Both the position numbers and the translations under genes were made by a program. DNA of 64,000 nucleotides from Escherichia coli O157:H7 (GTDB lineage: Bacteria > Pseudomonadota > Gammaproteobacteria > Enterobacterales > Enterobacteriaceae), in assembly GCF_013167455.1 (NCBI RefSeq), contig NZ_CP038328.1, one strand, 5' to 3'. This document shows, piece after piece, positions 1 through 64,000 of this stretch. Positions within the stretch are counted from its first letter, which is position 1. The number at the start of each line of letters is the position of its first letter. Below the pieces are notes generated by a model. That model did not search any database and had not been told where the DNA came from. It saw only the letters and a program-made list of their open reading frames with translations.

Positions 1-10
1 TTTGTGGCAT
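1..10 (-). CDS. yejL: Extreme 5' end of a minus-strand gene running off the window; reverse complement of 1-10 reads ATG CCA CAA (MPQ), consistent with the start of small protein YejL (UPF0352) divergent from yejK
   Basis: Only 3 codons visible; call rests on the MPQ start and the expected divergent yejK-yejL arrangement recalled from K-12. Confidence 0.3.
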
Positions 11-191
11 AAATCGAAATCAGTTAGTTGATGAAAGGGCAACATATTACCGTAGCAACGGTTTTTTTTCTGCTTTTTTATGCGTTAAATCATTCTCGTT
101 ACGCCGCCTTCTGTAAAATGACCGCCATCTTTTATTGCGTCGCTTAACCGGCGGTGGTTGAATACCGCCCGGTCTTAAAGGAGAGTTTATC

Positions 192-1199
192 ATGAGTCTG
201 GATATCAACCAGATTGCTCTGCACCAGCTTATCAAGCGTGATGAGCAGAACCTTGAGCTGGTGTTGCGCGATTCATTGCTGGAACCGACAGAAACCGTCG
301 TTGAGATGGTAGCAGAACTGCATCGGGTCTATAGCGCCAAAAATAAAGCTTACGGCTTGTTTAGCGAAGAGAGTGAACTGGCGCAGACGCTGCGCTTACA
401 GCGTCAGGGTGAAGAGGACTTTCTGGCATTTAGCCGCGCGGCAACCGGTCGCCTGCGTGACGAATTAGCGAAATATCCTTTTGCTGACGGTGGATTCGTG
501 CTGTTTTGCCACTACCGTTATCTGGCGGTGGAGTATCTGCTGGTGGCAGTCCTGAGCAACCTGAGCAGTATGCGCGTTAACGAAAATCTCGACATCAACC
601 CAACCCATTATCTTGATATCAATCATGCGGATATTGTTGCGCGTATCGATTTAACCGAATGGGAAACCAATCCAGAGTCGACCCGCTATCTCACTTTCCT
701 GAAAGGGCGAGTAGGGCGCAAAGTGGCGGATTTCTTTATGGATTTCCTCGGGGCCAGCGAAGGATTGAACGCGAAAGCGCAAAACCGTGGGCTGTTGCAA
801 GCGGTTGATGATTTCACTGCCGAAGCACAACTGGATAAAGCAGAGCGACAGAACGTGCGCCAGCAGGTTTATAGCTACTGTAATGAGCAGCTGCAGGCAG
901 GCGAAGAGATCGAACTGGAATCGCTGTCGAAAGAGCTGGCAGGCGTCAGCGAAGTGAGCTTCACGGAGTTTGCGGCTGAAAAAGGCTACGAACTGGAAGA
1001 GAGCTTCCCGGCAGACCGTAGCACACTGCGTCAGTTGACGAAGTTTGCCGGTAGCGGCGGTGGCTTGACTATTAATTTTGATGCGATGCTGTTGGGCGAA
1101 CGGATTTTCTGGGATCCGGCGACCGATACCCTGACTATTAAAGGCACGCCGCCGAATTTGCGCGATCAATTGCAGCGCCGGACGTCCGGCGGCAATTAA
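192..1199 (+). CDS. yejK: Nucleoid-associated protein YejK (NdpA)
   Basis: 335-aa [22 protein letters not shown]... recognised as YejK; AGGAG-type RBS upstream (ggagagtttatcATG). Confidence 0.93.
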
Positions 1200-1293
1200 T
1201 CGGTTTTGTGTTATGAATGCCAGATGCGGCGTGAACGCCTTATCTGGCCTGCAAAAAATAGCAATATCGTAATCAGGCATAATCTGCAGATAC

Positions 1294-1321
1294 AAAAAAC
1301 CCCGCCGGAGCGGGGTTTTTT
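1294..1321. terminator. Bidirectional rho-independent terminator shared by convergent yejK and rplY
   Basis: aaaaaa-ccccgccggagcgggg-tttttt: GC stem flanked by A-tract on one side and T-tract on the other. Confidence 0.7.
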
Positions 1322-1337
1322 ACAACTTATTCAGCAA

Positions 1338-1730
<393 letters not shown>

Positions 1731-1746
1731 TCAATCAAAACTACCA

Positions 1747-3507
1747 TTAACCGCGTAATTCGTGCGCCCGACGAAAACGACCTTCGTAATCGAACACTTT
1801 TTCACGCACTTGCCAGTACTGACCTTTCATGCGGGCAACGACAAAATCCGGGTGTCGCAATAAGGCTTGCTGGGCGAGGATATCGGCGGCGGTGATCCAG
1901 CGCAGAGGGATGCCCGGTGTGCGCGTATGCGGGCGGATAAAAAGCTGCTCGAAGGCAGTTCGCTGGGCGGGCGTTTGCAGACGGAAACGCTCACTCACAT
2001 CCGCGCCGTCTTCATCGTAATAGGTGATTTTCAACCATTCGCCTTTCTCGTCGTGCCCATGCTGCAAAGACATGCCGCTACAGCGTAATACCAGCGCATC
2101 TTTCAGTCGTAGCGCCGCTTTTAACATATCATCCGGATCAACCAGTACCGTGTCACATTCGCGGCAGCGGCGAGCGGCAATATCATTTTCTGCGTTACAT
2201 TGCGGGCAATTTTTAAAACGGAAACGGAAGTCACACTGTTCGCGATGACCGTCGTCATCTTCAAACCATCCCTGACAGCGGCGACCAAAGTGTTCAATCA
2301 ATGTCCCGTCGGCGGTCGTTTTCCCCCAAAAGGTGTTGGCAAAACCGCAGGCAGGGCAGAAAACCTGTACCGGAACGTTGTCACTTTTGCCTTTCGGTGT
2401 ACCAACTTCCGGCGCGTAGAGATCGTGAGGATTACCCGCATAATCAAGAATTAAGCAATCAGTCTTGCCAGGAGCGAGACGCAGACCGCGCCCGACAATT
2501 TGTTGGTAAAGACTCACTGATTCGGTAGGGCGCAGAATGGCGATAAGATCGACGTGCGGGGCGTCAAATCCGGTGGTCAGTACCGCGACGTTGACCAGAT
2601 AGCGAAAACGCTGGGCTTTAAAATCTTCAATTAACACATCGCGCTCAGCGCCGGGGGTGTCGCCAGTAATCAGTGCAGCATCTTCGGCGGGTAGTAATCC
2701 CACAATCTCTTTTGCGTGTTCAACGGTGGCGGCGAAAATCATCACCCCTTTGCGCGTTGCAGCAAACTCCATAATCTGGCTGATGATGTGCGGGGTAATA
2801 CGTTGTTGTTTTTTTAGCTCGCGGTTGAGATCGGCTTCGCTGAATAGCCCGTTACTCTGTGCCTGCAAGCGGCTGAAATCGTATTGCACTACTGGCATAT
2901 CCAGTCGTTCTGGCGGCGTCAGATAGCCGTGTTTAATCATATAACGCAGCGGCAGTTCATAAATGCAGTCACGGAAAAGGGCTTTCTCATCGCCGCGTAC
3001 CATGCCGTGATAATGGAACTGGTAGATCCAGCCTTTGCCCAGTCGAAAAGGCGTGGCAGTCAGCCCCAGCAGGCGTAAGTGGGGATTCACTTTTGTCAGG
3101 TGAGTGAGGATTTGCTGATACTGGCTCTCTTCATCGTCACCAATACGGTGACATTCATCGACAATCAACAGCGAAAATTCACCCTGAAAGGCATCAAGAT
3201 TACGGGCGACCGACTGCACGCTGCCAAATACCACTTTACCGTGGCTCTCTTTGCGCTTTAGCCCGGCGGCAAAAATATCGGCTTCCAGCCCCAGCGCCTG
3301 ATACTTTGCATGGTTTTGCGCCACCAGTTCTTTAACGTGTGCCAGCACCAGCACGCGACCACGAGCCAGCCGCGCAAGTTCCGCTATCACCAGGCTTTTA
3401 CCTGCACCGGTGGGCAGCACGATAACGGCAGGGGTTTTATGACGACGAAAATGGTTGAGCGTGGCATCCACGGCTTCTTGCTGATATGGGCGGAGTGTAA
3501 AAATCAT
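1747..3507 (-). CDS. radD: ATP-dependent DNA repair helicase RadD (YejH), SF2 helicase with C-terminal zinc-finger region
   Basis: 586-aa ORF with Walker A (PTGAGKS), DECH box and cysteine-rich C-terminal part. Confidence 0.92.
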
Positions 3508-3655
3508 GGTCTCGCGTAGGTAGATTATTCTGCTAATAGTATGCCACGGTTCTTTTTCCCTTGAGGGAAGTTATTAGACCGCTATACTGGGCAGACAACA
3601 GTTCAGATTTTCGGGTCAATGCCCGACCTCCGTTTTTACAGGCAAAATCACACAC

Positions 3656-4351
3656 ATGCGACTTGATAAATTTATCGCACAGCAACTCGGCGTTAGCCGT
3701 GCTATTGCCGGGCGTGAAATCCGCGGCAATCGTGTCACCGTCGATGGCGAAATCGTCCGTAATGCAGCGTTCAAACTGCTTCCTGAACATGATGTCGCTT
3801 ACGATGGCAACCCGCTGGCGCAGCAACACGGTCCACGTTACTTCATGCTCAATAAGCCTCAGGGCTATGTTTGCTCCACGGACGACCCTGATCACCCAAC
3901 GGTGCTCTATTTTCTAGATGAACCAGTGGCGTGGAAACTGCACGCCGCAGGGCGGCTGGATATCGATACCACCGGTCTGGTACTAATGACAGATGATGGT
4001 CAGTGGTCGCACCGCATTACTTCTCCGCGCCATCATTGCGAGAAGACCTATCTGGTGACGCTGGAATCACCCGTAGCTGACGATACGGCAGAGCAATTTG
4101 CTAAAGGCGTGCAGCTGCATAACGAAAAAGATCTCACTAAGCCAGCGGTGCTTGAAGTGATTACCCCAACGCAGGTTCGTCTGACCATCAGCGAAGGGCG
4201 TTATCATCAGGTGAAACGCATGTTCGCCGCCGTGGGTAACCATGTGGTTGAGCTGCATCGTGAACGTATTGGCGGCATTACGCTGGATGCTGATTTAGCC
4301 CCCGGTGAATATCGTCCGTTAACTGAAGAAGAAATTGCCAGCGTCGTCTAA
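3656..4351 (+). CDS. rsuA: 16S rRNA pseudouridine(516) synthase
   Basis: 231-aa ORF with N-terminal S4 domain ([15 protein letters not shown]) and RsuA-family catalytic core. Confidence 0.93.
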
Positions 4352-4378
4352 CTTTTCAATGACTTTCAGGAGCCCGTT

Positions 4379-5569
4379 GTGACCACCCGACAGCATTCGT
4401 CGTTTGCTATTGTTTTTATCCTTGGCCTGCTGGCCATGTTGATGCCGCTGTCGATTGATATGTATCTGCCCGCGCTACCGGTAATTTCAGCGCAGTTTGG
4501 CGTACCGGCGGGCAGTACGCAGATGACCCTCAGTACTTATATTCTGGGCTTTGCGTTGGGGCAGTTAATCTACGGGCCGATGGCAGACAGCTTCGGGCGT
4601 AAGCCGGTGGTTCTTGGCGGTACGCTGGTGTTTGCCGCCGCCGCGGTGGCGTGTGCGTTGGCACAAACCATCGATCAGCTGATTGTGATGCGTTTCTTCC
4701 ACGGGCTGGCGGCGGCTGCGGCCAGCGTGGTTATCAACGCTTTGATGCGTGATATCTACCCGAAAGAAGAGTTCTCGCGGATGATGTCGTTTGTCATGCT
4801 GGTGACGACCATTGCACCGCTGATGGCACCGATAGTTGGCGGCTGGGTGCTGGTGTGGCTGAGCTGGCATTACATCTTCTGGATCCTCGCCGTGGCGGCG
4901 ATTCTGGCTTCGGCAATGATCTTCTTTCTGATCAAAGAAACCTTACCACCGGAGCGTCGCCAGCCTTTTCACATTCGTACCACTATTGGTAACTTTGCGG
5001 CGCTGTTCCGTCATAAGCGTGTCCTGAGTTATATGCTGGCCAGTGGTTTCAGCTTTGCCGGGATGTTCTCGTTCTTAAGCGCCGGACCGTTTGTCTACAT
5101 TGAAATTAACCACGTCGCGCCGGAAAACTTTGGTTATTACTTTGCACTAAACATTGTTTTCCTGTTCGTGATGACCATCTTTAATAGCCGCTTCGTCCGC
5201 CGTATTGGCGCGTTAAATATGTTCCGCTCGGGGTTGTGGATACAATTTATTATGGCAGCGTGGATGGTCATCAGTGCGCTGCTGGGTCTGGGATTTTGGT
5301 CGCTGGTGGTTGGCGTTGCGGCGTTTGTGGGCTGCGTGTCGATGGTGTCATCCAATGCGATGGCGGTCATTCTTGATGAGTTTCCCCATATGGCGGGAAC
5401 GGCATCTTCGCTGGCAGGAACCTTCCGTTTTGGCATAGGGGCAATTGTTGGCGCATTGCTTTCTCTTGCGACCTTTAACTCTGCATGGCCGATGATTTGG
5501 TCAATTGCATTCTGCGCAACCAGCTCCATTCTCTTCTGTCTGTACGCCAGTCGGCCGAAAAAACGGTGA
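4379..5569 (+). CDS. bcr: Bicyclomycin/multidrug efflux MFS transporter (GTG start)
   Basis: 396-aa hydrophobic 12-TM ORF; GTG at 4379 preceded by caggag RBS; 27 bp downstream of rsuA. Confidence 0.9.
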
Positions 5570-5583
5570 TCTATTGCACAACG

Positions 5584-5608
5584 AGGAAGCTAAAAGGCTT
5601 CCTTTGTT
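5584..5608 (+). terminator. Rho-independent terminator after bcr
   Basis: aggaagc-taaaag-gcttcct stem-loop followed by ttgttg. Confidence 0.55.
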
Positions 5609-5901
5609 GATGCATGTCAACCACAAATCTATCATTCCCCCGATATATGTTTATTTTATGTAAAATCAATTTATGTAAAAAGTCACATCATTGTAGTTAA
5701 AAAGGTTGAGTTAGATCGCAGAAACGGGTACATATAGCCCCGCAAACGTGACCACGCCCGCAGATATTACTTAAATCAGAGCCATAGAGGCCACGCAGGC
5801 GAGGCATCAATCTTTACGATCTGTATAAAGACGGATTGTTGATGATGTGTTAAAATTGATGTAAACAAATTGTGAAGTAAATGTGCTTCCGGGGAAAATA
5901 A

Positions 5902-6246
5902 GTGACTTCATTACAACTCTCAATCGTCCATCGACTGCCGCAGAACTATCGCTGGTCTGCTGGTTTCGCAGGTTCGAAGGTTGAACCGATTCCGCAAAAT
6001 GGACCGTGCGGTGACAACAGCCTGGTGGCGCTTAAATTGCTTAGCCCGGATGGTGATAATGCATGGTCGGTGATGTATAAACTAAGCCAGGCGTTAGGCG
6101 ACATCGAAGTTCCATGTTCGGTGCTGGAGTGTGAAGGTGAGCCGTGCCTGTTTGTAAATCGCCAGGACGAGTTTGCTGCAACATGCCGATTGAAAAATTT
6201 TGGTGTGGCAATTGCCGAACCCTTTTCAAACTACAATCCTTTTTAA
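5902..6246 (+). CDS. yejG: Uncharacterised protein YejG
   Basis: 114-aa [21 protein letters not shown]... recognised as YejG. Confidence 0.85.
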
Positions 6247-6249
6247 GCG

Positions 6250-7839
6250 TCAGCTCAACGCCAGTAGCTGACGCGTATACTCCTGCTGCGGTGTGGCAAA
6301 CACGCGCGCGCACGGTCCTTGTTCCACTACTTCCCCTTGTCGCAGTACGATAACCTGATGACATAACGCGCGGACAACGTGCAAATCGTGGCTGATAAAC
6401 AAATAGGCCAGTTGATGCTTTTGTTGCAATGATTTCAATAGCGTCAATATTTGCGCCTGTACCGTTTTGTCGAGTGATGATGTCGGTTCATCAAGTATGA
6501 TCAGCGAGGGCTTAAGAATTAATGCCCTGGCAATCGCAATACGTTGTCGCTGACCACCAGAGAACTCCGCCGGATAACGGTGGCGTGTTTCAGGATCTAA
6601 TCCCACTTCATGCATCACGTCTATCACTTGTTGTTCGCGTTGTGCGGCAGAAAGCGTCGGCTGGTGAACCCGTAAGCCTTCCTCAATAATCTGCAAAACG
6701 TTGAGTCGTGGGTTGAGCGAGGAGTTTGGATCCTGAAATACCACCTGAATGCGATGACGAATAGGTAACAGCTGGCGGCGATTTAAATTTTGCAGTGGCT
6801 GACCGTCAAAGATGATGCTGCCCTGAGAATTAATCAGTCGCAGCAGCGCCAGTCCCGTCGTGCTTTTCCCGGAACCGGACTCGCCCACTAAACCCAGTGT
6901 TTCACCCGCTCGTAGCGTAAAACTGATGTTTTTCACCACCACATTATGATCCACAATGCGCTTCAAAATCCCTTTGCGAATGGGGAAGGCAACCTGAAGC
7001 TGTTCAACATCCAGCAACGTTGAGGCAGGTTCTGGCAACGGCACTGGATCGCCTGACGGTTCACTGTTGAGTAGCTTTTGTGTGTAAGGATGAGTGGGTG
7101 AGGCAAATAGCGTAGCGGCGTAATTTTGCTCGACACAGCGACCGTTTTGCATTACCGCCACGCGGTGGGCCAGTTTTCTGACAATGCTGAGGTTATGAGT
7201 AATAAACAGCATGCCCATATTCAACTCGCCTTGCAGTTCGCGCAACAGCTGTAAAATCTGCGCCTGGACAGAGACGTCCAGTGCGGTGGTCGGTTCATCG
7301 GCAATTAATAATTCCGGTCGCGTTAACAGCGCCATCGCAATCATCACCCGCTGGCGTTCGCCGCCGGAGAGCTGATGCGGATAATCTGTCAGCCGTTTTG
7401 CCGCCTGGCGGATACCAACGCGATCAAGGCAGTTAAGAATTTCGCCACGAGCCGCTTCCCGACGCATCCCGCGGTGGAGTGAAAGCACTTCATAAAGCTG
7501 TTTTTCCAGGGTATGCAATGGATTTAACGACACCATCGGCTCTTGAAAAATCATGGCGATCTTATTACCGCGTACACCGCGCAACGTTTGGTCGCTGGCA
7601 TGAAGCAGCGATTCGCCATGAAAACGAATATCGCCGGAGAGATATTCAACCGGCGGGGAAGGGAGCAGGCGTAAAATTGACAGCGCGGTAACGCTTTTGC
7701 CTGAACCTGACTCACCCACCAGCGCCAGCGTTTCGCCAGCCTCAATCTGTAGTGAAACATCATTGACTACTGTACGTACGGTTTGCTGATGGCGAAAACC
7801 CACCGACAAATCTTCAATCGCTAACAGAGTTTGCGTCAT
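6250..7839 (-). CDS. yejF: ABC transporter ATP-binding protein with duplicated ATPase domains (YejABEF peptide/microcin C uptake system)
   Basis: Two Walker A motifs (GESGSGKS twice) and two LSGG signature motifs; start placed at MTQTLLAIEDL (ATG 7837-7839) rather than the 545-aa ORF start. Confidence 0.9.
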   Translation of the reverse strand: MTQTLLAIEDLSVGFRHQQTVRTVVNDVSLQIEAGETLALVGESGSGKSVTALSILRLLPSPPVEYLSGDIRFHGESLLHASDQTLRGVRGNKIAMIFQEPMVSLNPLHTLEKQLYEVLSLHRGMRREAARGEILNCLDRVGIRQAAKRLTDYPHQLSGGERQRVMIAMALLTRPELLIADEPTTALDVSVQAQILQLLRELQGELNMGMLFITHNLSIVRKLAHRVAVMQNGRCVEQNYAATLFASPTHPYTQKLLNSEPSGDPVPLPEPASTLLDVEQLQVAFPIRKGILKRIVDHNVVVKNISFTLRAGETLGLVGESGSGKSTTGLALLRLINSQGSIIFDGQPLQNLNRRQLLPIRHRIQVVFQDPNSSLNPRLNVLQIIEEGLRVHQPTLSAAQREQQVIDVMHEVGLDPETRHRYPAEFSGGQRQRIAIARALILKPSLIILDEPTSSLDKTVQAQILTLLKSLQQKHQLAYLFISHDLHVVRALCHQVIVLRQGEVVEQGPCARVFATPQQEYTRQLLALS

Positions 7840-7840
7840 G

Positions 7841-8866
7841 CTACACCGCCTTATTAGGATCAAATGCGTCGCGGACGGCTTCACCAATAAAGATCAGCAA
7901 AGACAATAATATCGCCACCGACAAGAAGGCGGTGATCCCAAGCCACGGAGCCTGAAGGTTATTTTTCCCTTGTAACAGCAGTTCACCGAGTGACGGTGAA
8001 CCGAGCGGCAGACCGAAGCCGAGGAAATCGAGTGAGGTCAGGGTGGTGATCGAACTACATAAAATAAACGGTAAAAAGGTGAGGGTAGCGACCATTGCAT
8101 TCGGCAACATATGACGCAGAATAATACTGCGATCGCTGACGCCAAGCGCCTGTGCCGCGCGGATGTAGTCGAAATTGCGGGTACGTAAAAACTCCGCCCG
8201 CACCACGCCGACCAGACTCATCCAGCCAAATAAGACAGTAATTGCCAGCAGCCACCAGAAGTTAGGTTGCACAACGCTGGAAAGCAGAATAATCAAAAAC
8301 AGCGTTGGCATCCCCGACCATACTTCAATAAAGCGCTGCCCCCAGAGATCGACCTTACCGCCGTAATAGCCTTGTAGCGCCCCCGCCAGCACGCCCATCA
8401 CGCTGGAACAGAGAGTCAGCATCAGGCCAAACAGAACCGAGATCCGCGTGCCATAGAGAATACGTGCCAGCACATCGCCGCCGTTGGCATCCGTTCCCAG
8501 CCAGTTTTGCCGGGAGGGGGGAGAAGGGAAGGGCTTATCGGTAGCAAAGTTGATACTGGTAGCACCAAAGCGAATCGGTGCCCACAGTACCCAGCCATTA
8601 TTTTCCAGCCGTTGTTTCAGCCACGGGTCCTGATAATCAGCCTGACTTGCCAGCGGGCCGCCAAAATCGCTTTCGCTGTAGTTTTTCAACAACGGGAAAT
8701 ACCAACTGCCGTCATAACGCACCAGCAACGGTTTATCGTTGGCGATAAGTTCAGAACACAAACTCAAACCAAACAAAACGAGGAAAATCCATAACGACCA
8801 GTAGCCGCGACGGTTATGGCGAAAACGCGCCCAACGGGCCTGATTGACGGGGTTGAGTCGCGACAT
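7841..8866 (-). CDS. yejE: ABC transporter permease (YejABEF system)
   Basis: 341-aa multi-TM ORF; stop directly abuts yejF start. Confidence 0.9.
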   Translation of the reverse strand: MSRLNPVNQARWARFRHNRRGYWSLWIFLVLFGLSLCSELIANDKPLLVRYDGSWYFPLLKNYSESDFGGPLASQADYQDPWLKQRLENNGWVLWAPIRFGATSINFATDKPFPSPPSRQNWLGTDANGGDVLARILYGTRISVLFGLMLTLCSSVMGVLAGALQGYYGGKVDLWGQRFIEVWSGMPTLFLIILLSSVVQPNFWWLLAITVLFGWMSLVGVVRAEFLRTRNFDYIRAAQALGVSDRSIILRHMLPNAMVATLTFLPFILCSSITTLTSLDFLGFGLPLGSPSLGELLLQGKNNLQAPWLGITAFLSVAILLSLLIFIGEAVRDAFDPNKAV

Positions 8867-9960
8867 TAACGTCCCTCAAAATCTATACGCGGATCGACCA
8901 GCGTATAGCTGATATCACTGACAATATTCAGCAGCAGGCCAATCAGGGTGAAAATATACAAGGTACCAAACATTACAGGATAATCGCGCGAGACGGTCGC
9001 TTCGTAGCCCAGTAAGCCAAGACCATTGAGTGAAAACATCACCTCAATCAGCAGCGAGCCGGTAAAAAACATGCTGATAAACGTCGCCGGAAAACCGGCA
9101 ATCACCAGCAGCATGGCGTTGCGGAACACATGTTTCCAGAGAATATTTTTTTCACTTACCCCTTTCGCACGCGCGGTCACCACGTATTGCTTGCGTACTT
9201 CATCAAGGAATGAGTTTTTTGTCAGCATAGTCAGCGCCGCAAAGCCACCAATCACCGTCGCCAGCACCGGCAGCGTGATATGCCACAGATAATCGGTGAT
9301 TTTCTGATACCACGGCAGCGAATCAAAGTTAGCGGAAACCAGGCCGCGTAGAGGGAACAGGTCGAAATAGCTGCCGCCTGCGAAGAAGACAATCAGCAGG
9401 ATGGCAAACAAAAAGGCCGGAATGGCGTAGCCGATGATGATAAATGCGCTACTCCAGACGTCAAAGCGGCTCCCATTATAAACAGCTTTGCGAATGCCTA
9501 ACGGAATCGACACCAGATAGATAATCAGCGTGCTCCACAATCCGAGGGTGATGGAAACCGGCAGACTGTCTTTAATCAGCGTCAGCACCGAGGCGCTGCG
9601 AAACAGGCTATCGCCAAAATCAAAGCGGATGTAGTCCCAGAGCATTTTGAAGTAACGTTCGTGGATCGGCTTATCGAAACCGTAGCGATGAGTGATCTCG
9701 GCGATCACTTCTGGATCTAATCCGCGTCCGCCACGGTAATTACTGTCGCTGATATTACCGACGCCCGTTTGCGCATGGCTGGCGCGAACGCCTTCACCGC
9801 CTGCGCCGGGTAATACTCCGGCATTACCAAACTCAATGGCGGCGATGGCCTGGTCGACCGGACCGCCAGGCGCAATTTGCACGATGAAAAAGTTGATAGT
9901 GATAATCGCCCATAACGTTGGGATCACCAGCAACAGACGGCGAATCAGATAAGCGCCCAT
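8866..9960 (-). CDS. yejB: ABC transporter permease (YejABEF system)
   Basis: 364-aa multi-TM ORF; overlaps yejE start by 1 nt. Confidence 0.9.
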
Positions 9961-11775
9961 CTACTCTCCCTGTTGTCTGGCTGACGGCAGTTTGGCCGCT
10001 TTATTAACATCATACCACCAGGTATCGATACCCAGACTGTAAACAGGGCGCACAGCGGGTTGGGAGAATTTATCCCACCAGGCGAGACGGTCTTCCGCCA
10101 TGTACCACATTGGCAGCATGTAATAATTCCACGTTAATACGCGATCCAGTGCTCGCCCTAACGGCAGTAATTTTTCTTTATTTCCCTGCGCGGCAATAAT
10201 TTGGTTGATCAGCGAGTCGATAACCGGGCTTTGCACGCCGGGGGCATTATAAGTGGAATTGATATATTCCGATGACCAGGAAATCTGTAAATCGGAACTG
10301 GGCCACGGCATCGCCCGCCATAGGCGCGGCATCATGTCATAGTCGCGACTGCGCATGCGGTTGGTGATTTGCGAGTGATCCACCTTGCGAATGTCCATGT
10401 TGATACCCAGCCGTTGCAGGCTGTGCTGGAACGGCAATACCCACTGACTATTGCTGCTTGCAGGAAGCAATAATTCAAAGCTGAGCGGCTGACCCGTAGT
10501 GGCATTAACGCGTTGCTGACCTTTCAGCACCCAGCCCGCTTCGTTGAGAAGTTTGTCGGCTTTTAACAGGTTGTCACGATCGTAGCCATCGCCTTTCGAT
10601 ACCGGCGGCTGGTAGATTTGTGTGAAGACTTCTGGCGGTAAATCTTTTTTCATTGGTGCCAGAAGCACCAGCTCCGCGGCGTCGGGGTAATTTCTGGCCG
10701 CGTATTCGGTATTCTGAAAATAACTGTTCGTGCGACTCCAGGCATTGTAAAACAACGCCTTGTTCATCCATTCAAAGTCAAAGGCGAGGGTGATTGCTTC
10801 CCGGACCCGGCGATCGCTGAATACCGGACGTTGGATATTAAACGCCAGCCAGCGCGTATCCTGGGCTGATTCGTTCTTTTGCTCATCTTTGATGATGTAT
10901 TTTTTATCGAAATTTTTACCGCTATAGCGTGTGGCCCAGTTTTTGGCGTCGTTTTCCATACGCAAATCAAAGGCACCTGCTTTAAACGCTTCAAAGGCGA
11001 CATTATCATCGAGGTAATAATCGTAGCGAATGGTGTCGAAATTCCAGCGTCCACGGTTTACCGGTAAGTTTGCTGCCCAGTAATCTTTCACGCGGGAATA
11101 GACAATATTTTGCCCCATTTTCCAGGACGTAATTCGGTACGGACCACTGGCAAGCGGAGGCGTGGCGAGCGGATCGCTAAGTTTGTGATCCTTCCAGTAC
11201 TTTTCTGGAAATACCGGCAGCGAAAACAGACTCAACATATCTTCTTTGCCGGGTTTAGCTAACTCAATGCGCACGGTTAACGGCGCAATGGCTTTGACGG
11301 TGGTGCCTTTGTAGACCAGACGAAATTGCGGCACGCCTTCAGTCATAAATTTTTGAAAAGTAAACTCTACATCGCGGGCAGTAATGGGCGAACCATCATG
11401 AAAACGGGCGCGAGGATTAATAGCGACCTCCACCCAGGAATAATCGTCAGCATAGCGTGCGCTTTCAGCAATCAGCGGGTAATAACTGCCTGGTTCGTCA
11501 TCGGAAGTCGTAAATAGCGTGTCGTACAGCTGCTCGGTGCGTGCGCCCGGGTTGCCGCGCAGTGCATAGCGGTTGAAATTATCGAAGGTACCGAGGGCTG
11601 ACAACGTTATCTGCCCACCTTTTGGCGCGGCGGGGTTCACATAATCAAAATGGTTGAAATTAAACGCGTACCGGGGTTCGCCCAGCACGGCAAAGGCATA
11701 GCTTTCCTTGATAGCCTGCGCCTGCGCACCAAAGGTGAACAGAGCGATAAACAGCAGCAGTATGCGCACAATCAT
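9961..11775 (-). CDS. yejA: Periplasmic substrate-binding protein of the YejABEF ABC transporter
   Basis: Signal peptide [21 protein letters not shown], family 5 SBP-like; track ORF starts at an upstream TTG, ATG at 11773-11775 preferred. Confidence 0.88.
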
Positions 11776-11856
11776 CTGCAACGGATTTCCTTTTACTCAT
11801 CATTAGCCGCAATCCGGCATGCTTTCACTATGAATAATAAGGGACGTAAGCACACC

Positions 11857-13413
11857 TTACCACTGCGGCGTATACGGTTTCTTCAGCCAGCGGACAAAAT
11901 CGTCCAGCGGTAACGGGCGACTAATCCAGTAGCCTTGCATGAAATTAACGCCGCGTTCGCTTAGCCATCGCGCCTGTTCCGGCGTTTCGACCCCCTCAGC
12001 AACCGTCAGCATATTGAGGCGTTTCGCCAGCGTCAGCACCGCGTCAAGTACGGGTGAAGTGATCGTTTCCGTACCGATGGCGTTGATAAATCCACGGTCA
12101 ATTTTCAGATAATCGAGCGTAAAACGCTCAAGATAGATAAGCGCGCTGTGCCCGGTGCCGAAGTCATCAATAGCAATTTCTACGCCGACCGAGTGCAGCC
12201 AGGCGAAGAGTTGTGTGGCTTCTTGCTCTTTCAGCATATCGCGCTCGGTAATTTCCAGCACAATCTGGAAATGGTGTGCGGGTAGGGAAGTGAGCAGTTT
12301 CTGGATATTTGCTTTAAAGCTTTCGCTGTGCAGATGGTCCGGCGCAATGTTAATGCCAAATTTGACGCCTACCGGCAGCACTTTTTCTAATTCTGCGGCA
12401 TCGCGGGCAATTAACTCAAACAGGTGCTGAGTCAGCGGCACAATCATCTTTTGCGATTCGGCAAAGTTAATGAAGGCATCCGGGGGAATTTCTCCCGCGA
12501 CAGGATGCCGCCAGCGTAGCAGTACTTCCAGGCCCGTTACTCGCAAAGCTTGTGTATCCACCACCGGTTGATACGCCACGTAAAATTGTTCGCGCTTGAT
12601 GGCGGTCATGATTTCTCTGCCGGGGCGCATACGTACGCTCATCAGGTAATAGCAGAGCAGGCCAACGACAGTTCCACTCATGCCGCCCAGTAAAAATGCG
12701 TACCACACATCGTTCCATGTCCAGTCATCTGCATAAAGCCGAACGGTCAGAGGAATGCCCGCAATTTTAGTTTCACGGACTGGCATGTCGGTTAATTCGT
12801 TAACGTTCATCAAACGTGAAGAAAAGGTAGATAGCGCAGTATTGCCAATAATGAGGGCGACGCCATCGTAATCTTCCTGCCGTGAGCTATAAAAGAGAGA
12901 AGGCGTCAGGTTGAGATTCAGAGCGGCAAAGACGCCGCTATTTTTCAGCAAAGGGTTGCGATACCAGATGACGATTGCGGGTTTGTTCGGCACCATCGGC
13001 GTGCCGGGTAAGATCGCCATATCGACATTTTTATTAATGTCGAGCGCAGGAATCAATTCATTGAGTGGAATGTCCATCTCACCGGTCGCAGATGAACAGA
13101 ATGTTTTTTTATCTTTCACCAGCACAAACGTTCGGACATTCATGCTAAACGCCGCGCGGGCGGTCAGTTCGGGGTTAGCTTGCTTGCATGTATCTAAGGT
13201 CAGCGGCTGGAGCCGGTCAGTAGTGGATTTCAGGTCGGCAAAATAGGTATCGAGATACTTTTGTACGTCGGTAATCAGTGTGTCGTATTTGACTTCGTGC
13301 TTATGCCAGGCCACTAAAAACTGAAGGCAGCTCACCAGTATCGCAATCATTACGCCTGCAACAATGCAGGTAAGCAGGAGCTTACGTCCAGAATTGGGAG
13401 CGCGTATGAACAT
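11857..13413 (-). CDS. rtn: EAL-domain c-di-GMP phosphodiesterase with periplasmic sensor domain (Rtn/PdeN)
   Basis: 518-aa ORF with two TM segments and C-terminal EAL domain (ELEKVLPVGVKFGINIAPDHL...). Confidence 0.88.
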   Translation of the reverse strand: MFIRAPNSGRKLLLTCIVAGVMIAILVSCLQFLVAWHKHEVKYDTLITDVQKYLDTYFADLKSTTDRLQPLTLDTCKQANPELTARAAFSMNVRTFVLVKDKKTFCSSATGEMDIPLNELIPALDINKNVDMAILPGTPMVPNKPAIVIWYRNPLLKNSGVFAALNLNLTPSLFYSSRQEDYDGVALIIGNTALSTFSSRLMNVNELTDMPVRETKIAGIPLTVRLYADDWTWNDVWYAFLLGGMSGTVVGLLCYYLMSVRMRPGREIMTAIKREQFYVAYQPVVDTQALRVTGLEVLLRWRHPVAGEIPPDAFINFAESQKMIVPLTQHLFELIARDAAELEKVLPVGVKFGINIAPDHLHSESFKANIQKLLTSLPAHHFQIVLEITERDMLKEQEATQLFAWLHSVGVEIAIDDFGTGHSALIYLERFTLDYLKIDRGFINAIGTETITSPVLDAVLTLAKRLNMLTVAEGVETPEQARWLSERGVNFMQGYWISRPLPLDDFVRWLKKPYTPQW

Positions 13414-13514
13414 GATTCCGTTAATTTCCTGAAATTACGACAACATTTAAAAGATAACAATGACCGGACTATAGCCTGGATCAAGACGCGGAAACATCAT
13501 TTTCTCTGATGAAT

Positions 13515-13548
13515 GAAAACAAAAAAGCACTGCCTAAACAGTGCTTTC
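13515..13548 (-). terminator. Rho-independent terminator downstream of mepS (minus strand)
   Basis: Reverse complement gives agcactg-tttagg-cagtgct followed by ttttttgtttt. Confidence 0.6.
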
Positions 13549-13593
13549 AGTTAACTCGTCAGGATAGCCAAGGGATTGCATCCAAACGGTTTA

Positions 13594-14160
13594 TTAGCTG
13601 CGGCTGAGAACCCGGCGTGCTTCGTTGTAACGCTTCTTCCAGTACGGTTCATTCATGCTGGAAATAATAACACCACTGCTGGTGGAAGCATGGACAAACT
13701 GATTGTTGCCGATATAAATACCGACATGGCGTCCCGTTGAACCGGCACGGAACAGAACTAAATCACCCGTACGCAAATTACTGCGGGAAACAGATTTACC
13801 CATTTCCTGCTGTTCGTAAGTCGAACGCGGAAGTTCTAAGCCAAATTGCTCACGGAATGTACGCTGTACGAAACCAGAACAATCGATACCTTTTTTAGTG
13901 CTGCCGCCCAGACGATAACGTACGCCTTTCCAGTCAGCATACTGATCCATAATTCGCGATTTTACGTCGACATTACGAACCAGGTTTTCAAATTCATCCT
14001 GAGAAGCTTGCAGTGATGATGTTTCACTACCCACTGCACGTGTCTCAGGATGCATATTCTTTGCGGTGTTATTTGCACTACATGCAGAAAGCAGAACCGC
14101 TACTGCAATCGCGGGGATCCCGCGCAAGATATATCTCAAAATCGGTTGAGATTTGACCAT
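13594..14160 (-). CDS. mepS: NlpC/P60 peptidoglycan DD-endopeptidase lipoprotein MepS (Spr)
   Basis: 188-aa ORF with lipobox (LLSAC), catalytic Cys in GIDCSGFV context. Confidence 0.92.
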
Positions 14161-14572
14161 GTTGTTTGTTTTCCCTTGAAGTCCTTAACGACAAATATCG
14201 TTATAAAAAAAATGCCAAGCGACACGAGACTAATTACCAGGGCATGTTGAAACAATTCCTTAAGGCCAAATCTGTGGACTAACGCACAAAATTATATGCT
14301 GTGAGGATAATCTACCGCCGAGGCAAAACGAGTTCGAGATTACCCGATTGGTGCGGTCTTGGCGAGCGGTTTTACATGATTTTTTATAAGAAAAAGTGAT
14401 ACAGAAAGTTAATAAGCGGGATTGGTCAATTAAAGTACGATTGAGTGAAATGCATGCAATCCATTCATTTACTTAGAGAATGATTTTTGCTTTCGATGGA
14501 TGAAAGCACGGTGCGCATCATCAGGATTATCCTCACTATAAAAATAAACCTGATGATGTTAAGTACTGTGAG

Positions 14573-15286
14573 TTATTTGTTTTGGAAATGTTTGTTTTTT
14601 CCCGGTAGTGATTTGTCAAAAAAGGTGATTAATCGATCACTTAATGGCGTCAGCAACACCCAGGGCAAACCGATCAATATCACGGTCATCGAACCGACAA
14701 TGATGTCAGTAAACCAGTGTGCGCCAATCATTACTCTGGGAAACGCAAAAACCACAAAAATAATAAGGGCGATAAGACCTGCAACTTTGCCGAAATAACG
14801 CCACATGAATGCCGAAAAAATAAGCAGCATCATGCCGTGATCGCCGGGAAAGCTATCTCGTGAGGCATCTTTCGTGGGGACAGAGAGCAGTTCGCTGACG
14901 CGGTTAATATCGGTAAAAGTCAATGTTGGGCTGGCCCGTTTTACAGGAATTAATGCCTGACCCAGCTGGTTTAATACCACTGCAGTTAATAGCATGACCA
15001 GACCAATAATCACGATACGTCGTCTGCCTGGGGCGTTTTCTTTCAGCCAGAAACTCAGCATCAACATTCCCATTGCCAGCAGTGAACAACCGTCGAAAGC
15101 GCGATTGTTGGTCAATGCAACCAGCCACAAAAAGGCCTTACTTTCGACCAGTTTCTGATTAAAGAAATAAAAAATATCCGCATCAATCGGCAACCAGAAT
15201 CCATGATTAACGGGAATATACCAGGAAAGAAACAGCGCGAGGCCGACAATATTCAACAACACTATTTGCGGCAAATTTTTAATCAT
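14573..15286 (-). CDS. lpxT: Lipid A 1-diphosphate synthase, PAP2 family (LpxT/YeiU)
   Basis: 237-aa membrane protein MIKNLPQIVLLNIV...; track ORF has a 12-codon upstream extension. Confidence 0.88.
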   Translation of the reverse strand: MIKNLPQIVLLNIVGLALFLSWYIPVNHGFWLPIDADIFYFFNQKLVESKAFLWLVALTNNRAFDGCSLLAMGMLMLSFWLKENAPGRRRIVIIGLVMLLTAVVLNQLGQALIPVKRASPTLTFTDINRVSELLSVPTKDASRDSFPGDHGMMLLIFSAFMWRYFGKVAGLIALIIFVVFAFPRVMIGAHWFTDIIVGSMTVILIGLPWVLLTPLSDRLITFFDKSLPGKNKHFQNK

Positions 15287-15324
15287 ATTTTCTCTAATTA
15301 TCTTACTGAAAAACGCAGGCAACC

Positions 15325-16311
15325 TTACGCGGTAGTCGCTAAACGAAGCTTCAACAGCGCGCTCTGCAAGGCATTCCAGTCAGCTTCGCTGCTGGAAATC
15401 AGCTCAATACGGCTGTCCGGTGGCGCAACGTTTTGCGTTTCAATGTGCAGGTCATCGCCCTGACGGTTGATTCGCACCAGCCCTTCGGGAATACGCAGCA
15501 CGCCTTTGACGCGTTCCACCGGTGCAAGTCGCGCCCATTCCAGAATGCCAATGGTGTCGAATACCGTATCAGCGTCGAATATCCAGCCGCAGGCCTGATG
15601 TCCTTGTCCACTGTTCAGACTGCGACGCCAGCGTTGATGCTCTGGCAGGCTTAACGCTGCTAACCCTTTTTTCACGACATGCTGATGAGAATGCGCGGCG
15701 CTGGCGGGCAACTCGGCTAAATTGTGACGCGGCAAATCCAGAAGATGACCGGCAACTTTCCCATGCTCACTGTGAATTAATTGCCGATCGCCACCATTTT
15801 GCTGCCACCAGCGCTGTAGCGCTTGCTCGCTTTCAGGTGTCGCACGGTCGGATTTATTGGCGACAATGATGTCTGCGGCAGCCAGCTGGTCACGGAAGTT
15901 TTCATTGCTGGCGCTTTTTTCGTCCAGCAGCAGGCGTGGATCGAGAATGCACAACGTGGCGCGCAGATCTATCCACGGTTCATAGACTGGTGCGGTTAAC
16001 AGATCGAGGATCTGTTTCGGATGGCCCAGCCCAGTCGGCTCTATCAACAAGCGGTCTGGTTTTCCCTGACGCAGTAAGGTATTCAACCCTACCTGCATGG
16101 GTAAACCATTAACGCAGCACATGCAGCCGCCGGGGATCTCTTTCAGCAGTGCGCCGCTATCGGCGAGCAAAGCACCATCAATTCCGACTTCCCCAAATTC
16201 ATTAACCAGTACCGCCCATTTTTCGTTGGGATCTTTATGGGCTAACAGATGAAGAATCGACGTGGTTTTCCCGCTGCCGAGAAAACCGGTGATGAGGTTG
16301 GTCCTGGTCAC
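15325..16311 (-). CDS. yeiR: COG0523/CobW-family zinc-binding GTPase YeiR
   Basis: 328-aa ORF with GFLGSGKTT P-loop and CxCC metal motif (GGCMCCV). Confidence 0.88.
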   Translation of the reverse strand: MTRTNLITGFLGSGKTTSILHLLAHKDPNEKWAVLVNEFGEVGIDGALLADSGALLKEIPGGCMCCVNGLPMQVGLNTLLRQGKPDRLLIEPTGLGHPKQILDLLTAPVYEPWIDLRATLCILDPRLLLDEKSASNENFRDQLAAADIIVANKSDRATPESEQALQRWWQQNGGDRQLIHSEHGKVAGHLLDLPRHNLAELPASAAHSHQHVVKKGLAALSLPEHQRWRRSLNSGQGHQACGWIFDADTVFDTIGILEWARLAPVERVKGVLRIPEGLVRINRQGDDLHIETQNVAPPDSRIELISSSEADWNALQSALLKLRLATTA

Positions 16312-16428
16312 AACAGCTCCGCAATACTCTGGTAAGTTAACTGAGCGTTAATCCTGGCTAAAAACGGCAGAAAAGAGAAGGGGAGAGCGGACGAAGGCGA
16401 GCTTCATCCGCTTTAACCGCAGAAATCG

Positions 16429-17895
16429 TTAAATTTTGAGGGTGTTTAATAGCGCCTGATGCGCGCCGAATTGTGCGATTTGTTGCCGGGCTTGTTCGAT
16501 GGCCTGCACAAAATGCGGGTTATCTGGCAGATCATCACCGAAAACTTCACGCAGGGAAAGCAGGGCGGTGACGCGTTGCTCACTGATGCTGCCCGCAACA
16601 AGATCGCGAATTTTATCGCTAAGCGGATCGCGAACATCAATGGCATTTCCGGCATCATCAACGCCGCTGACGTAACGCATCCAGCCTGCAACGCCTAATG
16701 CCAGCAACGACCAGTCCGTTTCGCGCCCCAGATGTATGCGAATACCTGCCAGCATGCGTTGCGGTAATTTCTGGCTGCCATCCATCGCGATTTGCCAGGT
16801 CTTACGTTTCAGCGCCGGATTAGCAAAACGTGCAATTAACTTATCCGCATATTGTGTTAAATCGACATCTTTAATCCGCAGTGTCGGCGCTTGCTCATCC
16901 AGCATTAATGTTCTGGCGGCATGGCGAAATGCGCGATCCTGCATGCAATCACTGATATGGGCGAATCCTGAGAGGTAACCCAGATAAGCGAGAAAAGAGT
17001 GGCTGCCATTAAGCATCCGCAGTTTCATCTCTTCCCATGGCAGGACATCATTCACCATTTGTACACCTGCGACTTCCCAGGCAGGACGCCCAGCGACGAA
17101 GTTATCTTCCACCACCCACTGGATAAACGGTTCGCAGCTAATCGCGCAGGGATCATTTACCCCCAGATGCTGGCTGATTTCTGCCAGTGATTCGTCGGTT
17201 GCAGCCGGAACAATGCGGTCGACCATGGTTCCCGGAAAACTGACGTGTTCTTTTATCCACCCGGCGAGTTCTGGCGAACGTTTTTCTGCCATTCCCAGCA
17301 CCGCGTTTTTCACCACATGGCCATTGTCGGGAATATTGTCGCAGGAGAGCACGGTAAACGGTGTAAGGCCGCGCTCACGGCGGCGTTTCAGTGCTTCGAC
17401 GAGAATACCCGGTGCGGAGTGAGGTTCTTCAGGGGTTTGTAGATCGTGAATAATCCGCGGATTGCTGGTGTCGAGTGCACCGGTGGCCGGGTCAATACAA
17501 TAGCCTTTTTCGGTAATCGTCAGGGAAACAATTGCCACCTGTGGCTCGCAAAATTTCTCAATAATTGCCGCTAAGGAATCCAGTTTTGCATTCAGGCATT
17601 CGTGAACGGCACCGACAATTATCGCCTGATTGCCGTCCGCCCCTTTCTCCAGCACGGTATATAAATGGTTCTGTGCGCGGAGCTGGCTCATCAGTTGATC
17701 ACCGCTGAACAAGCTGATTTCACAGATCCCCCAGTCGCCGCCCTGGGCATTCAGCACACGATCGGTCAGTAACGCCTGATGTGCGCGGTGAAAGGCTCCA
17801 AAGCCAAAATGAACGATACGTGATTGCAACTGCTGGCGATCGTAGCGTGGAGCGTGTACATGATGCGGGAGCGTAACGGAGGCGATTGTATTCAT
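16429..17895 (-). CDS. yeiQ: Mannitol dehydrogenase-family oxidoreductase YeiQ
   Basis: 488-aa ORF starting MNTIASVTLPHH; long-chain mannitol dehydrogenase family. Confidence 0.88.
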   Translation of the reverse strand: MNTIASVTLPHHVHAPRYDRQQLQSRIVHFGFGAFHRAHQALLTDRVLNAQGGDWGICEISLFSGDQLMSQLRAQNHLYTVLEKGADGNQAIIVGAVHECLNAKLDSLAAIIEKFCEPQVAIVSLTITEKGYCIDPATGALDTSNPRIIHDLQTPEEPHSAPGILVEALKRRRERGLTPFTVLSCDNIPDNGHVVKNAVLGMAEKRSPELAGWIKEHVSFPGTMVDRIVPAATDESLAEISQHLGVNDPCAISCEPFIQWVVEDNFVAGRPAWEVAGVQMVNDVLPWEEMKLRMLNGSHSFLAYLGYLSGFAHISDCMQDRAFRHAARTLMLDEQAPTLRIKDVDLTQYADKLIARFANPALKRKTWQIAMDGSQKLPQRMLAGIRIHLGRETDWSLLALGVAGWMRYVSGVDDAGNAIDVRDPLSDKIRDLVAGSISEQRVTALLSLREVFGDDLPDNPHFVQAIEQARQQIAQFGAHQALLNTLKI

Positions 17896-18117
17896 AGGAG
17901 TCATGTCTTAGTAACGATTAATTAACAATGACAGTGTAAAGTTATATGACAGCAATTGAAATTGGTCTGGATTGTTAATGCGATGAAGTGTGAGGGCGAT
18001 CAATCAACGAGTGAAAATTGAGGGCGTAAGGTGTTCAGGAAGCGCAAAATAGAAGATTGGTATAATAAATTAAAAAAGGGACAGCCTGAGCTATCCCTTT
18101 TCTGCATGCGGCTGAAG

Positions 18118-18690
18118 TTAGTCAGCACGCCCCATATAACGGCGTTCTTCGATATGGATACGAATTTTTTCGCCCGGGCTTAAGTATTCTGGTACCTGAA
18201 TCACCAGACCAGTGCTCAATGTCGCCGGTTTGTTACGGGCGCTGGCAGATGCCCCTTTGATGCCTGGTGCGGTTTCAACGATTTCCAGATCAACGGTCTG
18301 CGGCAGCTCAAGCGCCAGCAGTTGACCGTCCCAGGTCAGCACCTGCATGTCCGGCATGCCGCCCTCTGGCATAAACAGCAACTCTTCTTCAATCTGATCT
18401 TTGGTGAAGGTATACGGGGTATAGTCTTCTTTATCCATAAAGACATATTCGTTGCCATCGACATAGGAGAAGTCAACGTAACGGCGGGTCAGCGTCACGG
18501 TGTCAACGATATCATCTCCTTTGAAACGCTCTTCTACTTTCAGCCCGGTACGGACATCAGAAAAACGCATTTTGTACAGCGTAGCGGCACCGCGGGCAGT
18601 GGGCGACTGAATATCAATGTCCTTAACCAGCAGCAGTTTGCCGTTGTAATTCAGTACCATACCTTTTTTAATTTCGTTCGCTCTTGGCAT
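18118..18690 (-). CDS. yeiP: Elongation factor P-like protein (YeiP/EfpL)
   Basis: 190-aa product [25 protein letters not shown]...; the 275-aa track ORF is an N-terminal over-extension. Confidence 0.88.
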
Positions 18691-18844
18691 CGAAAAATTC
18701 CTGTAGTCGAAAATGTCAAAAATATCGCGACAAAGTACTCGCGACGAGCCTTTCGGGCAAGTGGTATTCGCACTTTTGCTGGTGCAAAAAAGGTGGTACT
18801 GTGCGCGCTCATCAATCCGGTGGTTAACCTTAAGAGAACAACGT

Positions 18845-19099
18845 ATGGAATGCCGTCCGGGTTGCGGGGCGTGTTGCACTGCCCCTTCAATTTCCAGCCC
18901 TATTCCCGGTATGCCAGATGGCAAGCCCGCCAATACGCCCTGCATTCAGCTTGATGAACAGCAACGCTGTAAAATTTTCACCTCGCCACTGCGGCCGAAA
19001 GTCTGTGCAGGCTTACAAGCCAGCGCTGAAATGTGCGGTAACTCGCGTCAGCAGGCAATGACCTGGCTTATCGATCTGGAAATGCTGACCGCGCCTTAA
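18845..19099 (+). CDS. yeiW: Small cysteine-rich protein YeiW (UPF0153)
   Basis: 84-aa product [15 protein letters not shown]...; track ORF over-extended upstream; 3' end overlaps convergent setB by 4 bp. Confidence 0.8.
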
Positions 19100-20277
19100 A
19101 CATCTTTAATCCGCAGTAAGCAAAACAGAGTGGCGATAATCATCACCATCGCAAACCAGAACACAGCGTGATAATTCCAGATCTCGGCGACGATGCCCGC
19201 CACTGATCCCGCGATGATCCAGCCCACGCGCGACGTGTTGGTATAGAGCGTGGTGGCTGAACCTGCCTGACCGGGCATCAGATCCTGAAAATAGAGCATC
19301 CCGATACCGCCCAGAATGCCAATAAAAATAGCATTTAGCAGCTGCAAGCCCAACAGAATGACAGGAGAATGCGCCATCAGCATTCCTGCGTAAAAACAGA
19401 CGCCACCCACGGCAGCAACGCGCATTAAGAAACGCTTACCCAGACGTTTGGCGAAATATCCGGCAATCAACATGGTCGGGATTTCCAGCCCGGCGGCGGT
19501 CCCCATCATCACACCGGCCAGTTTCTCGGGAAGATGGAGTTCGTTGATAATAAATAGCGGCATGTTGATGATGTACAGGCTGTTCGAGCCCCACATCAAT
19601 GTACAAATGACAAACAGCAGCAGCGTATCGCGACGGTTACGGCGCGGCGCTTCAACCGTGCCGGTCGCCAGCGGAAGCTCTTTTTGCATCGACGGTAAAA
19701 ACAGCCACACCATCACGCCGCAAACAATAAATGCTACCGCTGCGCTCAGATACATTACCGTAAAGCTGAAACCCATCGCTAAGGCATAAGCCAGCGGTGG
19801 GCCAATGACCCATGCCAGTGAAACCTGAGCGCGTAAAAAAGAGCTGAACATCACCGCCTCACGTCCGGTTTTGTCGGCATGTTCACGGGCAAGGGCAAAC
19901 ATTTGCGGGTTAGCGGTCGAGCCAAAGCTGCTAAGAAAGACGCCAACGAATAGCAAAACAAAGTAGTTGCGATTCCAGGCAAAAAGGGTGCAGGCCAGCA
20001 CGCCTAACAGGCAGCAAAAGACAATCAGCGATTTGCGATCGCCGCGCTTATCAGAGCGCCCGGCGAGAAACTGACTCACCAGAACCCCAATGACAGCGCT
20101 GCCGGTAAAGAAGAATCCCACCATCGCCGGACGGGCATGTACTTCATCGGTAAGAAAAATACTGAGTGTCGGGGTTTGCAGAGCGCCCGCAATACCGGTG
20201 AGAAAGGCAACGATTAAAAACGCCGTCGAGGTCAGGTCAAACGATTTCGCGCTGGAGACTGCGGGGGAGTTATGCAT
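19096..20277 (-). CDS. setB: Sugar efflux MFS transporter SetB
   Basis: 393-aa 12-[33 protein letters not shown]... Confidence 0.9.
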
Positions 20278-20542
20278 GCTGGTCGATCACTGGAAGAGGA
20301 AGACGCGGAGTTTACGCTGCTTGTCAGAAAATAAACAGACAGCGAAATCAAAAGCGCCACGAATAATCAAAATGCCATTTCACTGTTGCTGATTGGCTGC
20401 TGACGCTGCTGAAATGAAATTGCTGATAACGGATTTTCCCATCAGCAATTAGGAAAAATGACAAAAAATTGTGCAGCACATCAAACTTTTGCTCATAACT
20501 TTACGGCTTTCCTTGCGTGCTGAAACAGAAGTATTATGCTTT

Positions 20543-20559
20543 CTTGAAACGTTTCAGCG
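20543..20559 (+). promoter_or_regulatory. Putative Cra (FruR) operator in the fruBKA promoter
   Basis: cttgaaacgtttcagcg matches the palindromic Cra consensus (GCTGAAACGTTTCA) about 90 bp upstream of fruB. Confidence 0.6.
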
Positions 20560-20609
20560 CGATCTTGTCTTTAACCCTAAGCCAGGTTGGCGCTTTTTTT
20601 CTCATAGAA

Positions 20610-20630
20610 GCTGAATCGTTTCAATTCAGC
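20610..20630 (+). promoter_or_regulatory. Second putative Cra operator or palindrome upstream of fruB
   Basis: gctgaatcgtttcaattcagc, inverted repeat with Cra-like half-sites, about 15 bp upstream of the fruB RBS. Confidence 0.55.
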
Positions 20631-20644
20631 AAGAGAGGAGAACT

Positions 20645-21775
20645 ATGTTCCAGTTATCCGTACAGGACATCCATCCGGGCGAAAAGGCCGGAGACAAAGA
20701 AGAGGCGATTCGCCAGGTCGCTGCGGCGCTGGTGCAGGCCGGTAATGTAGCAGAAGGCTACGTCAATGGCATGCTGGCGCGCGAACAGCAAACCTCAACG
20801 TTCCTCGGCAATGGTATTGCTATTCCACACGGCACTACCGACACCCGCGATCAGGTGCTGAAAACCGGCGTTCAGGTATTTCAGTTCCCGGAAGGCGTCA
20901 CCTGGGGTGACGGTCAGGTAGCGTACGTAGCGATCGGTATTGCTGCCAGCTCGGATGAGCATCTGGGCCTGCTACGCCAGCTGACCCACGTACTGAGCGA
21001 TGATTCCGTTGCTGAACAACTGAAGTCAGCAACAACAGCAGAAGAACTTCGCGCATTGCTGATGGGCGAAAAGCAGAGTGAGCAGCTGAAGCTCGACAAC
21101 GAAATGCTGACGCTGGATATCGTCGCCAGCGATCTGCTGACTCTTCAGGCGCTGAACGCTGCGCGTCTGAAAGAGGCGGGGGCAGTTGACGCCACTTTCG
21201 TCACCAAAGCCATCAATGAACAACCGCTGAACCTCGGACAGGGTATCTGGCTGAGCGATAGCGCCGAAGGCAATCTGCGTAGCGCAATTGCGGTAAGCCG
21301 TGCGGCAAATGCTTTTGATGTGGACGGCGAAACGGCAGCCATGCTGGTGAGTGTGGCGATGAATGACGATCAGCCCATTGCGGTTCTTAAGCGTCTCGCT
21401 GATTTGTTGCTCGACAATAAAGCTGACCGCTTGCTGAAAGCGGATGCGGCAACGTTGCTGGCGCTGCTGACCAGCGATGATGCGCCGACCGACGACGTGT
21501 TAAGCGCGGAGTTTGTGGTGCGCAATGAACACGGCCTGCATGCTCGTCCAGGTACCATGCTGGTCAACACCATTAAACAATTTAACAGTGATATTACCGT
21601 GACAAACCTTGATGGCACCGGCAAACCGGCAAACGGACGTAGTCTGATGAAAGTTGTGGCACTTGGCGTTAAGAAAGGTCATCGCCTACGCTTTACCGCC
21701 CAGGGTGCAGATGCTGAACAGGCGCTGAAAGCAATCGGCGACGCTATCGCTGCTGGTCTTGGGGAGGGCGCATAA
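20645..21775 (+). CDS. fruB: Fructose PTS multiphosphoryl transfer protein (IIA-M-FPr)
   Basis: 376-aa ORF with IIA-like N-terminus and HPr-like C-terminus ([10 protein letters not shown]). Confidence 0.93.
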
Positions 21776-22713
21776 TGAGCAGACGTGTTGCTACTATCAC
21801 CCTTAATCCGGCTTATGACCTTGTTGGTTTCTGCCCGGAAATTGAACGCGGCGAAGTGAACCTGGTGAAAACCACCGGTCTGCATGCGGCGGGTAAAGGC
21901 ATCAACGTGGCCAAAGTATTAAAAGACCTGGGAATTGATGTCACCGTTGGCGGCTTCCTCGGTAAAGACAATCAGGATGGTTTTCAGCAACTGTTCAGCG
22001 AGCTGGGCATTGCCAACCGTTTCCAGGTTGTACAGGGGCGCACCCGAATTAACGTTAAGCTGACGGAAAAAGACGGCGAAGTGACCGACTTCAACTTCTC
22101 GGGTTTTGAAGTCACCCCCGCCGACTGGGAACGCTTTGTGACTGATTCTCTGAGCTGGCTCGGTCAGTTCGATATGGTCTGTGTCAGCGGAAGCTTACCG
22201 TCAGGCGTCAGCCCGGAAGCGTTCACCGACTGGATGACTCGCCTGCGTAGTCAGTGCCCTTGCATTATCTTTGATAGTAGCCGTGAAGCGTTAGTAGCAG
22301 GTTTGAAAGCGGCACCGTGGCTGGTGAAACCTAACCGCCGCGAGCTGGAAATCTGGGCAGGCCGTAAACTGCCTGAAATGAAAGATGTGATTGAAGCTGC
22401 GCATGCGCTGCGTGAACAAGGTATTGCGCATGTCGTTATTTCACTGGGTGCCGAAGGCGCGCTTTGGGTTAATGCCTCCGGCGAATGGATCGCCAAACCA
22501 CCGTCAGTCGATGTCGTAAGCACCGTTGGCGCAGGGGATTCTATGGTTGGTGGCCTGATTTATGGCTTGCTAATGCGTGAATCCAGTGAACACACACTGC
22601 GTCTGGCGACTGCTGTTGCAGCCCTGGCGGTAAGTCAAAGCAATGTGGGTATTACCGATCGTCCGCAGTTGGCCGCAATGATGGCGCGCGTCGACTTACA
22701 ACCTTTTAACTGA
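21775..22713 (+). CDS. fruK: 1-phosphofructokinase
   Basis: 312-aa PfkB-family ORF; overlaps fruB stop by 1 nt. Confidence 0.93.
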   Translation: MSRRVATITLNPAYDLVGFCPEIERGEVNLVKTTGLHAAGKGINVAKVLKDLGIDVTVGGFLGKDNQDGFQQLFSELGIANRFQVVQGRTRINVKLTEKDGEVTDFNFSGFEVTPADWERFVTDSLSWLGQFDMVCVSGSLPSGVSPEAFTDWMTRLRSQCPCIIFDSSREALVAGLKAAPWLVKPNRRELEIWAGRKLPEMKDVIEAAHALREQGIAHVVISLGAEGALWVNASGEWIAKPPSVDVVSTVGAGDSMVGGLIYGLLMRESSEHTLRLATAVAALAVSQSNVGITDRPQLAAMMARVDLQPFN

Positions 22714-22729
22714 CAGCAGGAGAGGCATA

Positions 22730-24421
22730 ATGAAAACGCTGCTGATTATTGACGCTAATCTCGGTCAGGCACGCGCCTATATGGCGAAGACCCTGCTGGG
22801 CGCGGCGGCGCGAAAAGCAAAACTGGAAATCATCGACAATCCGAACGACGCAGAAATGGCGATTGTTCTCGGTGATTCCATCCCGAATGACAGCGCGCTG
22901 AACGGTAAAAATGTCTGGCTGGGCGATATTTCCCGGGCAGTTGCGCACCCTGAGCTGTTCCTGAGTGAAGCCAAAGGCCATGCGAAACCTTACACTGCGC
23001 CGGTCGCTGCGACAGCACCGGTTGCCGCCAGCGGTCCGAAACGCGTAGTTGCGGTGACTGCTTGCCCGACTGGCGTAGCACACACCTTTATGGCGGCTGA
23101 AGCCATTGAAACCGAAGCGAAAAAACGTGGCTGGTGGGTGAAAGTTGAAACCCGTGGTTCTGTTGGCGCGGGTAATGCAATCACTCCCGAAGAAGTAGCC
23201 GCAGCGGATCTGGTGATTGTGGCGGCAGATATCGAAGTGGATCTGGCGAAATTTGCTGGTAAACCGATGTATCGCACCTCTACCGGTCTGGCGCTGAAGA
23301 AAACCGCGCAGGAACTGGATAAAGCGGTTGCTGAAGCAACGCCGTATGAACCGGCGGGCAAAGCTCAAACGGCGACCTCTGAAGGTAAGAACGAGAGTGC
23401 AGGCGCATACCGTCACTTGCTGACGGGCGTCTCTTACATGCTGCCGATGGTCGTTGCAGGTGGTCTGTGTATCGCGCTTTCTTTTGCTTTTGGTATCGAA
23501 GCGTTTAAAGAGCCGGGTACGTTGGCAGCGGCGCTGATGCAGATTGGTGGTGGTTCAGCCTTTGCGCTGATGGTGCCGGTACTGGCAGGTTATATTGCCT
23601 TCTCCATTGCCGATCGTCCGGGTCTCACGCCGGGTCTGATTGGCGGTATGCTGGCGGTCAGCACCGGTTCTGGCTTCATTGGCGGTATTATTGCGGGCTT
23701 CCTGGCTGGTTACATTGCGAAGTTAATCAGTACGCAACTGAAACTGCCACAGAGTATGGAGGCGCTGAAACCGATCCTGATCATTCCGCTAATTTCCAGT
23801 CTGGTGGTCGGTCTGGCGATGATCTACCTGATCGGTAAACCGGTTGCTGGCATTCTCGAAGGGTTGACTCACTGGCTGCAGACCATGGGGACTGCGAATG
23901 CGGTTCTGCTGGGGGCGATCCTCGGTGGCATGATGTGTACTGACATGGGCGGTCCGGTAAATAAAGCAGCGTACGCATTCGGTGTGGGTCTGCTGAGTAC
24001 TCAAACCTATGGCCCGATGGCGGCGATTATGGCGGCAGGTATGGTGCCACCGCTGGCAATGGGTCTGGCAACAATGGTGGCGCGTCGCAAATTTGACAAA
24101 GCGCAGCAGGAAGGTGGCAAAGCCGCTCTGGTTCTTGGTCTGTGCTTTATTTCGGAAGGTGCAATTCCTTTTGCTGCTCGTGATCCGATGCGTGTGCTGC
24201 CGTGTTGTATCGTTGGTGGGGCGCTGACTGGCGCAATCTCAATGGCGATTGGTGCGAAACTGATGGCACCGCACGGTGGTCTGTTTGTTCTGCTGATCCC
24301 TGGCGCTATTACGCCGGTACTGGGTTACCTGGTAGCAATTATTGCCGGTACGCTGGTGGCGGGTTTGGCCTATGCCTTCCTGAAACGTCCGGAAGTGGAC
24401 GCAGTAGCGAAAGCCGCGTAA
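22730..24421 (+). CDS. fruA: Fructose PTS permease IIB'BC
   Basis: 563-aa ORF with IIB domains and large integral membrane IIC domain. Confidence 0.93.
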   Translation: MKTLLIIDANLGQARAYMAKTLLGAAARKAKLEIIDNPNDAEMAIVLGDSIPNDSALNGKNVWLGDISRAVAHPELFLSEAKGHAKPYTAPVAATAPVAASGPKRVVAVTACPTGVAHTFMAAEAIETEAKKRGWWVKVETRGSVGAGNAITPEEVAAADLVIVAADIEVDLAKFAGKPMYRTSTGLALKKTAQELDKAVAEATPYEPAGKAQTATSEGKNESAGAYRHLLTGVSYMLPMVVAGGLCIALSFAFGIEAFKEPGTLAAALMQIGGGSAFALMVPVLAGYIAFSIADRPGLTPGLIGGMLAVSTGSGFIGGIIAGFLAGYIAKLISTQLKLPQSMEALKPILIIPLISSLVVGLAMIYLIGKPVAGILEGLTHWLQTMGTANAVLLGAILGGMMCTDMGGPVNKAAYAFGVGLLSTQTYGPMAAIMAAGMVPPLAMGLATMVARRKFDKAQQEGGKAALVLGLCFISEGAIPFAARDPMRVLPCCIVGGALTGAISMAIGAKLMAPHGGLFVLLIPGAITPVLGYLVAIIAGTLVAGLAYAFLKRPEVDAVAKAA

Positions 24422-24577
24422 TAAAAGGTGTGTTACAGGGCAGAAATTTACTGCCCCGTATCATTGGATGAGCGCAAAGAGAATGACCGGTTTGTGAATG
24501 TAATTTTATGAATTTAAATGGTTTTATCTTTCAGTAGAAACCTGAAACGTTCATCAAACACTAAGGTTATTTCCTCA

Positions 24578-24606
24578 AGGGCAGATTCTTTTCTGCCCTT
24601 TTTTAG
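24578..24606 (+). terminator. Rho-independent terminator downstream of fruA
   Basis: agggcag-attcttt-tctgccct followed by ttttt. Confidence 0.65.
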
Positions 24607-24844
24607 TGTTCATGTTCTGTGCATCCCGTCACAAATTCCTCGCTTTTGTAATTCAGGCATTTAATCGCATTTTGTGAGCCTGCTCAAATCTGCCCGCTTT
24701 GCCTCTCTGGCGGCAATTTACTTTACGTAAAACATGCATACTATGAGCACATGTTTAAATATGAACACATGTTTAAACCGTCTTTGCAGTATCTATATCC
24801 TTGTGGATTGACAGGGTTGGTAATTTTTTACCAGAGGACGTGCT

Positions 24845-25786
24845 ATGCGCGAAAAGGATTATGTCGTAATTATAGGCTCGGCGAATATTGATGTCGCCGG
24901 ATATTCACATGAATCATTAAATTATGCGGATTCAAATCCAGGTAAAATAAAATTTACGCCTGGTGGGGTAGGGCGCAATATTGCACAAAACCTGGCGTTG
25001 CTGGGTAATAAAGCCTGGCTACTGAGCGCCGTAGGCAGTGATTTTTATGGCCAATCGCTGCTAACGCAAACCAATCAATCTGGCGTTTATGTCGATAAAT
25101 GCCTGATTGTGCCGGGAGAAAATACGTCGAGCTATTTATCATTACTCGATAATACCGGTGAAATGCTGGTTGCTATAAATGACATGAATATTAGCAACGC
25201 TATTACAGCTGAATATCTCGCACAGCACCGTGAATTTATTCAGAGGGCAAAGGTCATTGTCGCGGACTGTAATATCAGTGAAGAGGCACTGGCATGGATT
25301 CTGGATAATGCTGCCAACGTACCCGTATTTGTCGATCCGGTTTCCGCGTGGAAATGCGTCAAAGTACGCGAGCGATTAAGTCAAATCCATACTCTCAAGC
25401 CAAACCGCCTTGAAGCGGAAACCCTGAGTGGGATTGCGCTGTCAGGGCGTGAAGATGTGGCAAAAGTTGCTGCCTGGTTCCATCAACATGGCCTGAACCG
25501 ACTGGTATTGAGCATGGGCGGCGACGGCGTTTATTACAGCGATATCAGCGGTGAAAGTGGCTGGTCTGCGCCGATCAAAACCAATGTTATTAATGTTACC
25601 GGAGCGGGCGATGCCATGATGGCGGGACTTGCTTCGTGTTGGGTAGACGGAATGCCGTTTGCCGAATCTGTTCGTTTCGCACAGGGATGTTCGTCAATGG
25701 CGCTCTCCTGTGAATACACCAATAACCCCGATTTATCGATTGCCAACGTTATATCGTTAGTGGAGAACGCAGAATGTCTGAATTAA
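24845..25786 (+). CDS. psuK: Pseudouridine kinase (PfkB family)
   Basis: 313-aa ORF MREKDYVVIIGSANIDVAGYS...; overlaps psuG by 13 bp. Confidence 0.9.
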   Translation: MREKDYVVIIGSANIDVAGYSHESLNYADSNPGKIKFTPGGVGRNIAQNLALLGNKAWLLSAVGSDFYGQSLLTQTNQSGVYVDKCLIVPGENTSSYLSLLDNTGEMLVAINDMNISNAITAEYLAQHREFIQRAKVIVADCNISEEALAWILDNAANVPVFVDPVSAWKCVKVRERLSQIHTLKPNRLEAETLSGIALSGREDVAKVAAWFHQHGLNRLVLSMGGDGVYYSDISGESGWSAPIKTNVINVTGAGDAMMAGLASCWVDGMPFAESVRFAQGCSSMALSCEYTNNPDLSIANVISLVENAECLN

Positions 25787-26712
25787 AAATTTCCCCTGAA
25801 TTATTACAAATTTCCCCGGAAGTGCAGGACGCTTTAAAAAACAAAAAACCGGTTGTGGCGCTGGAATCGACCATTATTTCTCACGGGATGCCGTTCCCAC
25901 AAAATGCCCAGACCGCAATTGAAGTAGAAGAAACTATTCGTAAACAGGGCGCAGTACCTGCCACTATCGCCATTATTGGCGGCGTGATGAAAGTGGGTTT
26001 AAGCAAAGAAGAAATTGAATTACTGGGTCGTGAAGGGCATAACGTGACTAAAGTTAGTCGTCGCGATTTACCTTTTGTCGTTGCCGCAGGAAAAAATGGT
26101 GCAACCACCGTGGCTTCAACGATGATTATTGCGGCGCTTGCCGGAATTAAAGTATTTGCCACCGGCGGAATTGGTGGTGTTCATCGAGGGGCGGAACATA
26201 CCTTCGATATTTCTGCCGATTTGCAAGAACTGGCAAATACTAATGTCACCGTTGTTTGTGCCGGGGCGAAATCTATTCTCGATTTAGGATTAACCACTGA
26301 GTATTTAGAAACCTTCGGTGTGCCGTTAATTGGCTATCAGACTAAAGCGCTACCTGCGTTTTTCTGCCGTACCAGCCCGTTTGACGTCAGCATTCGTCTC
26401 GACAGCGCCAGTGAAATTGCCCGTGCAATGGCGGTGAAATGGCAAAGCGGGCTGAACGGTGGCCTCGTGGTAGCGAACCCGATCCCGGAACAGTTTGCGA
26501 TGCCAGAACACACTATCAATGCGGTGATCGATCAGGCGGTAGCTGAAGCTGAAGCGCAGGGTGTTATTGGTAAAGAAAGTACGCCATTCCTGCTGGCGCG
26601 CGTTGCTGAGCTGACCGGCGGTGACAGCCTGAAATCCAACATCCAGCTTGTGTTCAACAACGCCATTCTGGCGAGCGAAATTGCCAAAGAATATCAGCGT
26701 CTCGCGGGTTAA
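25774..26712 (+). CDS. psuG: Pseudouridine-5'-phosphate glycosidase
   Basis: 312-aa ORF of the IndA/YeiN family. Confidence 0.9.
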   Translation: MSELKISPELLQISPEVQDALKNKKPVVALESTIISHGMPFPQNAQTAIEVEETIRKQGAVPATIAIIGGVMKVGLSKEEIELLGREGHNVTKVSRRDLPFVVAAGKNGATTVASTMIIAALAGIKVFATGGIGGVHRGAEHTFDISADLQELANTNVTVVCAGAKSILDLGLTTEYLETFGVPLIGYQTKALPAFFCRTSPFDVSIRLDSASEIARAMAVKWQSGLNGGLVVANPIPEQFAMPEHTINAVIDQAVAEAEAQGVIGKESTPFLLARVAELTGGDSLKSNIQLVFNNAILASEIAKEYQRLAG

Positions 26713-26805
26713 TTTCTGACGGGCAGAAAGCCGTCGCCCGTACTCATCAAACATACCGAAACCTGGCGCTGACGCCGGGTTTACTGGCATGAAGGGAAAA
26801 TCATT

Positions 26806-28056
26806 ATGGACATAATGAGAAGTGTTGTGGGGATGGTGGTGTTACTGGCAATAGCATTTCTGTTGTCAGTGAATAAAAAGAGCATCAGTTTGCGTACGGT
26901 TGCAGCCGCACTACTGCTGCAAATTGCTCTTGGTGGCATCATGCTCTATTTTCCGCCGGGAAAGTGGGCTGTAGAACAGGCGGCATTAGGCGTTCATAAA
27001 GTGATGTCTTACAGTGATGCTGGTAGCGCCTTCATTTTTGGTTCGCTGGTCGGGCCGAAAATGGATGTCCTCTTTGACGGTGCGGGTTTTATCTTCGCCT
27101 TTCGCGTACTTCCGGCGATTATCTTCGTCACTGCGCTCATTAGTCTGCTGTACTACATTGGCGTGATGGGGCTGCTGATTCGCATCCTTGGCAGCATTTT
27201 CCAGAAAGCCCTCAACATCAGCAAAATCGAATCTTTTGTCGCAGTCACCACTATTTTCCTCGGGCAAAATGAGATCCCGGCGATCGTTAAACCGTTTATC
27301 GATCGCATGAATCGAAACGAGTTGTTTACGGCTATTTGTAGCGGGATGGCGTCCATTGCTGGTTCGATGATGATTGGTTATGCCGGAATGGGCGTACCAA
27401 TTGACTACCTGTTGGCGGCATCGCTGATGGCGATCCCCGGCGGTATTTTGTTTGCACGTATTCTTAGTCCAGCAACCGAGCTTTCGCAGGTCACGTTTGA
27501 AAATCTGTCGTTCAGCGAAACGCCGCCAAAAAGCTTTATCGAAGCAGCGGCGAGCGGTGCGATGACCGGGCTGAAAATCGCCGCTGGTGTGGCGACGGTG
27601 GTAATGGCATTTGTGGCAATTATTGCGCTGATCAACGGCATTATCGGCGGAATTGGCGGCTGGTTTGGCTTCGCCAATGCTTCTCTGGAAAGTATTTTTG
27701 GCTATGTGCTGGCACCGCTGGCGTGGATCATGGGTGTGGACTGGAGTGATGCCAACCTTGCGGGTAGCCTGATTGGGCAGAAACTGGCGATTAACGAATT
27801 CGTCGCTTACCTGAGTTTCTCCCCATACCTGCAAACGGGCGGCACGCTGGAAGTGAAAACCATTGCGATTATCTCCTTTGCGCTTTGTGGTTTTGCTAAC
27901 TTTGGTTCTATCGGTGTTGTCGTTGGGGCATTTTCGGCTATTTCGCCAAAACGCGCACCGGAAATCGCTCAGCTTGGTTTACGGGCGCTGGCAGCAGCAA
28001 CGCTTTCCAACCTGATGAGCGCGACCATTGCCGGGTTCTTTATTGGTCTGGCGTAA
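26806..28056 (+). CDS. psuT: NupC-family nucleoside (pseudouridine) transporter
   Basis: 416-aa CNT-family ORF, close paralog of the ORF at 29996-31246. Confidence 0.9.
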   Translation: MDIMRSVVGMVVLLAIAFLLSVNKKSISLRTVAAALLLQIALGGIMLYFPPGKWAVEQAALGVHKVMSYSDAGSAFIFGSLVGPKMDVLFDGAGFIFAFRVLPAIIFVTALISLLYYIGVMGLLIRILGSIFQKALNISKIESFVAVTTIFLGQNEIPAIVKPFIDRMNRNELFTAICSGMASIAGSMMIGYAGMGVPIDYLLAASLMAIPGGILFARILSPATELSQVTFENLSFSETPPKSFIEAAASGAMTGLKIAAGVATVVMAFVAIIALINGIIGGIGGWFGFANASLESIFGYVLAPLAWIMGVDWSDANLAGSLIGQKLAINEFVAYLSFSPYLQTGGTLEVKTIAIISFALCGFANFGSIGVVVGAFSAISPKRAPEIAQLGLRALAAATLSNLMSATIAGFFIGLA

Positions 28057-28065
28057 TGCTCAATT

Positions 28066-28106
28066 TGTAGACCGGATAAAACGCATCAAGCGTTGCATCC
28101 GGCAAT
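28066..28106. repeat. REP-like palindromic element downstream of psuT
   Basis: accggataaaacgcatcaagcgttgcatccggc, inverted ccggat/atccgg arms. Confidence 0.55.
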
Positions 28107-28126
28107 CGCGCTATTGCAAATAATTT

Positions 28127-28786
28127 TTACTGCATCATCCCGGAGAATTTATTCTCCGGGTCCATCTCCAGTGCCAGCCCTGACAACTGCTTTCTGTTTT
28201 TAATTAGATATCCTTTCTTGCTTTTAATTAATAAACCGTCGTGAATGAATTGCGCGAGAACATATAAAAGATGTCGATAAGAAACGCCTAAATACTCTGC
28301 CGCTTGCGTATGCTTTTCGTGATAAAGATCACCTTCTTGTGAGAGTAATATAAATGCTGCCAGGCGATTCACTAACGGAAATGATTGATTCTGAGTTAAA
28401 GAAACAATATTACGATAATTTTTATGACTTAAGGTGACGCAAAGTTTTCGTAAAAATAGGGTGTCGTTTAATAACAGCGGACGGTAATGTTTCATAGGGA
28501 GCGCAAGGCACCAACACTCTTCAATAGCCTGTACCGCACGCGGTTCATGGTCTTTATCGATTAACTCAATCTCACCAATAAAACAGGGGGCGGCAAAGAA
28601 ATCGATCAGCGACACGCGACCATTAGCTAGCGTGGCGTAAAGCCTGGCGCGGCCTCGCGTCAGGTAAAACAGCCAGGACGGCTGTTGCCCTTCCTGCACA
28701 ATGTAGTCACGCGCTAAAAAATGAAACAGCCGCGTATCGGCTGAAACATCCGTTAAAAAGCAATCCTTAAACGCGGATTCACTCAT
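28127..28786 (-). CDS. yeiL: CRP/FNR-family transcriptional regulator YeiL
   Basis: 219-aa product from [10 protein letters not shown]; cNMP-binding-like domain plus C-terminal HTH; 13-codon upstream extension in the track ORF. Confidence 0.85.
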
Positions 28787-28954
28787 CAATTGCTGCTTAA
28801 GATCATTATTGTGGATTTCTTTCACGATGTTTATCCGCTATGAGATTTCTCATATTTAGCATACGTACGCTGTTGTTAAGATTCAATCATCGGCCCGATC
28901 GAAATTTCTTTGCTGTAGAAAAAATAACGCAACTGGAAACAGAGGAAATAAACA

Positions 28955-29896
28955 ATGGAAAAGAGAAAAATTATTCTGGATTGTGATCCGGGTCATGATG
29001 ATGCTATTGCTATAATGATGGCGGCGAAACATCCGGCAATAGATTTATTAGGCATCACTATTGTAGCGGGTAATCAGACGCTTGATAAAACATTAATTAA
29101 TGGCCTGAATGTTTGCCAGAAACTGGAGATTAATGTTCCGGTTTATGCGGGGATGCCACAACCCATTATGCGGCAACAAATCGTTGCCGATAATATTCAC
29201 GGTGATACCGGACTGGATGGCCCGGTATTCGAGCCGCTGACCCGCCAGGCAGAAAGCACTCATGCGGTGAAATACATCATTGATACCCTGATGGCAAGCG
29301 ATGGCGATATCACTCTGGTGCCGGTTGGTCCGCTTTCAAATATCGCGGTGGCAATGCGTATGCAACCCGCGATCCTGCCCAAAATCCGTGAAATTGTGCT
29401 AATGGGCGGCGCTTACGGTACAGGCAACTTCACGCCATCTGCCGAGTTCAACATCTTTGCTGACCCGGAAGCCGCACGCGTGGTGTTCACCTCTGGCGTT
29501 CCATTAGTGATGATGGGCCTCGATCTCACCAACCAGACCGTTTGCACCCCGGACGTGATTGCACGAATGGAAAGGGCAGGCGGCCCTGCCGGAGAGCTGT
29601 TCAGCGACATCATGAACTTCACTCTCAAAACCCAGTTCGAAAACTACGGCCTGGCTGGCGGCCCGGTGCACGACGCCACCTGCATCGGTTATCTGATTAA
29701 CCCTGATGGCATTAAAACCCAGGAGATGTACGTCGAAGTGGACGTCAACAGTGGCCCTTGTTATGGGCGTACCGTCTGCGACGAGCTGGGCGTTCTTGGC
29801 AAGCCCGCTAATACCAAAGTCGGCATCACTATTGATAGCGACTGGTTCTGGGGCTTAGTCGAAGAGTGCGTGCGCGGCTACATCAAAACCCATTAA
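28955..29896 (+). CDS. rihB: Pyrimidine-specific ribonucleoside hydrolase
   Basis: 313-aa ORF with DCDPGHDD nucleoside hydrolase signature. Confidence 0.9.
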
Positions 29897-29995
29897 GTGT
29901 TGATAACAAGCCGGGCCGGTATCGCAAGATGCAGGCCTGGCTATTTCTGATGGGCAGAAAGCCGTCGCCCAATATGACATGAAGAGATAATCACT

Positions 29996-31246
29996 ATGGA
30001 TGTCATGAGAAGTGTTCTGGGAATGGTGGTATTGCTGACGATTGCGTTTTTACTGTCAGTAAACAAGAAGAAGATCAGCCTGCGTACCGTTGGCGCGGCG
30101 TTAGTGTTACAGGTCGTGATTGGCGGCATTATGCTTTGGTTACCGCCAGGGCGTTGGGTCGCTGAAAAAGTCGCTTTTGGTGTGCATAAAGTGATGGCGT
30201 ACAGCGACGCGGGTAGCGCATTTATCTTCGGTTCTCTGGTCGGACCGAAAATGGACACCTTATTTGATGGCGCAGGATTTATCTTTGGTTTCAGGGTATT
30301 ACCGGCAATTATCTTCGTCACTGCACTGGTGAGTATTCTCTACTACATCGGTGTGATGGGGATTTTAATTCGCATTCTCGGCGGTATATTCCAGAAAGCA
30401 TTAAATATCAGCAAGATTGAGTCATTCGTCGCGGTCACTACCATTTTCCTCGGGCAAAACGAAATTCCGGCGATTGTGAAGCCCTTTATCGATCGGCTGA
30501 ATCGCAATGAATTATTTACAGCGATTTGTAGCGGCATGGCCTCGATTGCTGGTTCGACAATGATTGGTTATGCCGCACTGGGCGTGCCTGTGGAATATTT
30601 GCTGGCGGCATCGTTAATGGCGATCCCCGGGGGGATCTTGTTTGCCCGCCTGCTAAGCCCGGCTACGGAATCTTCGCAGGTTTCTTTTAATAACCTCTCT
30701 TTCACCGAAACACCGCCAAAAAGCATTATTGAAGCCGCCGCGACAGGGGCAATGACCGGGCTGAAAATCGCCGCAGGTGTGGCGACAGTAGTGATGGCAT
30801 TCGTCGCCATCATTGCGTTAATTAACGGTATTATCGGCGGCGTTGGCGGCTGGTTTGGTTTTGAACATGCCTCGCTGGAGTCCATTGTAGGTTATCTGCT
30901 GGCCCCACTGGCGTGGGTAATGGGTGTTGACTGGAGTGATGCGAATCTTGCCGGGAGTTTGATTGGACAGAAACTGGCAATAAATGAATTTGTCGCTTAT
31001 CTCAATTTCTCACCCTATCTGCAAACGGCTGGCACTCTGGATGCTAAAACCGTGGCGATTATTTCCTTCGCGTTGTGCGGTTTCGCTAACTTTGGTTCTA
31101 TCGGGGTGGTGGTGGGGGCGTTTTCTGCGGTTGCGCCACACCGTGCGCCGGAAATCGCCCAGCTTGGTTTACGCGCGCTGGCGGCGGCGACACTTTCTAA
31201 CCTGATGAGTGCCACCATTGCCGGGTTCTTTATTGGTTTAGCGTAG
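29996..31246 (+). CDS. nupX: NupC-family nucleoside transporter
   Basis: 416-aa ORF, highly similar along its full length to the psuT product. Confidence 0.9.
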   Translation: MDVMRSVLGMVVLLTIAFLLSVNKKKISLRTVGAALVLQVVIGGIMLWLPPGRWVAEKVAFGVHKVMAYSDAGSAFIFGSLVGPKMDTLFDGAGFIFGFRVLPAIIFVTALVSILYYIGVMGILIRILGGIFQKALNISKIESFVAVTTIFLGQNEIPAIVKPFIDRLNRNELFTAICSGMASIAGSTMIGYAALGVPVEYLLAASLMAIPGGILFARLLSPATESSQVSFNNLSFTETPPKSIIEAAATGAMTGLKIAAGVATVVMAFVAIIALINGIIGGVGGWFGFEHASLESIVGYLLAPLAWVMGVDWSDANLAGSLIGQKLAINEFVAYLNFSPYLQTAGTLDAKTVAIISFALCGFANFGSIGVVVGAFSAVAPHRAPEIAQLGLRALAAATLSNLMSATIAGFFIGLA

Positions 31247-31260
31247 TGTGCGATTTATGA

Positions 31261-31295
31261 GCCGGATAAGATGCGGTCAAGCGTCGAATCCGGCA
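31261..31295. repeat. REP-like palindromic element downstream of nupX
   Basis: gccggataagatgcggtcaagcgtcgaatccggca. Confidence 0.55.
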
Positions 31296-31301
31296 ACATT
31301 G

Positions 31302-32390
31302 TTACACCATTGGCACTAATGAAAGCGCGTTATCGGCAGACAGGGTAGGGTTGTTTAAGCTGCCGCTGGCGCGTGAAATTGCCGCGCAGGCCATCGCAAA
31401 ACGGGCGCTGTCACGGAAATTGTTTCCTTCCAGAAAGCTATATACCAGGCCCGCCATAAAACCATCGTCAGCACCAAAACTGTCTACTGTCGTATGCGCT
31501 GGTGCGGTCAGCAAAAATTGTTCTCCATCCTTTTCGCTGCAATAAACTGACTCATCGGGCAAATAAACAAACAGTTGCTGAACACCTTGCTGATGCAACG
31601 CATTCACTGCAGCATTACGGTCAGCATCGCTGGTGATCGCCTGTCCCCATAAAATTTCCAGCTCCGGTAAAGTGGGTTTCAGGGTGTGAATATGCGCCAG
31701 CCAGTGTTTGATTTTGCCCGCTTTGAATTCTGAAACGGTATCGACAAACACCGGGATCTCACCAGCGAGGGTAAAGACCCATTCCAGCGCCTCGGCTGTC
31801 AGGTTGCAATCAGCCAGTACCACGCCCGCATGACGAAGTAAATCGCGCGACCCGTTCAATAATTGCGGCGATAACTGTTCCAGCAGATGGGTATCGTTAA
31901 TCGCCAGCACGGTTTCATCGTCTCGATTGGCAATTGCCAGATACGTCGATGTGCTTTGACCATGTAAACGAACGCAGCCGGAGACATTCACGCCGGCGCG
32001 GCGCGTTTCTTCCAGGAGCATTTCGCCATAAAAGTCATCGCCAATCACTGAAAGCAAATGGACGTCACGGCCTAACAGCGCCAGATTGTGGGCGATGTTG
32101 CGTCCCACGCCGCCCGCTGAGCAATGAATTGTACCGGGATGAGAAGCCGATTGCGGGTAACGGATATCCGCCATCCCGCGAATATCCATATTGATTGTCC
32201 CCACCACTACGCAGTATTCCTGCTCGGTGAGAATGTAACCTTTGCCTTTAATCCGGCCTTTGCGCATTAAATCCATAATATGCGCCGCAACGCGCGAACG
32301 GCTGATTTGCAGCATGTCCGCAATTTCGTTCTGCTGAATCAGCGGGTTACGCCGTAAAATTGCAAGGATCTCCTTTTCCCGGTTATTCAT
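31302..32390 (-). CDS. yeiI: HTH-domain-containing PfkB-family sugar/nucleoside kinase YeiI
   Basis: 362-aa ORF with N-terminal HTH and PfkB kinase domain paralogous to PsuK. Confidence 0.88.
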   Translation of the reverse strand: MNNREKEILAILRRNPLIQQNEIADMLQISRSRVAAHIMDLMRKGRIKGKGYILTEQEYCVVVGTINMDIRGMADIRYPQSASHPGTIHCSAGGVGRNIAHNLALLGRDVHLLSVIGDDFYGEMLLEETRRAGVNVSGCVRLHGQSTSTYLAIANRDDETVLAINDTHLLEQLSPQLLNGSRDLLRHAGVVLADCNLTAEALEWVFTLAGEIPVFVDTVSEFKAGKIKHWLAHIHTLKPTLPELEILWGQAITSDADRNAAVNALHQQGVQQLFVYLPDESVYCSEKDGEQFLLTAPAHTTVDSFGADDGFMAGLVYSFLEGNNFRDSARFAMACAAISRASGSLNNPTLSADNALSLVPMV

Positions 32391-32392
32391 CT

Positions 32393-33250
32393 TCAGGCTA
32401 CCGCTTTTTCAGTTTGTTGCGCTTTCAGCCAGGCGATCTCTTCTGCCCAGATATCCGGGTTGATGGTTTCGAGGATCAGCGGAATGCCGTCGAAACGGTC
32501 GTCCTGCATGATCCAGCGGAACGCATCATGACCGATATTGCCTTCACCGAGGCTATGATGGCGGTCAACGCGGCTGCCAAAGGTGCTTTTCGCATCGTTA
32601 AGGTGCATCCCGCGCAGATACTTAAAGCCGACAGTACGGGCAAAATCCGCGAATGTTTTCTCGCATTCGGCTGGAGTACGCAAATCATACCCGGCAGCGA
32701 AAGCATGGCAGGTATCAATGCAGACGCCGACGCGGGATTTATCTTCCACGCCGTCGATAATCGCCGCGAGATGTTCGAATTTAAACCCTAAGTTACTGCC
32801 CTGACCGGCGGTGTTTTCTATCACCGCTGTCACACCTTGAGTTTTATCCAGCGCAATGTTGATGGATTCGGCAATACGCGCAAGGCAATCCTCTTCTGAA
32901 ATCTGCATCAGATGGCTGCCAGGGTGGAAGTTGAGCAAAGAAAGCCCCAGCTGTTCGCAACGCTGCATTTCATCTATAAAGGCATCGCGCGATTTTTCCA
33001 GAGCTTCAGTGACCGGATGTCCGAGGTTAATCAGATAACTGTCGTGGGGAAGAATTTGCGCCGATGTGTAGTGATATTTTTCACAGGCGGCTTTGAATTC
33101 ATCGATGGTTTGCGTCGTGAGCGGTGCGGCACGCCACTGACGTTGGTTTTTGGTGAACAAGGCAAACGCGGTTGCGTCGATTTCGGCGGCGCGAATTGCG
33201 GCATTTGCCAGACCGCCAGCAGCACTAACGTGCGCTCCAATGTATTTCAT
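32393..33250 (-). CDS. nfo: Endonuclease IV (AP endonuclease)
   Basis: 285-aa [24 protein letters not shown]..., xylose-isomerase-like TIM barrel. Confidence 0.93.
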
Positions 33251-33323
33251 GCGAGGACTCCTGTTAAACCCGCTGGAGGAAAACGGTAATGATAGCGGGT
33301 TAACAGGAGCAAGATGTAGTGGT

Positions 33324-34373
33324 TTATGCGATGACGCTTTGAATCACATAGTTAATCGCACCACCACCAACAATCAGCCAGGCAAACAGTACCAGTGCCA
33401 TCAGCAGAGGTTTCGCCCCAGCTTTTTTCAGCGCGCTGACGTGAGTGGTCAGACCCAGCGCCGCCATCGCCATTGCCAGCAGGAAGGTATCCAGCGTTAC
33501 CAGCATGTTCACCACGCTCTGCGGTAACAGGTGGAACGAGTTAAAGATGGCAACTACGATGAACAAGATGGCAAACCACGGAATAGTGATTTTGCTTTTC
33601 TCGCCGCTGTTCGCCCCAGACAGCTGTTTAACACGCGCCGCCAGCAGGATGAGGAACGGAGCCAGCATCATCACGCGCAGCATTTTGGAAATAACTGCTG
33701 CGTTTTCCGCATCCGGGCTGATGGCATGACCTGCCGCCACCACCTGCGCCACTTCGTGCACAGTAGAACCAATGTAGATACCGAAAGTTTCCGGACTAAA
33801 CCATTGAGACATCAGCGGATATATCGCCGGGTAGAGGAAAATCGCGACGGTCCCGAAGATAACAACGGTTGCAACAGCCACGGTTACTTTACTGGCTTCC
33901 GCTTTCACTACCGGCTCAGTCGCCAGTACCGCGGCAGCACCACAGATACTGCTACCGGCACCGATCAACCAGCTGGTGTGCTTATCCAGACCAAACACTT
34001 TCTGCCCCAGGAAGCAAGCCAGCAGGAAGGTACTGGACAGCGTCAGCACGTCAATGATGATCCCACTGATACCGACATCGGCAATTTGCGAGAACGTCAG
34101 ACGGAAGCCATAAAGAATGATACCCAGACGTAATAAATATTGCTTGGCAAACAGCACACCACCGTCACAGCTTTTCCAGATGTGCGGATAGATGGTGTTG
34201 CCTAAAACCATCCCCAACAAGATTGCGAGGGTGAGGGCACTAAACCCGGCACCCGCAACCGCGGGAATGGAACCACCCCACAGGGCGACCCCGGTGATAA
34301 CTGCACTCAGGGCTAACCCCGGAATAAAATGCCACAGTGTACGATGTTGTTTCTGTAAGGTGATATTCGTCAT
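33324..34373 (-). CDS. yeiH: UPF0324 family inner membrane protein YeiH
   Basis: 349-aa multi-TM ORF divergent from a LysR regulator. Confidence 0.88.
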
Positions 34374-34471
34374 AACCCTCTCCTTTAACCGGGCATAAGG
34401 TTACGACTAACTGGTTTAAAAATAAAATTGATTATATATTTATAATTAATCTTTATAAGTGGTAAGCGACT

Positions 34472-35353
34472 ATGCACATCACCCTCCGGCAGTTGGAAGT
34501 TTTTGCAGAAGTATTGAAAAGTGGATCAACCACCCAAGCGTCGGTGATGCTGGCGTTGTCGCAATCAGCAGTGAGCGCAGCCTTGACCGACCTGGAAGGG
34601 CAGCTTGGCGTGCAACTGTTTGATCGCGTGGGGAAAAGACTGGTTGTTAATGAACACGGGCGGCTGCTCTATCCGCGTGCGTTGGCATTGCTTGAACAGG
34701 CGGTTGAAATCGAACAACTGTTTCGCGAAGACAACGGCGCGATTCGTATCTATGCCAGTAGTACCATCGGTAACTACATTCTGCCTGCAGTTATCGCCCG
34801 TTATCGCCATGATTATCCGCAGTTGCCGATTGAACTTAGCGTTGGGAATAGCCAGGACGTGATGCAAGCGGTGCTGGATTTCCGCGTTGATATTGGCTTT
34901 ATTGAAGGACCGTGCCACAGCACTGAAATCATTTCTGAACCGTGGCTGGAAGACGAGCTGGTGGTTTTCGCCGCGCCGACTTCGCCGTTGGCCCGTGGTC
35001 CGGTCACCTTAGAACAGCTGGCCGCTGCGCCGTGGATCCTGCGTGAACGCGGTTCCGGCACGCGGGAGATTGTCGATTATCTGTTGCTGTCACATTTACC
35101 GAAGTTTGAGATGGCGATGGAATTAGGTAACTCCGAGGCAATCAAACATGCGGTGCGTCATGGGTTGGGAATTAGTTGCCTGTCGCGACGTGTGATTGAA
35201 GATCAATTGCAGGCAGGCACATTAAGTGAAGTTGCGGTCCCTCTGCCGCGCCTGATGCGTACGTTGTGGCGTATACATCATCGGCAAAAACACCTTTCCA
35301 ACGCGCTACGGCGCTTTCTGGACTATTGCGATCCCGCAAATGTGCCGCGTTAA
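34472..35353 (+). CDS. yeiE: LysR-family transcriptional regulator YeiE
   Basis: 293-aa ORF with N-terminal HTH ([24 protein letters not shown]). Confidence 0.88.
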
Positions 35354-35557
35354 GTTGCTGTACAAGAACATGCTGGTGCTGTGTCGATTTCGTGACGCAG
35401 CGCCTTCAGCATGCATTCGCCAGAAAAGAGATTGGCTGCTTTACTTATAATCCCTGGGCGATCATGAAGGTGTCTTATAACCGTGTATTTCTGCCGGAAG
35501 GATTGCCAATCGTCTGCTACAATCGCGCCTCATTTTTTAGATGGATAGCATTTTTGT

Positions 35558-37027
35558 ATGGTTTCCGAAACTAAAACCACAGAAGCGCCGGGCTTACGCC
35601 GTGAATTAAAGGCGCGTCACCTGACGATGATTGCCATTGGCGGTTCCATCGGTACAGGTCTTTTTGTTGCCTCTGGCGCAACGATTTCTCAGGCAGGTCC
35701 GGGCGGGGCATTGCTCTCGTATATGTTGATTGGCCTGATGGTTTACTTCCTGATGACCAGTCTCGGTGAACTGGCTGCATATATGCCGGTTTCCGGTTCG
35801 TTTGCCACTTACGGTCAGAACTATGTTGAAGAGGGCTTTGGCTTCGCGCTGGGCTGGAACTACTGGTACAACTGGGCGGTGACTATTGCCGTTGACCTGG
35901 TTGCAGCTCAGCTGGTCATGAGCTGGTGGTTCCCGGATACACCGGGCTGGATCTGGAGTGCGTTGTTCCTCGGCGTTATCTTCCTGCTGAACTACATCTC
36001 TGTTCGCGGCTTTGGTGAAGCGGAATACTGGTTCTCACTGATCAAAGTCACGACAGTTATTGTCTTTATCATCGTTGGCGTGCTGATGATTATCGGTATC
36101 TTCAAAGGCGCGCAGCCTGCGGGCTGGAGCAACTGGACAATCGGCGAAGCGCCGTTTGCTGGTGGTTTTGCGGCGATGATCGGCGTAGCTATGATTGTCG
36201 GCTTCTCTTTCCAGGGAACCGAGCTGATCGGTATTGCTGCAGGCGAGTCCGAAGATCCGGGGAAAAACATTCCACGCGCGGTACGTCAGGTGTTCTGGCG
36301 AATCCTGTTGTTCTATGTGTTCGCGATCCTGATTATCAGCCTGATTATTCCGTACACCGATCCGAGCCTGCTGCGTAACGATGTTAAAGACATCAGCGTT
36401 AGTCCGTTCACCCTGGTGTTCCAGCACGCGGGTCTGCTCTCTGCTGCGGCGGTGATGAACGCAGTTATTCTGACGGCGGTGCTGTCAGCGGGTAACTCCG
36501 GTATGTATGCGTCTACTCGTATGCTGTACACCCTGGCGTGTGACGGTAAAGCGCCGCGCATTTTCGCTAAACTGTCGCGTGGTGGCGTGCCGCGTAATGC
36601 GCTGTATGCGACGACGGTGATTGCCGGTCTGTGCTTCCTGACCTCCATGTTTGGCAACCAGACGGTATACCTGTGGCTGCTGAATACCTCCGGGATGACC
36701 GGTTTTATCGCCTGGCTGGGGATTGCCATTAGCCACTATCGCTTCCGTCGCGGTTACGTATTGCAGGGACACGACATTAACGATCTGCCGTACCGTTCAG
36801 GTTTCTTCCCATTGGGGCCGATCTTCGCATTCATTCTGTGTCTGATTATCACTTTGGGCCAGAACTACGAAGCGTTCCTGAAAGATACCATTGACTGGGG
36901 CGGCGTAGCGGCAACGTATATTGGTATCCCGCTGTTCCTGATTATTTGGTTCGGCTACAAGCTGATTAAAGGAACCCACTTCGTACGCTACAGCGAAATG
37001 AAGTTCCCGCAGAACGATAAGAAATAA
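35558..37027 (+). CDS. lysP: Lysine-specific permease (APC family)
   Basis: 489-aa amino acid permease ORF MVSETKTTEAPGLRRELKARHLTMIAIGGSIGTGLF. Confidence 0.93.
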   Translation: MVSETKTTEAPGLRRELKARHLTMIAIGGSIGTGLFVASGATISQAGPGGALLSYMLIGLMVYFLMTSLGELAAYMPVSGSFATYGQNYVEEGFGFALGWNYWYNWAVTIAVDLVAAQLVMSWWFPDTPGWIWSALFLGVIFLLNYISVRGFGEAEYWFSLIKVTTVIVFIIVGVLMIIGIFKGAQPAGWSNWTIGEAPFAGGFAAMIGVAMIVGFSFQGTELIGIAAGESEDPGKNIPRAVRQVFWRILLFYVFAILIISLIIPYTDPSLLRNDVKDISVSPFTLVFQHAGLLSAAAVMNAVILTAVLSAGNSGMYASTRMLYTLACDGKAPRIFAKLSRGGVPRNALYATTVIAGLCFLTSMFGNQTVYLWLLNTSGMTGFIAWLGIAISHYRFRRGYVLQGHDINDLPYRSGFFPLGPIFAFILCLIITLGQNYEAFLKDTIDWGGVAATYIGIPLFLIIWFGYKLIKGTHFVRYSEMKFPQNDKK

Positions 37028-37045
37028 GTTTCTCCCTTCCTTGCT

Positions 37046-37073
37046 AAGCCCTCTCAACCGAGAGGGCTTTTTC
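37046..37073 (+). terminator. Rho-independent terminator downstream of lysP
   Basis: aagccctctc-aacc-gagagggctt followed by tttt. Confidence 0.75.
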
Positions 37074-37120
37074 AATTCCATTTCCCTGACAAATCATGCG
37101 GATATAAAATTTAACATTTG

Positions 37121-37155
37121 GATTGATAATTGTTATCGTTTGCATTATCGTTACG
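37121..37155 (+). promoter_or_regulatory. Fur box(es) in the cirA promoter
   Basis: gattgataattgttatcgtttgcattatcgtta contains overlapping GATAAT/ATTATC hexamers matching the Fur consensus, about 170 bp upstream of cirA. Confidence 0.6.
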
Positions 37156-37318
37156 CCGCAATCAAAAAAGGCTGACAAATCAGAGGCTGGTCCGGCTTTC
37201 TGGGATGATCACCTGCATACAAATAAGTCCACCGCGATGCTGCCGTACGCAAGGGGACGTGAAGAAGATGTGAGCGATAACCCATTTTATTTTCGTAGTT
37301 ACCTCATGGAGATATGGA

Positions 37319-39298
37319 ATGTTTAGGTTGAACCCTTTCGTACGGGTCGGGCTGTGTTTGTCCGCTATTTCTTGTGCATGGCCTGTGTTAGCGGTCGATG
37401 ACGATGGCGAAACGATGGTTGTCACTGCATCTTCCGTTGAACAAAACCTTAAAGATGCACCCGCCAGTATCAGCGTCATTACCCAGGAAGACCTGCAGCG
37501 AAAACCGGTACAGAATCTGAAGGATGTCCTCAAAGAAGTGCCTGGCGTACAACTGACGAACGAAGGGGATAACCGTAAGGGCGTTAGTATTCGTGGTCTG
37601 GACAGCAGCTACACCCTGATTCTTGTCGACGGTAAACGCGTTAACTCCCGCAATGCCGTCTTCCGCCACAATGATTTCGATCTGAACTGGATCCCGGTCG
37701 ATTCCATCGAACGTATTGAAGTGGTCCGTGGCCCGATGTCGTCGCTGTACGGTTCCGATGCGCTCGGCGGTGTAGTGAATATCATCACCAAAAAAATCGG
37801 TCAGAAATGGTCGGGTACCGTTACCGTCGATACCACCATTCAGGAACATCGCGATCGCGGTGATACCTATAACGGTCAGTTCTTTACCAGTGGACCATTA
37901 ATTGATGGTGTGCTGGGAATGAAAGCTTACGGCAGCCTGGCAAAACGTGAAAAGGATGACCCGCAAAACTCAACGACCACCGATACCGGAGAAACGCCGC
38001 GTATTGAAGGATTCTCCAGCCGCGACGGCAATGTCGAATTTGCCTGGACACCGAATCAAAATCACGATTTTACTGCCGGATACGGTTTCGACCGTCAGGA
38101 TCGTGATTCCGACTCGCTGGACAAAAACCGCCTGGAACGCCAGAACTACTCCGTCAGCCATAATGGGCGTTGGGATTACGGCACCAGCGAACTGAAATAC
38201 TACGGTGAGAAAGTCGAGAACAAAAACCCTGGCAACAGCAGCCCGATAACTTCCGAAAGCAATACGGTCGACGGCAAATACACGTTGCCGCTGACGGCGA
38301 TTAATCAGTTTCTCACGGTTGGCGGTGAATGGCGTCACGACAAACTTAGCGATGCGGTGAACCTGACCGGGGGAACCAGCTCCAAAACGTCTGCCAGCCA
38401 GTACGCGCTGTTTGTGGAAGATGAATGGCGGATCTTCGAGCCGCTGGCGCTGACGACCGGCGTGCGTATGGACGATCACGAAACCTACGGTGAACACTGG
38501 AGTCCGCGTGCCTACCTGGTTTATAACGCCACCGACACCGTAACGGTGAAAGGGGGCTGGGCGACGGCATTTAAAGCACCTTCTCTGTTGCAACTTAGCC
38601 CTGACTGGACGAGCAATTCCTGCCGTGGCGCATGTAAGATTGTGGGTAGCCCGGATCTGAAACCAGAAACCAGCGAAAGTTGGGAGCTGGGGCTTTACTA
38701 CATGGGTGAAGAAGGCTGGCTGGAAGGGGTTGAATCCAGCGTTACCGTTTTCCGTAACGATGTGAAAGATCGTATCAGCATCAGCCGTACGTCTGACGTC
38801 AATGCTGCACCGGGCTACCAAAACTTTGTTGGTTTTACAGCGAACGGTGTGCCGGTATTTAGCTACTACAACGTTAACAAAGCACGTATTCAGGGCGTGG
38901 AAACCGAGCTGAAAATTCCGTTCAACGATGAATGGAAACTGTCACTCAACTACACCTACAACGATGGTCGTGATGTCAGCAACGGCGAAAACAAACCGCT
39001 ATCCGATCTGCCGTTCCATACCGCTAACGGTACGCTGGACTGGAAACCGCTGGCGCGGGAAGACTGGTCATTCTATGTTTCTGGTCACTATACCGGGCAG
39101 AAACGAGCCGACAGCGCGACGGCTAAAACACCGGGCGGTTATACCATCTGGAATACCGGCGCGGCCTGGCAGGTGACTAAAGACGTCAAACTGCGCGCAG
39201 GCGTGCTGAACCTTGGCGACAAGGATCTCAGTCGTGACGACTACAGCTATAACGAAGACGGACGTCGTTACTTTATGGCAGTGGATTATCGCTTCTGA
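37319..39298 (+). CDS. cirA: TonB-dependent catecholate siderophore/colicin I receptor
   Basis: 659-aa ORF with signal peptide, TonB box (ETMVVTAS) and C-terminal terminal Phe (YRF). Confidence 0.93.
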
Positions 39299-39329
39299 TG
39301 AGAAGATGCCCGGCGAACCGGGCGGACTT

Positions 39330-40199
<870 letters not shown>

Positions 40200-40423
40200 T
40201 CATCATACCGTTTATTCAATGTGCTGTGAGTAACTTTCACTTCCGTATTTGCATAACGATGTTTTAACATCTGCTGATGAAAGGCAGCGGCAATTACAAT
40301 AATTATCGCTGTGAATACTGGATTATGTGCGCCGCCTCACGCACAATAATCAGGCTGTAAATCAGCTTAATAACTTTGCCCCCACGCAGGGCGGAGGCGT
40401 CACACCTGCAGGAGAAATCATAA

Positions 40424-41092
40424 ATGCCATCACTCAGTAAAGAAGCGGCCCTGGTTCATGAAGCGTTAGTTGCGCGAGGACTGGAAACACCGCTGCGCCC
40501 GCCCGTGCATGAAATGGATAACGAAACGCGCAAAAGCCTTATTGCTGGTCATATGACCGAAATCATGCAGCTGCTGAATCTCGACCTGGCTGATGACAGT
40601 TTGATGGAAACGCCGCATCGCATCGCTAAAATGTATGTCGATGAAATTTTCTCCGGTCTGGATTACGCCAACTTCCCGAAAATCACCCTCATTGAAAACA
40701 AAATGAAGGTCGATGAAATGGTCACCGTGCGCGATATCACTCTGACCAGTACCTGTGAACACCATTTTGTTACCATCGATGGCAAAGCGACGGTGGCTTA
40801 TATCCCGAAAGATTCGGTGATCGGTCTGTCAAAAATTAACCGTATTGTGCAGTTCTTTGCCCAGCGTCCGCAGGTGCAGGAACGTCTGACGCAGCAAATT
40901 CTCATTGCGCTACAAACGCTGCTGGGCACCAATAACGTGGCTGTCTCTATCGACGCGGTGCATTATTGCGTGAAGGCGCGTGGCATCCGCGATGCAACCA
41001 GTGCCACGACAACGACCTCTCTTGGTGGATTGTTCAAATCCAGTCAGAATACGCGCCACGAGTTTCTGCGCGCTGTGCGTCATCACAACTGA
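40424..41092 (+). CDS. folE: GTP cyclohydrolase I
   Basis: 222-aa [27 protein letters not shown]... with CEHH motif. Confidence 0.93.
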
Positions 41093-41108
41093 TTTAAAGG
41101 CAGGAACC

Positions 41109-42266
41109 ATGGAGCGCAACGTCACGCTCGACTTTGTTCGCGGCGTTGCCATTCTGGGGATCCTGCTATTAAACATCAGCGCCTTTGGGCTACCAAAGGC
41201 GGCTTATCTTAATCCCGCCTGGTACGGCGCTATTACGCCGCAGGATGCATGGACCTGGGCATTTCTCGATCTCATCGGCCAGGTGAAATTCCTCACGCTT
41301 TTTGCGCTGCTGTTTGGTGCTGGCCTGCAAATGTTGCTGCCCCGTGGCAGACGCTGGATCCAGTCGCGGTTAACGCTGTTAGTCTTGCTGGGCTTTATTC
41401 ACGGTTTATTGTTCTGGGACGGCGATATTCTGCTGGCTTACGGGCTGGTGGGCTTAATCTGCTGGCGGCTGGTGCGCGATGCGCCATCGGTAAAAAGCCT
41501 TTTTAATACCGGCGTCATGCTTTATCTGGTGGGGCTTGGCGTTTTGCTGTTATTGGGGTTGATTTCCGATAGCCAGACTAGCCGCGCCTGGACGCCGGAT
41601 GCATCGGCTATTTTATATGAAAAATACTGGAAGCTTCACGGCGGCGTTGAAGCGATCAGTAATCGTGCCGATGGTGTTGGGAACAGTTTATTGGCACTGG
41701 GCGCACAGTATGGCTGGCAACTGGCTGGGATGATGCTCATTGGTGCCGCATTGATGCGCAGTGGCTGGCTGAAAGGGCAGTTCAGCTTACGTCACTATCG
41801 TCGTACTGGTTTTGTGCTAGTGGCGATTGGGGTGATCATTAACCTTCCTGCCATCGCCCTGCAATGGCAGCTGGACTGGGCGTATCGCTGGTGTGCCTTC
41901 TTACTTCAAATGCCGCGGGAACTGAGTGCGCCGTTTCAGGCGATTGGCTATGCGTCGCTGTTTTATGGCTTCTGGCCGCAATTGAGCCGCTTTAAGCTGG
42001 TGCTGGCGATCGCCTGCGTCGGACGGATGGCGCTGACCAACTATCTATTGCAAACGCTGATTTGTACCACGCTTTTTTACCACCTCGGTCTGTTTATGCA
42101 GTTTGACCGTCTGGAATTGCTGGCGTTTGTTATTCCGGTATGGCTGGCGAATATTCTCTTCTCTGTTATCTGGCTGCGTTACTTCCGCCAGGGGCCGGTG
42201 GAATGGCTCTGGCGTCAGTTAACTTTGCGTGCTGCCGGACCGGCAATATCTAAAACATCAAGATAA
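41109..42266 (+). CDS. yeiB: DUF418-family inner membrane protein YeiB
   Basis: 385-aa multi-TM product from MERNVTLDFVRG; track ORF (428 aa) is extended into folE. Confidence 0.85.
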   Translation: MERNVTLDFVRGVAILGILLLNISAFGLPKAAYLNPAWYGAITPQDAWTWAFLDLIGQVKFLTLFALLFGAGLQMLLPRGRRWIQSRLTLLVLLGFIHGLLFWDGDILLAYGLVGLICWRLVRDAPSVKSLFNTGVMLYLVGLGVLLLLGLISDSQTSRAWTPDASAILYEKYWKLHGGVEAISNRADGVGNSLLALGAQYGWQLAGMMLIGAALMRSGWLKGQFSLRHYRRTGFVLVAIGVIINLPAIALQWQLDWAYRWCAFLLQMPRELSAPFQAIGYASLFYGFWPQLSRFKLVLAIACVGRMALTNYLLQTLICTTLFYHLGLFMQFDRLELLAFVIPVWLANILFSVIWLRYFRQGPVEWLWRQLTLRAAGPAISKTSR

Positions 42267-42314
42267 CGATCTGGATCACATTCGTTAACAAAACGGCTGT
42301 AACCGTTTCCATTG

Positions 42315-42330
42315 CTGTGACTCGATTCAC
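42315..42330 (+). promoter_or_regulatory. Putative CRP site upstream of galS
   Basis: tgtgactcgattcacg resembles TGTGA-N6-TCACA about 80 bp upstream of galS; a gal-operator-like ctgtaaccgtttccat lies just upstream. Confidence 0.45.
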
Positions 42331-42407
42331 GAAGTCCTGTATTCAGTGCTGACAAAATAGCCGGCAGCAAGCAGTCATTTACTGCAATCTCATAACAGGT
42401 AGTGAAT

Positions 42408-43448
42408 ATGATCACCATTCGTGATGTAGCGCGTCAGGCTGGCGTCTCTGTGGCAACGGTTTCCCGGGTGCTCAATAACAGCACGCTGGTCAGTGCCGAC
42501 ACGCGTGAAGCAGTAATGAAAGCCGTGAGTGAGCTGGATTATCGGCCAAACGCCAATGCCCAGGCGCTGGCAACTCAGGTTAGCGACACCATTGGCGTGG
42601 TGGTGATGGACGTTTCTGATGCGTTTTTCGGCGCGCTGGTAAAAGCGGTGGATCTGGTCGCTCAGCAGCATCAGAAATACGTGCTAATCGGCAATAGCTA
42701 TCATGAAGCGGAAAAAGAGCGTCACGCCATTGAGGTGTTAATTCGCCAGCGTTGTAATGCGTTGATTGTTCACTCAAAAGCATTGAGTGACGATGAACTG
42801 GCGCAATTTATGGATAACATTCCCGGTATGGTGTTAATCAACCGCGTTGTGCCGGGGTACACCCATCGTTGCGTTTGCCTGGATAATCTCAGCGGTGCCC
42901 GAATGGCGACGCGCATGTTGCTGAATAACGGTCATCAACGTATTGGTTATCTTTCTTCCAGCCACGGCATTGAAGATGACGCCATGCGTAAAGCAGGCTG
43001 GATGAGTGCGTTGAAAGAGCAGGATATTATTCCGCCGGAAAGCTGGATTGGCACTGGTACGCCGGACATGCCGGGCGGTGAGGCGGCGATGGTTGAACTG
43101 CTGGGGCGCAATCTACAACTTACCGCTGTATTTGCTTATAACGACAATATGGCTGCTGGCGCACTGACAGCATTAAAAGATAATGGCATTGCGATTCCGT
43201 TACATCTCTCAATCATCGGTTTCGATGATATTCCCATCGCCCGTTACACCGACCCGCAATTAACGACCGTGCGTTATCCCATTGCTTCAATGGCGAAATT
43301 AGCCACCGAACTGGCCTTGCAGGGGGCAGCAGGCAATATTGATCCTCGTGCCAGCCACTGTTTTATGCCGACGTTAGTGCGTCGCCATTCTGTCGCAACA
43401 CGCCAGAATGCGGCGGCGATCACTAACTCAACAAATCAGGCGATGTAA
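42408..43448 (+). CDS. galS: LacI-family galactose isorepressor GalS
   Basis: 346-aa [28 protein letters not shown]... Confidence 0.9.
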
Positions 43449-43460
43449 CCGCTTTCAATC

Positions 43461-43476
43461 TGTGAGTGATTTCACA
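43461..43476 (+). promoter_or_regulatory. CRP binding site in the mglBAC promoter, with adjacent gal-operator-like site
   Basis: tgtgagtgatttcaca is a near-perfect CRP palindrome; immediately upstream atgtaaccgctttcaat resembles a GalR/GalS operator. Confidence 0.65.
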
Positions 43477-43726
43477 GTATCTTAACAATGTGATAGCTAT
43501 GATTGCACCGTTTTAACGTTGTAACCCGTATGTAACAGTGAATAATCACTTTCACCGAGGTAATGCGTCATAACAACAATTAAAGCCGTTTTCTGGAGCG
43601 TTACCGGGCATGGAAGAACGAATTTTAAAAAGTGAGCTTCGGCGTTCAGTAACACTTCATTAACTCTACTGCCCCGCCGAGCATTTATCTCAAGCACTAC
43701 CCTGCATAAGAAAAACCGGAGATACC

Positions 43727-44725
43727 ATGAATAAGAAGGTGTTAACCCTGTCTGCTGTGATGGCCAGCATGTTATTCGGTGCCACTGCACACGCTGCTGA
43801 TACTCGCATTGGTGTAACAATCTATAAGTACGACGATAACTTTATGTCTGTAGTGCGCAAGGCTATTGAGCAAGATGCGAAAGCCGCGCCAGATGTTCAG
43901 CTGCTGATGAATGATTCACAGAATGACCAGTCCAAGCAGAACGATCAGATCGACGTATTGCTGGCGAAAGGGGTGAAGGCACTGGCAATCAACCTGGTTG
44001 ACCCGGCAGCTGCGGGTACGGTGATTGAGAAAGCGCGTGGGCAAAATGTGCCGGTGGTATTCTTTAACAAAGAACCGTCTCGTAAGGCGCTGGATAGCTA
44101 CGACAAAGCCTACTACGTTGGCACTGACTCCAAAGAGTCCGGCATTATTCAAGGCGATTTGATTGCTAAACACTGGGCGGCGAATCAGGGTTGGGATCTG
44201 AATAAAGACGGTCAGATTCAATTCGTACTGCTGAAAGGTGAACCGGGCCATCCGGATGCAGAAGCACGTACCACTTACGTGATTAAAGAGCTGAACGACA
44301 AAGGCATTAAAACTGAACAGTTACAGTTAGATACCGCTATGTGGGATACCGCTCAGGCGAAAGATAAGATGGACGCCTGGCTGTCTGGCCCGAACGCCAA
44401 CAAAATCGAAGTGGTTATCGCCAACAACGATGCGATGGCAATGGGCGCGGTAGAAGCACTGAAAGCACACAACAAGTCCAGCATTCCGGTGTTTGGCGTC
44501 GATGCTCTGCCAGAAGCGCTGGCGCTGGTGAAATCCGGTGCACTGGCGGGCACCGTACTGAACGATGCTAACAACCAGGCGAAAGCGACCTTTGATCTGG
44601 CGAAAAACCTGGCCGATGGTAAAGGTGCGGCTGATGGCACCAACTGGAAAATCGACAACAAAGTGGTCCGCGTACCTTATGTTGGCGTAGATAAAGACAA
44701 CCTGGCTGAATTCAGCAAGAAATAA
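43727..44725 (+). CDS. mglB: Periplasmic galactose/glucose-binding protein
   Basis: 332-aa ORF with signal peptide [23 protein letters not shown]. Confidence 0.93.
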
Positions 44726-44733
44726 GACTGATT

Positions 44734-44757
44734 GGGCGCAGTCTATTACTGCGCCCT
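44734..44757 (+). other. Intercistronic stem-loop between mglB and mglA (likely mRNA-stabilising or partial-terminator hairpin)
   Basis: gggcgcagt-ctatt-actgcgccc perfect 9-bp stem. Confidence 0.5.
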
Positions 44758-44785
44758 TATTGTATGGCCAACAAGGTAAAATTAT

Positions 44786-46306
44786 ATGGTCAGCTCAACG
44801 ACTCCGTCTTCCGGGGAATACTTGTTGGAAATGAGCGGTATCAACAAGTCTTTTCCTGGTGTTAAGGCACTTGATAACGTTAATTTAAAAGTCCGGCCAC
44901 ATTCTATCCATGCATTAATGGGGGAAAACGGCGCAGGAAAATCAACATTATTAAAATGCCTGTTTGGTATTTATAAAAAAGACTCCGGCACCATTTTATT
45001 CCAGGGTAAAGAGATCGATTTCCATTCGGCCAAAGAAGCACTGGAAAATGGTATTTCGATGGTACACCAGGAGTTAAATCTGGTATTACAACGTTCGGTG
45101 ATGGACAACATGTGGCTTGGGCGATACCCCACCAAAGGCATGTTTGTCGATCAGGACAAAATGTACCGCGAAACCAAAGCGATTTTTGATGAACTGGATA
45201 TTGATATCGATCCGCGTGCGCGCGTCGGCACATTATCTGTTTCGCAAATGCAGATGATCGAAATCGCCAAAGCGTTTTCCTATAACGCGAAAATTGTGAT
45301 TATGGATGAACCGACTTCTTCGTTAACCGAAAAAGAGGTCAATCATCTGTTCACTATTATTCGTAAATTAAAAGAGCGCGGCTGCGGTATTGTTTATATC
45401 TCGCATAAAATGGAGGAAATCTTCCAGTTATGTGATGAAGTTACCGTATTGCGCGACGGTCAGTGGATCGCCACCGAACCGCTGGCAGGGCTGACGATGG
45501 ACAAGATTATCGCCATGATGGTTGGGCGTTCTCTTAACCAGCGTTTTCCTGACAAAGAAAACAAGCCGGGCGAAGTCATCCTCGAGGTACGTAACCTGAC
45601 GTCACTGCGCCAGCCGTCGATTCGCGATGTCTCGTTTGATCTGCATAAAGGGGAGATCCTCGGTATTGCCGGTCTGGTGGGGGCGAAACGTACCGATATT
45701 GTTGAGACGTTATTTGGTATTCGCGAGAAATCGGCTGGCACCATTACGTTGCACGGCAAAAAGATCAATAACCATAATGCCAACGAAGCCATAAACCACG
45801 GATTTGCACTGGTAACTGAGGAGCGCCGCTCAACGGGAATTTATGCCTATCTGGATATTGGTTTTAACTCGTTAATTTCCAATATTCGCAACTACAAAAA
45901 TAAAGTTGGTTTACTGGATAACTCGCGGATGAAAAGCGATACCCAGTGGGTGATTGATTCGATGCGGGTAAAAACACCGGGGCATCGGACGCAAATTGGT
46001 TCGCTCTCAGGTGGTAATCAGCAAAAGGTGATTATTGGGCGCTGGCTGTTAACGCAACCAGAAATATTAATGCTCGATGAACCGACGCGCGGTATTGATG
46101 TTGGGGCGAAGTTTGAGATTTATCAGTTAATTGCCGAACTGGCGAAGAAAGGCAAGGGGATTATTATTATCTCCTCTGAAATGCCAGAGTTGTTAGGGAT
46201 AACAGACCGTATTCTGGTTATGAGCAATGGCCTCGTTTCCGGAATTGTCGATACAAAAACAACAACGCAAAACGAAATTCTACGTCTTGCGTCTTTGCAC
46301 CTTTAA
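44786..46306 (+). CDS. mglA: Galactose/methyl-galactoside ABC transporter ATP-binding protein
   Basis: 506-aa duplicated ABC ATPase (GENGAGKST Walker A). Confidence 0.93.
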
Positions 46307-46321
46307 GATTAGGGGCTTCCC

Positions 46322-47332
46322 ATGAGTGCGTTAAATAAGAAAAGTTTTCTTACTTACCTGAAAGAGGGCGGTATTTACGTCGTTCTTTTAGTTTTGCTTG
46401 CGATTATTATTTTCCAGGCCCCAACATTTTTAAGTCTGTTGAACTTAAGTAATATTCTCACCCAGTCATCGGTGCGTATTATTATCGCGCTCGGTGTGGC
46501 AGGGTTAATTGTCACCCAGGGGACCGACCTTTCTGCGGGGCGTCAAGTAGGGCTGGCGGCAGTGGTGGCAGCGACATTATTGCAGTCCATGGATAACGCC
46601 AACAAAGTGTTCCCGGAAATGGCGACGATGCCGATTGCGCTGGTTATTCTGATTGTCTGTGCCATTGGTGCGGTGATCGGTTTGATCAACGGTCTGATTA
46701 TCGCTTATCTCAACGTGACGCCGTTCATTACCACGCTCGGCACGATGATCATCGTCTATGGCATCAACTCGCTTTATTACGACTTTGTCGGGGCGTCGCC
46801 AATTTCTGGTTTTGACAGTGGCTTCTCTACCTTTGCTCAGGGCTTTGTCGCGCTGGGGAGTTTCCGTCTCTCTTACATCACCTTCTACGCGTTGATTGCG
46901 GTGGCGTTCGTCTGGGTGTTGTGGAACAAAACCCGCTTCGGTAAGAACATTTTTGCCATTGGCGGTAACCCGGAAGCGGCAAAAGTATCTGGTGTCAACG
47001 TCGGCCTGAACCTGCTGATGATCTACGCGTTGTCTGGCGTGTTCTATGCCTTTGGCGGGATGTTAGAAGCCGGACGTATCGGCTCTGCCACCAACAACCT
47101 CGGCTTTATGTATGAACTGGATGCTATCGCGGCGTGCGTGGTAGGCGGTGTATCGTTCAGCGGCGGTGTGGGGACGGTGATTGGCGTGGTGACCGGGGTA
47201 ATTATTTTTACCGTCATCAACTATGGCCTGACGTACATCGGCGTAAACCCATACTGGCAGTACATCATCAAAGGGGCGATTATTATCTTCGCCGTAGCGC
47301 TGGATTCACTGAAGTACGCGCGTAAGAAGTGA
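46322..47332 (+). CDS. mglC: Galactose/methyl-galactoside ABC transporter permease
   Basis: 336-aa multi-TM ORF. Confidence 0.93.
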   Translation: MSALNKKSFLTYLKEGGIYVVLLVLLAIIIFQAPTFLSLLNLSNILTQSSVRIIIALGVAGLIVTQGTDLSAGRQVGLAAVVAATLLQSMDNANKVFPEMATMPIALVILIVCAIGAVIGLINGLIIAYLNVTPFITTLGTMIIVYGINSLYYDFVGASPISGFDSGFSTFAQGFVALGSFRLSYITFYALIAVAFVWVLWNKTRFGKNIFAIGGNPEAAKVSGVNVGLNLLMIYALSGVFYAFGGMLEAGRIGSATNNLGFMYELDAIAACVVGGVSFSGGVGTVIGVVTGVIIFTVINYGLTYIGVNPYWQYIIKGAIIIFAVALDSLKYARKK

Positions 47333-47383
47333 AATGATTGTGGTCCGCATTCGGTCATAAACGCACATAACATCATGATCTGT

Positions 47384-47565
47384 GTGGTTTTGTAGGCCGG
47401 ATAAGGCGTTCACGCCGCATCCGGCGACAGGAGCCAAATGCCGGATGCAACGCTGGCGCGTTTTATCCGGCCTGCAATGAGCTCAACATACTGATTTGTA
47501 TGGTTTTGTAGGCCGGATAAGGCGTTCAAGCCGCATCCGGCGACAGGAACCAAATGCCGGATGCG
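47384..47565. repeat. BIME-type cluster: two near-identical ~64-bp REP-containing units spaced ~117 bp apart
   Basis: tggttttgtaggccggataaggcgttca(c/a)gccgcatccggcgacagga(g/a)ccaaatgccggatgc occurs at 47384-47448 and 47501-47564. Confidence 0.75.
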
Positions 47566-47574
47566 TCTCTGGTT

Positions 47575-48810
47575 TTACAACGTTACCGGGTGTTCTTTCT
47601 CGCCTTTCTTAAACTTCACTTCCCCGAGCTCAATACAACCCACCGGGCAGACGTGACCACAAAGCAGACAACCCACACATTTCTCGGTATTACAATGCGG
47701 TGTGCGGGTTTTCTCGCTCCATTCCATCGCCTGGTGACCGCCGTCGTAACAGGAAATATAACAGCGTCCACAGCCAACACATTTATCAAGATTGATACGG
47801 GGATAGACAATATAACTGCGGTCTAAATCTTCCGCCGGGACAATATTGTTATTCGCCAGACCTACCATCTCCTGCAACGAATCAAATCCCTGATCGGCGA
47901 GATAATGCGATAACCCGCTCGCCATATCTTCTACGATGCGATAGCCGTACTGCATAATGCCGGTGGTGACCTGTAACGTTGCTGCGCCGAGCAATAAAAA
48001 CTCCGCCGCATCCTCCCAGGTTTCAATGCCGCCGATACCGCTGATTGGGAAATCGCGCAGTTCTGGATGGGTGCGCATTTGCTGAATGAAGCGCAGGGCG
48101 ATCGGTTTTACCGCTTTACCGGAATATCCGGAAATACTCGATTTTCCGTTAACGATCGGCATACCGATTTTCTGATTAAGATCGATATTGGTGATGGATT
48201 TAACGGTGTTAATCGCCGCAATGCCATCTGCGCCGCCGCGCTTCGCCGCCAGCGCCACTTCGCACATATCACCGATATTCGGCGTCATCTTCGCCAGCAT
48301 TGGCAGCGTGGAACCCCGTTTCACTGCCCGACAATATTTTTCTACCAGCTCCGGGCTTTGCCCGACATCGCTACCCATCGCATGAGAAGTCATTTGCGGA
48401 CAGGAGAAGTTACACTCGATCATATCCGCGCCAGCTTCTTGCACCAGGCGCGCCAGCTCCTCCCATTGCTGCTCATTTTCCCCCATGATCGAAGCGATCA
48501 ATACTTTGTCCGGGTAATCTTCCTTCAGCCGACGCAGGGCGGCCAGATTCTCTTCCAACGGATGTTCAGCAATCTGTTCCATATTTTTGAAGCCGATAAA
48601 ACCGGTATCTTCTTTCACCAGATGATCAAAACGCGGCGAGACTTCGTTGGCGATAAAAAAGCCGATCGTTTTAAACACCACGCCGCCCCAACCTGTGTCG
48701 TAGGCTTTGGCACACATCTCATAGCAGTTGCCTACCGGCGAAGAAGAGAGGCAGAACGGGTTGGGAAACTTCACGCCGCAAAAAGTAATCGAAAGATCTT
48801 TCGTTAACAT
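47575..48810 (-). CDS. preA: NAD-dependent dihydropyrimidine dehydrogenase subunit PreA (4Fe-4S/FMN subunit)
   Basis: 411-aa product from [19 protein letters not shown]; C-terminal ferredoxin-like Cys clusters. Confidence 0.9.
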
Positions 48811-50042
48811 GAGCAAGCTCCCTCTAAATAGTGATGAATCGCCTCGGCGGCTTCTTTCCCGGTTTTCACGGCATAGACCACGGTTTTGTCACCCTCAACA
48901 ATATCGCCAGCAGCAAAGACTTGCGGATCGCGGGTCTGATAATTTTGTGTTTTGATGGTGTTACGCTGCGGCTCTAACTTCGCAAAGTCATCCAGTCTGG
49001 CATGCTGACCGACGGCGAGAATAATTTTATCTGCCGCCATCGTCAGTTCGCCCGATAACCGTACATGCTTAAACGTGACTTTATTGCCTTCCACGGCTAC
49101 TGGCGTGAATCCATCGATGATCGAAACGCCCAGCTCCCGGGCGCTGGCAAACTCTTTTTCGCTTGCCGGAAACTCATCTAACTCTTCACGCGCTACGCAA
49201 GTTACCGCCTGACAGCCGAGAACTTTCAGCGTGCTGGCTACGTCCATCGCGACATCACCGCCGCCGATAATTAATGCGCTTTGTGGAATGCTGATATCGC
49301 CTTGCGCCTGTCGTGCACGTAGCAGGAAGTCGACGGCAATCTCAACGTCGCTATGCTCAAACAGCGGTAGCCCGGAACCGCTTGATAACCCCACGGTGAC
49401 CAGTACCGCGCGGTTTTCCGCTTTCAGTTGCTCCAGGGTGAGTGTTTTACCGATTTCGTTATTGCACTTAATGGTCACGCCCATTTTTTCAATACGGGCG
49501 ATTTCTGCATCCAGCACTGATTGCGGTAACCGAAATTGCGGAATACCGTTACGCAACCAGCCACCGGGGTGCGCTTCTTTCTCATAAATCGTGACGTCAT
49601 AACCCTGGTTTGTTAGCGTCACACTGGCCTGCAATCCGGCAGGACCTGCGCCAATAATCGCGACTTTGCCGAGCGTTTTAGTACCGGGCTGATAAATTTC
49701 CATCCCGGTTTGTTGTTCAAAATCAGTAACAAAACGCTGTAAGCGGCCGATATCAATGGGAGCATCAACACCGGCACGGGTACAACCGCTTTGGCATAAT
49801 TTCTCCGTCGGGCACACTCTGGCACAAACGGCACCGAGGGCATTATTTTCGCGAATTGTCTCGGCAGCGCCTTTAAAATTACGAAAGTAGATTGAGCGAA
49901 TAAATTTCCCCGGATCGGTCTGTGCCGGGCAAGCCTGACTACAGGGAGCGTCGTGACATAATAAACAGCGAGAGGCTTCTTTAATCGCCAGTAACGGCGT
50001 AAAAGCCGGAGTGAGTTCATCCAGATAATTTTGTTGCGGCAT
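48804..50042 (-). CDS. preT: Dihydropyrimidine dehydrogenase subunit PreT (FAD/NAD-binding)
   Basis: 412-aa ORF with GAGPAG dinucleotide-binding motif; 3' end overlaps preA start. Confidence 0.9.
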
Positions 50043-50235
50043 GTGATCTTCCTTAATGCTATGAGTAATTAAGGCGAACGCTAAATAAATATTGCGTGCT
50101 GATATTAAGGCTATGCGCGTGGGGAAATTTAAACTGTGAAAGGATTCACAAATAGCTGCGGTTCAGAATGTTATATCCGCAGCTTATTGAGTGAAGTAAT
50201 AATTATTCTCAATAATTAACAGAAAAGAGAAAATA

Positions 50236-52231
<1,996 letters not shown>

Positions 52232-52360
52232 GGCGTTGCCTCATAATCATGTAATGGGATAACAGTTTACGAACCCGTTATGGCTTTATATGTGATCTGA
52301 ATCTCATTAATTATGCAACGCGTGAAACTTACATCAAAAATGCGCGACGCATCGCAAATT

Positions 52361-53487
<1,127 letters not shown>

Positions 53488-53581
53488 TTAATTCGTAAAA
53501 CGTGCTACCGATCACATTAAGAATTCTCAGCATAGTTGAATTTTAGGGAGGTAACCTCGGGCGAGCGCCCCGTTCAGCACA

Positions 53582-54490
53582 CTAATTCTGCTGTAAAAAG
53601 TGCAGAAACTGACTTAAAGCATAAGAAGGCGTTTCGTTATTGCGCCAGAACACACCGACGCTACCTTTCTGTTCTATCTTTGGCAGGTTGAGTATCACCA
53701 GTTGTCCCTGGCTGGCATAACGTTGCGCCAGGCGTAATGACAAAATAGAGATCATATCGCTGCTTTGTAACAGGTTGGTACTGACGTTCATCGACGCCGA
53801 CTCAATCGTGTTTTCTGGCAGCATTACGCCGTGGTCTACCAGCGCATTATCAATACTAATGCGAATGGGGGTACCCGTCGGCCAGACGATCCAGCGCCAG
53901 TTGGCAAGATCATTCCAGCTGAGGGTGGCGTATTTCGCCAGTGGGTGCTCAGGGCGGGCGACAAAGCATACTGGCTCGGTGTACAGCACCTGATAATTCA
54001 GTGGCAGCTGCAATGCGCGACCGCCAATTCGCCCAACGACCACATCGACAGAACCGGCCAATAGATCTTGCAGCAATGGGGTCATCACCTTCTCTTCGAT
54101 ATTCAGGTGTAGAGTTGGCATCTTCGTAAGCAAATGCAAAATCGCCTGGGATACGCAGTCAGTGGCGACGGGAGAACAGCCAATTTTCAGACTGCCGACC
54201 AGTCCACCTTGTTTAAAACGGGCCAGTTCATGTTGCGATCGCTCCATGTCATTGATTAACCGTTGGGCATGTTGCAATAACAATTTGCCGCCTTCAGTCG
54301 GACGTAATCCTTTGCTGTGCCGCTCAAAAAGTGTGATTCCAATCTCATCTTCGAGTTGTGACAACCATTTCGAAAGCGCAGGTTGGGTGATATTCATCAT
54401 TCGTGCGACATGGGTTAGATTGCCCTGTTCACCCAGCGCCACCAGCATTTCAAGGTGATGTAGTTTTAATTTTTGCGCCCAGTTCGCCAT
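53582..54490 (-). CDS. mhbR: LysR-family transcriptional regulator of the gentisate cluster (MhbR-like)
   Basis: N-terminal HTH (LHHLEMLVALGEQGNLTHVARMMNITQPALSKWLSQLE); start placed at MANWAQ with GAGG RBS rather than the 16-codon longer ORF; divergent from the transporter gene. Confidence 0.8.
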   Translation of the reverse strand: MANWAQKLKLHHLEMLVALGEQGNLTHVARMMNITQPALSKWLSQLEDEIGITLFERHSKGLRPTEGGKLLLQHAQRLINDMERSQHELARFKQGGLVGSLKIGCSPVATDCVSQAILHLLTKMPTLHLNIEEKVMTPLLQDLLAGSVDVVVGRIGGRALQLPLNYQVLYTEPVCFVARPEHPLAKYATLSWNDLANWRWIVWPTGTPIRISIDNALVDHGVMLPENTIESASMNVSTNLLQSSDMISILSLRLAQRYASQGQLVILNLPKIEQKGSVGVFWRNNETPSYALSQFLHFLQQN

Positions 54491-54495
54491 TTGCC

Positions 54496-54511
54496 ATAAC
54501 CTCAAGGTTAT
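54496..54511. promoter_or_regulatory. LysR-type palindromic box in the mhbR/mhbT divergent promoter
   Basis: ataacc-tcaa-ggttat perfect inverted repeat of T-N11-A type between the divergent regulator and transporter genes. Confidence 0.45.
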
Positions 54512-54616
54512 CTCTCTGCCCGAAATGCCATTGTACATCTCATCTCTTTAATCACAATATCGCAACATATACAAAACAAAAGAAACATCTACCTTACCTG
54601 CACTGAGGCATTTACT

Positions 54617-55975
54617 ATGACTCAACGACGTGATTTACAAGCACTTATCGATGCTGCTCCGGTCGGCAAGATGCAGTGGCGCGTTATCATCTGCTGTTTT
54701 CTGGTGGTAATGCTCGATGGTTTTGACACCGCGGCTATCGGATTTATCGCCCCTGATATTCGCACTCACTGGCAACTCACCGCAGGCGATCTCGCCCCGC
54801 TTTTTGGCGCGGGTCTGCTAGGATTAACCGCAGGCGCACTGCTTTGTGGCCCGTTGTCCGATCGCTTTGGTCGCAAGCGGGTGATTGAGCTGTGCGTCTT
54901 TTTGTTTGGCGCGTTAAGCCTCGCCTCGGCTTTCTCACCGGATCTGCAAACGCTGGTCTTCCTGCGCTTTCTCACCGGCCTGGGTCTGGGCGGCGCGATG
55001 CCGAACACCATCACCATGACCTCGGAGTATCTGCCTGCCCGCCGCCGCGGCGCGCTGGTGACGCTGATGTTTTGCGGCTTTACGCTGGGTTCGGCGTTTG
55101 GCGGGATTGTCAGTGCGCAGCTGGTGCCGGTGATTGGCTGGCACGGCATTCTGGTGTTGGGGGGCGTGTTACCGCTGATGCTGTTTGTCGCACTGCTGGT
55201 AGTTCTGCCGGAATCGCCACGCTGGCAGGTGCGCCGCCAGCTACCGCAGGCGGTGATTGCGAAAACCGTCAGCGCCATCACCCGCGAGCGTTATGTCGAT
55301 ACCCACTTTTATCTCATTGAATCAGCCTCCGTTACAAAAGGCAGCATTCGTCAACTGTTTATGGGACGTCAGTTACCCATCACGTTGATGCTGTGGGTAG
55401 TGTTCTTTATGAGCCTGCTGATTATTTACCTGCTCTCAAGCTGGATGCCGACGCTACTGAACCATCGCGGCATCGACCTGCAACACGCGTCCTGGGTCAC
55501 CGCCGCGTTCCAGATTGGTGGTACGTTAGGCGCGCTGGCGCTGGGTGTGCTGATGGATAAGTTCAATCCTTTCCGCGTGCTGACGCTGAGCTATGCCATA
55601 GGCGCTATATGCATCGTGATGATTGGCTTAAGCCAGGATGGATTATGGTTGATGGCGCTGGCGATTTTCGGCACTGGCATTGGCATTAGCGGATCGCAGG
55701 TGGGGCTGAATGCGCTGACCGCAACACTTTATCCAACACAAAGTCGAGCCACGGGCGTGAGCTGGTCAAATGCTATCGGCCGCTGCGGCGCGATTGTTGG
55801 TTCGCTGTCTGGCGGCGTGATGATGGCGATGAATTTCTCTTTCGACACCCTGTTTTTCATTATCGCTGTGCCTGCGGCGATCAGTGCGGTGATGTTAACC
55901 CTGCTGATTACCGTGGTTCGCCAGTCGACCTCTGTCCCTGACTCACTGCCTCGCGCAGGCGTTGTGAACGAATAA
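54617..55975 (+). CDS. mhbT: MFS aromatic acid:H+ symporter (AAHS family), probable 3-hydroxybenzoate transporter
   Basis: 452-aa 12-TM ORF with MFS motif [11 protein letters not shown]. Confidence 0.8.
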
Positions 55976-55986
55976 GGAGCATCTCA

Positions 55987-57015
55987 ATGACTGATAACAA
56001 TCAAAATAGCCGCGAGCAATTTTATCAGCATATTTCCGGGCAAAACCTGACCCCGCTGTGGGAGTCACTGCACCATCTGGTGCCGAAAACGCCCAACGCT
56101 AACTGTGCGCCAGCGTACTGGAATTATCAGGAGATCCGCCCGCTGCTACTGGAGAGCGGCGGCCTGATTGGTGCGAAAGAGGCCGTGCGCCGCGTGCTGG
56201 TGCTGGAAAACCCGGCGCTGCGCGGGCAGTCTTCCATTACCGCGACTTTATATGCCGGTTTGCAACTGATCATGCCGGGCGAAGTGGCACCGAGTCATCG
56301 TCATAATCAGTCGGCGCTGCGTTTTATTGTTGAAGGCAAAGGGGCATTTACCGCCGTTGATGGCGAACGCACGCCAATGAATGAAGGCGATTTTATCCTG
56401 ACCCCGCAGTGGCGCTGGCACGATCACGGTAACCCTGGCGACGAACCGGTTATCTGGCTCGATGGGCTGGATCTGCCATTAGTGAATATTCTGGGCTGCG
56501 GTTTTGCCGAAGATTATCCGGAAGAGCAACAACCGGTAACGCGTAAAGAGGGAGATTATCTGCCGCGTTACGCTGCCAATATGTTGCCGCTGCGGCATCA
56601 GACGGGGAACTCCTCGCCGATCTTTAACTATCGTTATGACCGCAGCCGCGAAGTGCTGCACGATTTAACCCGACTGGGCGATGCCGACGAGTGGGATGGC
56701 TACAAAATGCGCTACGTCAACCCGGTCACCGGCGGCTATCCGATGCCGTCGATGGGCGCTTTCCTGCAACTGCTGCCGAAAGGGTTTGCCTCACGCGTTG
56801 CGCGTACCACTGACAGCACCATCTACCATGTGGTGGAAGGTAGCGGGCAGGTCATCATCGGCAATGAAACCTTCAGCTTTAGTGCAAAAGATATCTTCGT
56901 GGTGCCGACCTGGCATGGCGTGTCGTTCCAGACCACGCAAGATTCCGTTTTATTTAGTTTTTCGGACAGACCGGTACAAGAAGCCCTGGGGCTGTTCCGC
57001 GAAGCGCGTTATTAA
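55987..57015 (+). CDS. mhbD: Gentisate 1,2-dioxygenase (bicupin)
   Basis: 342-aa ORF with cupin His motifs ([13 protein letters not shown]...WRWHDHGN). Confidence 0.85.
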
Positions 57016-57029
57016 TTTAGGAGAGAAAA

Positions 57030-57731
57030 ATGACTCAATACGTATTCGAACCGCAAGCGCCCGTTACCGTACCGGTTGTTGGCAGTGATGAACAATTCCC
57101 CGTGCGCCGCGTTTACTGCGTCGGACGTAACTATGCCGCTCACGCCCGCGAAATGGGCTTTGATCCGGATCGTGAACCGCCATTCTTCTTCTGCAAACCG
57201 GCGGATGCCGTTGTTCCGGTTGCCGCTGGTGAAACGCTGGCGCTGCCGTATCCGGCACAGACCGATAACTACCATTACGAAATTGAACTGGTGGTGGCGA
57301 TTGGTAAAAAAGGCAGCGATATCCCGCTGGAACACGCCCATGAATATGTCTGGGGTTATGCCACGGGTCTTGATATGACTCGGCGTGACCGTCAAATGGA
57401 AATGCGCCAGATGGGCCGCCCGTGGGAAATCGGTAAAGCGTTTGATCTCTCAGCGCCCATCGCGCCGCTGCACAAAGCCCGCGATATCGGCGGTATTGAT
57501 AATGCGCCAATCTGGTTACAGGTTAACGGCGAAGATCATCAGCGCAGCGATATTCGCCATCTCATCTGGTCGGTGAATGAAACCATCTGCTATCTGTCAG
57601 GCTTCTTTGAGCTGCAACCGGGCGATCTGATCTTCACCGGTACGCCGGAAGGGGTTGGCCCGGTAGTGAAAGGTGATGTGATCACAGGCAACGTCGAGGG
57701 CTTAACGCCTATCGCGGTGAAGATTGTCTGA
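57030..57731 (+). CDS. mhbH: Fumarylpyruvate hydrolase (FAH family)
   Basis: 233-aa ORF of the fumarylacetoacetate hydrolase family; 14 bp after the dioxygenase gene. Confidence 0.8.
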
Positions 57732-57736
57732 GGTGC

Positions 57737-58384
57737 ATGATGAAGCTGTACAGTTTTTTTAATAGTTCAGCGTCGTACCGGGTACGCATTGCGCTGGCGC
57801 TGAAAGGCATTAATTACCAGACCGAAGGGGTGAATATCCGTATTGGTCAGCAAAATGAACTGGCCTATCGGCGGATGAATCCGGTCGGGCTGGTGCCGAC
57901 GCTGCTGACTGACGAGGGCGAATCACTCGGACAATCGCTGGCGATTATTGACTGGCTGGAGAGGCACTACCCGCAAGTTCCGCTGGTGCCGCAGGAAGAG
58001 CCGGCCCGCAACAAGGTGCTGGAAATTGTCTATGCCATCGCTTGTGATATTCATCCATTGAATAACTTGCGCGTGCTGCGCTACCTGACCGAAGAACTGA
58101 ACGTCAGTGAAGAAGAAAAAAAACGTTGGTATGCGCACTGGATCCAGCAAGGGTTAAGCGCGGTGGAACAACTGTTGCGCCAGAACCAGTCGGGGCAATT
58201 TTGTGTGGGCGAGACGCCGACGCTGGCAGATTGCTGCCTTGTCCCGCAGTGGGCGAACGCGCTACGCATGAACTGCGATTTGAGCGGGTATCCACGCTGC
58301 AAAGCGGTGTACGACGCCTGCACACAGCTGCCAGCGTTCATTGCCGCAGCGCCAGAAAATCAACAAGATAAAATTTCAGCCTGA
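57737..58384 (+). CDS. mhbI: Maleylpyruvate isomerase (GST zeta / maleylacetoacetate isomerase family)
   Basis: 215-aa ORF with GST N-terminal thioredoxin-like fold (MKLYSFFNSSASYRVRIAL). Confidence 0.8.
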   Translation: MMKLYSFFNSSASYRVRIALALKGINYQTEGVNIRIGQQNELAYRRMNPVGLVPTLLTDEGESLGQSLAIIDWLERHYPQVPLVPQEEPARNKVLEIVYAIACDIHPLNNLRVLRYLTEELNVSEEEKKRWYAHWIQQGLSAVEQLLRQNQSGQFCVGETPTLADCCLVPQWANALRMNCDLSGYPRCKAVYDACTQLPAFIAAAPENQQDKISA

Positions 58385-58398
58385 CCAGGAGAACTATA

Positions 58399-59592
58399 AT
58401 GACGAAAGTGACACGCGCAGTAATTGTGGGAGGCGGGATCGGCGGTGCGGCAACTGCGCTGTCACTGGCCCGCCTGGGGATCAAAGTGGTGCTGCTGGAA
58501 AAGGCGCATGAGATCGGTGAGATTGGCGCGGGCATCCAGTTGGGGCCAAATGCGTTTTCGGCGCTGGACAGCCTCGGCGTCGGCGAAGTTGCCCGCCAGC
58601 GCGCGGTGTTTACCGATCACATTACCATGATGGATGCGGTGAACGCCGAAGAAGTGGTGTGCATTGAAACCGGGCAGGCCTTTCGTGACCATTTCGGCGG
58701 CCCTTACGCGGTGATCCACCGGGTTGATATTCACGCCTCGGTGTGGGAAGCGGTACTGACGCATCCGGACGTGGAATATCACACCTCCACCAACGTCGTG
58801 GATATTCGCGAGACGGAAGACGATGTCACCGTGTTTGACGATCGCGGCAATAGCTGGACCGGCGATATTCTGATTGGCTGTGACGGCGTGAAGTCAGTGG
58901 TGCGCCAGAGCTTATTGGGCGATGCGCCGCGTGTCACCGGACATGTTGTCTACCGTGCGGTTATCGATCGTGCCGATATGCCGGAAGATTTGCGCATTAA
59001 CGCACCGGTACTGTGGGCGGGGCCGCATTGTCACTTGGTGCATTACCCTTTGCGCGGCGGCAAGCAGTATAACCTGGTGGTAACATTCCACAGCCGCCAG
59101 CAGGAAGAGTGGGGCGTGAAGGATGGTAGTAAAGAGGAAGTGCTCTCTTACTTTGAAGGGATTCACCCCCGTCCGCGCCAGATGTTGGATAAACCGACTT
59201 CATGGCGACGCTGGTCAACCGCTGACCGTGAACCGGTGGCGAAGTGGGGAACGAAGCGCATAACGCTTGTGGGCGATTCGGCCCATCCGGTGGCGCAATA
59301 TATGGCGCAGGGAGCCTGTATGGCGCTGGAAGATGCAGTAACGCTGGGTAAGGCGCTGGCGCAGTGTGAGGGTGATGCGGCGCAAGCCTTTGCGCTGTAT
59401 GAGTCGGTACGAATTCCGCGCACCGCGCGCATCGTCTGGTCGACCCGTGAAATGGGGCGGGTTTACCACGCCGCAGGGGTAGAACGCCAGGTACGTAATC
59501 TGCTGTGGAAAGGGAAATCGCAGGCAGAATTTTATCGCGGCATGGAGTGGTTGTACGGCTGGAAAGAAGATAACTGTTTGCAACCACGCTAA
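58399..59592 (+). CDS. mhbM: FAD-dependent 3-hydroxybenzoate 6-hydroxylase (flavoprotein monooxygenase)
   Basis: 397-aa ORF with GxGxxG FAD motif (VIVGGGIGGAATA) and salicylate hydroxylase-like core. Confidence 0.8.
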   Translation: MTKVTRAVIVGGGIGGAATALSLARLGIKVVLLEKAHEIGEIGAGIQLGPNAFSALDSLGVGEVARQRAVFTDHITMMDAVNAEEVVCIETGQAFRDHFGGPYAVIHRVDIHASVWEAVLTHPDVEYHTSTNVVDIRETEDDVTVFDDRGNSWTGDILIGCDGVKSVVRQSLLGDAPRVTGHVVYRAVIDRADMPEDLRINAPVLWAGPHCHLVHYPLRGGKQYNLVVTFHSRQQEEWGVKDGSKEEVLSYFEGIHPRPRQMLDKPTSWRRWSTADREPVAKWGTKRITLVGDSAHPVAQYMAQGACMALEDAVTLGKALAQCEGDAAQAFALYESVRIPRTARIVWSTREMGRVYHAAGVERQVRNLLWKGKSQAEFYRGMEWLYGWKEDNCLQPR

Positions 59593-59751
59593 GCACTTCT
59601 TCACCCAATCAGGCGCACGGGCGGTCCCCTCGCCCCTTCGGGAGAGGGTTAGGGTGAGGGTAAAAATCTTGCCCGAATTAATCAGTAAGTCAGTTTGTCT
59701 GCAAACACAGGAGGCGCTAACATAGCGCCTCATTTTTTTGCGGGTGATGAT

Positions 59752-60702
59752 ATGCGTGTGTTACTGGCTCCGATGGAGGGAGTGCTTGACTCTCTGGTGC
59801 GTGAATTGCTGACCGAAGTTAACGACTACGATCTGTGCATCACCGAGTTCGTCCGCGTGGTGGATCAACTGCTGCCGGTGAAAGTCTTTCATCGCATTTG
59901 CCCTGAGCTACAAAACGCCAGCCGGACACCATCCGGTACGCTGGTGCGCGTGCAGTTGTTGGGTCAGTTCCCACAATGGCTGGCAGAGAACGCCGCCCGT
60001 GCGGTGGAATTAGGTTCCTGGGGCGTGGATCTCAATTGCGGCTGCCCGTCGAAAACGGTTAACGGTAGCGGTGGTGGGGCGACGTTACTCAAAGATCCTG
60101 AACTCATCTACCAGGGGGCAAAAGCGATGCGTGAAGCTGTACCGGCGCATTTGCCCGTCAGCGTGAAAGTGCGTCTGGGCTGGGACAGCGGTGAGAAGAA
60201 ATTTGAAATCGCCGATGCGGTTCAACAGGCTGGTGCTACGGAGCTGGTGGTGCATGGACGGACAAAAGAGCAGGGTTACCGCGCGGAGCATATTGACTGG
60301 CAGGCGATTGGCGAGATTCGCCAGCGGCTGAATATTCCGGTGATTGCCAACGGCGAAATCTGGGACTGGCAGAGCGCGCAAGAATGCATGGCGATCAGCG
60401 GCTGCGACTCAGTGATGATTGGTCGCGGGGCGCTCAATATTCCCAACCTGAGCCGGGTAGTAAAATATAACGAACCGCGAATGCCGTGGCCGGAGGTGGT
60501 TGCTTTGCTGCAAAAATATACCCGTCTGGAAAAGCAGGGCGATACCGGGTTATATCACGTAGCGCGGATTAAACAGTGGTTGAGTTATTTGCGTAAAGAA
60601 TACGATGAAGCAACAGAATTATTTCAGCATGTTCGTGTGTTGAATAATTCCCCTGATATTGCAAGGGCTATTCAGGCAATTGATATCGGTAAGCTGCGAT
60701 AA
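59752..60702 (+). CDS. dusC: tRNA-dihydrouridine(16) synthase DusC
   Basis: 315-aa product from [14 protein letters not shown]; track ORF has a 19-codon upstream extension. Confidence 0.9.
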
Positions 60703-61089
60703 TAGTGGAATCGCAGTTTATCAGAAACAATGAATCGCTTATTCAGCTTCATCATCTTGTTGCGCTCCTTTCATGAGCTAAGCCACATATTGCCACTGGC
60801 GCAAGGAGCGCGCAGGGGGAGGACAATCGCCTCCTCCCCCTGCACCCCCGGGCTCTGGCGAACAAAATCGCCGCTGCGCGGTACCTTCAGCTTATCCCCT
60901 TCGGCTACCGGGTCGGGCGCGAGGAAACGTCCTTGTAAGACGCGCCCTCAGCCCACATCCATGTGGGCTGCCCCGGCCTTCGGGGAACGCTTCAGCGATT
61001 TTGACGCCACCAACACCGGAGCTGTTTGCAAATCAAGTACACAAAATATCTAGTTCCTGACCTGACAACTTATATGTCATATCTGATTT

Positions 61090-61173
61090 TTAAAATATCA
61101 TCTTAAATACGCCAGTCACCACCAGTAGCCCAATCAGGAAAATAATCAATACAGCCCAGAGTATAATTTTCAT
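61090..61173 (-). CDS. yohP: 27-aa single-TM small membrane protein YohP
   Basis: Manual translation of the minus strand gives MKIILWAVLIIFLIGLLVVTGVFKMIF then stop; below the ORF-track size cutoff; weak RBS (aaaggaacgccaATG). Confidence 0.6.
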   Translation of the reverse strand: MKIILWAVLIIFLIGLLVVTGVFKMIF

Positions 61174-61396
61174 TGGCGTTCCTTTATTTGTGAGTGCTGA
61201 ATAAGTATAGGAAAAAACGAAGCCCTTTGCCGTTATCCATAAACGATTAAGATAAATCGGAAGATATCATTCACTTAGTGTATATTTTTCTGGATATGTC
61301 GTTTTATTGCTACTGATGTATTGCCACGCGAAACTAAAAAATATATCGCAACACACGGTAATCTCCGCGCACCTTTTCTTACCTGATTATTCCCCC

Positions 61397-62833
61397 ATGA
61401 ATCGTGATTCCTTTTATCCAGCCATCGCCTGTTTTCCGCTGTTACTGATGCTGGCCGGGTGTGCGCCTATGCATGAAACCCGCCAGGCGTTAAGCCAGCA
61501 AACGCCCGCTGCACAAGTTGACACCGCATTACCCACGGCGCTGAAAAATGGTTGGCCAGACAGCCAATGGTGGCTGGAGTATCACGATAATCAACTCACT
61601 TCCTTAATTAACAATGCACTACAGAACGCACCGGATATGCAGGTGGCTGAACAGCGCATTCAGTTAGCTGAAGCCCAGGCGAAGGCAGTTGCTACTCAGG
61701 ATGGTCCGCAGATCGACTTTTCTGCGGATATGGAGCGGCAAAAAATGTCGGCAGAAGGGCTAATGGGGCCGTTTGCTCTGAACGATCCGGCCGCAGGTAC
61801 GACCGGTCCGTGGTACACCAACGGAACTTTTGGCTTAACGGCGGGCTGGCATCTCGATATCTGGGGAAAGAATCGGGCGGAGGTTACTGCCCGCCTGGGT
61901 ACGGTTAAAGCACGGGCGGCGGAACGCGAGCAAACCCGCCAATTGCTGGCTGGCAGCGTAGCCCGCCTGTACTGGGAGTGGCAAACCCAGGCGGCGTTAA
62001 ACACGGTCTTGCAGCAAATCGAAAAAGAGCAGAACACCATTATCGCGACCGATCGCCAGCTATATCAGAACGGGATTACTTCTTCAGTTGAAGGTGTGGA
62101 AACCGATATTAATGCCAGCAAAACCCGGCAGCAGCTCAACGATGTCGCGGGGAAAATGAAAATTATTGAGGCACGGTTAATTGCACTCACAAATCACCAG
62201 ACTAAGTCATTGACGCTTAAACCGGTGGCGTTGCCGAAAGTGGCAAGCCAGCTTCCTGATGAACTGGGGTACTCCTTACTGGCCCGGCGGGCAGATTTGC
62301 AGGCGGCGCACTGGTACGTTGAGTCATCGCTAAGCACCATTGATGCGGCAAAAGCGGCATTTTATCCTGACATCAACCTGATGGCCTTCCTGCAACAGGA
62401 TGCGTTGCACTTAAGCGATCTGTTCCGTCATTCCGCGCAGCAAATGGGCGTTACGGCAGGCCTGACGCTACCCATTTTCGATAGTGGTCGTCTTAACGCC
62501 AATCTCGATATCGCAAAAGCCGAAAGCAACTTGTCTATCGCCAGCTACAACAAAGCGGTGGTTGAAGCGGTGAATGACGTGGCGCGGGCAGCCAGTCAGG
62601 TTCAGACACTGGCGGAGAAAAACCAGCATCAGGCGCAAATTGAGCGCGATGCCTTGCGTGTGGTAGGTCTTGCGCAGGCCCGCTTTAACGCGGGCATCAT
62701 TGCTGGTTCCCGCGTCAGCGAAGCCAGAATCCCCGCGCTGCGTGAGCGGGCCAATGGCCTGTTATTGCAAGGGCAGTGGCTGGATGCCTCCATTCAACTC
62801 ACTGGTGCGTTGGGCGGGGGTTACAAACGCTGA
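61397..62833 (+). CDS. mdtQ: Outer membrane efflux lipoprotein (OMF/NodT family), apparently intact MdtQ
   Basis: 478-aa product from MNRDSFYPAIACFPLLLMLAGC (lipobox LAGC); continuous reading frame with no internal stop. Confidence 0.8.
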   Translation: MNRDSFYPAIACFPLLLMLAGCAPMHETRQALSQQTPAAQVDTALPTALKNGWPDSQWWLEYHDNQLTSLINNALQNAPDMQVAEQRIQLAEAQAKAVATQDGPQIDFSADMERQKMSAEGLMGPFALNDPAAGTTGPWYTNGTFGLTAGWHLDIWGKNRAEVTARLGTVKARAAEREQTRQLLAGSVARLYWEWQTQAALNTVLQQIEKEQNTIIATDRQLYQNGITSSVEGVETDINASKTRQQLNDVAGKMKIIEARLIALTNHQTKSLTLKPVALPKVASQLPDELGYSLLARRADLQAAHWYVESSLSTIDAAKAAFYPDINLMAFLQQDALHLSDLFRHSAQQMGVTAGLTLPIFDSGRLNANLDIAKAESNLSIASYNKAVVEAVNDVARAASQVQTLAEKNQHQAQIERDALRVVGLAQARFNAGIIAGSRVSEARIPALRERANGLLLQGQWLDASIQLTGALGGGYKR

Positions 62834-62885
62834 TGATATGTGACTTCTATACTTAACGTTTATTCAGCGTTAAGTGGAGAACTCG

Positions 62886-63647
62886 ATGGCACAGGTAGCG
62901 ATTATTACCGCCTCCGATTCGGGGATCGGCAAAGAGTGCGCGTTATTACTGGCGCAGCAAGGGTTTGATATTGGCATTACCTGGCACTCAGATGAAGAAG
63001 GGGCAAAAGATACCGCGCGTGAGGTAGTTAGCCACGGCGTACGTGCGGAGATCGTGCAACTGGATCTCGGCAATCTGCCAGAAGGTGCGCAGGCGCTGGA
63101 GAAACTTATTCAACGGCTGGGGCGTATTGATGTGCTGGTGAATAATGCGGGCGCAATGACCAAAGTGCCGTTTCTTGATATGGCTTTCGATGAGTGGCGC
63201 AAGATTTTTACCGTTGATGTCGATGGTGCATTTTTATGCTCGCAAATTGCTGCCCGCCAGATGGTGAAACAAGGACAGGGTGGTCGCATCATCAACATTA
63301 CGTCGGTACATGAACATACGCCGCTGCCGGATGCCAGCGCCTACACAGCCGCTAAACATGCGCTCGGCGGGTTAACCAAAGCAATGGCGCTGGAGTTGGT
63401 CAGGCATAAGATTTTGGTGAACGCAGTCGCACCTGGGGCGATCGCTACGCCAATGAACGGCATGGATGATAGCGACGTGAAGCCCGACGCGGAGCCTTCG
63501 ATTCCTCTGCGGCGTTTTGGCGCAACGCATGAGATTGCCAGCCTGGTGGCGTGGCTTTGTTCGGAGGGCGCAAATTACACCACCGGGCAGTCGTTGATAG
63601 TGGATGGCGGCTTTATGTTGGCGAATCCGCAGTTCAACCCAGAATAG
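62886..63647 (+). CDS. yohF: Short-chain dehydrogenase/reductase YohF
   Basis: 253-aa product from MAQVAIITASDSGIGKECA (TGxxxGxG Rossmann motif), GGAGA RBS; track ORF starts at an upstream GTG. Confidence 0.88.
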   Translation: MAQVAIITASDSGIGKECALLLAQQGFDIGITWHSDEEGAKDTAREVVSHGVRAEIVQLDLGNLPEGAQALEKLIQRLGRIDVLVNNAGAMTKVPFLDMAFDEWRKIFTVDVDGAFLCSQIAARQMVKQGQGGRIINITSVHEHTPLPDASAYTAAKHALGGLTKAMALELVRHKILVNAVAPGAIATPMNGMDDSDVKPDAEPSIPLRRFGATHEIASLVAWLCSEGANYTTGQSLIVDGGFMLANPQFNPE

Positions 63648-63684
63648 CGCAGTGAGGTGTGTGGATATTTCAATGGGTAAAATT

Positions 63685-63770
63685 TTGGTAGGCATGATAA
63701 GACGCACAAGCGCCGCATCAGGCATGGTGAACCGGATGTCGGATGCGGCGCGCACGCCTTATCCAGGGCA
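63685..63770. repeat. Pair of REP elements (BIME) between yohF and yohD
   Basis: ggcatgataagacgcacaagcgccgcatcaggcatg and ccggatgtcggatgcggcgcgcacgccttatccagg in inverted orientation. Confidence 0.65.
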
Positions 63771-63776
63771 ATGGTT

Positions 63777-64000
63777 TTACGCCTGATTATCCGGCTTTTT
63801 CTTCCCGCGTCGTTTCAGCCACCAGCGCACGCCTACCACCAGAACCACGACCAGAATCAACCAGACCCAGTGCTTCAAATGCTGGTCGAGATTGTGCAAC
63901 CACGGCGCAATCACCTGACCACCAGCGTAACCGATAGTGGTAAAAATCAACGCCCAGGCAAATGCGCCGAGAATATTAAGCGGCAGAAAGATTTTCGGCG
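63777..64000 (-). CDS. yohD: DedA-family inner membrane protein YohD, C-terminal part (5' end lies beyond the window)
   Basis: Minus-strand frame ends ...VRWWLKRRGKKKPDNQA then stop (stop complement at 63777-63779); hydrophobic upstream codons; no start within window. Confidence 0.7.
   Translation of the reverse strand, partial: PKIFLPLNILGAFAWALIFTTIGYAGGQVIAPWLHNLDQHLKHWVWLILVVVLVVGVRWWLKRRGKKKPDNQA

Follow-up and report, generated by a model that had tools for sequence, protein, structure and literature searches.

The hairpin-rich dusC-yohP spacer of Escherichia coli O157:H7 is an inverted allele of the TRIP1c/RRS-dusC repeat

The cluster of hairpins that lies between dusC and yohP in Escherichia coli O157:H7 is, on the basis of alignment and shared locus, the O157:H7 allele of TRIP1c, a repeat that is also known as RRS-dusC. 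We regard this reading, under which the region acts as folded DNA, as highly probable; the triggering of gaps by the O157 allele is inferred from K-12. Relative to dusC and yohP, the copy in the window is inverted with respect to that of K-12. The element is already known and has been functionally characterised in K-12, and the comparative detail added here is modest and incremental.

Composition and folding of the dusC-yohP spacer

The window analysed is a stretch of 64,000 nucleotides from contig NZ_CP038328.1 (assembly GCF_013167455.1), and coordinates refer to it unless stated otherwise. The genes that border the spacer and the versions of the element within it are as follows, with the strand given where one applies.

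59752-60702, plus strand: dusC (context), with C-terminal codons IDIGKLR* here and IDIEKL* in K-12
60748-61051: full stretch common to other E. coli copies, about 304 bp (megablast/blastn)
60759-61031: equivalent of K-12 TRIP1c, 273 bp (from alignments; MG1655 2229122-2229394 from PMC10888264)
60794-61015: 222-bp RRS core (RRS-dusC), 65.8% G+C (222-bp definition as given in the available text of PMC11194060)
61090-61173, minus strand: yohP (context), a 27-aa small membrane protein

By composition count, the G+C content of 60780-61030 is 64.1%, as against 38.2% and 33.8% in the flanks and 51.3% in the whole window. A preliminary description of this DNA had reported a GC-rich run over 60780-61030, and a composition of 64% between flanks of 34-38% bears this out. 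The real repeat unit exceeds that span. The description had also remarked that no annotated feature explains the run; no RefSeq feature is found among the matches listed, and since no RefSeq record annotates the element, its rediscovery will recur. The spacer is 100% identical to that of NZ_AP018488.1.

The plus strand of the hairpin region folds at -120.5 kcal/mol, compared with -94.4 kcal/mol (sd 4.9) for dinucleotide-preserving shuffles, which corresponds to a z of -5.34. For the minus strand the value is -135.4 kcal/mol, with a z of -5.39 against shuffles of the same kind. None of 200 shuffles reached the real fold energy, so that the comparison with shuffled controls that had been proposed as a check yields a z of about -5.3 on both strands. 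The four strong hairpins described earlier are all present where they had been placed, and a repeat finder gives arms that are 100% complementary for those at 60813-60842 and 60949-60970. It also detects two stems absent from the preliminary description, namely a long-range stem that joins 60863-60878 to 60988-61003 and a 5' stem that joins 60762-60770 to 60803-60811.

Identity with a catalogued repeat

MG1655 carries one copy of the repeat between aqpZ and lysO and another between yohP and dusC. The window copy is 88.6% identical to the K-12 yohP-dusC copy over 272 nt and 90.8% identical to the K-12 aqpZ-lysO copy over 304 nt. Column-by-column alignments confirm the homology to TRIP1/RRS over the 222-bp core, and the window locus, downstream of dusC (yohI) and beside yohP/mdtQ, matches the fixed K-12 TRIP1c locus. 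The G+C content of the different versions of the element (63.0-65.8%, with 65.8% for the core) agrees with the GC-richness of 62-65% that characterises TRIP1/RRS.

The names TRIP1a and TRIP1c and their K-12 coordinates come from Li et al. 2024 (PMC10888264), together with a partial TRIP1b at putP. According to the available text of that paper, TRIP1 repeats were first listed by Rudd in 1999. In Pham et al. (NAR 2024, PMC11194060; NAR 2023, PMC10287960), the same sequences are the Replication Risk Sequences RRS-lysO (TRIP1a) and RRS-dusC (TRIP1c). Li et al. appear to be silent on the RRS work, since they name Rudd 1999 as the sole earlier report on TRIP. An unclassified intergenic repeat family had been one of the options put forward for the hairpin cluster; the terms repeat, structured and non-coding all stand, and only "unclassified" has to be withdrawn, TRIP1c/RRS-dusC being published. 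The claim of novelty fails because the element matches the catalogued TRIP1 repeat, an outcome that the preliminary description had itself named as counting against it.

The window copy shares with K-12 TRIP1c the locus, the 222-bp core, the helices and the architecture of the G-run. It differs from it in its orientation, which is opposite relative to dusC and yohP and hence to the fork, in its junction sequences, including the final codons of dusC, and at two pairs of helix 2, where a compensatory A-T stands in place of C-G and also alters two bases between the tracts of the G4 run. The nearest K-12 sequence overall is TRIP1a (RRS-lysO, MG1655 915016-915281), to which both ends of the window copy are also nearer than to K-12 TRIP1c; TRIP1a differs in its locus, between aqpZ and lysO on the other replichore.

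The element lies 45 bp past the dusC stop and 38 bp past the yohP stop, and in E. coli each of the five TRIP1 loci has a stop codon 38-96 bp ahead of it (PMC10888264). Such a position, together with hairpins that are very stable on both strands, is what would be expected of a transcription barrier or a REP-like stabiliser of mRNA 3' ends serving the convergent dusC and yohP. We regard this role as unlikely. Neither strand of 60500-61400 contains a hairpin with a T-run behind it, where shuffles lead one to expect 1.2, and this speaks against the bidirectional terminator that had been suggested. In K-12, aqpZ has a separate canonical terminator of its own at the lysO locus, placed between that gene and the element, as is also reported in PMC10888264. 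Moreover, a terminator role would account neither for a 222-bp multi-helix fold that is kept across genera nor for the paired copies that flank the terminus. An effect on transcription could still be a side effect.

Distribution and copy number

Among 5426 complete E. coli genomes, a megablast search with the spacer found 17479 places in 5425, with a median of 3 and a maximum of 8 per genome; overall, a genome carries 1 to 8 or 9 copies. The element is thus an interspersed repeat, which answers the question of whether it recurs within the genome; in O157:H7 PV15-279 a further copy lies in the lysO-aqpZ spacer. Outside E. coli, the core is found at 80-85% identity in Klebsiella pneumoniae, K. 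aerogenes and K. variicola, and one K. pneumoniae chromosome (filed as a plasmid) contains 13 places. Citrobacter gives shorter matches that have diverged further. A pattern scan of a genome collection with CATCCATGNNNGCTNNCCCGGCCTT, at one genome per species, returned 36 stretches and added copies from several Citrobacter species, Pseudocitrobacter and another Escherichia species. As this pattern is probably too strict for other genera, the four genera Escherichia, Klebsiella, Citrobacter and Pseudocitrobacter are a minimum range; Pham et al. also mention Kluyvera. The conservation in other Enterobacteriaceae that had been proposed as a check is therefore present, the core being found in Klebsiella, Citrobacter and Pseudocitrobacter with stems that covary.

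A few matches were set aside. One in a Lachnospiraceae MAG was dropped as a chance match, and three MAGs that bear the labels Desulfacinum, Sporobacter and 'Proteobacteria' contain copies of the Klebsiella or E. coli type, probably on contaminant contigs.

The varying copy number is compatible with a non-autonomous mobile element of the MITE or REPIN kind, in which case the flipped alleles would be independent insertions. Genus-specific subfamilies occupy non-orthologous loci, one K. pneumoniae spacer carries a tandem pair of copies, and both orientations occur at a single locus. Several observations make this origin quite improbable. Inspection of E. coli junctions revealed no terminal inverted repeats and no recognisable target-site duplication. 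No empty dusC-yohP site was present among 60 sampled genomes, and in 5287 of 5426 genomes the two flanks are spaced as at an occupied site. Five fixed loci hold 99% of the E. coli copies (PMC10888264). The phage collection contained no match to the element, and matches in the plasmid collection are mostly mislabelled chromosomes or very large replicons, genuine plasmid matches being rare. Finally, paralogues within a genome are 94.1% and 92.7% identical, compared with 88.6% and 90.6% for orthologous copies of different strains; since paralogues are closer than orthologues, gene conversion or recombination between the two copies fits better than transposition, which agrees with the large inversions between TRIP1a and TRIP1c recorded in PMC10888264.

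A conserved fold in four genera

We aligned 38 distinct copies from four genera (Escherichia, Klebsiella, Citrobacter and Pseudocitrobacter). Their consensus fold comprises 12 helices and 64 pairs, among which the following are discussed here.

60763-60810: helix 1, CGCTCCT (60763-60769) paired with AGGAGCG (60804-60810); both partners differ between genera in 3 of 7 pairs
60812-60843: helix 2, the first hairpin described earlier, cagggggagga/tcctccccctg at 60813-60842, overlapping the G-run; compensatory changes in 8 of 10 pairs
60863-61003: helices 4 to 6, long-range closing stems (60863-60890 with 60990-61003) that enclose a multi-branch domain
60871-60881: small hairpin inside the domain of the long-range closing stems (consensus fold)
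60915-60947: helices 10 and 11, the second hairpin described earlier, gggcgcg...cgcgccc; one covarying pair in the inner stem
60949-60970: helix 12, the third hairpin described earlier, cagcccacat/atgtgggctg; 3 of 9 pairs covary
60971-60985: the fourth hairpin described earlier, ccccg gcctt cgggg, which competes locally with the long-range helices 7-9

Strong compensatory covariation is found in the stems across the 38 copies. Standard pairs fill 99.2% of the pair cells, a proportion that falls to 38-47% when the 3' partners are slid by 1-3 columns, and both sides have changed in 25 of the 64 pairs, compared with 1-5 in the slid controls. The observed pairing and covariation values were reached in none of 500 shuffles, and several consensus pairs show at least three pair types. 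Since many changes are common to a whole genus, the independent events are far fewer than the changed cells.

The changes in helix 2 include the O157-specific A-T for C-G at two pairs, and helices 4, 5 and 6 have three pairs each that have changed on both sides. Helix 12 occurs in the covarying forms CACA/TGTG, CGCA/TGCG and AGCA/TGCT. Its loop, ATCC-ATG (ATCCAT), is invariant in the 38 aligned copies, an invariance that carries little weight because it was partly imposed by a retrieval pattern containing CATCCATG. The outer stem of the second hairpin, GGGC/GCCC, is also invariant in the 38 copies and is neutral as evidence. The arms of the fourth hairpin pair with 60895-60912 in the consensus fold, and their columns are invariant. 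The first and third hairpins are well supported, and the fourth is the least secure of the four.

Covariation of this kind fits a folded DNA strand and a folded RNA alike. On the G-rich strand, a structured noncoding RNA can be envisaged that would be either a relative of TwoAYGGAY (RF01731) or a protein-titrating RNA with GGA loops, the covariation then reflecting RNA folding; the strength of that covariation counts in its favour. TwoAYGGAY is the top Rfam match on this strand in every genus tested, three in all, over the full model (1-168), with 25.9 bits for the window, 30.6 for K-12 lysO and 31.4 and 28.9 for Citrobacter. The element resembles this family in that a long stem closes over two hairpins set side by side, and by one AUGGAU loop, that of helix 12, which on the G-rich strand is the same in all 38 copies, in part through the CATCCATG retrieval. 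The second hairpin loop likewise bears GGA. These GGA loops may resemble the CsrA SELEX consensus, RUACARGGAUGU.

We nonetheless judge such an RNA very unlikely. The family requires two AYGGAY loops, whereas the second loop of the element is AAGGAC (AGGGAU in K-12), and the scores fall below the gathering score of 43 bits, with E-values of 0.15-0.95. When the region (at a permissive threshold), seven related loci and the whole window were scanned against Rfam, no family passed its threshold within the element. The small RNA that had been offered as an option finds no backing in this check, the best match being TwoAYGGAY at 25.9 bits. A promoter and terminator scan revealed no promoter-like site in or beside the element and no terminator. 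No single transcription unit would consistently yield the G-strand RNA, because both orientations occur at one locus. Mismatches on a single side show no clear bias toward G-U (about 8 singleton cells) over A-C (about 13). A function at the level of DNA has been shown experimentally in K-12, according to the available text of PMC11194060 and PMC10287960.

That the ATG-initiated open frame of 107 codons at 60730-61053 encodes a protein is next to inconceivable, since its product is of low complexity, rich in Arg, Pro and Gly and matches no NCBIfam family at E <= 1, its frame has stops in 7 of 8 other Escherichia/Pseudocitrobacter copies and in 16 of 16 Citrobacter copies, substitutions between copies compensate base pairing rather than codons, and RefSeq annotates no feature here among the matches listed. 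The frame had been taken for an artefact from the outset, and its disruption in nearly all other copies, with no NCBIfam match, agrees with this. The wider proposal of a structured noncoding element is likewise upheld by a fold z of about -5.3, covariation of the stems and a frame that is not conserved.

The G-quadruplex run

A regex search located a run that could form a G-quadruplex and that overlaps helix 2.

60830-60849, minus strand: G-quadruplex-forming run GGGGGTGCAGGGGGAGGAGG (G4Hunter-type score -1.92)

The available text of PMC11194060 gives GGGGGTGCAGGGGGCGGCGG as the K-12 G4 motif on one strand of the RRS. The G-tracts of the two runs are equal and two C-to-A differences lie between tracts, so that the window copy has the G4 run expected of an RRS. 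We computed G4 potential ourselves as a G4Hunter-type score. Its magnitude is 1.76-2.12 in 9 of 9 Escherichia/Pseudocitrobacter copies and in 11 of 13 Klebsiella copies, and only about 0.9-1.2 in all 16 Citrobacter copies and in the 2 other Klebsiella copies. The copies with weak G4 potential still form helix 2 from the same bases through compensatory changes. A mechanism centred on the G4 may thus not hold for the whole family, because G4 potential is not conserved and the hairpins are.

Orientation alleles

The plus strand of the window has a GC skew of +0.032 over 64 kb, and so has the leading-strand sequence and serves as lagging-strand template. With the element flipped, the G-run (minus strand) lies on the leading-strand template, and it is the C-rich strand (RRS-C) that serves as template for the lagging strand. 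In O157:H7 PV15-279, the lysO-aqpZ copy (record 1023484-1023757) is also inverted with respect to K-12, with its G-run on the minus strand of the record and a locus skew of +0.046 over 50 kb. The native K-12 arrangement, in which the G4 strand is the lagging-strand template, is found at neither O157 locus. As expected of partner copies, the dusC and lysO copies of PV15-279 are mutually inverted, with G-runs on opposite record strands; they are 1.99 Mb apart, compared with 1.31 Mb in K-12. O157:H7 PV15-279 is the natural counterpart of an engineered double-inverted K-12 strain.

We counted alleles as spacers covered over at least 80% in the 5426 genomes, which gives marginal counts for each locus. 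At the dusC locus the O157-type is present in 1999 of 5426 genomes and the K-12-type in 3309, and at the lysO locus the figures are 895 and 4028. They are in accord with the numbers of forward and reverse copies in PMC10888264, in which both directions are reported at TRIP1a and TRIP1c and inversions between these two loci, reaching about 1.3 Mb, are documented. Among 45 loci examined with GC skew as a proxy, those with more than 10 kb of flank comprise 9 positive and 6 negative cases, so that both orientations are represented, the proxy being too noisy in short loci for a stronger statement. The orientation of the G4 strand is a trait of the K-12 arrangement and not of the sequence family. 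The available text of the RRS literature (PMC10287960, PMC11194060 and a 2026 preprint) was found to contain no link between orientation polymorphism and the RRS model.

An origin of the O157 arrangement from a simple swap of the lysO and dusC copies of K-12 was considered and rejected, as the O157 lysO copy has its own ends, unlike those of K-12 TRIP1c. No short inverted repeats were found at the flip junctions.

Function in K-12 and proposed mechanism in O157:H7

The following is taken from the available text of the RRS papers (PMC10287960, PMC11194060). The K-12 pair flanks dif, each copy at a distance of about 650 kb. In vitro, its G4 run is a block to Pol I, II and IV, and with the G4 strand on the lagging template, ssGAP-seq shows peaks of RecA and SSB that reach about 2 kb. 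Relocated RRS generate new RecA/SSB peaks, whereas an engineered inverted RRS gives no such peak in vivo. Deletion of both RRS needs a 200-kb amplification or other or inverted RRS. Psoralen binding changes genome-wide when both are deleted or inverted, the inverted strain and the double deletion being alike in genome-wide supercoiling. According to the published hypothesis, the gap serves as a topological swivel near the boundary of the Ter macrodomain. In the available text of a June 2026 preprint based on single-molecule imaging, the G4 lagging template yields a gap of about 700 nt at nearly every passage, and the reverse orientation (RRS-C) yields lagging-strand gaps of about 330 nt in about 66% of passages.

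By analogy with K-12, the O157 element would work as DNA and not as a gene. It belongs to a pair of GC-rich elements of about 222 bp, the RRS, that flank the terminus region, its partner lying between lysO and aqpZ. When a fork unwinds the element, the lagging-strand template would fold into a G-quadruplex and stable hairpins before being copied, and the lagging-strand polymerase would stall and re-prime downstream. This would leave a transient gap of single-stranded DNA, from a few hundred to about 2000 nt, bound by SSB and RecA. The O157 allele would expose its C-rich strand, RRS-C, on the lagging template, and from the in-vitro data fewer and smaller gaps are to be expected in O157 than in K-12. 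As the inverted K-12 RRS gave no RecA/SSB peaks, the flipped natural allele may even be weak or inactive as a gap trigger, perhaps with no detectable loading of RecA or SSB. Gap triggering by the O157 allele is in this sense a prediction drawn from K-12.

It is possible, and we put it forward tentatively, that the function under selection is hairpin-driven formation of gaps on the lagging strand irrespective of orientation, or a protein's recognition of the DNA in its folded or cruciform state. We raise this because the stems are kept in four genera, G4 potential collapses in Citrobacter, flipped alleles are common and O157 is inverted at both loci. The flipped O157 elements, the flipped dusC allele of a third of E. 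coli genomes and the hairpins that are conserved without a G4 are natural genotypes for testing the RRS model.

Just two bacterial sequences are known to program post-replication gaps, of which the RRS are one, and the RRS may mark Ter macrodomain boundaries; according to the RRS papers, the only other known bacterial gap trigger that acts by template folding is the pilE-associated G-quadruplex of Neisseria gonorrhoeae. The latter differs from the element in being unrelated in sequence, much shorter, devoted to pilin antigenic variation and not paired on either side of a terminus.

Comparison with REP sequences

The preliminary description held that the hairpins do not belong to the REP family of the same window. 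The naRNA4 model indeed matches the REP/BIME at 47395-47472 (85.8 bits) and nothing in 60500-61400. REP/BIME are like the element in being GC-rich, palindromic, intergenic, multi-copy and often located just past stop codons, and both they and the RRS have been linked to chromosome topology. They (and naRNA4) have no sequence similarity to it. REPs are units of about 35 bp that occur in hundreds of copies and are mobilised by a RAYT transposase, whereas the element is a multi-helix unit of 222-300 bp present 1-9 times per genome.

Direct repeats and decay of copies

Two imperfect direct repeats of one family lie 125 bp apart within the element.

60846-60863, plus strand: direct repeat 1, imperfect (CCCCGG...GAAC; repeat family D1)
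60971-60988, plus strand: direct repeat 2 (CCCCGG), of the same family

TRIP1b is defined by a 125-bp deletion (PMC10888264), of which the CCCCGG direct repeats are probably the end-points. The O157-type lysO copy of MS8345 has an internal deletion exactly between them.

Orientation of the RRS copies in E. coli O157:H7

Both O157:H7 copies of the GC-rich repeat, RRS-dusC in the dusC-yohP spacer and its partner RRS-lysO between lysO and aqpZ, are inverted with respect to those of K-12. Their positions are as follows.

Window 60830-60849, minus strand: G-quadruplex-forming run of RRS-dusC
NZ_AP018488.1 1023484-1023757 (3485-3758 of the O157 lysO locus, L045): RRS-lysO

As a result of these flips, the leading strand of each replichore is copied from the strand that carries the G-quadruplex run. 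The flipped allele is found at dusC in 1999, and at lysO in 895, of 5426 complete genomes. The flipping segment spans about 290 bp and leaves the flanks on either side intact; no inverted repeats were found at the flip junctions. The boundary between the orientation alleles falls within the final dusC codons (window 60690-60702, versus 3439-3450 of the K-12 dusC locus, L004), and the DusC C-terminus reads ...IDIGKLR in O157 versus ...IDIEKL in K-12.

Genes around dusC

Immediately upstream of dusC, O157 carries gentisate-type pathway genes (window ~57700-59592; L002 1-1890), whereas the dusC neighbour in K-12 is yohJ. These O157 genes are:

Fumarylacetoacetate hydrolase family protein
maiA
3-hydroxybenzoate 6-monooxygenase

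The mdtQ gene (window 61397-62833) is intact in the O157:H7 annotation and a pseudogene in K-12 MG1655.

Decayed, tandem and probably misassigned RRS copies

A naturally decayed RRS-lysO copy was observed in the lysO-aqpZ spacer of E. coli MS8345 (L047 17519-17838), where two CCCCGG direct repeats bound an internal deletion. The 125-bp deletion of TRIP1b, the partial copy at putP in K-12, is of the same type. The dusC copy of MS8345 is O157-type.

The pcaC-mscS spacer of K. pneumoniae CP125156.1 (L005 2017-2736) harbors a tandem pair of near-identical RRS-like copies, 437 bp apart. This chromosome comprises 13 RRS-like places in total, which far exceeds the picture of a pair flanking Ter.

RRS copies were also observed on contigs L013, L018 and L044 from metagenome-assembled genomes labelled Desulfacinum, "Proteobacteria bacterium" and Sporobacter termitidis. 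Because these copies and their matching flanks are of Klebsiella or E. coli type, the contigs are probably enterobacterial contamination of the bins.

Other repeats and RNA elements in the window

The palindromic GC-rich block ggcggtcccctcgccccttcgggagagggttagggtgagggt (59620-59665), located between the 3-hydroxybenzoate 6-monooxygenase gene and dusC, occurs once within the 64-kb window and resembles the small intergenic repeats of E. coli. A pair of 88-nt direct repeats, 90% identical and with REP units inside (47369-47572), is an ordinary BIME, the first repeat of which matches Rfam naRNA4 (RF02564) with 85.8 bits. The 300-nt direct repeat at 26785-27084 and 29975-30274 (73% identity, 3190 bp apart) probably reflects paralogous genes. 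Finally, the Rfam L25 ribosomal-protein leader (RF03131), which is expected beside rplY, was detected at 1644-1669 on the minus strand (46.9 bits).

Follow-up and report, generated by a model that had tools for sequence, protein, structure and literature searches.

The 27-codon gene yohP beside dusC in Escherichia coli O157:H7: a known small membrane protein with a conserved reading frame and a variable 3′ flank

The short minus-strand ORF between dusC and mdtQ in the window (the whole 64,000-nt stretch of E. coli O157:H7 DNA analysed here) is yohP, a gene that is already known and well characterised, and thus not new. Taken as a whole, the evidence is best explained, in our view almost certainly, by a genuine and previously characterised small-protein gene that works by the mechanism published for K-12. 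We found no evidence that contradicts this identity and, judged from the substitution pattern across genera, the protein is under clear purifying selection. According to a passage of PMC12719787 that cites Hemm et al., yohP has been annotated since 2008-2009, and it now serves as a current model for the insertion of very small membrane proteins and for metabolic silencing. The present case can also be used as a control, as it represents a genuine 27-codon gene that is recoverable from raw sequence.

The gene, its signals and its identity

The earlier note had read a 27-codon ORF from the minus strand at 61090-61173, and both direct translation and an ORF listing with a 20-aa minimum recover the same frame. 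Its minus-strand letters run ATG AAA ATT ... TTT TAA and encode MKIILWAVLIIFLIGLLVVTGVFKMIF, i.e. 27 sense codons followed by a TAA stop. Since this ATG is the first start after an upstream in-frame stop, there is no competing longer form. A list restricted to ORFs of at least 60 aa would hide yohP, which illustrates how length cut-offs conceal real genes. The features of the gene and its 3′ side are as follows.

61090..61173, minus strand: yohP CDS, supported by translation, ORF listing, RefSeq annotation, family models and coding-type substitutions
61180..61184, minus strand: Shine-Dalgarno sequence AAGGA of yohP, 6 nt from the ATG, read directly from the sequence
61204..61210, minus strand: probable -10 element C-TATACT of yohP, with the C at -13, of the sigma-S type, proposed from conservation
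61014..61089, minus strand: 3′ flank of yohP, variable between E. coli lineages
60742..61013 (conserved block ~60755-61020), minus strand, here in the yohP sense: GC-rich structured repeat of 272 bp, outside the gene proper

By its length alone the ORF is unremarkable: the window contains 386 ATG ORFs of 20-50 aa, and 88 ORFs of 20 aa or longer overlap its last 5 kb. What raises yohP above chance is the conservation of its frame, which is considered in the next section. Among the 386 short ORFs, YohP is the most hydrophobic, with a GRAVY of 2.47 (mean -0.11, sd 0.68), and the best stretch of 19 residues reaches a Kyte-Doolittle mean of 2.96, in line with the single transmembrane helix proposed in the earlier note. 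The sequence features one hydrophobic helix between the lysines K2 and K24, with G15 and G21 located inside IGLLVVTGV. The genomic setting was also described correctly beforehand: yohP faces dusC, a plus-strand gene that ends at 60702, in convergent orientation, and the GC-rich element (~60742-61013) lies between the two, a short distance from yohP.

Signals for translation and transcription are recognisable upstream. In each of the 15 orthologous upstream regions that were aligned, a Shine-Dalgarno sequence (AAGGA, AGGGA or GGAG) is retained with similar spacing. Beyond it, the block TTTCCTATACT / CCTATACT is the sole conserved stretch, the rest of the upstream region having diverged; Escherichia, Citrobacter, Salmonella and Buttiauxella all share CCTATACT, and Franconibacter lacks it. 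Sigma-S favours a TATACT hexamer with a C in front of it. A simple sigma-70 scan did not call the yohP -10 site, as would be expected given that there is no match to a -35 element. Judging from the sequence, transcription probably starts near 61196-61198, which would give a 5′ UTR of ~24 nt.

The putative -10 element fits what has been published on the expression of yohP. The Salmonella orthologue is sigma-S-dependent and belongs to a group of genes with sigma-S-type -10 features; its transcript, STnc1330, is abundant in stationary phase, and an rpoS mutant contains hardly any detectable 3xFlag-YohP (PMC5437024). In K-12, likewise, the protein is induced in stationary phase: chromosomally SPA-tagged YohP accumulates as stationary phase proceeds from early to late, and it also increases in minimal medium and when oxygen is limiting (PMC12719787). 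Earlier-reported induction by SDS/EDTA and by H2O2 was not reproduced in that study (PMC12719787).

The match to YohP proposed in the earlier note is supported by annotation and by curated family models. Over the 721 bases around the gene, the sequence matches E. coli O157:H7 chromosomes with 100% identity, and RefSeq annotates a 'small membrane protein YohP' (WP_000691708.1) in such an identical chromosome, at the exact yohP coordinates and within the dusC-mdtQ interval. The peptide scores 67.3 bits against the NCBIfam equivalog model NF011345 (cut-off 58), with residues 1-27 aligned to profile positions 1-27, and 50.6 bits against Pfam PF25659 (cut-off 27). It is identical to K-12 b4679, with which the window shares not only the 27 amino acids but also the position between mdtQ and dusC, the Shine-Dalgarno sequence, the ATG and 220 nt upstream. 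The exact YohP sequence is recorded as 'protein YohP' on at least 1000 contigs, and the mdtQ-yohP-dusC placement recurs in RefSeq O157, in K-12 and in 17 species-level loci. No related sequence was found among solved structures.

The divergent neighbour mdtQ (61397-62833, plus strand) is annotated as an intact outer-membrane multidrug-resistance gene here, whereas it is a pseudogene in K-12 MG1655.

Conservation of the reading frame and competing explanations

Within E. coli, yohP and its upstream region are nearly universal: 5421 of 5426 complete genomes carry them, and the median copy number is one. For the comparison across genera, we gathered 80 species-level loci with the neighbouring DusC as a synteny anchor and searched them by tblastn and with an unfiltered HMM. 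A 27-codon YohP ORF adjoins dusC in 17 of the 80. The Escherichia representatives are E. coli, E. whittamii, Escherichia MOD1-EC7003 and E1V33; the others comprise eight Citrobacter species, one MAG labelled Raoultella, two Salmonella enterica subspecies, one Buttiauxella and Franconibacter helveticus. The HMM, built from seven distinct YohP sequences and run unfiltered over all short ORFs of 82 loci, revealed no additional divergent homologue near dusC.

The orthologues are uniform in architecture: each begins with ATG and runs for 27 sense codons to a stop at one fixed position, for which TAA, TAG and TGA are all used. In the 15 distinct coding sequences, variable columns are distributed as 10/2/23 over codon positions 1, 2 and 3 (chi-square p = 6.6e-5), and the first-position changes are mostly synonymous changes of Leu codons. 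Residues 14-27 (IGLLVVTGVFKMIF) are invariant in this set although most of the codons there vary. K2, G15, G21 and K24, invariant in all orthologues, are the residues that have been tested experimentally and for which a motif has been described (PMC7549839). When the gene of the window is compared with four Citrobacter and Salmonella sequences by the Nei-Gojobori method, dN/dS is 0.02-0.06 and dS exceeds 1; in the comparisons with Buttiauxella and Franconibacter the synonymous sites are saturated, and hence the ratio is not computable. The earlier note had singled out the conservation of the frame in related genomes as a check on the gene, and the 27-codon frame is indeed kept across genera. 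Purifying selection on the protein is thus found where a lack of frame conservation would have spoken against it. The dusC-synteny analysis of yohP provides a clean positive example of coding-type conservation for a mini-ORF.

At the same time, the distribution of the gene is patchy. In E. albertii NBRC 107761 (L005:1208-1226), the equivalent of window 60818-61231 has been cleanly deleted, with 17 bp left between the flanks; the lost segment comprises the larger part of the repeat, the entire yohP CDS and the -10 box. In four Citrobacter species (L009, L010, L013 and L019), dusC and mdtQ are adjacent without yohP. Together, these cases imply that yohP is dispensable and has been lost repeatedly. 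When the sequence up to 3 kb from dusC was searched in Klebsiella, Enterobacter, Kosakonia, Pectobacterium, Serratia, Yersinia, Erwinia and others, no YohP-like ORF came to light; yohP may sit elsewhere in these genomes. The gene order has been stated to be conserved in most gamma-proteobacteria (PMC12719787); our sampled loci, searched in the dusC neighbourhood only, are at odds with this statement.

Two other explanations of the ORF have to be weighed. According to the first, YohP would be the toxin of a type I toxin-antitoxin-like module, in which a cis-antisense RNA, expressed from a promoter overlapping the 3′ end of the gene, restrains its translation; we consider this very improbable. 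The peptide is small, hydrophobic and membrane-depolarising, like the TisB, Hok, Ldr and Ibs toxins, a parallel that the published authors have themselves drawn, and a promoter scan returned one candidate site on the opposite strand.

61074-61101, plus strand: sigma-70-like site ATGTCA-16-TATCAT, antisense to the 3′ end of yohP

Moreover, the 3′ flank of K-12 yohP, otherwise non-homologous, carries ATGACA-16-TATCAT with the same spacing. However, antisense promoter-like sites are not more frequent than in shuffled sequence (1 versus 1.5 expected in this strain, 1 versus 1.2 in K-12), a 9-nt insertion changes the distance between the hexamers in E. whittamii and in E. coli E69, and Citrobacter and Salmonella lack the site. 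As its TATCAT lies inside the conserved yohP codons 25-27, the conservation of this hexamer is explained by coding. Published work further shows that depolarisation by YohP is sublethal and that native stationary-phase levels of the protein are high. Pfam searched at E <= 1 returns only the YohP family PF25659 and no toxin family (Hok, Ldr, Ibs, TisB, ShoB and others). The search for YohP homologues on plasmids and phages also speaks against a toxin, tblastn having returned nothing at E <= 1, although this is a weak negative because the low-complexity filter may mask so hydrophobic a query. TisB, HokB, LdrD and IbsC are thus functional analogues, i.e. small hydrophobic helices that reduce the proton motive force and favour states resembling dormancy, from which YohP differs in having no supported antisense antitoxin, in being sublethal at native levels and in showing no sequence relationship.

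Even less probable, and effectively refuted, is the explanation that the ORF is a chance frame in a non-coding sRNA of which the RNA, and not the peptide, is functional: although chance ORFs of this size are common and the Salmonella transcript was first catalogued as the non-coding sRNA STnc1330 (PMC5437024), selection on the RNA alone would not leave amino acids unchanged where synonymous sites are saturated, and the 10/2/23 third-position excess, the low dN/dS, the length, start and stop fixed across genera, the published detection of tagged YohP in both E. coli and Salmonella, and a 3′ flank that varies even within E. coli all argue against it. No Rfam family matched the yohP transcript.

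Published function and comparison with other small proteins

For yohP as a small-protein gene, the course of events in the O157:H7 strain can be outlined by combining two kinds of material. The ORF, its identity, its signals, its conservation and the -10 box come from the present analysis, and expression, insertion and physiology from the literature, while we infer the transcription start site and the 3′ end. A promoter of the sigma-S type, with CTATACT as its likely -10 box, would drive a short yohP mRNA in stationary phase and under nutrient limitation, and the Shine-Dalgarno sequence and ATG would then direct the synthesis of YohP, whose 27 residues amount to little more than one transmembrane helix with K2 and K24 on either side.

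By analogy with K-12, the U-rich mRNA would reach the membrane independently of its translation; in K-12, yohP mRNA does so without being translated, and U content is one determinant of this targeting (PMC10066597). The composition of the CDS fits this published determinant, its U content being 40.7% compared with 24.4% for the window. After translation, SRP/FtsY would recognise the finished peptide and SecYEG or YidC would insert it, as K-12 experiments indicate: SRP binds YohP post-translationally and, together with FtsY, mediates delivery to either of the two (PMC7549839). Once inserted, YohP is expected to adopt mainly an N-out/C-in orientation and to form dimers that need G15. Indeed, K-12 YohP is found in the inner-membrane fraction, is carbonate-resistant, adopts mostly this N-out/C-in topology and forms SDS-resistant dimers via G15 (PMC7549839).

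At stationary-phase levels, YohP would then partially dissipate the membrane potential, as it does in K-12 experiments. Its production has been reported to cause sublethal depolarisation, induction of the phage-shock (psp) response, accumulation of (p)ppGpp, nucleoid condensation and lower metabolic activity, and deletion of yohP leads to greater sensitivity to ciprofloxacin and oxidative stress (PMC12719787, PMC12542507). As a limitation, the authors state that most of the effects were obtained by premature expression from a plasmid in exponential phase, and that the deletion phenotypes are mild.

A close relative described outside Escherichia is the Salmonella protein, a 27-aa orthologue that is 92.6% identical (MKILLWAILIIFLIGLLVVTGVFKMIF) and is likewise encoded beside dusC, with the same CCTATACT -10 box and a Shine-Dalgarno sequence. 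It differs on the 3′ side, where a short region follows straight after the stop and the spacer lacks the Escherichia structured repeat. Several E. coli proteins resemble YohP in kind, YncL and YkgR among them, being shorter than 50 aa and having one transmembrane helix. YncL is stress-induced (by heat shock, in E. coli) and sigma-S-dependent in Salmonella (PMC5437024); like YohP, it has been published to cause nucleoid condensation through depolarisation, and YkgR, also like YohP, cross-links to SRP. Neither of the two shows sequence homology to YohP, and they belong to separate Pfam and NCBIfam families.

The 3′ flank and the neighbouring structured repeat

Downstream of its stop codon, yohP in the window differs markedly from its K-12 counterpart. 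Homology between the two ends 2 nt past the stop, the region 3′ of it is non-homologous, and the 272-bp structured repeat, which fills most of the dusC-yohP spacer and is without RefSeq annotation, has the opposite orientation. The K-12 copy is inverted relative to flanks that are 100% identical, with 88.6% identity between the repeats (window 60689-61089 versus L082:1567-1949), and the short spacers on either side of the inverted repeat are non-homologous between the O157-type and K-12-type arrangements. Among the Escherichia loci, L001, L003, L006 and L007 have the orientation of the window, whereas K-12 (L082), L002 and L004 have the inverted one, in which the repeat is in the same sense as dusC. 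We estimate that the O157-type arrangement occurs in ~37% of complete E. coli, on the basis of 1999 of 5426 genomes with at least 80% query coverage.

The repeat is dispersed in E. coli and Klebsiella: E. coli genomes carry it at a median of 3 places and one K. pneumoniae chromosome at as many as 13, and further copies occupy spacers such as aqpZ-lysO. Copies outside the window were located at L082:1607-1877 (K-12), L083:2501-2766 and L084-L086:1501-1716. Eight copies aligned with a mean identity of 84%. From the alignment, RNAalifold predicts 77 pairs for the yohP-sense strand, 12 of them with compensatory double changes, and 70 pairs for the other strand; several helices rely on G-U pairs that are found only on the yohP-sense strand. 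It is also this strand that always matches the Rfam family TwoAYGGAY (RF01731), at a sub-threshold 25.9-30.9 bits against a gathering score of 43. A literature search with the sequence of the repeat hairpin gave no match. The repeat may represent an undescribed or divergent family of structured-RNA repeats.

A scan for intrinsic terminators downstream of yohP detected no canonical terminator in either the window or K-12. As no terminator precedes the repeat, read-through from yohP into it is plausible, and in O157-type strains the repeat may form part of the yohP 3′ UTR. It is conceivable, though on balance rather unlikely, that the sense-oriented TwoAYGGAY-like repeat of O157-type E. coli acts as a lineage-specific 3′ UTR that alters the termination or stability of the yohP mRNA and, through it, the stationary-phase dose of YohP. 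If true, this would be a natural orientation polymorphism that tunes the dose of a membrane-depolarising peptide.

In three loci outside Escherichia, namely Citrobacter amalonaticus (L011), the Raoultella-labelled MAG (L014) and Citrobacter sp. On2M (L016), a GC hairpin, GGCCAC-TCCG-GTGGCC, directly follows the yohP stop. This Citrobacter-type hairpin resembles the stem of a terminator and is missing in Escherichia, where the repeat fills the spacer.

The other side of dusC also differs between the two strains. Upstream of dusC in the window (58399-59592 and upstream, plus strand) are genes of a gentisate-type pathway, encoding 3-hydroxybenzoate 6-monooxygenase and maleylacetoacetate isomerase (maiA), whereas in K-12 yohJ-yohK come directly after dusC; this suggests a strain-specific insertion at the dusC junction.

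Follow-up and report, generated by a model that had tools for sequence, protein, structure and literature searches.

Escherichia coli O157:H7 very probably carries the ancestral, intact allele of the outer membrane factor gene mdtQ

The chromosome of Escherichia coli O157:H7 very probably carries mdtQ (formerly yohG) in its ancestral, intact form and, with it, a complete outer membrane factor (OMF) gene; we put the probability of this reading at about 0.9. mdtQ is one of the four TolC-like OMF genes of E. coli. In the window, a 64-kb stretch of the O157:H7 chromosome, the mdtQ (yohG) coding sequence occupies positions 61397..62833 (+ strand), as judged from its open reading frame, from family models and from identity to O157:H7 mdtQ. 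The frame opens with an ATG at 61397, comprises 478 sense codons with zero internal stops and closes with a TGA that ends at 62833. Both the ORF listing and the raw sequence bear out the uninterrupted 478-codon frame at 61397-62833 that an earlier note on this DNA had described. Over the 2001 nt compared, the mdtQ DNA is 100% identical to that of O157:H7 genomes, in which RefSeq labels the gene mdtQ (WP_001078131.1). It is the same gene as E. coli mdtQ/yohG (NF008524, WP_001078131.1), and nothing differs from the O157:H7 reference. Compared to O157:H7 strain PV15-279, the window shows a few SNPs and small indels, all of which lie outside mdtQ. AF-Q8X659 is, as we assume, the O157:H7 UniProt entry of MdtQ. 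The AlphaFold model under this accession has been used for MdtQ before (PMC11762307). The intact gene found here is real, ordinary and already known from the RefSeq annotation, from AF-Q8X659 and from a 2025 TolC review, which lists mdtQ as a conserved part of the E. coli core genome even though the gene is annotated as a pseudogene.

The encoded protein begins with a lipoprotein signal peptide (61397..61462, + strand), which was read from the sequence and ends in the lipobox L-A-G-C. Its N-terminus is MNRDSFYPAIACFPLLLMLAGC, where the LAGC pointed out earlier is found as L19-A20-G21-C22, with the TGT codon of Cys22 at 61460-61462 and an Ala at +2. The column of Cys22 is invariant in an alignment of 105 OMF sequences, and Cys22 is predicted to form the acylated first residue of mature MdtQ. 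While an Asp at position +2 leads to retention of lipoproteins in the inner membrane, the Ala of MdtQ predicts sorting to the outer membrane. Mechanically, the in-frame ORF extends further upstream to TTG 61307 (508 aa) and ATG 61316 (505 aa). We rejected an N-terminal extension from either codon, as this stretch carries TAA or indels of 1-2 nt in Salmonella, Citrobacter, E. albertii and E. whittamii. Because the upstream frame is broken in other genera and the MdtQ model aligns over 1-478 of 478 positions, we take 61397 as the real start. A conserved upstream ORF was rejected as well: it would read MYCHA-stop in Salmonella and Citrobacter, has no stop at this point in E. coli and lies in another frame in Buttiauxella.

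By its sequence, MdtQ is an outer membrane factor lipoprotein of the NodT subfamily. The MdtQ equivalog model NF008524 scores 1023.8 bits (cut-off 650) and covers residues 1-478 of its 478 positions, and the NodT model TIGR01845 scores 274.7 bits (cut-off 210.05) over residues 16-475, in agreement with the full-length OMF/NodT-like protein that had been proposed. Pfam OEP (PF02321; family TC 1.B.17) matches MdtQ in two stretches (E 3.5e-30), the best of which comprises residues 69-266. As scored by these models, the match of MdtQ to the OMF family is far beyond chance. Membership in MdtP (NF007390) was discarded, as the score of 355.1 bits lies under the equivalog cut-off of 597 and indicates a paralogue rather than a member; the same holds for the TolC family proper (TIGR01844), for which 53.1 bits were obtained at a cut-off of 225.15. 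Within the 105-sequence alignment, MdtQ carries the consensus residue at all 6 invariant and all 31 near-invariant columns. The earlier note had named a loss of conserved OMF residues as the observation that would speak against its reading, and we found 37/37 of the invariant or near-invariant residues kept. The C-terminal ALGGGY is conserved, with G473 being invariant and L468, A471, L472, G474 and G475 being near-invariant.

We employed an AlphaFold2 monomer prediction as the structure of MdtQ and compared its fold to the PDB by Foldseek. The model (pLDDT 89.3, pTM 0.85) contains four strands and two long helical hairpins, which form two repeats of two strands and one hairpin each. The first structural repeat (~residues 58-265; 61568..62191, + strand) was delimited by the AlphaFold2 model and the Pfam OEP stretch and consists of helices, the β-strands 105-116 and 139-153 and a long helical hairpin (158-224/230-265). 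The second (~residues 292-471; 62270..62809, + strand), as judged from the AlphaFold2 model and Foldseek, contains the β-strands 325-336 and 348-357 and a long helical hairpin (365-431/437-471), after which the ALGGGY motif follows. The top matches in Foldseek were VceC, CmeC, CusC, SilC and OprM/N/J with E-values of ~1e-23 to 1e-20 and target-normalised TM-scores of 0.72-0.89 for the leading ones, and the top 44 PDB matches were all OMFs. The MdtQ protomer is thus predicted to adopt the full OMF architecture.

Among the known systems, MdtP (YjcP), the outer-membrane part of MdtNOP, represents the closest E. coli paralogue family and is an acylated NodT-type OMF like MdtQ, which has itself been placed among the acylated E. 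coli OMFs (bioRxiv 10.1101/2025.03.19.644130). The mdtP gene resides in an operon with those of an adaptor and a pump. By contrast, mdtQ is a solitary gene, and neither an adaptor nor a pump is encoded within several kb to its left or right. VceC from Vibrio cholerae (PDB 1YC9) is the closest solved chain by sequence (2.2e-39, MdtQ residues 51-477). By fold (E 1.2e-23, target-normalised TM 0.85, ~25% identity) it shows the same two-repeat OMF protomer. VceC is encoded together with its pump genes and, unlike the VceC gene, mdtQ is an orphan. The fold is also common to OprM, OprN and OprJ from Pseudomonas and to CusC, SilC, CmeC and MtrE (E ~1e-22, TM 0.72-0.89). Such OMF lipoproteins of RND pumps, which have defined RND partners and substrates, are 18-24% identical to MdtQ and share with it the N-terminal lipidated Cys (predicted in MdtQ) and the motifs R298, D300, P324, L358-P359, F361 and G473-G475. 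TolC of E. coli is built like MdtQ overall and is presumed to act as an exit duct as well. Since tolC is likewise unlinked to pumps, the OMF family does not demand linkage to the genes of a pump. However, TolC is more distant from MdtQ (Foldseek E about 1e-15 to 1e-14, 12-13% identity), represents the dominant duct in E. coli and is not lipidated (bioRxiv 10.1101/2025.03.19.644130).

Judging from these relatives, the MdtQ precursor would be exported by Sec, lipidated at Cys22 by Lgt, LspA and Lnt and carried by Lol to the outer membrane. There, a trimer would form a 12-stranded β-barrel and a long periplasmic α-helical tunnel, as in OprM, CusC and VceC. By the same analogy, MdtQ would dock with a periplasmic adaptor and an inner-membrane transporter, and substrates would be expelled across the outer membrane. 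We infer that MdtQ serves as a functional outer-membrane efflux exit duct. Regarding its partner, the nearest paralogue model (MdtP) and the nearest structure (VceC) presumably both belong to non-RND pumps, i.e., MdtNOP and the EmrAB-like VceAB, which weakly favours a partner of the non-RND type.

MdtQ might, however, be a working duct whose natural role is not drug efflux, so that the name 'multidrug resistance' would be misleading; export of an endogenous metabolite, for instance aromatic carboxylic acids, via a non-RND pump or service to a secretion system might be such roles. VceC, the closest solved structure, has an EmrAB-like MFS pump as its partner. Among paralogue models, that of MdtP (355 bits) comes closest, and the mdtP gene shares an operon with those for the adaptor MdtN and the inner-membrane pump MdtO according to the 2025 review, which also states that the function of MdtQ has not been elucidated. 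Moreover, the drug phenotypes are reported as slight (PMC9241588). On the other hand, our analysis pointed to no substrate or partner for such a role, and the 3-hydroxybenzoate/gentisate genes in the neighbourhood are catabolic, lie apart from mdtQ and are absent in K-12 and MRE162, so that their linkage to mdtQ may be coincidental. We regard a role outside drug efflux as rather unlikely and retain the efflux exit duct as the preferred assignment. The original work on the susceptibility of a yohG deletion reportedly used K-12. Drug-susceptibility phenotypes of 'mdtQ null mutants' are cited in the 2025 TolC review; should this work have used K-12, the phenotypes would be hard to reconcile with a gene that is frameshifted in that strain.

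Comparing the DNA upstream of mdtQ across genera revealed a deeply conserved, promoter-like box, TGTATTGCCAC-N6-CTAAAA (61317..61339, + strand). The box begins 80 nt before the mdtQ ATG (77-80 nt in other genera) and is found at the same distance 5' of mdtQ in Escherichia, Salmonella, Citrobacter, Phytobacter and Buttiauxella. It is invariant in E. coli, Salmonella and Citrobacter and differs at one position in E. albertii, whereas the intergenic DNA around it cannot be aligned. A 60%-identical metagenomic mdtQ orthologue has also retained it, and it occurs once in the 64-kb window. This pattern suggests a candidate binding site for a transcription factor. Furthermore, an in-register comparison of 29 upstream regions yielded TAATCT (61359..61364, + strand) as a candidate -10 hexamer, located exactly 18 nt past the 20-nt box region and kept as TAnnnT in every genus. 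With this candidate -10, transcription would start near 61371 and produce a leader of ~26 nt, placing the centre of the box ~40 nt upstream of the predicted start. Expression of mdtQ probably depends on the conserved box and the -10 element. A simple sigma-70 scan detected no canonical -35/-10 pair between yohP and mdtQ; TTGCCA and TAAAAA were rejected as such a pair, being just 8 nt apart. A Shine-Dalgarno sequence is absent before the mdtQ ATG (CCCCCATG), which suggests low or conditional expression.

To find further members of a possible regulon, we scanned 100,044 species genomes for exact occurrences of the box. Of the 63 loci obtained, ~30 are enterobacterial by our reading, with one per genome. 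In 14 of them, we confirmed that the start of a lipoprotein fitting MdtQ follows 77-80 nt downstream; for the rest, this start was read off aligned upstream regions. The remaining loci are scattered over unrelated phyla, and their number is close to the chance expectation, ~35 by our own estimate. The scan of these genomes returned no second target of the box and no clue to a partner pump.

The box was also compared to a marbox, defined here as 20 nt in forward orientation with the core GCAC-N5-RYYAAA, which overlap the -35 region and lie ~18 nt from the -10 (class II). The spacing rule between marbox and -10 is 18-19 nt. In mdtQ, the core would be CCACGCGAAACTAAA at 61324-61338; counting the two trailing positions of the marbox, 18 nt separate it from TAATCT downstream. 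Its first letters are CCAC, as in the mar operon's own site CCACGATTTGCTAAA. A class II soxbox is centred at -41.5 (PMC9638938). With a weight matrix derived from 87 sites of Salmonella ChIP-seq, the box scores 5.0-7.2 bits, compared to a median of 11.5 for the sites themselves, and 354 of the 127,972 15-mers in the window score as well. No ChIP-seq peak of MarA, SoxS, Rob or RamA is listed between yeeY and ompC, the interval in which we take yohG to map, and mdtQ, yohG and yohP are absent from the supplements of two regulon papers. The geometry of a marbox regulon promoter fits, but owing to the poor matrix score and the lack of a listed peak we retain it as no more than a low-probability idea.

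Combining these elements, we tentatively suggest that mdtQ may encode a conditionally expressed, fully functional, TolC-independent duct, transcribed via an activator that would bind at TGTATTGCCAC-N6-CTAAAA; this extended proposal is possible, but we would not yet rely on it. Nearly all efflux genetics of E. coli has been carried out in K-12. If the proposal of a conditional duct is true, the pump, the substrates and the regulator of MdtQ would have been missed systematically, because this work used a frameshifted strain. The conserved upstream box offers a concrete starting point toward the regulator of mdtQ.

mdtQ is under strong purifying selection, with a dN/dS of 0.035-0.07 between genera and a piN/piS of 0.07 within E. 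coli. Together with the conserved residues and the predicted structure, this evidence points to the intact allele being a working gene. We consider it quite improbable that the ORF is intact but cryptic, silent or drifting to loss, in which case O157:H7 would gain nothing real over K-12. A silent gene would fit the missing Shine-Dalgarno sequence and canonical promoter, the promoter being unconfirmed according to the 2025 TolC review, as well as the dominance of TolC in E. coli efflux. It would also fit the repeated, independent loss or damage of the gene: K-12 has its frameshift, MRE162 has an IS1-linked deletion, several E. coli alleles lack 24-58 residues in frame, and the gene is truncated or damaged in some isolates of S. 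Typhi and Paratyphi A (PMC9241588); in some settings such as these, mdtQ is evidently dispensable. However, the dN/dS and piN/piS values show a protein maintained by selection, every family-invariant residue is retained, and silence would not preserve the upstream box and its spacing from Escherichia to Buttiauxella. Moreover, Salmonella yohG transcripts are detectable and inducible, being increased in a mutant selected with ciprofloxacin and upon exposure to hypochlorite (PMC5381912, PMC9065344).

The intact frame of O157:H7 stands against a disrupted one in K-12. The earlier note had described mdtQ of K-12 as a disrupted pseudogene, and b2139 of NC_000913.3 is indeed annotated as a pseudogene of 1436 nt; the same 1436-nt gene is flagged 'frameshifted' by RefSeq in the genome of a K-12-type laboratory strain. 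Pairwise alignment with K-12, which had been proposed as a check, located a 1-nt deletion in the A-run at 61544-61548 (+ strand; codons K50 AAA and N51 AAT), which is A5 in the window and A4 in K-12. The loss of this A from codons 50-51 is the sole lesion of MG1655 b2139, which is frameshifted rather than intact and co-linear. Its frame ends after residue 69 and gives a 69-residue product, and the earliest possible start in the downstream frame is Met81, without the signal peptide. Besides the deletion, 17 substitutions separate K-12 from the window, 14 synonymous and 3 non-synonymous, the latter corresponding to I262S, H267N and T273K in O157:H7 relative to b2139. Homopolymers such as the one that differs here (A5 versus A4) are classically prone to sequencing errors. 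Even so, an artefact of assembly or sequencing that hides a true K-12 frameshift in this strain has a negligible probability and is already refuted by the genome counts, as the identical A5 80-mer occurs in 3046 independently assembled complete genomes, the A4 form occurs in 355, of which the 40 best-ranked all look like K-12-type laboratory strains, and orthologues from other genera use the same reading frame.

Within the species, the mdtQ region was found in 5423 of 5426 genomes. The 355 exact matches to the K-12 allele (79-mer with A4) were obtained among 5407 complete E. coli genomes, and, beyond the exact matches to the window allele (80-mer with A5), the sampled remainder consisted of 80-nt substitution variants. 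mdtQ is annotated as intact in 10/10 other sampled E. coli genomes, also BL21(DE3). Intact mdtQ is the norm in the species as well as in neighbouring genera, and K-12 is the exception. The earlier inference of a functional channel that K-12 lacks holds insofar as the gene is intact, under selection and has kept its residues and fold; to say that 'this strain retains' it is an understatement, as K-12 is the outlier. As a discovery, intact mdtQ matters little; its practical value lies in the caution that K-12 is not representative for this gene, and negative or odd results on mdtQ from K-12 consequently say little about the species. MdtQ is the last uncharacterised outer-membrane duct of E. coli, and assigning its function needs a strain with the intact allele or a repaired K-12.

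E. albertii, Salmonella and Citrobacter have mdtQ orthologues of 478-479 aa, which occupy the same genomic neighbourhood. O157:H7, K-12 and Salmonella share the order dusC-yohP-mdtQ-yohF-yohD-yohC-pbpG-dld, and Citrobacter and E. albertii show the same order with yohP and/or yohF absent or not called. O157:H7 mdtQ is thus orthologous to and syntenic with K-12 b2139. The 3-hydroxybenzoate/gentisate genes lie near mdtQ, with dusC and yohP in between; in K-12 and MRE162 they are missing while other neighbours persist. No intrinsic terminator was found between mdtQ and yohF; the only hairpin there, at 62852-62874, has 7 bp and lacks a T-run, so that co-transcription with yohF is possible. An Rfam E-value scan of 59000-64000 identified no known RNA family in the leader or the flanks; it returned a sub-threshold naRNA4/REP-like match after yohF and a chance-level TwoAYGGAY match inside a TRIP1c repeat.

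The mdtQ gene (formerly yohG) runs on the plus strand from an ATG at 61397 to a TGA ending at 62833 and comprises 478 uninterrupted sense codons, as judged from both the ORF listing and the raw sequence. Its product begins with MNRDSFYPAIACFPLLLMLAGC and carries a lipoprotein signal peptide with an L-A-G-C lipobox, in which Cys22 (codon 61460-61462) is followed by Ala. Pfam OEP (PF02321) matched MdtQ in two stretches (E = 3.5e-30), the NodT-type outer membrane factor (OMF) model TIGR01845 scored 274.7 bits (cut-off 210.05), and the curated MdtQ model aligned residues 1-478 to model positions 1-478; under the MdtP and TolC models, the protein scored below both cut-offs. Over the 2-kb mdtQ region, identity to E. 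coli O157:H7 chromosomes is 100%; the RefSeq annotation of those chromosomes has mdtQ (WP_001078131.1) flanked by yohP and yohF. Against O157:H7 strain PV15-279, only a few SNPs and small indels turn up across the full 64 kb, and mdtQ contains none of these differences. Judging from the sequence, the family assignments are unambiguous and 61397-62833 encodes MdtQ itself rather than a relative. The finding of an intact mdtQ is ordinary and already known, the exact protein being present in RefSeq.

In E. coli, the frame stays open 5' of the mdtQ start, with an ATG at 61316 (505 aa) and a TTG at 61307 (508 aa), and at least one database entry, the related MdtQ protein P0006, is called from this upstream TTG. 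Salmonella, Citrobacter, E. albertii and E. whittamii carry interruptions or frameshifts in the N-terminal extension (61307-61396), which is probably an annotation trap. Because it is not conserved in other genera and the MdtQ model aligns from residue 1, the annotated start at 61397 is correct.

We then compared the gene with its K-12 counterpart b2139, which the earlier note had held to be disrupted. In NC_000913.3, b2139 is annotated as a pseudogene of 1436 nt, and RefSeq labels the same 1436-nt gene 'frameshifted' in a K-12-type laboratory-strain genome. Global alignment with the window gene yielded 17 substitutions and one gap, a single A missing in K-12 from the AAAAA at 61544-61548 (codons K50 AAA and N51 AAT), so that the K-12 gene is not an intact, co-linear copy of mdtQ. 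Past the deletion, the K-12 frame continues as LKMVGQ and ends after residue 69, and the earliest possible start in the downstream frame is Met81, which comes without a signal peptide; K-12 is therefore unable to make exported MdtQ. Putting the A back restored a clean 478-codon ORF with 14 synonymous and 3 non-synonymous changes (I262S, H267N, T273K) relative to the window, and the K-12 lesion looks single and recent. A 2025 YohP paper also names 'the mdtQ pseudogene' in K-12. The observation of an intact gene here and a damaged one in K-12 is thus confirmed.

A 47-nt stretch (62181-62227, codons 262-277) holds eight of the 17 substitutions, among them all three that change an amino acid, and residues 262-276 account for 6 of the 19 variable MdtQ residues among 12 E. 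coli alleles. Codons 262-277 run from the last part of helix 230-265 into the unstructured linker (266-291) that joins the two repeats of the protein; the stretch may reflect a loop under relaxed constraint or a short tract of recombination. A mirror image of the mdtQ case inside one serotype is pdeN (11857-13413, minus strand), an intact 518-codon ORF in the window that is labelled 'frameshifted' in the near-identical PV15-279, from which it differs by 6-nt and 1-nt indels at 12239-12244 and 13126.

Among 5426 complete E. coli genomes, 5423 contain the mdtQ region. With the A-run at its centre, an 80-nt probe for the window allele matched exactly in 3046 complete genomes and the corresponding K-12 79-mer in 355; the best 40 of these 355 all look like K-12-type laboratory strains (MG1655, C600, DH5alpha, J53 and NEB 5-alpha among them), while other probe matches, when sampled, were 80-nt substitution variants. 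In ten genomes taken at even steps along the identity ranking, mdtQ translated without stops (10/10), and in all ten, as well as in BL21(DE3), mdtQ is annotated at 1437 nt and has a protein accession. In strain MRE162, a deletion adjoining an IS1 element has removed mdtQ and yohF; E. coli alleles in the protein database (P0004, P0006, P0008, P0013, P0020 and P0025) show independent in-frame deletions of 24, 25, 36, 43 and 58 residues, the 43-residue allele being seen on 43 contigs. According to a published survey (PMC9241588), mdtQ has also been truncated independently in a few isolates of S. Typhi and Paratyphi A. An intact mdtQ is the rule and its loss sporadic; evidently, the gene is dispensable in some E. 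coli lineages. Full-length orthologues of 478-479 aa occur in E. albertii (94% identity), Salmonella (81%) and Citrobacter (80-81%).

Nei-Gojobori estimates gave a dN/dS of 0.035-0.07 in all informative comparisons. Within E. coli (12 alleles), piN/piS was 0.07, with 58 codons polymorphic at synonymous sites only and 19 changing the amino acid. We aligned MdtQ with 104 homologues, down to ~25% identity. Six columns were invariant (C22, P79, R298, P324, P359 and G473) and 31 were at least 90% conserved; the window protein keeps the consensus residue at 37/37, and no conserved OMF residue has been lost. An AlphaFold2 model built on the homologue alignment (mean pLDDT 89.3, pTM 0.85) displays two repeats, each consisting of two beta-strands and a long helical hairpin, as expected for an OMF. 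Significant Foldseek matches in the PDB were OMFs only, with VceC, CmeC, CusC, SilC, OprM, OprN, OprJ and MtrE at E-values of about 1e-23 to 1e-20, whereas TolC and its homologues matched more weakly (about 1e-15). Our analysis shows mdtQ in this strain to be intact, orthologous, constrained and fold-complete, and supports the suggestion that a functional efflux channel may be retained.

By its family, MdtQ would be exported via Sec, lipidated at Cys22 and, with Ala at +2, carried by Lol to the outer membrane, where it would trimerise into a barrel plus tunnel and act as exit duct of a tripartite pump. Annotation of the neighbourhood revealed no adaptor or transporter gene near mdtQ. The nearest paralogue family is MdtP of MdtNOP, and the nearest solved chain by sequence is VceC, whose partner is an EmrAB-like pump; both hint at a non-RND partner, which we take only as a lead. 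In practical terms, K-12 is the wrong strain for studying mdtQ. The original susceptibility study of mdtP and mdtQ null mutants was reportedly done in K-12, and if so, its phenotype is hard to ascribe to MdtQ because of the frameshift. A 2025 TolC review cites slight hypersusceptibility of both mutants and describes mdtQ as independently encoded, its function as not elucidated and its promoter as unconfirmed. In Salmonella, yohG transcript levels go up in a mutant selected with ciprofloxacin and on exposure to hypochlorite (PMC5381912, PMC9065344).

No Shine-Dalgarno sequence precedes the mdtQ ATG, where the sequence reads CCCCCATG. The 20 nt before the ATG (61376-61396, plus strand) are pyrimidine-rich (CTTACCTGATTATTCCCCC), and the region is C-rich in all orthologues (CCCACATG, CCTCCATG, TCTCCATG). 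The absent Shine-Dalgarno suggests a weak or unconventional translation initiation.

A simple promoter scan 5' of mdtQ returned nothing canonical. E. coli, Salmonella and Citrobacter all carry the block GATGTATTGCCACGCG(A/T)AACTAAAAAA unaltered, and E. albertii departs from it at one position, although synonymous sites in mdtQ are saturated and the rest of the surrounding intergenic DNA is unalignable between genera. The pattern TGTATTGCCAC-N6-CTAAAA (61317-61339, plus strand) is even retained in a 60%-identical metagenomic orthologue. Scanning one genome per species across bacteria and archaea yielded 63 loci. By our reading, about 30 are enterobacterial, one per genome (Escherichia, Salmonella, Citrobacter, Phytobacter, Buttiauxella and one metagenome bin labelled Raoultella); the others are scattered over unrelated phyla in roughly the number expected by chance (about 35 by our own estimate). 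An MdtQ-like lipoprotein start lies 77-80 nt past the box in 14 enterobacterial loci by pattern search, and the other enterobacterial loci share the same ATGAATCG start in aligned upstream regions. In every enterobacterial case, exactly 18 nt separate the end of the 20-nt site from TA(A/C)(T/C)CT, which keeps the -10 positions T1, A2 and T6; in the window, this candidate -10 is TAATCT (61359-61364, plus strand). From Escherichia to Buttiauxella, the box sequence, the spacing and the 77-80 nt to the ATG are all preserved. Transcription would start near 61371 and place the box centre near -40.5, where activator sites that overlap the -35 region are located; a class II soxbox at -41.5 has been described (PMC9638938). 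In our view, the box is a real, conserved cis element and candidate binding site of a factor, which offers a route towards mdtQ regulation.

The box core CCACGCGAAACTAAA resembles a marbox and, like the site of the mar operon itself (CCACGATTTGCTAAA), opens with CCAC; its geometry fits class II. On a weight matrix from 87 bound Salmonella sites (ChIP-seq), it scored 5-7 bits against a median of 11.5, and 354 other 15-mers in the window score as high. We take yohG to lie between yeeY and ompC on the map. The published list has no ChIP-seq peak for MarA, SoxS, Rob or RamA in that interval, and the supplements of two published regulon studies do not mention mdtQ/yohG. Judging from the poor score, the 354 equal 15-mers and the missing peak, a marbox is improbable. 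On the yohP strand, the good marbox-like 15-mer GCACTCACAAATAAA (61183-61197, minus) reached 12.7 bits on the same matrix; it stops 9 nt short of the yohP start codon, too close for a class I/II activator site, and about ten sites in the window score similarly, so it may be chance.

Downstream, 52 nt (62834-62885) separate mdtQ from yohF (ATG 62886). Since this gap is short and its 7-bp hairpin (62852-62874) lacks a T-run, the two genes may be co-transcribed. After mdtQ, yohF is absent in Citrobacter and E. albertii, and in one of the E. coli genomes sampled it is interrupted by a stop codon. Between yohF and yohD, a REP-like palindrome (63691-63768) matched Rfam naRNA4 (RF02564) on both strands, its 51.4 bits falling short of the 59.5-bit gathering score. 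Upstream, between dusC and yohP, lies a TRIP1c repeat (60746-61033), present at a median of 3 and up to 8 places per E. coli genome. It explains a spurious 107-aa ORF (60730-61053) and a chance-level TwoAYGGAY Rfam match (60865-61004), and such repeats are substrates for chromosomal rearrangements (PMC10888264). E. albertii, Salmonella and Citrobacter share the order gentisate cluster, dusC, (yohP), mdtQ, (yohF), yohD, yohC, pbpG and dld. In the window, this 3-hydroxybenzoate/gentisate catabolic cluster (53582-59592, between yohJ and dusC) encodes a LysR regulator, mhbT, gentisate 1,2-dioxygenase, an FAH-family hydrolase, maiA and 3-hydroxybenzoate 6-monooxygenase. It is missing in K-12 and MRE162, where dusC sits directly beside yohJ; its presence in the three relatives suggests an ancestral cluster that some E. 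coli have lost.
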